Below, piece after piece: positions 1 to 20,000 of a stretch of DNA of 20,000 nucleotides. Numbering within the stretch: position 1 is the stretch's first letter; each line of letters opens with the position of its first letter. Under the pieces are notes generated by a model. The model searched no databases and was not told the DNA's origin. It was given only the letters and a program-made list of their open reading frames with translations. Made by a program: the position numbers and the translations under genes. The stretch comes from Streblomastix strix (Eukaryota). The stretch lies in contig SNRW01000001.1 of NCBI GenBank assembly GCA_008636045.1, forward strand, positions 54,191 through 74,190, read 5' to 3'.

Positions 1-3000
1 AATTTTCGTTCTGTTTTAACATGCGGAAGTTAGTGATCGACTAGATGATTATATATAAAACTCTCCAATTGTCTCTTTATTAGTTGTGATTTCAATATTT
101 CTTAGAATTGGACCCCAATTAATCACTACATTAATATATCTTTCATCAGTGTGACCTCTAACTTCAGCAACAAATAATAACATTTTATCGACTACTAATG
201 GATCATTAGAGAACCTACTAGTGTCATATATTAGTGTTTTACATCGATTTTGATCAGTAATCTTTTCAATAAGTTATGCAGGCATATATATTATATGATT
301 TGTGTATGGATTTAAGGCATTCGGTTCACTGCTCATAACACTAGGATATTAGCTATGAAAATCTAACTAAACTACATGAGTCATCACATTATCTGAATAT
401 ATTGAATACATACATTTATTTTTTTAATCAAATTCGAAATGATTAATTCTAGGTTCTCCTGCAATATTATATCTATGCATCACATTTGATATACCTCCAG
501 TGATTCCTTTACGCAATAATTGATATCCTTCATCACTCGTTAATGTCATGGGTAATTATTTAAATAACGCATATTTCTTTAACTATACCATTTGTTTCAT
601 CTAGTTTTCATCACGAATAGCTTTACATACATTGCAGTACAAACAGCATGGAAGTACGTTATCTTTTGAGTGTCCTTTACTATTATCTATTCTATCTAAT
701 GTGGGCCTATTTTTCCATGTGAATCGTGCATCAAATATGTGGCATCGTTAATTCTTGAATATTTCTTTAAAATAATCATAATCATCAATTGTTACATTAT
801 TGCTTGAATTTCTATTCATTTTATTATCTTATTCAATATAGCTTTCCACTTTTGCTCTCCAATAATTCTATGTGATATCGATCAATTTGTCAGTTGATTC
901 ATAATTGTAATTACCTTTTATATCAAAATCACTATAACATATAGCATATTTGATCGCATTAGCGCATTGTGACATAGATATATTAGGTAGCATATCAACC
1001 TTGTATTTGAACATTAACTCAATCAAGTAATCTATAGGTTCAATAAGAACTCTAGTATCTAATATATTGTAGTGCTTCAAGTAATCCCATCATGTTTTGT
1101 GCTTTGCTGCTTCGACTAGGTACTCTTTGTACTTTACTTCATTAAGTTTCTTATTTCGTAATTTATTATCAAATGTTTCGATCGGAAATGGTTCAATTTT
1201 ATTCAGTTCATTCATGTAATTATTAGTGTTTATGAATTCATGAGGAAATCTACCATTTTTATAAGTCCCATTTCCAAAATCTCTTACAGCATCCTTTAAT
1301 TTATTTTACATAGAATAGATCTTAAAATCAACGAATCTCAAATGAATGCTTGAAGACTAATGCTTCACAATTATCTATTTTGCGATTGTGCTTGATCCCA
1401 AATACTTAGAGATAGGCCAATTCTTTGATTTCAAATTCTTAAACAACACTGACGCATCAAATTTTGCTTAATTGAACCCAATTACAGGTAATTCAAAATA
1501 TTATGGGATTGTTTCATCTATATATTTATTATCTTTCTTAACTTATTTCGCTTCTTCAAATAGCTATTCTAACCACTTATCTAAGAAATCATCTGTTCGA
1601 ATATCGTAATAAAATGAATGGATATCGCTAGCAAATTTGACAGTTGAATCAATAGCGTATGGAATTAGAATTGCAGTAACTTATGAACTATCACCGAATT
1701 TTTCATTAACTTTATTTTCTAATGTTTCAATATCATATGTTATGTAATATCTTGTAGGCTTGAAAAAATGAGTTAGATTGTTCGCTAATAGATACTTATA
1801 AGTCTTGTTAGATAAAATATGAGGAACAAACGGTTTTGCAAACTTCTCTAAGATGACTTTCTTAACTATTTTTCCATCATTCTTTTGACATTTTTTCATA
1901 TGATTTCTCATCTGTACTTATAGATTTTTATCATTTATTCTGAATGCTTACCTATGGCATATATTACAGTAACGAAATCCAGTTAATGCTTCTACATCAG
2001 ATATATACATAATGTGAGCATTAATTCCATCATTAATGAATAAGATATTGAAGTGCTTATCCAAATCATTAGCAGTATAATTTTATGTTAATTCATAATG
2101 TTGTGGATTGTCTTCAAACGTATGCATGTGCACGTTAACCTGTTCTTTTTTAATGAAGTTATCAATATCTCCTACGAAATCGAATCCTTAATAATTATCT
2201 TGAAACCCCACTCCATTTACTCTTGAAAATATACGCTTAGCTTCTGCGATTCTAGAACAATCCATCCAACGTTTATCCTTTGAATTAGGCATTGTGATGA
2301 ATGAATACGCTGTCCAGAAACATAGATTCACCTTATAATCTACATAATAAATCTCTTTTCGTTTAATATGCTACTTTAATGATGGAATAGCCGCACCTGC
2401 TAATGGATATCGAAAAATAAAGAGCATTATTTAGAATATTGATACTATTTTTTCATGAGTATCTGTGTTAGTTCTCTCTTACATGGTTCCTATAACTGTT
2501 CGAAGATACTACTTGTACATATTAATGTTATCTCTAGATCGTATTTCTAATGGAGCTCTTCTTTCTGAACTTGCATCTACTAGAAATATATATTTGTATT
2601 TAATTGTTTAATCTTCATTATTACCATTAACACTTTCAATTAACACACCAAAATCAACAGCTAGTTTAAACACATTACCTTTTTCTTTATCATATACGGA
2701 GTCCAAGTATTTATCTAAATCGGCTAATGAAGCAATATTACTATAGTATTATTTTGTTGGTTTGATTTAATTAGTTGATGATAAATTATACGATTTGTAT
2801 GAAAGAGTGCCTGTTTCTTTATTGTATCGATTTAATGCAATATTCTTAATCCTACTGAATTTCGCTTCATTCTATATGTCACATAGCATAATCACATCAT
2901 TATCCGTATTTAGATGATGATACACATATTATTCATGAGTTCTAATGTAATCGCTAATTTCTTATTAGTCTGTTTCGAATAGTATATCGATGTTCATATC

Positions 3001-3525
3001 CTCCACATTATGAAATTCATCTAACAATGATGCTTATCTTGCTTATCTATCTTCATCTTATTTTCTCCTACGTTCTTCTATCTTTTATGCTCTTAATTAA
3101 TGCTGCTATTATTTATATCGTTCTAGATCGAAAATATCATCTTCATCTAATTGTTCTGGATCGAACTCTTCTCGTAATTCTTTTATGTCTAATTCACGTT
3201 ATTTTTATAATTATTCTTATTCCTTTTATATCTATTCTTCTCGTATTAACCGTTATTATTCCCGTTAATTGAACCATTTTCGAACACGATTTTATATAAC
3301 AGTTGCTGCTTTGGATTGTTCCATATATATATTACGTGAAACTACTGCATTGATCGCTTATTCCACAGCATTAACGTTATTACGTTAACCATAGAATCCG
3401 ATCTTTGTCAGTATAGAACTTAGCGCTGATCTCTTCATATTATTACTCGCATTTATGTCTGTATTTGGATCGTATAATTAGAGTAATCGATTAACGTCTG
3501 CAATTGATATCTTTATTCAAGTCAT
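1..3525 (-). pseudogene. polB: Protein-primed family B DNA polymerase (N-terminal/terminal-protein region, vOTU-like domain, Zn finger, 3'-5' exonuclease, HNH insert, palm); 3' part runs off the window
   Basis: One frame from ATG 3525 to about 61 with TAR=Gln. Motifs: ExoI YDIET (1723-1737), ExoII GFNQAKFD (1456-1479), GRFPHEF, ExoIII YNILD (1057-1071), RKGITGG, motif A DFHSQYPSVM (334-363). In-frame TGA at 3517-3519 and 1090-1092; probable +1 frameshift near 57-60. Confidence 0.92.
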
Positions 3526-3566
3526 TTCGTTGATTCAAAAATAAATTGTCATATGATTGATTATTT

Positions 3567-4877
3567 TCAATCCTATTACATCGCTCCTTATCTTCTTCCA
3601 GCTTCATTTATGGCTGCAGGTGCAACTTAATTATATATACGATCAATTTCGGTTGCAAATGCTTCTTCATCAGTGTTAGTTTATGTAAAATATGCCTATG
3701 CAATTTATTTCTTAAATGCAATTGCACCTTATTTTATATATCATTATTTTCCCAATTTTATTGTGGATCAATTATCTATAAGATTTCTCTTACAACTTCT
3801 CTCCATGTAGCTTATGCAGCAGTAACATACTAGCCTCCCCCCCATTTTTCTATTTCATTTGTTTTTCTAAATTCTTAAGCAATTGTAGGAATGTAAGTAG
3901 CCAAGAAATGATTTCTTGGAACTAATTATTAGAATTATTTCATTTTATAAGAGCCATTTTTATGTTATGCTCCAACTGGAACTTCCTTACCTTACATAAA
4001 ATTGAAGAATTTATTATTGTTACGTTATCTTTTGGTACACCAGCTATATATTATTCTCGATATTTATCATATTTACTTTCATCTTTTGGAATGTATCCTC
4101 CGATTGAATATAACTTTCCTTTATTGGTATGAACAGTTGCGAATTCAGGTAATGGACCTTATCCATCTGGATCAACCATCCGCATAGTATATCCTTGCAT
4201 GCCTTTTTTACCAGAAATATATGCTTCACCTGAAGGAATAGTTCTCAATTCTTAATTATATTTCATATCTTTATGCAGGTTTTGTTTATTATTTAGTATA
4301 CCAATTAATGCTTATAGTTATTTTGCATTTATTCCTGTTGTATGTTTAATACGACTTTCAGCAAGCTTCTATTTTCTAACATTTTTCTTGTTTAGTTATT
4401 CTTCGGATAATGGAGTTTATTTTTTCAGCAAATATTACGCGAATCTTGAAAGTTACGGTTATGCTTCAGCCATGTTTTGGTTTTGAGTAAAAGTTGGTTA
4501 TCGTATTTATTCTATTGCATATTCTCTTTATTAATCTATTGGTTACTCTTGTGGTTACTTTTATATGTTCCTAAACTGATTATTCAATTATTGATCTAAT
4601 AGTTTATGGCGCTTCCGCTATAGTTCTTTATTCAATTTAATCAGCTAAATTCCAATATTTTTCTTAAATTCATCGAAATGCTTATGCTGTTTCGTTCAAT
4701 ATAGTTAATTATTCTTATTATCTTTAACGACCTTTATGTTTATGCTAATTGTATATTTGTTCTTCTGCATTACGTAATTCATTAAAGAATTCATCATTAT
4801 CGCTTGCAATTTACCGAATATCTCTAATTTCATTGTTTAACTCTTCTGCACTCACTTGTTAATAACAAAACGTTCAT
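3567..4877 (-). pseudogene. Hypothetical viral protein (~430 aa, Gln/Glu-rich N-terminus), frameshifted
   Basis: Protein-like segments (QVSAEELNNEIRDIRQ...; YTMRMVDPDGQGPLPEF...; FATEIDRIYNQVAP...QQD*) join only with frame changes near 4560, 4020 and 3728, plus a TGA at 4670-4672. Start codon uncertain. Confidence 0.55.
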
Positions 4878-4906
4878 AAGTGATTGAAATAATTAATAAT
4901 AACCAA

Positions 4907-5680
4907 ATGTCTTTAACTAGTTACGTGAATCAATTACTTAGTAAACAGAAAACTAATAAACATGAAGTATAATCTATGATTCATAAAGAGCTCAATTTCT
5001 CATATAATTCTATCAATCTTCTTATAGGATAGCGAGGAAACGGTAGTTCATATAACATATTCAAAGAGCTAATCAAATTGAGTTGGTTACCTAATTAGTG
5101 TTACACGTTATTCATATATGTTATTGATAGCAATAATGATATCACATATATGATGATGAAAGATTTAATAACTATTTCAACAAAAATAGTACCATATTCA
5201 GAAGTGAATGAAACATTAGATGAACTGATTGAATGTAAGAAAGCGTATGATGAACTAAATGAATATAAGTTAGAGAAATAAATGAAAGAAGAATCTAAAA
5301 TAGCTATATTATCTCACATTGGAGCAAAGGATTTTTCTATCAAATTTCCACATACAATAGTGTTGTTCGATGATGCAATGAGTATATTCAAAAATAAGAA
5401 CAATCCACTATACAAGAAGTTATTCAAAAATAGATAGCCAAGAATTACTTATTTCCTATGTTTGCAAGATATTATTGGGTTAGATGCTAGCATTAAATCA
5501 AACGTTGATACTGTATATTTTTTTGGCGGATTCAATAGATAAAAATTCAATTTATTCTTCTATCAATCATCGCTACTGTTGGATAAAGAAACATTATGGA
5601 ATGAATATGTGTAATTAGGTAAATGAGAAGCATTATTGGTATAATATAGTAATGATATAATTATTGTACGAGTTATTTGA
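4907..5680 (+). pseudogene. A32/FtsK-HerA-like genome packaging ATPase
   Basis: ATG 4907. Walker A-like LIGQRGNGSS (G at 5027; Lys replaced by Ser), Walker B IVLFDD (5357-5374), Arg-finger region KNRQ and YFLCLQ. Internal TGA at 5624-5626, next TGA at 5678-5680. Confidence 0.85.
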
Positions 5681-6085
5681 TCAATGAACGTATTCATCAT
5701 TTTAGTAGGAAATTGATTGTTATTTTTATTCAAAGAAGCTTAGTAAAAACATTAATTTACCATTGATTTCTTTGATCGATTCTTATATGTTAGTTAATTC
5801 ATTTTATTCCGATTATTTATGTTTGGATTATTTTAATGCTATTTATTCATTCTAACGTGTGAAGATATATCCTTCAACTTTATATAATTTATTTAATCTA
5901 ATAGATGGCATCTTATCTATTGTTTCTTTGTTAGCTGCGTAATATTAATGGAATTCGTCAGTCGAATCAAACGTTAATGGTTATGCATCAGTTTTATTGA
6001 TAATTTTTAGTTCAGATAATGCTTAGATTTTATCCTTAGATTTATTGTTCTTAATTAGCTTACTATCAAACAACACACGATACAT
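5681..6085 (-). CDS. Hypothetical viral protein, 134 aa (MYRVLFDSK...FDSTDEFHQYYAANKETIDKMPSIRLNKLYKVEGY...)
   Basis: Intact ATG-to-TGA frame with TAR=Gln. TTATTTTTG lies 10 nt upstream. Its stop abuts the ATPase stop (TGATCA). Confidence 0.75.
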
Positions 6086-6117
6086 TTCAATTTAACAAAA
6101 ATAAATTAGCCGAGCTA

Positions 6118-7001
6118 TCAATGTGCTCTCGATGAATTAATAATAGCTTATTTTGATCAATAATTTAATCTAATTAGTTTTCTTAGAATGTGTAATGAGT
6201 CAACCATATTTTCACGTCTTATCTTTATTATAAAACTTCTTTAATCTTTTCATTAATTGTCATAGCAATTGGTAAGTTATCAATAAATAATAATGATTCA
6301 CGAAGATATCGTTCTTTTTTTGCGGGACATAGATTTTTTCTATTAATTCTTCTAACTCGTATTGTTATTTGATCTTCATGTTAGTCTTCATGTTATTAAT
6401 CTTCACTAACCTCTTCAACTATCAAGATATATATTTTTTCTTTACCATTTGGAACAGCTCTTGGAGCTAATTATCGAACTTATTAATTCAAATCAGTTAT
6501 TCTATCCGATAATGTATCAGTAACTTCATTAATAACGTTATGGAATTGATCTGCGATTGCCTATGTTTTATCAGCATCATGTTCTGCAATAGTTGTTTCG
6601 TTAATTTTGTCCATAATATCAGTTACAATATCAAGATATTTGATAGATGTCTTCATTCAAATTATGCTAATTAATTTTTTATATATATATGTTCCTCTGA
6701 CTTCTTTAATATATTCATTAATCAACTAATATTCAAGTTAGGGGGGCTGGTCCTTTTTGGACGCAGCCGATTTGTCTTGGATAAATTTCTTATATTCCCT
6801 ATACATCTAAGTTACCATTATTTTCTTCAATTATTTGTTAGTATTCTCTTACTCATTAATCAATTGAACTAGTTTGGTAGCGTTAACATAACCATCAATA
6901 TCTCTTATCAATATTTCGAAACCATTATAAGATCCAATTGTAAAGCTCTCGTTGTTCGAAGTTATTTTGCACAATTCGGGTGTTGCTGTTTCTGTAGTCA
7001 T
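6118..7001 (-). pseudogene. KilA-N domain protein with coiled coil and a DUF3627-like C-terminal region
   Basis: ATG 7001. KilA-N hallmarks ILIRDIDGYVNATKL and VRGTYIY..LI. In-frame TGA at 6657-6659; probable 1-nt frameshift near 6150 before ...IINSSRAH*. Confidence 0.85.
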
Positions 7002-7075
7002 TTCTGATTAGTAAAAGAGTTTGGTTAGTAAATTGAAACTAATGATTATTAGTTAATATACAAAAATAATCTCAA

Positions 7076-7468
7076 TCAATATACAAGCATTAAATCAAGT
7101 ACGAATTTTATATCTGTTTATTTTACATTCTAATTCATATTATTCTTGAACCAAATCAACATACTTCGTTAATGATTCATTTATTAAAATTCATTAATTG
7201 TTCTAATTTCATTACAAAAACCTACAAAACTATCGTAATATTATTCTTATTATACTAACGATGAGTGAATGGATACAATATCTGGAGTATTAAGTATCTT
7301 GTATTACAAGAATATTATTTTTCGCTCATTGTTTGAATTAACAAAATCAAAGGGTAGCTGAACTCGATATTTCCCTTCATCATATATGCAATCATCCTAC
7401 ATTATCATAAAGTGTTTTACATTCTGAGCTGAAGTCCTATCATTAATTATCGCACGATTATAAGCCAT
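7076..7468 (-). CDS. 130-aa beta-rich protein, possible minor capsid (penton-like) protein
   Basis: Intact frame MAYNRAIIND...VQLPFDFVNS...IWFKN...IKFVLDLMLVY*, directly downstream of the capsid gene. The function is inferred from position and strand pattern only. Confidence 0.55.
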
Positions 7469-7497
7469 TTTATTACAGAAATAATATTCCATCAGTA

Positions 7498-9220
7498 TCA
7501 AGCAGTTACTAATCCAATAACCTAATTAAATGAATGAGTTGTATCATATATGCAAGATCTTCCATCTCTAGGACTGAATAGCCAGAAATTATCGTGAACT
7601 GTGCACAAAATTGGAGGAGGTGGATGTTTTCCATTAGTATCAACATTATAGTAGGTATCAATTGCACCTTAGTATAGTGGTTATCCTCTTAGTTCAATTG
7701 AAGCATTTTAGTTCTGGGTGTCTAATCCATCAAATGTTAATGCATTATTGCTATTACGTTCACATTAAAGAATGATGAAAAATGATGTATAATCAGTTAC
7801 AGAATTATATTTTCTAGTTGAATTTCCTGTTGGAGTTGTTAATGAATCTTCATATTCATCTGTAGCTTCGAATATATTATCGAGATTATTTGCAGTTATC
7901 TATATTGTGAAGAATTATTCATTAAGTGTATTCATGGGAAAATCTGGGAAATTTCTACTTAAAGTAGACAATTACATATTTTAATAACATGAATTTTCGA
8001 AGCAAGTAGTTTGTCTAGCGTCCTTAGGAAATAGTAAGCACATATCAGTAACGTGAGATAGCGGTATATTTTATAAAGCACATAATCCAGTAAGAGTAGC
8101 ACCACTTGGAAATGCCCATGTTTCAATACATTATGCAGGTACGATAAATGGACACGATGAATAAAATTATCGTACACGATTAAGACATTCTTGTGAAGCT
8201 TTATATACACACATATTTGCAACAGCTGCAGTAATGATATAGTTTCTTAAAGAAATTGTTACTGGTTTGATATCATATACAAGATTCTTCAACCCTGATG
8301 GAGTTAGTTCTTCAGCACGTACTCCAGTAATCAAATCAGCAGTGCATCCAATTTATGTGAACATATTTGTGTATTAGAATGTGAGAGACCAATTACGGAA
8401 AAATAGATCAATATCCCTAAGCTTATCTTGACCTGAGCTCAATAATTCATCTTTATTAATTGTATAATATCTAGTCATCGAAACTACTGGATCAATTTGG
8501 TAGAATATGAATGCGTTTGGATTAATTTTGAATTTAATTTTAATATCACCAAACAGACTATTAGGATATTCAGAGAATGCTGAGAAAATGAGTAAATCAT
8601 CAAGAGGAATTGAAACAGAGAAATTAACTGGCATAACATATGGTGCAGCAGTTTGTGGAGCAAGTGCATCTGAAATATCCTTGATTCTAAGATATTTTCC
8701 ACAATGTGATACATCATCTTTACGTACATTTTCATAGAGTAAATGAACTATTCTATTATTATTTTTCTCTGATTTGGGTTTAATAGTATTATAGATAAAT
8801 TATTCGGTGGTAGAATCATTCTGAAGAGATCCATCGATTGTCTTTCCTCGATGATATAGAGTATATTCGCGAATTAGTTATGCAGATGATTTTAGTCCAA
8901 CAAATATAAATGTTCCAGCTCTATAAGATTCGCTAAATTAATCAAATTTATTATCGAACAATAGATTCATTGTAAAATCAAGAGTAATGAATGAATTTTA
9001 TATCTATGTTACGTCATGATCTGGATCGGTCAAACTGATAATAACTTCCTTGTCAAATAATGATGGCATTTATGATTCTGGCCTGATCTCTTTGATTGAA
9101 AAATGGTGTTGTCTATCATTCTAAAATGGTAGAATTGCGAAGGTCTTTAACAAATTCTCGATTGTTTCCAGATTTTGTTGTGTTGTTAGGCACACGTGTC
9201 TTCATAAGTTGGCGATTCAT
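7498..9220 (-). pseudogene. Probable major capsid protein (double jelly-roll type, ~570 aa)
   Basis: Uninterrupted TAR=Gln frame from about 9189 to TGA 7498 (IFVGLKSSAQLIREY, VSIPLDDLLIFSAFSEYPNSLFGDIKIKF, PPPILCTVHD). ATG 9220 is out of frame, implying small indels in the first ~12 codons. Size, beta-rich pattern and context next to the ATPase fit a capsid protein. Confidence 0.75.
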
Positions 9221-9273
9221 GTTTAATTCTGTAAAATAAATCTGATTATATAATAGTTAATACGAATAGTGAT

Positions 9274-9603
9274 TCACTGAAATTCATTTCCAAGTAGTTA
9301 TATCCGTTTACTAATTACATCAATTGGAACATTTTTCCTTAAGTAATTGTCTTATTGGAATGTCTTAAAATCCTATCTGAATTGTTATTTTGATTATTAT
9401 TTATTAGGTCCAAATAAAGCATCTACGGCTGATGATCCTACACTAATTCCTTTCGCTACCATACTTCCTGCTGGTCCCAAAGATGATAGAAGTGCATTAA
9501 TTATGGGCATTATTGGCTTGACTATTTTATCATTCATCCAATAGACTCCTTTACCAACAACTGAGATTAATTTTTTAAGCTTGCTGAGTATTCCCGGCGC
9601 CAT
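9274..9603 (-). CDS. 109-aa basic protein with an N-terminal amphipathic helix (candidate virion core or membrane-penetration protein)
   Basis: Intact frame MAPGILSKLKKLISVVGKGVYWMNDKIVKPIMP...LLGNEFQ*. TTATTTTTG lies 12 nt upstream. Confidence 0.7.
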
Positions 9604-9635
9604 GATTTTAAACCGCAAAAATAAACGTAATCGCA

Positions 9636-11264
9636 TCAAATTATCAAATCATTGTCTAATAAGTGGTACATTCCACTAGCGCAATATTTATAAATATCAG
9701 TTGATGATTCAAGAATAACTTCTTGAACATTTTGCAAAAAGCAATATAACATTTTATAATATTAATTGAATCCGAAATAACACATATCTAACCAATTTAT
9801 ATATCCACCAGCATTTCTATAGACAGATGCAGGAAATCCCATACTTTTACCATCAGCTGGTAATATAGCATCTGGAATCCTACCGATCTCCTATTTACTT
9901 ATTGCTTATCCTTTTGTTTCAAAATATAGATTGAATACGCATACTTTGCATGTTCCATCATCAACGATATAAAACGTATTATAAGCATGACCACCCTGAT
10001 CAAATGGTGCAATTAGTTAAATTTAATTGAATACATTAGTTAATGTATATATTGGCTAAGACGATGATGTTTATAATTTATCATGTTTTATTACAACTTC
10101 ATTAATGTGAGAATCTGGTTCTTTTGTATCTAACGGATATACGTTTGGTTCTTCATTTGAAGTTGGATTCTTATAGTTATCGAGTATATATGTTCCTTGA
10201 AATTCACAATCATACTTATTCAATACTCCACTTACAGCCACTTCTACCGCTAATGATTTATCATAAATTTCTTTGAACAAACACATCGCAGTATATTCTT
10301 ATTGTTCAGTACGAACTGGCATATATTTCGTACTTGGAGGAAGTAAATTTTAACTAATTGTTGTGAATAATCTATGAACTGTTTATCGGTTTTCTGAATT
10401 AGCTTATGATTATATTATTTATCAAAGTTTAACACCAAAACTGAATGTAAAAAATGGGCCTTCTTTAATGAAGAACGCTGCTCTATCCGCTTTATAGATT
10501 GCTAATTCATCCACTAATTTTATATCACTATTCAAGAAATTAACTTTATTATCTCCAAATAATTCAGTAACGATCAAATCAATTTATTTTTTCACAGTTT
10601 CGTATACATGAGATTATGTTTCGAATGTTCCTTTGCTATTAACATGCCATGTATCCATTATATCTACTCGTCCATCATTATTTGCATCATAGTTAATTAT
10701 CTTCGATTATTCATAATTCTTATAATAAGTTACGTTTATTGCAAGTGCCGTTTCTGATGGAATCTATGAAATACTAATTATAAATGGTCCATTCTAATCG
10801 ATATAACAAAATATACTATTTTTATTCATTGTATCTGTTCCAACTAATGCAATCACTTTATCACCTGCTTTTGGTCTCGCTTCTTCAGGATAACTTTTGA
10901 ATAAATATCCATTTGGAAATAATCCAGTAGTTTCATATGATACGGTTAGTGTTACACGATCACCATATACAATTAATTATGGATCTGATCCACATGATGT
11001 TAAGATACTAGATCATACTAGCAATGAACTTAAATCCAATTTTATAGGTGCATTTGAAACTGGAGGAATGAACTCTTCGTTTGTATTATTAAGAATATCA
11101 TCATTATCTTTCACTTATTTTTGTAACGTTTATTCTCCGATCGGTATACGTTATGCTGGTGGTATTGGTTCTTAATATCTCTCTCTAACATATGCGTATA
11201 ATTCAGGAAAATCTGATAGCCCTGCTGCGTCTAGTAATTCTTCATCTAGGTAAACTGAACTCAT
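9636..11264 (-). pseudogene. ~540-aa spike/receptor-binding-like protein with repeated beta domains and an EF-hand/dockerin-like loop
   Basis: Single frame from ATG 11264 to TGA 9636 with internal TGA at 11013-11015 and 10422-10424. Motifs YPEEARP, ISQNLLPP, IGRIPDAILP and DANNDGRVDIMD. Confidence 0.65.
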
Positions 11265-11301
11265 TTCATACTTCAAAAATAAAATGAATCGATCCATAAC
11301 T

Positions 11302-13695
11302 TCATTTAACCTATGTAGCAGATGCACATTTAATGTATGTTTTAGTTGTTGATTTACAAGTAATAAGTCCAATTAAATAAGTAATTGATAAATAGCCCCC
11401 TTTATCAACAGTGTGATTCGGAAATGGTATATATGTTATAACAGCTACATCATCCTAAACTAAATAATCAGAATTAAATGTTCCCATATTATAATTTCCT
11501 CCATTAGCGAGTAATGAAAATATATAAAGATTTCCAATTCTAATTAATTTAAATTATATTACTGCACCATTCATATTACTAAATGCAGTTGATGACAAAT
11601 CTTCAATCCCACCAAATGTTAATAATAATCTATCTCCACCACCTGCTAGAAGAACTGATGTATCATCTTTACCTGTTTTCACAAATCCTGTAGCACTAAC
11701 ATTTGCATTGAATGTCTTAGTTCCAGTTATTGATTGAGTTGTATTTGTAATAACAACATTAGTTAGTTTAGCGTCAATTTCTGACTAAGACAAATATGTA
11801 TTAGCTACAGAATCCTATGTTTCATCCTGATAGTCAAATGGACTTACATATTTTAATCTTCCAGTAATGGTTTATTAAATTGAACCTTCCAATCTTACAA
11901 ATTTATTATTTGCTTCAGTTTGTGAATTAGTTTATGTTTTTGTATAATAATTTGATAAATCAGTTGGTGCACCAGCGAATTCAGATATTGGTTTTGTTCC
12001 ACCTGCTCCAAGTAATACAACAGTATCATCTGCACCTGATTTGACAAATGATGATCCAGTAATTGTAGACATTCCATCGATAGAACTTACGAATCTACAA
12101 GCATTATTGAATGTTTTATTTGCATTTATTGTCTATGAAGTACCTAAGGTAATATAATTAGATTGTTCGGTTGTATCTGCTTTCTCACCTAATAATTCAT
12201 CTGTTTTTGTTTTATTGTAATAATCAGTCAAATCAACATCTCCTACATCAACCTATGATACTAAATAATCAATTTCTGTTTTGGTATATGTTGTTGATTA
12301 ATTTGCTCTATAATATAAGAGATTATTTGTCTCACCTTTAGTGTATGAATCAATCAATTTTGTTTTATCAGCTTTCAATAATAAGAGTGCATCATCCTCT
12401 GATTTGGAAAATGAAGCACTTTAAATATCTGCAATTGATCTAACTCCTCCACCCGCACAAACAGCAAATGTATTATCATAGGTTTAAACCATGATTCCAA
12501 CTGAATGTATTGTTGTATTAAATGTCTTTTAACCACTAATACTTTGATCATAATCTGTATCAACTAAATTTTTATTTTTTGCTGGTGTTAATGTGTTTCC
12601 ATCAATTGATATATCAGTAATTGCATTACCTCCTCCAGTAGCTGTTCAAAGAGTTGTTATAACATTACTCATATCAGGTAGTTCAGTTTCTAATAATTTT
12701 AAATCAGTTCCATCCCACCAATAATCCGTTACTTCCTTATCAACAATATATAAATTATCTCCAATTACTAATTTTGCAACGTTCTCTTGATCAGTCATCC
12801 AATCATTCAACTCAACTTACGTAGAGAACACATATGCTTTTGATTTTCCAGTAGCAATATCTCTAATTTCTTATAATTTTGGTTGAGTCACTAACGAACT
12901 TACTAACATATCTCTTCCACCAGCAAGAAGAATAGATGCATCACTTTTACTCAATTTCGATACGCTGGAAACACTAATTACTCCGAATTATTTTTATCCT
13001 GTTATTGTTTGAGCTGATGTTAAATCAACATAATTCGTTAAATCGGTAACGTTAGCTTTGAATAATAAGAGAGCATCATCTTCAGATTTGGAATATGAGT
13101 CAATTATATCAGTTTTATCAGCTTTTGCATCGAGTAATACATCATCTTCTGTTTTGGAATATGAATCAATTAATTCAGTTTTATCTGCTTTCAACAACAG
13201 TAGAGCATCATCTTCTATATTTGAATAACTATCCACAATATCTGCAACATTAGCTTTCAATAGTAGTAATTCATCATCTTCTGTCTTTGTATAAGTATCA
13301 GTTTTATCTGCTTTCAACAACAGTAGAGCATCATCTTCTGTCTTGGAATAACTATCCACGATATCCGCGACATTAGCTTTCAACTGTAAGAGAGCATCAT
13401 CTTCTTATTTAGTGTATGAATCAATTAATTAAGTTTTATCTGCTTTCTCATCTAACATTGTATCAGCTTCGGTCTTAGTATATGAATCAGATTTATCTGC
13501 TTTTGTATCAAATATTTCATTTGCTTCAAGTCTAGTGCATACATCAGCTGCAGGAGCATTATTTATATTATTAATTTGATTGTTAATATTTGTAACTTAT
13601 TCAATCAAGCCAACAGTATTATGACGAACGTTTCCGAACAAAATCTCATCATGAATTATGAGCACATCTAAAGAGTGTAAGTCTGCATCAGCCAT
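11302..13695 (-). pseudogene. ~800-aa fibre-like protein with tandem shaft repeats and a C-terminal head
   Basis: Single frame from ATG 13695 to TGA 11302 with one internal TGA (12646-12648). KADK..DSYSKTEDDALLLL repeats, and QTITGxKTF...VLLAGGG modules resembling tail-fibre shafts. Confidence 0.8.
13040..13550 (-). repeat. Coding tandem repeat, 57/66-nt units (19/22 aa)
   Basis: About 8 units of KA(D/N)(K/V)xx(xx)DSY(S/T)KTEDDALLLL; further copies near 12180-12420. Confidence 0.9.
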
Positions 13696-13724
13696 TTAAT
13701 TACCAAAAATAATATAGAGTATAA

Positions 13725-14318
13725 TCAATGAATTTGTGATAGAACAGCCATTAACCCTTTATTTGCTGCTGACATTAGTTTAAACAATATATCTCCTATA
13801 TTTAATATACTAGTTATTTTACTAACTTTTTGCAAACTTAACTTATAAGAATCTCTGAGAAGATTGACTTTATCGATATCGAGAGTAAGTATATTTACAT
13901 TATTGATTGTAATATCACTTAATGTTCTAGTGCCATCGTGCATAAATTTACCACAACATCTTTCATCTTCAGTATTAAGTACAACTTAGTTTTCTACTAC
14001 ATTAAATGTATATGTAATTACTCTTATTAATTAATGTTCAGATAACATGAAATGAGCTGATTCTTTAATCATATGTTCATCTTCACTAATTATGTCAAAT
14101 AGCCATCGACATACTGATGGATCAGGTATTATTATTTCTTCAAATATGGATGATCTTCTTCTTGATCGCAACGTTTAAACTTATACTTTATCTTATTCTT
14201 TTTCAAATGGTGAATCAACTTCAACTATTGCAGGAATTATCGGAACAGATAAACGTGGAGACATTGGTTCTCTTTAAATTATTTTTTCAGATGGCGATAC
14301 TGATCTTTTCTATGACAT
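13725..14318 (-). CDS. Hypothetical viral protein, 197 aa
   Basis: Intact TAR=Gln frame MSQKRSVSPSEK...RSRRRSSIFEE...ERCCGKF...LSQIH*. TTATTTTTG lies 10 nt upstream. Confidence 0.7.
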
Positions 14319-14370
14319 TTATTATTACCAAAAATAACTAGTTGATAATCATGAATAAAATGATAAATAA

Positions 14371-15318
14371 ATGGGAGTTTTATCATTTTCATTAGTTATG
14401 GTATTAGTTAACGTATTATATGCACTTGCAGCAATAAGAAATAAACCAATGTTTGCAATAGTAATGAACATTAGTGATGTACCAACAAACATCTCGAATA
14501 TCATTTCATTTATTATTAAAAAGATGCCTCGATAAACTATAAAAATTAATCAATTTACAATCAACTTCACAACTAAATTAATATTTGAAAAGAAACTTGG
14601 AGAAAAGAAATTAATTAGTAATGATGAAACAATGTATTAAAATGTAATTGGTTCTAACATTATTGAATAAGATATATTACCAAAGGATAACATTAATGAT
14701 GCAATTGAATAACTTAAGAATAATAAAGTGCCATTAATTGGCGAATTATATTATTCATTACTTCAGAGAAATACATTTAGGCAATGTAATGTGCATGTTA
14801 GTGATAAGAATAATTCAAAAAAAATCTCTACAGCTAATGTTGGAATTTAACATGAAAACATCGATCCAAATGAACTGTAATAGCTAGTGAACTTCGCTTA
14901 TGAATACGTTGGTGAAGATAAGATAATTGTTATGTTTGCATGCTATCTATTATATGAACGCATTCATCTTCATATTGATGGAAATGGAAGAATGGGAAGA
15001 TTATTATTTCTAGAAAATATATACTAATTGCCTGATTAATTTGTTCTATTATCAAGTACATTACGATATAATAAGTATTCAAGATAAATAATGAATGAAA
15101 TATTCAAACATATCAGCTTTGAAGAAATAATGAAGAAACGCCAGATCAAAAGTGGTGATGCAGCTATATATATAGAAGAGATAAAGGAAGCAGATATGAA
15201 TAGATTTAATGAAATCATTAACTCAAATTAAAGAACTAAGCAATAATACTATACATTAGATTTTGATGATAATACTTGTAAATTAATTATTAAAATATTG
15301 AATGTTATTAATGTGTGA
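14371..15318 (+). CDS. Fic/Doc family protein (AMP transferase-like)
   Basis: Open frame of 315 aa. Fic motif variant HLHIDGNGRMGR (14965-15000), flap-like FRQCNVHV, and SNIIEQ resembling the inhibitory (S/T)xxxE(G/N) helix. Start uncertain (alternative ATGs at 14351/14360 are in another frame). Confidence 0.85.
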
Positions 15319-15542
15319 GTTTGGAACAAGCAGAACGTATTGCAGCAGAACAGCGTTAATGTGCCCAATAACGCTATAGAATACAACGCTAAACCTTCCG
15401 TGCTCAAGCAAACGATTTACAATTACTCTTGATACGACGCCTTCAGAAAATTATTATAAATAACATGCAAGATCTACTTCAAATCAATGATATAATTGAA
15501 CATAATAACACAATGTAAGCAATTGATTTTGATCGATTTTGA
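15315..15542 (+). pseudogene. Small helical protein (~75 aa) lacking an ATG
   Basis: Frame (V)SLEQAERIAAEQRQ...NDLQLLLIRRLQ...AIDFDRF* begins at a GTG overlapping the Fic TGA. Confidence 0.45.
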
Positions 15543-15742
15543 TTAATTTAGAACGTTTATTTTTGGATTAATTCTAGGATTAATTTGTTAGTTAATGTAT
15601 GAGTTAATATATGAGTTAAAGTTAATATTCAAGAGATGTGTCGAAATGAGGTGAATTGGCCATGAGCATCGAGTGAATTGAGTTGAAAAATGTATTACAC
15701 TTCGAATAAGTTGGAGCTACAGAGATTCGCATTAAATTCTCT

Positions 15743-15778
15743 AAATGCATCGAGTGCATTGAGTGCATTGAGTCAGAG
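15743..15778 (+). repeat. Left arm of an internal inverted repeat built of 9-nt GAGTGCATY units
   Basis: aaatgcatcgagtgcattgagtgcattgagtcagag matches the reverse complement of 16475-16510 at 33 of 36 positions. Confidence 0.9.
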
Positions 15779-16080
15779 TTCGGCTATCTAATTTGGTGGA
15801 CAGTTTGACATTTGGACAGTTAATTCAATATTGGATATTATCGTTTATTATCCCACAGCGCTAGCACACACATCTAGTTTACAATCTAGCTGTCTCGAAC
15901 TGTCCTGCTAAATCAATTTGAAATACACCGACCTGATGCACCTATTTATTTTTGACTCATTTCTCCACAATTCCTTAATTCTACACTTTTATAATGAAAC
16001 ATTTATCTTTGCATGGAACTCAACACTATCGATAAAATCATTCTAAACATTTATCATTGAAGCATTTACAAAAATAAATC

Positions 16081-16396
16081 TCAATCTTATGTATTCACAT
16101 TTATCATTGGAGTTATCCTCATCTTTCTTCAAATAATATCTTGATTTAACAAATGGTTTACCATTCTTAGTTAAGTATTTTCTATCTAGTTTGTTGAACA
16201 TTAATACAGCGAATTCGTTTAATTACATATATCTTGGTTAAAGATTCATTACTTGTAAGAACCTTCTTCCATTTATGAATTCATCTTCATGGCTTTTAAT
16301 AATTTAATCTAGAAATTGATTGCTATACTCTAGATACTAAGATCTTTAATCACGTGGAGCATATGGATTATCATATTCAATCTTGCGTTGTTTCAT
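16081..16396 (-). CDS. ~105-aa stand-alone paralogue of the D5 helicase C-terminal (winged-helix-like) domain
   Basis: ATG 16396. LDQIIKSHEDEFING...QPRYMQLNEF...RYYLKKD aligns by eye with the helicase tail VDEVIINHFKSFRDG...KPQDMKLNNY...IYKMKEE. The end is uncertain: the TGA at 16081 needs a 1-nt shift, otherwise the frame runs to TGA 15773-15775. Confidence 0.55.
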
Positions 16397-16474
16397 TTAT
16401 ATTAAACTAAATATAAAACATTTAATGATAAAACTGTCCAGCTGTCTTACTGGCCGATATCTTTTTGGTTGACC

Positions 16475-16510
16475 CTCTGACTCGATGCACTCAATGCACC
16501 CGATGCACTT
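16475..16510 (-). repeat. Right arm of the internal inverted repeat
   Basis: Reverse complement of 15743-15778 with 3 mismatches. Confidence 0.9.
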
Positions 16511-16565
16511 ATTTATTTCAATCAATTTCTCTATGATTATAGAGCAAAAATAAATCCTATCAATT

Positions 16566-18480
16566 TCATTCTTATTCTATACCATCTTTTGCTTATTTAT
16601 TTAATTATTCTTCTTTAGCATCTTCTTTAATATCTTCATCTAACATGCGTTTATAAAATGATATCAGTTCTTCTTTCATTTTATAGATAAATTTACGTAC
16701 TCCATCAACTTATTTCTGTGTTCTTTCACATATACTTTTGATTGCTAACTAATAATTATTCAACTTCATATCTTATGGTTTTCATCCTTCAACAATACTG
16801 CATGTAACACCATCTCTAAATGATTTGAAATGATTGATAATTACTTCATCAACTGGTGATACTGATGCTCTTATTATATCTTTCTTTGCTTATGTCATTG
16901 GTATATCTCTTGGATTAAATTAACTAATATCTCTAGTCAAAAAGAATATGAATAAATTATTGTAAAAATCTTCATCGAAGCTATTGCACAAGTTAGTGAA
17001 ATACTTCAAATCTCCACGATGAACTGGATGACATTTGCATACAACATAGCGTCTATCACTATTCTCAATCTTTAATGGATAGATATTATTTGTAACAATC
17101 ATTACATTCACTATATTCTCAACTTCATGCTTAGGAACAGATTTCTCATTAATCACAAATGAATCTTCAGTAATTATTGATTTTAATTCATCCATATTAG
17201 TCATTCTTGAATCTCCAAAGTTCTTCATTTCATTCGCAATTGCTAACATCTTATTCTCGATAGCAGTATTGAACTTACCTACAAAATCATCGATATCAGT
17301 AATATTTTTTAGATGAATATCCTGCTAATAATTCACATAAAACATTAGTAAAAACATTCTTACCTATTCCTTATAATCCTTTAAGAATAATAGCTGTTTC
17401 AGTTTTCTTTCCAACATTTTGCACAATGAATGCAAACAAATTCAATAAATATTCATGCACTCGTTCATCATTTGCTGAGATTGTATCTTTCATTAACGTT
17501 AGGAATTATTCTATTTTTGTCTAATTCACTTCATCTAGTTGAGTATATTTGAATCCCTAGAATACACTGAATATCTTTTGGTTATCGCTAATAAATTTTA
17601 TACCTAACTTTTCGAATAATGAATGATATTGTTCTAATGCATCAATCCCAGTTATATGTTACTTTCCATCAGCTCACAATCTAATTGAACGTAATTAATC
17701 ATAGATAGCTGACTTACTCTTATAATTTATTACATTTTTCGCAATGAAACAATTGTATTCTTTGATGATGTAACACCATCCATTCTAACAAGGTATAATA
17801 CTTATTATTTTTAACAAATTTTATGCGACTAACTCTAATTTATTCTAATATTTTCCATTTAATGCTTTGCTTGATACATCCTTTAATGTGAATGAATCAA
17901 TCAGACCAATTTCATTCTTCTCAATCGATTTCACTACTGTTTCTATCTTCTATTATTTCTTTGATTCATATGACTTAATGATTAATGGTTTAAGTGTAGA
18001 TTCATAGTAATCTTTGTTATGTAATTTAATGATTTTCGTTAATATCCATGCATTAGCTTTACTGTAATAACATCCTTTTCTTTCGCTCCAATGTTCACTT
18101 GCTTTAGCTGTTAAATTATTATTCATCTATACTGTTGAATATGCTGCTTCTTTATATTGCTCGCCTAAATGTTGTAATCCATTAAGTCCCATGAATAAAG
18201 ATAGTAAGCTAATTTCACGCTCTAATGCGTTTGTATCATTGTGAATTGATAATCCTTTTAACCCATCAATACATGCATCTGCAATATCTTTAAGCATTTG
18301 ATCAGGAGTGCAATCATCATTAATTATGCAAAAATCTTTATCTTTTGCTGTTAAATCAAGGTTCCATTTACCAAGAATATCAAATAATGAAGCTAGATGT
18401 GTTGCATTAGACCAATTATTAAATTCTTTAAAATGAAGTATCTCTTTCTTTTGTACTCCTTTATGGGTCAATATCAACCT
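16566..18480 (-). pseudogene. D5-like primase-helicase (superfamily 3), 5'-truncated
   Basis: Walker A GLQGIGKN (17356-17379), Walker B LAIANE, motif C MIVTNN, and SDRRY. +1 frameshift in the T6 run at 17305-17310; TGA at 17674-17676 and 16782-16784. No in-frame start ATG or primase motifs upstream of about 18480. Confidence 0.9.
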
Positions 18481-19730
18481 ATATAATTCATCTTTGAGCT
18501 AATAGATACATTTAATATATTAAATTTCACTGTTTTCTGTGAAATTAATAAAATATAAAAATACTGCCTATTCATCGAGAAATTAGAATTTTTGTCAAAA
18601 AATGTTATTTTCACATTCAGATATTAAATTTCATTATAAATATAAAAACTTAAGTTAAAAACATAAAATTAATGTTTATAGTCAAAATAAAAATTAAATA
18701 AATTTCTTATTCAAAAGTTACTTGAATTGGAAATTATATAGCAGAGCTCGTATAACATCATCCGCTGTGTTAAAACACTCAAATTTATAATAATTTATCT
18801 TTAATATTTTTATATAGATAATATTCAATAAATATTCTACATTTTATATTGATACGACAGAAAAAATCATAAAATATTTTATTTTTCAAAATTTACATTT
18901 TGTACATAATCAAGTGCAACACAAATGTAACTAAATATTTTAAATATTATTTTAAACAAATATATATGAGCAAATATTATTTTACTTTACTATAACTCGA
19001 ACAATAATATTTTTACATTTTCTCGTTGATTATATAGTATATTATTATATATTTGATAAATTTTATATTGCTATATTTATTTACATATAATTATAATGTA
19101 ATATCCGACAGATCGATACCACATGGTGCGCAAAGCGAGGGATAAATGCAAAAATGGAAAGGTTCATATCCTTATACCTGGTATGTATATTATATTTTAA
19201 ACTATAAATTATTATATAATCAATATATATCTTTATTATTTAATATAATTCATTTTAATTGTTATAATTATTTACTGCAGAAATTGAGCTATGAAAAATT
19301 TTGTAAAATTTTCATTGTATCGTGGAGGTTCAGTTGTTTTATTTTATATAAATTTATACATTTTTTATTTATTTAATGTTAATTATGATTTTTGATGTAT
19401 TAATTTCATATATTTTTTATCCTGTACTCATTTTAATGAAATTTTTTATTTTTGATAAATTTTAATACAATGCACCTTATTTTATAATTTAATCCACACA
19501 AAATAATTTTCAATACTTTATTATATTTACATATTTTTTATTTGTTATAATAAATTGTTTCAAAATCGTAACGAAAAACCGATTTTAATTATTTAATGAA
19601 AAATTTTAAAAAGTGGTTTTCTCCCTGGTCAATGATTTCCGGCATATAAAACTAATTTCACGGAAAATAAAATAATTAAGTATATAATATTATTTAATAA
19701 AAACATATATAAATTAGGTCGGTTGGCAAT
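18481..19730. other. Very AT-rich non-coding spacer (probably host DNA or a non-viral insert)
   Basis: Abrupt loss of protein-like frames, with long A/T tracts. Confidence 0.55.
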
Positions 19731-19733
19731 GGC

Positions 19734-20000
19734 CCATATGTTATGCTAATAGGTTTTTCAGTATCAATTCCTCCGGATAATTTACTCATATTATCTGCAT
19801 TTTCTGAATATCCTAATAATATATTTGGTGATATTAAATTAAATTCAAGATTAATCCATGCGCATTCGTATTCGGCTACGTAGATCAAGTAATATCTATG
19901 GCAAAATATTATATAATTAATAAAGATGAATTATTGAGTTATGGTCAAAATAAACTTAAGGATATTGATCTGTTCTTCAGCAACTGGTTTCTCGCATTTT
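19734..20000 (+). pseudogene. Fragment of a second, diverged major capsid gene; runs off the window
   Basis: PYVMLIGFSVSIPPDNLLILSAFSEYPNNIFGDIKL/KFKINPCAF...KDIDLFFSNW is homologous to 8643-8377 (minus strand). 1-nt frameshift near 19842; 5' part absent. Confidence 0.85.

Follow-up and report, generated by a model that had tools for sequence, protein, structure and literature searches.

The window, the whole 20,000-nucleotide stretch of DNA analysed, very probably carries a decayed copy of a high-copy family of Maverick/Polinton-type dsDNA viruses that belongs to the Metamonada capsid group, reads TAA and TAG (TAR) as glutamine and probably resides as an insertion in the nuclear DNA of Streblomastix strix, a termite-gut oxymonad. 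The host assignment is likely, judging from the labels of the relatives, and an endogenous setting is suggested by the presence of the element's own polymerase piece on a 74,190-base contig and by an AT-rich flank followed by a second capsid fragment (Table 1). An earlier note on this DNA had proposed a virus of Polinton type, adapted to the code of its host and encoding pPolB, a capsid and a packaging-type ATPase, and the PF03175-bearing polymerase kin, the capsid fold and the Gln reading of TAR all bear this out. The lineage is not new, however. According to Bellas et al. 2023 PNAS (PMC10120064), the S. strix genome has 820 capsid matches, assigned to the Metamonada group cluster MMPC_40, and its endogenous viruses are already stated to use the host's table 6. 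Because family and code use are thus in print in that source, the window contributes a further decayed copy beside the roughly 820 capsid loci already known.

Table 1. Features of the window, with their positions and the basis or lesions of each.
Feature	Position	Strand	Basis and lesions
pPolB polymerase	1..3525	-	TGA 3517-3519 and 1090-1092, frameshift near 57; crosses left edge of window
Conserved gene, three frames	3530..4473	-	breaks near 4028 and 3735; lower end approximate
Small probable gene	4480..4780	-	TGA 4670-4672, two-base difference at 4562; limits approximate
Packaging-type (A32-like) ATPase	4907..5680	+	motifs; premature TGA 5624-5626
134-aa ORF	5681..6085	-	ORF list
KilA-N protein	6087..7001	-	PF04383 E 7e-10; one-base difference at 6151
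138-aa ORF, candidate minor capsid (penton)	7076..7492	-	adjoins capsid gene
Major capsid protein, double jelly roll, Metamonada group	7498..9220	-	fold and sequence kin
109-aa basic ORF	9274..9603	-	kept upstream of capsid gene in kin
Probable structural gene, 543-codon frame	9636..11264	-	TGA 11013-11015 and 10422-10424
Fibre-like gene, 66-base repeats	11302..13695	-	798 codons in one frame, inner TGA 12646-12648
197-aa ORF	13725..14318	-	ORF list; Pfam and PHROG searched
Fic-domain gene	14428..15318 (start approximate)	+	PF02661; motif HLHIDGNGR
Inverted arms, 48 bases	15731-15778 and 16475-16522	.	enclose 696-base variable segment (15731..16522)
SF3/D5-type helicase gene, 5' part absent	16566..18464	-	PF19263 E 2e-14; primase-helicase PHROGs
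AT-rich flank, outside element	18465..19700	.	GC 0.18-0.19 over 18501-19500
Second capsid gene fragment, same family	19713..20000	+	opposite orientation, frameshift near 19840

Read with table 11, the window yields 24 ORFs of at least 60 aa, the longest of 129 aa; with table 6, nine stop-free stretches reach at least 300 codons, the longest being 808, 567, 447, 422 and 420. Stretch length alone is moderate evidence for the code, since 100 base shuffles also give long stretches (a mean of 3.17 of at least 300 codons, and a maximum of 628). The fragments do join into long genes, as had been claimed, but none exceeds 1150 codons: the polymerase frame is broken, and the longest intact ORF, running from an ATG in that gene, has 782 aa.

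The residues that homologues carry at TAR sites establish, as far as alignment can, that the element's genes read TAA and TAG as Gln. Against 62 distant capsids (identity 41% or less), Gln outnumbers every other residue at 11 of the 21 TAR sites and fills 29% of their cells, compared with a background of 4.7% and with 5-6% at GAR/AAR sites; single sites show Gln in 60/62 and 54/62 rows, and in close kin the share is 71%. ATPase TAR sites 22, 177 and 212 align to Gln in 7/7, 8/8 and 6/8 cases among eight rows without an S. strix label, while in 21 such polymerase rows Gln takes 12% of TAR cells against a background of 2.6%, one site being Gln in 21/21. Across nine gene segments of the window, TAR supplies 163 of 220 Gln codons. 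Could these codons instead be nonsense mutations in a pseudogenised element of the standard code? Some are private to this copy, such as the TAA in the polymerase exonuclease motif, a private mutation at a position that is Ser in 16/16 and 49/49 homologues. Two of the three conserved motifs cited earlier as examples of TAR-encoded Gln also fail, the TAA of PolB motif A aligning to Leu in 21/21 non-S. strix rows and the TAG of the ATPase Walker A to Arg (6) or Lys (1) in seven. Yet the TAR codons on invariant Gln columns, their weight among all Gln codons and the Gln of close-kin capsids leave this explanation a negligible probability, and it is refuted for capsid, ATPase and polymerase by the alignments.

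The capsid ties the element to its group. Its 273 matches include 120 listed ones, all labelled S. strix and 47-93% identical, and it is 62% identical over 559 residues to P0016, whose N-terminal stretch agrees by eye with a confirmed S. strix capsid in Table S3 of Bellas et al. (PMC10120064). Built from 41 close rows, the capsid model stayed poor (pLDDT 43.6), and Foldseek matched it to nothing at E 0.001; the addition of distant rows gave a better one (pLDDT 91, pTM 0.91). For this model Foldseek placed PBCV-1 Vp54 at the top (E 2.5e-13), closely followed by capsids of iridovirus, mavirus and Sputnik, and the structural match VIA reached Z 20.3 with an rmsd of 4.3 over 361 aligned residues, although identity to solved virophage and giant-virus capsids is only about 10%. 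The double jelly roll of Maverick/Polinton capsids, predicted earlier for this product, is therefore present in the model, though the gene occupies two frames and a frameshift near 9187 parts its start codons from its body. The adjoining 138-aa ORF, which we take to be a candidate penton gene from its position and a sequence pattern, had no informative match in Pfam, PHROG or further sequence searches. Capsid, ATPase and adjoining structural genes keep the same order in kin.

PF03175 is found in kin of the polymerase, which are 75-87% identical to it where they align; motifs B and C would lie beyond the left window edge. The ATPase appears to be A32-like from its motifs and from one weak structural relative, the STIV B204 ATPase (E 0.012), with no Pfam or PHROG match above cut-off; where kin have Walker A and B, with GSGKT in the former, this copy reads GNGSS and has lost the lysine. 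The earlier note's Fic and KilA-N genes are real matches, that to PF02661 (E 7.6e-05, 23.9 bits) lying slightly below the cut-off of 24, and so is the SF3/D5-type helicase that it had paired with pPolB. Two same-frame KilA-N ORFs split by TGA 6657-6659 are probably one gene. The same holds for what had been read as two fibres: they share a frame and are parted by a lone TGA, so they probably represent one broken gene, a putative fibre with repeats D1-D3 and a match to phrog_5004 (E 3e-12), whose function is undefined. P0129 aligns across all three frames of the gene at 3530..4473, where related contigs show one-base differences. The 134-aa ORF had no Pfam match above cut-off and no PHROG match.

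On the right the element breaks off at 18464, within the helicase gene; related contigs in X1 and X2 continue past that point. The second capsid fragment beyond the flank forms inverted repeats (I1, I2) that are 81-82% complementary to 8378-8643. No terminal repeats were seen in the window, the left end lying beyond it and the right end being cut. The inverted arms, whose motif occurs in five copies against 0.09 expected, were set aside as element ends, because record 7 of the X2 contigs joins 15150-15588 to 16863-17066 within 1750 bases; the segment between them holds a 233-codon table-6 frame (15776-16474) with no Pfam family. Searches of the window found no rve integrase (best E 0.062, with an integrase-like stretch of P0151, a protein labelled integrase that aligns to the polymerase and to 15315-15509 as well), no tRNA or Rfam match and no strong CpG loss (observed/expected 0.81), and the ORFs scanned, from the part of the element in view, gave no match to a Ulp1-type protease. 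In viral and metagenome contigs, no related loci were found by the inverted-arm motif or by capsid patterns, whose back-translation may miss TAR codons.

The copy had been called near-complete, but it is not: its right end is cut, its polymerase gene continues beyond the left edge, neither an integrase nor terminal repeats were seen, and at least six genes are broken by TGA stops or frameshifts. The open frames expected of an active complete virus are missing from the genes for polymerase, ATPase, capsid and helicase and from two or more others, and full-length polymerase, ATPase and helicase cannot be made as written. At the polymerase TGA 1090-1092, kin carry Arg in 43/46; kin of the structural gene at 9636..11264 read through at both TGA places; and the helicase gene has TGA 17674-17676, a frameshift at 17305, whose extra base is mostly absent from related contigs, and TGA 16782-16784. 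At 284 conserved capsid columns the window copy shows 19 private departures, or 6.7%, against 0-11.6% in 20 kin. Related contigs came from four runs of termite gut metagenomes in two studies. In a selected subset of 42 differences from them, in genes of known frame, 23 are non-synonymous and 19 synonymous, more synonymous than plain neutral decay predicts, which counts against decay.

It is improbable that the copy is intact and active and that its stops and frameshifts merely arose when many similar copies were assembled from amplified short-read DNA. Bellas et al. 2023 (PMC10120064) document for other protists that stops in repeats of this kind often come from assembly, and X1 contains only 0.37 of the sampled words, so some breaks may be errors. 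No single related contig spans the stretch, in several places all covering contigs differ from it in letter, and the frameshift at 17305 lies in a run of T. An allele missing from Logan contigs is no proof of error, however, since these drop rare variants. Against this reading, most of the numerous lesions are substitutions at conserved sites; a mosaic of kin ought to show kin letters, yet 19 of 24 capsid departures from conserved columns are private to the window copy; and the element breaks off cleanly on the right, with AT-rich DNA beyond it. A somewhat stronger contender, still unlikely, is a transposon-like Maverick that copies within the genome without virions, its capsid module a relic or rarely used. 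The 820 capsid matches in one genome (PMC10120064) fit it, as do the literature examined, which reports no particles, and the private departures at conserved columns in most S. strix kin. Against it, the capsid, ATPase and structural neighbours keep their order in kin, some kin are nearly free of private departures (P0010, 0/280), and the capsid fold is still confidently predicted.

For a decayed copy of a virus family, then, the following course may be envisaged. Host ribosomes would translate intact members with table 6; their linear genome would be copied by pPolB, probably with help from the SF3 helicase, and packaged through the ATPase into a double jelly-roll capsid; integration would fall to the rve-type integrase that relatives appear to carry. 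Because host translation reads TAA and TAG as Gln, AT-biased mutation could have turned roughly three in four Gln codons into TAR, the share observed, and let new Gln residues arise. After integration, selection would have lapsed, and the nonsense and frameshift mutations now seen, and the cut at 18464, would have followed.

Within the polymerase tree, a Leu-to-Gln change in motif A marks one well-supported S. strix clade (15 S. strix rows, SH-aLRT 100, identity to the window copy down to about 60%), a detail that is new and that suggests replication under the host code. The window copy has TAA there, which a single base change separates from TTA for Leu; in a standard-code host that step would be a stop. 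Polymerase Gln content is 5.55% in S. strix against 2.95% in environmental relatives. The chances seem even that these viruses have spent enough time replicating with the reassigned code to be bound to TAR=Gln hosts, the change arising once in the ancestor of the 15-row clade before it diversified. If so, the host code would act as a host-range barrier and would also have supplied a eukaryotic DNA virus with new substitutions in a catalytic motif, and these elements would let one test in nature whether code reassignment confines viruses to a host lineage. Several separate S. strix invasions are unsupported, since a quick tree of 20 rows does not reject the grouping of all S. strix polymerases in one clade (p-AU 0.085). 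Standard annotation had been expected to miss such genes, but public records translate relatives with Gln at TAR, as they do the window's own 782-aa polymerase piece, labelled only 'hypothetical protein'.

The elements closest to the window copy are those of Bellas et al. (PMC10120064), which share its capsid family, table 6 and double jelly-roll fold; the published text examined gives no S. strix gene map, and the window copy is broken and truncated. Since a 2026 preprint leaves Metamonada elements unplaced (10.64898/2026.06.19.733378), the remaining value of the window lies in a gene-level map of that group and in the tree's hint of a mutational path opened by the code. The Maverick-Polintons of Trichomonas vaginalis resemble the S. 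strix family in high copy number and a metamonad host. Unlike S. strix, T. vaginalis uses the standard code. Its loci fall in the same capsid group, with about 32% identity to S. strix capsids (rows of Table S5 of PMC10120064). Classical Maverick/Polintons (Polintoviricetes) and mavirus-like virophages share with the window a pPolB with an inserted homing-type nuclease, a probable packaging ATPase and a double jelly-roll capsid, but the former also have the Ulp1-type protease and rve integrase, neither found in the window part of the element. A pPolB with a separate SF3/D5-like helicase, as seen here, has been published for some polintons (PMC4405056) and reported for mavirus, which has lost most of the exonuclease region that the window polymerase keeps.

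The gene content of the element confirms the virus type proposed in the earlier note. The capsid product (7498-9069) has 273 relatives, and all 120 of the matches listed carry the label Streblomastix strix (47-93% identity). A structure model built from 41 close rows was poor (pLDDT 43.6); one built from 83 rows reached pLDDT 91 and matches the capsids of PBCV-1, iridovirus, mavirus and Sputnik (best E 2.5e-13), with Z 20.3 and rmsd 4.3 over 361 aligned positions. The polymerase search returned 78 proteins, 56 labelled S. strix, 21 without that label and one the window's own, a 782-residue piece on the 74,190-base contig. This polymerase carries an endonuclease VII/HNH insert (PHROG E 1.4e-10), and among solved structures the ATPase comes closest to the STIV B204 packaging ATPase (E 0.012). 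Among the accessory genes, DUF5906 (E 2e-14) and the previously named KilA-N (E 7e-10) pass the Pfam cut-off; the claimed Fic domain falls slightly below it, and the fibres, like the penton, are candidate assignments.

Several smaller observations touch these genes. Many kin share a small basic ORF (9274-9603) that immediately precedes the capsid gene on its upstream side; it likely has an amphipathic N-terminal helix and may resemble the membrane-penetration proteins of adeno- and adintoviruses. The ATPase relative P0227, whose source label is "Alphaproteobacteria bacterium", may represent a protist virus contig that was binned wrongly, and the names TraD/TraG carried by S. strix ATPase fragments are misleading. 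Many public S. strix gene models merge pieces of adjacent viral genes, apparently via predicted introns that skip breaks.

Read with table 11, the window holds only 24 ORFs of at least 60 aa, the longest 129 aa, and under table 6 its longest stop-free stretches span 808, 567, 447, 422 and 420 codons. Nine stretches reach at least 300 codons; base shuffling of 1-18464, done 100 times, gave 3.17 such stretches on average and a longest one of 628 codons. Since AT-rich DNA with a single stop codon yields long frames by chance, the code was tested by alignment, and the residues aligned to TAR (TAA/TAG) in capsid, ATPase and polymerase bear out the reading as Gln. Across 62 distant capsid rows (at most 41% identity; the 10 traced come from ENA, JGI, Logan and NCBI), Gln is the commonest residue at 11/21 TAR and 4/9 CAR sites but at only 1/23 GAR and 1/22 AAR sites, and it makes up 29% of TAR cells, compared with a background of 4.7%. 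Gln occupies three ATPase TAR sites in 7/7, 8/8 and 6/8 of the rows without the S. strix label. For the polymerase, Gln positions were masked prior to alignment; in the 21 unlabelled rows, TAR cells are 12% Gln against a 2.6% background, a modest signal with Lys (11%) and Glu (10%) little below, while all 21 rows agree on Gln at one site. The unlabelled rows in these alignments are taken to use the standard code because of their full-length gene calls and low Gln content (2.95% in the polymerases). Counted over nine gene segments, TAR accounts for 163 of 220 Gln codons.

Two motifs that had been offered as examples of this code are poor ones: the residue aligned to the motif A TAA is Leu in 21/21, and that aligned to the ATPase Walker A TAG is Arg or Lys in 7/7. 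One TAA in an exonuclease motif of the polymerase is private to the window copy, where homologues have Ser (16/16 and 49/49). A quick, preliminary tree of 50 rows (those of 77 covering the region, plus the window) restricts the Ser-Gln-Tyr form of motif A to a single S. strix clade of 15 rows with support 100, in which 14 rows have Gln and one has Lys. Outside it, the readable rows have Leu, with one Arg and one Phe as the exceptions; in three rows the motif is unreadable. The codon is TAA in the window copy, the only copy whose codon is known. A single S. strix polymerase clade is not rejected (p-AU 0.085). Gln content is 5.55% in S. strix polymerases versus 2.95% in unlabelled rows, and the clade and the raised content would together fit long replication under the host code.

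Features and breaks of the element (window positions)
Feature	Position	Strand	Detail	Judged from
Endonuclease VII/HNH-like insert, exonuclease region/motif A interval of polymerase	592-903	minus	residues 846-949 of P0121 (numbered protein)	
Polymerase	3517-3519; 1090-1092; near 57		TGA; TGA; frameshift	homologues
Gene 4473-3530	4473-3530		split over three frames	homologues/related contigs
ATPase	5624-5626		TGA; Walker A lysine also lost	
Capsid	9220 and 9205		start codons out of frame with body	
Frame 11264-9636	11264-9636		two TGA; kin read through both	
Helicase	17305		frameshift; also two TGA	

The element is not near-complete, as had been claimed. Six genes are broken, judged from homologues or related contigs (Table); at the polymerase TGA 1090-1092, for instance, 43 of 46 kin have Arg. 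Three more, KilA-N, a fibre-like gene and a small gene near 4670, are probably broken, judging by frame alone. Could the breaks be assembly errors? Some may be; and 19 of the 42 listed differences in genes of known frame are synonymous (best-supported rows only, rows outside such genes excluded), which counts against pure neutral decay. At 18464, where the window goes AT-rich, six contigs from termite gut metagenome run X1 and two from X2 continue with different sequence; the 5' part of the helicase is thus missing. A search of the window gave no integrase. A second capsid fragment (19713-20000), inverted, frameshifted and about 81% alike to the main capsid gene, is left over from another insertion, some 1.2 kb away. 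The very AT-rich flank at 18465-19700 is covered by related contigs from X1 and a third such run, X3, to at least 19200, and may therefore be a host repeat.

A 13-base motif has five copies within 15666-16522, where 0.09 would be expected, and forms 48-base inverted arms that enclose a segment of 696 bases. Among related contigs the arms are common and the segment rare; the arrangement may be a regulatory site or a cargo exchange point.

Alongside the observed gene content, code, fold and breaks, a mode of life can be proposed. Host ribosomes would translate the genes under table 6, and intact relatives would replicate by protein priming, package DNA into the capsid with the ATPase and integrate via an rve integrase; the integrase-labelled protein P0151 has sequence in common with the window element. 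The window copy would be a fossil of one such insertion.

The novelty claimed earlier does not hold, as Bellas et al. (2023, PMC10120064) already report S. strix elements that use the host's table 6 and list, in their Table S4, 820 capsid hits for an assembly of 152 Mb; the virus and its code are already known. The non-subscription literature searched on Streblomastix and polintons or viruses held no further treatment and no mention of the motif A Leu/Gln pattern, and the confinement of motif A Gln to one S. strix clade may be a new detail. The available portions of PMC3671162, PMC12220804 and PMC6431247 hold nothing specific to the element. In the accessible text of PMC11161782, polymerases are laid out TP-vOTU-exonuclease-palm, polinton polymerases with homing nuclease inserts occur, and the mavirus SF3 helicase is separate; PMC4405056, from the part available, reports D5-like helicases in some polintoviruses, and the preprint 10.64898/2026.06.19.733378, as far as its available text goes, leaves Metamonada elements ungrouped. 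A link to published elements is the window's capsid, 62% identical to P0016, an S. strix relative whose N-terminal stretch matches, by eye, a confirmed entry of Bellas et al.

Follow-up and report, generated by a model that had tools for sequence, protein, structure and literature searches.

A predicted PacI-like HNH nuclease domain, most likely domesticated, within the protein-primed DNA polymerase of Maverick/Polinton-type elements

Results

A polymerase pseudogene read under genetic code 6

The stretch of DNA analysed here (the window) comprises 20,000 nucleotides of a contig filed under Streblomastix strix. Its GC content is 22-32% per kb, and long frames appear only when TAA and TAG are read as Gln. 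The window carries genes of a Maverick/Polinton-type element: a protein-primed DNA polymerase of family B (pPolB), together with an A32-like ATPase and an ORF of capsid size. The pPolB gene lies on the minus strand (1..3525) and runs off the window at position 1. Its frame is open under genetic code 6 (TAA/TAG = Gln); the standard code was rejected, as it breaks the gene into fragments. In the order of translation, we found the exonuclease motifs ExoI (YDIE, 1726..1737), ExoII (FNQAKFD, 1456..1476) and ExoIII (YNILD, 1057..1071), the RKGITGG motif that precedes the palm (493..513) and polymerase motif A (DFHSQYPS, 340..363), all on the minus strand. The PolB and PolC motifs fall outside the window. 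The closest named relatives of this pPolB are S. strix proteins (up to 88% identity), and contigs from termite-gut DNA runs map onto the same stretch. The host of the element is likely the oxymonad S. strix.

Between ExoIII and motif A, we identified an in-frame insert of ~109 residues (553..879, minus strand) resembling the HNH (His-Me finger) endonuclease PacI. The assignment rests on a structural match to PacI, a match to the family PHROG 1035 and the pLDDT of a structural model, and the borders were set by the PacI match, which spans model residues 71-179. The earlier note, made from the sequence alone, had placed an insert at about 560..900 between exonuclease and palm, close to these borders, and the coordinates it gave for the HNH core (631-744) are exactly those of the motifs. 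These comprise the first zinc-ligand pair CHIF (733..744; CxxF in the window copy, CxxC in its sisters), a D-R...H...N segment (658..696) with the motifs DRID (685-696) and GHSKDN (658-675), and the second zinc-ligand pair with an Asn, CLYCN (CxxCN, 631..645), all on the minus strand.

The window copy of pPolB is a dead gene. It is interrupted by in-frame TGA stops, one at 3517-3519 and another at 1090-1092, as well as by a frameshift near 58-77, none of which the earlier note mentions; base 1092 belongs to a sense codon in most of the sequencing depth (1681 of 1742 in run X1). Both CxxC pairs are present throughout the family (62 of 62 long homologs), and the first is incomplete in the window copy, whose second Cys is Phe (TTT), as had been read before. 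At base 734, however, every sister contig that covers the position has C and thus encodes Cys (29, 13, 5 and 4 contigs in four runs from three studies), and among 22 proteins named from S. strix the position is Cys in 19, Tyr in two and Arg in one. We therefore reject the Phe as a family feature; judged from these sister sequences, it is private decay of the window copy.

Several further ORFs accompany the polymerase gene. The A32-like packaging ATPase (4595-5623, plus strand) is similar to ORFs of loci L003 and L004 that match Pox_A32. The capsid-sized ORF (7501-9069, minus strand), a putative capsid gene with no Pfam match, and its small neighbour (7079-7543, minus strand) are shared with locus L012. 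A second, inverted capsid-like gene fragment (19731-19999, plus strand) is 81-82% like 8378-8643 and is probably the edge of another element. A fragmented D5-like helicase region was found at 16785-18594 on the minus strand (DUF5906, E 3e-14; VapE-like, E 9e-5), and an ORF upstream of it resembles the C-terminal extension of the long pPolBs P0256, P0251 and L022. Fibre-like ORFs with 66-nt repeats (K-A-D-K/EDDALLLL type) and a weak BppL_N match occupy 11305-13914 (minus strand); a KilA-N domain ORF (6660-7094, minus strand, E 1e-9) and a Fic/DOC domain ORF (14056-15315, plus strand, E 1e-4) are also present. Upstream of the exonuclease, 1888-2322 (minus strand) holds a Cys/His pair that by analogy may belong to a vOTU protease, as well as a conserved C-x2-C...H-x3-C pattern that by analogy is zinc-finger-like. 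No pair of terminal repeats was seen in the window, off which the element runs.

The insert has a predicted PacI-like fold

In the window there is one instance of a relaxed form of the HNH motif, C..[DE]R-x6-H-x3-N-x4-CxxCN, against none in 200 codon shuffles, and chance occurrence was rejected. The insert matched the phage family PHROG 1035, 'endonuclease VII', with an E value of 1.1e-11, along with four further PHROG families, three of which are endonuclease or HNH families (E 1e-11 to 6e-8 for PHROG 1035, 3322 and 3118). Pfam had no family for it at E 0.1, NCBIfam returned nothing but a spurious hit (E 0.085), and a single-sequence search of the PDB gave no match. When a family profile was used against the PDB, PacI was recovered, at an E value of only 0.057.

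The structure of the region was then predicted with AlphaFold2 (residues 1-363 after the stop, with a 32-row alignment), and the insert block displayed pLDDT values of 77-96. In Foldseek searches of the PDB with the insert model, the top matches were PacI and Gme HNH (E 6e-3, prob 1.00), with no match below E 0.001. A search against viral structures gave 13 matches at E<=0.001, the best of which is named HNH endonuclease. VIA-align superposed model residues 71-179 on residues 14-140 of PacI (3LDY) with 107 residues aligned (Z 7.6, rmsd 3.4); Cas9 HNH, Hpy99I and Cap5 scored below PacI. Two non-nuclease proteins came near the PacI score, an axonemal protein (Z 6.9) and yeast Tcd1 (Z 5.9). A Z of 7.6 for this model is middling, values below 8 being common, and is backed by the PHROG match at E 1e-11.

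The active site of PacI consists of H42, R93, Y100 and N113 (PMC3765158). When the family profile was aligned with PacI residues 91-118, the D-R pair, the His and the CxxCN of the insert fell on D92-R93, Y100 and C109-N113, respectively, the last Asn on N113. The family thus keeps the R93 and N113 positions and has His at the Y100 position, all invariant in 62 of 62 homologs; no equivalent of H42 was located. At the place of the general-base His of typical HNH nucleases the insert has Arg, as does PacI itself. Taken together, the Foldseek matches, the PacI superposition and profile alignment and PHROG 1035 bear out the HNH identity that the earlier note had read from the motif, and the structure prediction that it had proposed as a check returned an HNH/His-Me fold. 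The insert is, by prediction, a PacI-like beta-beta-alpha-metal HNH fold, and its reading as an ordinary pPolB linker is rejected.

Predicted folding of the polymerase core around the insert

Taking into account that the window copy is a pseudogene, it is of note that intact homolog genes of 1140-1170 aa exist. The model of one intact homolog, P0049 (pLDDT 89.9, pTM 0.84), aligned with ~530 of the 570 residues of phi29 polymerase (Z 20.2, rmsd 3.4-3.8; Foldseek E 7e-16), while other family B polymerases reached a Z of 11.7 or less. P0049 differs from phi29 polymerase in that the corresponding range is ~930 residues long; the HNH domain is one of the additions. This alignment leads to the prediction that the core folds with the insert in place. 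Pfam DNA_pol_B_2 was detected in 3 of 12 homologs scanned. With motifs ExoI-III and PolA-C on a predicted phi29-like fold, the family is assigned to the protein-primed family B polymerases.

Concerning splicing, the earlier note had seen no intein splice motifs, and this was borne out in the family: the junction H[NQ][CST] after the core was found in none of 62 homologs. In the model, the PacI-like fold fills 107 of the ~109 residues of the insert, leaving no room for a HINT splicing domain. A present-day intein was rejected on these two grounds.

The insert is fixed and constrained

In order to find homologs independently of the insert, residues 1000-1477 of homolog P0021 were used as query, with the HNH (909-956) left out. 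This polymerase-only query gave 106 homologs (proteins of 812-2585 aa sharing short words with the query). All of the 104 that span ExoIII to motif A contained the HNH domain; the other two do not span this region. The presence/absence check suggested beforehand thus came out in favour of uniform presence. The full motif was found in 97 of the 104; the seven incomplete ones are all named from S. strix, and the other 90 are complete without exception. A word-free search yielded 885 cluster representatives at E<=0.001. Among the 150 of these that were listed, together with the earlier homolog matches, no precise empty site was seen by eye; some of the rows show, again by eye, partial deletions with differing borders. 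Among the joints listed for sequencing-run contigs, none skips 553-879 precisely, which is a weak test as these contigs are short.

Conservation was examined in 62 long, mostly intact homologs, hand-picked after the count of 104 (34-94% identical, median 43%). All 62 have the same residues at the nine positions for zinc binding and the active site, and the four catalytic positions of the exonuclease are kept in 60. Columns conserved at >=95% make up 15% of the insert, 15-16% of the palm and 10.5% of the exonuclease, and the identities average 0.55 for the HNH core and 0.44 for the insert as a whole, with 0.40 for the exonuclease and 0.50 for the palm. Two homologs, P0267 and P0272, show neither the acidic pair of ExoI nor an ExoIII segment in the alignment and yet have a complete HNH motif.

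We then compared the tree of the insert with that of the polymerase. They have 21 of 59 splits in common (0.2 at random), six polymerase controls of equal length share slightly more (22-36), and none of the 13 strong splits of the insert tree conflicts with the polymerase tree. In the three closest pairs of loci, dN/dS was 0.13, 0.22 and 0.25 for the insert and 0.07, 0.11 and 0.12 for the palm, the insert values being about twice those of the palm. Four other pairs (7 of 21 pairs are listed) are near saturation, at 0.27-0.41 in both regions. Pairwise identities of the insert correlate less well with those of exonuclease, palm, fingers and thumb (Spearman coefficients of 0.43-0.47, against 0.58-0.71). 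Because the insert shares fewer splits, tracks the polymerase less tightly and has a higher dN/dS, some recombination is possible. On these sequence comparisons, the insert nevertheless behaves overall as a vertically inherited, constrained domain.

Active homing elements are characterized by patchy presence, empty alleles and a disjunct distribution (PMC11855218). With 104 of 104 homologs occupied among the proteins of 812-2585 aa reached through shared short words, and 0 of 13 strong splits in conflict, a patchy or mobile homing insert was rejected. The earlier note had left the choice between a domesticated nuclease and a homing-type insert; its first alternative is favoured by the occupancy, the congruent tree and purifying selection, and the mobile form of its second is not sustained. 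As fixation, invariant residues, tree congruence and purifying selection all suggest a working part of the enzyme, the insert is most likely a domesticated nuclease.

The nearest free relatives of the insert are viral HNH proteins

Outside the family, the nearest free relatives of the insert are stand-alone HNH proteins of phages and giant viruses. We fetched the best 80 of 133 viral loci; an HNH ORF (median 231 aa) was present in all 80, and no pPolB motifs were found in the fetched flanks. At the PacI Y100 position these free proteins have Tyr in 50 cases and His in 29, with one unmatched, whereas the pPolB inserts have His in 62 of 62. Scans of IMG/VR found no pPolB of the window family, only matches to the HNH segment, none with pPolB motifs. 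PacI (PDB 3LDY/3M7K) and the free viral proteins are like the insert in predicted fold, in the D-R pair and in the CxxC..CxxC-N layout, and unlike it in that they are not fused inside a polymerase and that the His is fixed in the window family. These results raise the possibility that the insert was captured once from a free-standing viral D-R-x6-[Y/H] HNH family.

Published inserts and the host range of the family

A PacI-like HNH domain has been described in the pPolB2 of Polintons from terrestrial nematodes and oomycetes (Jeong et al. 2023, Mol Biol Evol, PMC10748475). Judging by the order of labels in the figure, it sits between ExoIII and motif A, as in the window. The authors called the insert unique to the two groups, a 'unique synapomorphy', though their set included 783 Metamonada pPolB2 sequences; the main text does not mention Streblomastix. 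The hosts are nematodes and oomycetes in that study, whereas the nearest named relatives in the window clade are from S. strix (code 6), alongside metagenomic proteins; the likeness is one of architecture. Nuclease inserts in pPolB have also been ascribed to intein invasions (Krupovic et al. 2024, PMC11161782). Endogenous viruses using code 6 are known from S. strix and form a 'Metamonada group' with those of parabasalids (Bellas et al. 2023, PMC10120064), and the window is alike in holding a code-6 element, likely of S. strix. That study differs from ours in grouping elements by capsid protein, and the one 'HNH' of its main text is a label in a figure legend. It was the only paper found on Streblomastix and polintons. 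Our literature searches found no paper on an HNH domain in oxymonad polymerases, and nothing on adintovirus endonuclease VII, on Maverick DUF4108 or, since 2024, on nuclease domains of oomycete polintons. In UniRef, two S. strix fragments are already labelled HNH. The architecture is already published; what is new is a large oxymonad and metagenome clade, evidence for domestication and a wider host range.

Neither our homolog searches, which depend on short words, nor 30 clusters gave a protein with an oomycete, nematode or Trichomonas name, a result that does not amount to absence. The Atlas cluster that fits P0021 best consists largely of Parabasalia (0.93 over ExoIII to motif A, 0.89 over just the insert), and an Oomycota cluster reaches 0.83 and 0.77, short of the 0.9 mark. 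Of the 783 Metamonada rows of Table S3 of Jeong et al. (PMC10748475), 14 were covered, all from one assembly, and in these pPolB2 is 1148-1219 aa long with an integrase just downstream. The window family has a subgroup of 1140-1210 aa too. The assembly behind the 14 rows is presumably that of T. vaginalis. At locus L001, a DUF4108 gene adjoins pPolB, and we take DUF4108 to be a Trichomonas family. The lengths, DUF4108 and the Atlas cluster are leads, though not proof, that parabasalid Mavericks carry the HNH domain in their pPolB.

Some members of the family lie in other surroundings. At locus L005 (1-13736), a decayed standard-code copy adjoins uninterrupted eukaryotic ORFs of the Ras-family, UBA/ubiquitin and RRM types, a context that shows integration into another host than the one using code 6. 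Locus L013 holds a pPolB fragment with a partial HNH motif near an ephrin-receptor ligand-binding ORF (1849-2595, 4687-5370) and is either a chimeric contig or an animal context. L016-L022, P0068 and P0098 come from short contigs assigned to genomes of bacteria or archaea, which are likely mis-binned DNA of eukaryotic elements. Unusually long pPolB homologs of 1800-2500 aa were also encountered (P0064, P0068, P0276, P0289 and others); P0064 has a weak Prim-Pol match near its C-terminus (E 0.006), hinting at polymerase-primase fusions.

Discussion

We consider it highly probable that the insert is a domesticated HNH domain that is active as a nuclease in intact copies, catalysis being suggested by the conserved active-site positions. 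The fuller proposal, in which this PacI-like domain of the Maverick/Polinton pPolB also has a role in the element's own replication, is the one we favour, with a chance somewhat better than even. A zinc-stabilised HNH nuclease would be carried along by the polymerase, and its tethering between exonuclease and palm would keep it close to the growing fork. Protein-primed strand-displacement synthesis would give rise to branched intermediates such as flaps, snap-backs and junctions, and the domain may nick or trim these, with His acting in place of Tyr100 of PacI. The insert would be kept in the mature polymerase, with no excision by splicing. Since phi29 polymerase works without such a domain, a replication role of this kind is not universal.

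A different function for an active nuclease, which we regard as rather unlikely, is a selfish or competitive one: the HNH would cut the DNA of rival elements, for example polymerase genes devoid of HNH, so that the whole gene spreads by a homing-like replacement or the element prevails in co-infections. The closest fold is that of PacI, which cuts at specific sequences, the free relatives of the insert are stand-alone viral endonucleases, and lasting competition could maintain an active site. Homing nucleases usually decay once fixed, whereas this insert is as conserved as the palm, and the lack of any empty allele in 104 of 104 homologs and of strong tree conflicts likewise speaks against competition. 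On the other hand, Jeong et al. (2023, PMC10748475) report that in nematode Polintons pPolB1 gave way to pPolB2 genes with HNH or VSR, as competition would have it.

The domain might instead nick at the ends of the element for excision or integration, in place of or beside an integrase, a role to which we give little credence. The earlier note had seen no integrase in the window, and indeed none was recognised there or in the scanned ORFs of loci L003-L012 and L014. The window, however, lacks the DNA downstream of pPolB, and at loci L002 and L022 related ORFs (E 1e-6) lie directly downstream of the polymerase gene. They have no library match, and we take them, by their motif, to look like DDE integrases, which weakens the idea that the insert replaces an integrase. 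Moreover, Jeong et al. had selected their pPolB2s with HNH for an integrase close by (PMC10748475).

It is about as improbable that the domain lacks catalysis and is a zinc module for binding DNA or bracing the polymerase, aiding processivity or strand displacement. There are HNH folds devoid of nuclease activity, and their scores come close to that of PacI; the HNH-fold domain of yeast Tcd has been judged likely inactive (PMC13139853). With a median net charge of +6 the insert is basic, and it has Arg at the place of the usual general-base His, but PacI shares this Arg, and the positions of PacI D92, R93, Y100 and N113, most of which the Tcd domain lacks (PMC13139853), are invariant in 62 of 62 homologs. 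A spliced element or neutral relic is very improbable: an intein or group I intron has been suggested in general terms as the origin of pPolB nuclease inserts (PMC10748475, PMC11161782) and an ancient origin of that kind is possible, but the missing junction, the lack of room for a splicing domain, the absence of any Rfam match in 1-3600 and purifying selection oppose it as an account of the present insert.

Returning to the domesticated nuclease, its presence in an oxymonad and metagenome clade puts in question the 'unique synapomorphy' of nematodes and oomycetes. Tentatively, and with a probability that we place clearly below even, we propose that the HNH has long been a fixed part of one broad pPolB lineage, as its fourth catalytic domain, and is found across the Mavericks of oxymonads and parabasalids (perhaps including Trichomonas) and the Polintons of oomycetes and nematodes. 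Nuclease inserts in Polinton polymerases have so far been read as leftovers of inteins or introns and as markers of gene transfer. That about 100 diverged polymerases keep the insert under constraint like that of the palm points to a working part of the enzyme, and extends the design to a group of protists where it was said to be absent. The function of such domains is directly testable, as intact genes of 1140-1170 aa can be expressed. If the proposal is true, the insert would be an ancestral trait rather than the oomycete-nematode synapomorphy on which an argument for gene transfer has been built, and each of these polymerases would by itself be able to both replicate and cut, through a PacI-type active site in which His stands for Tyr.
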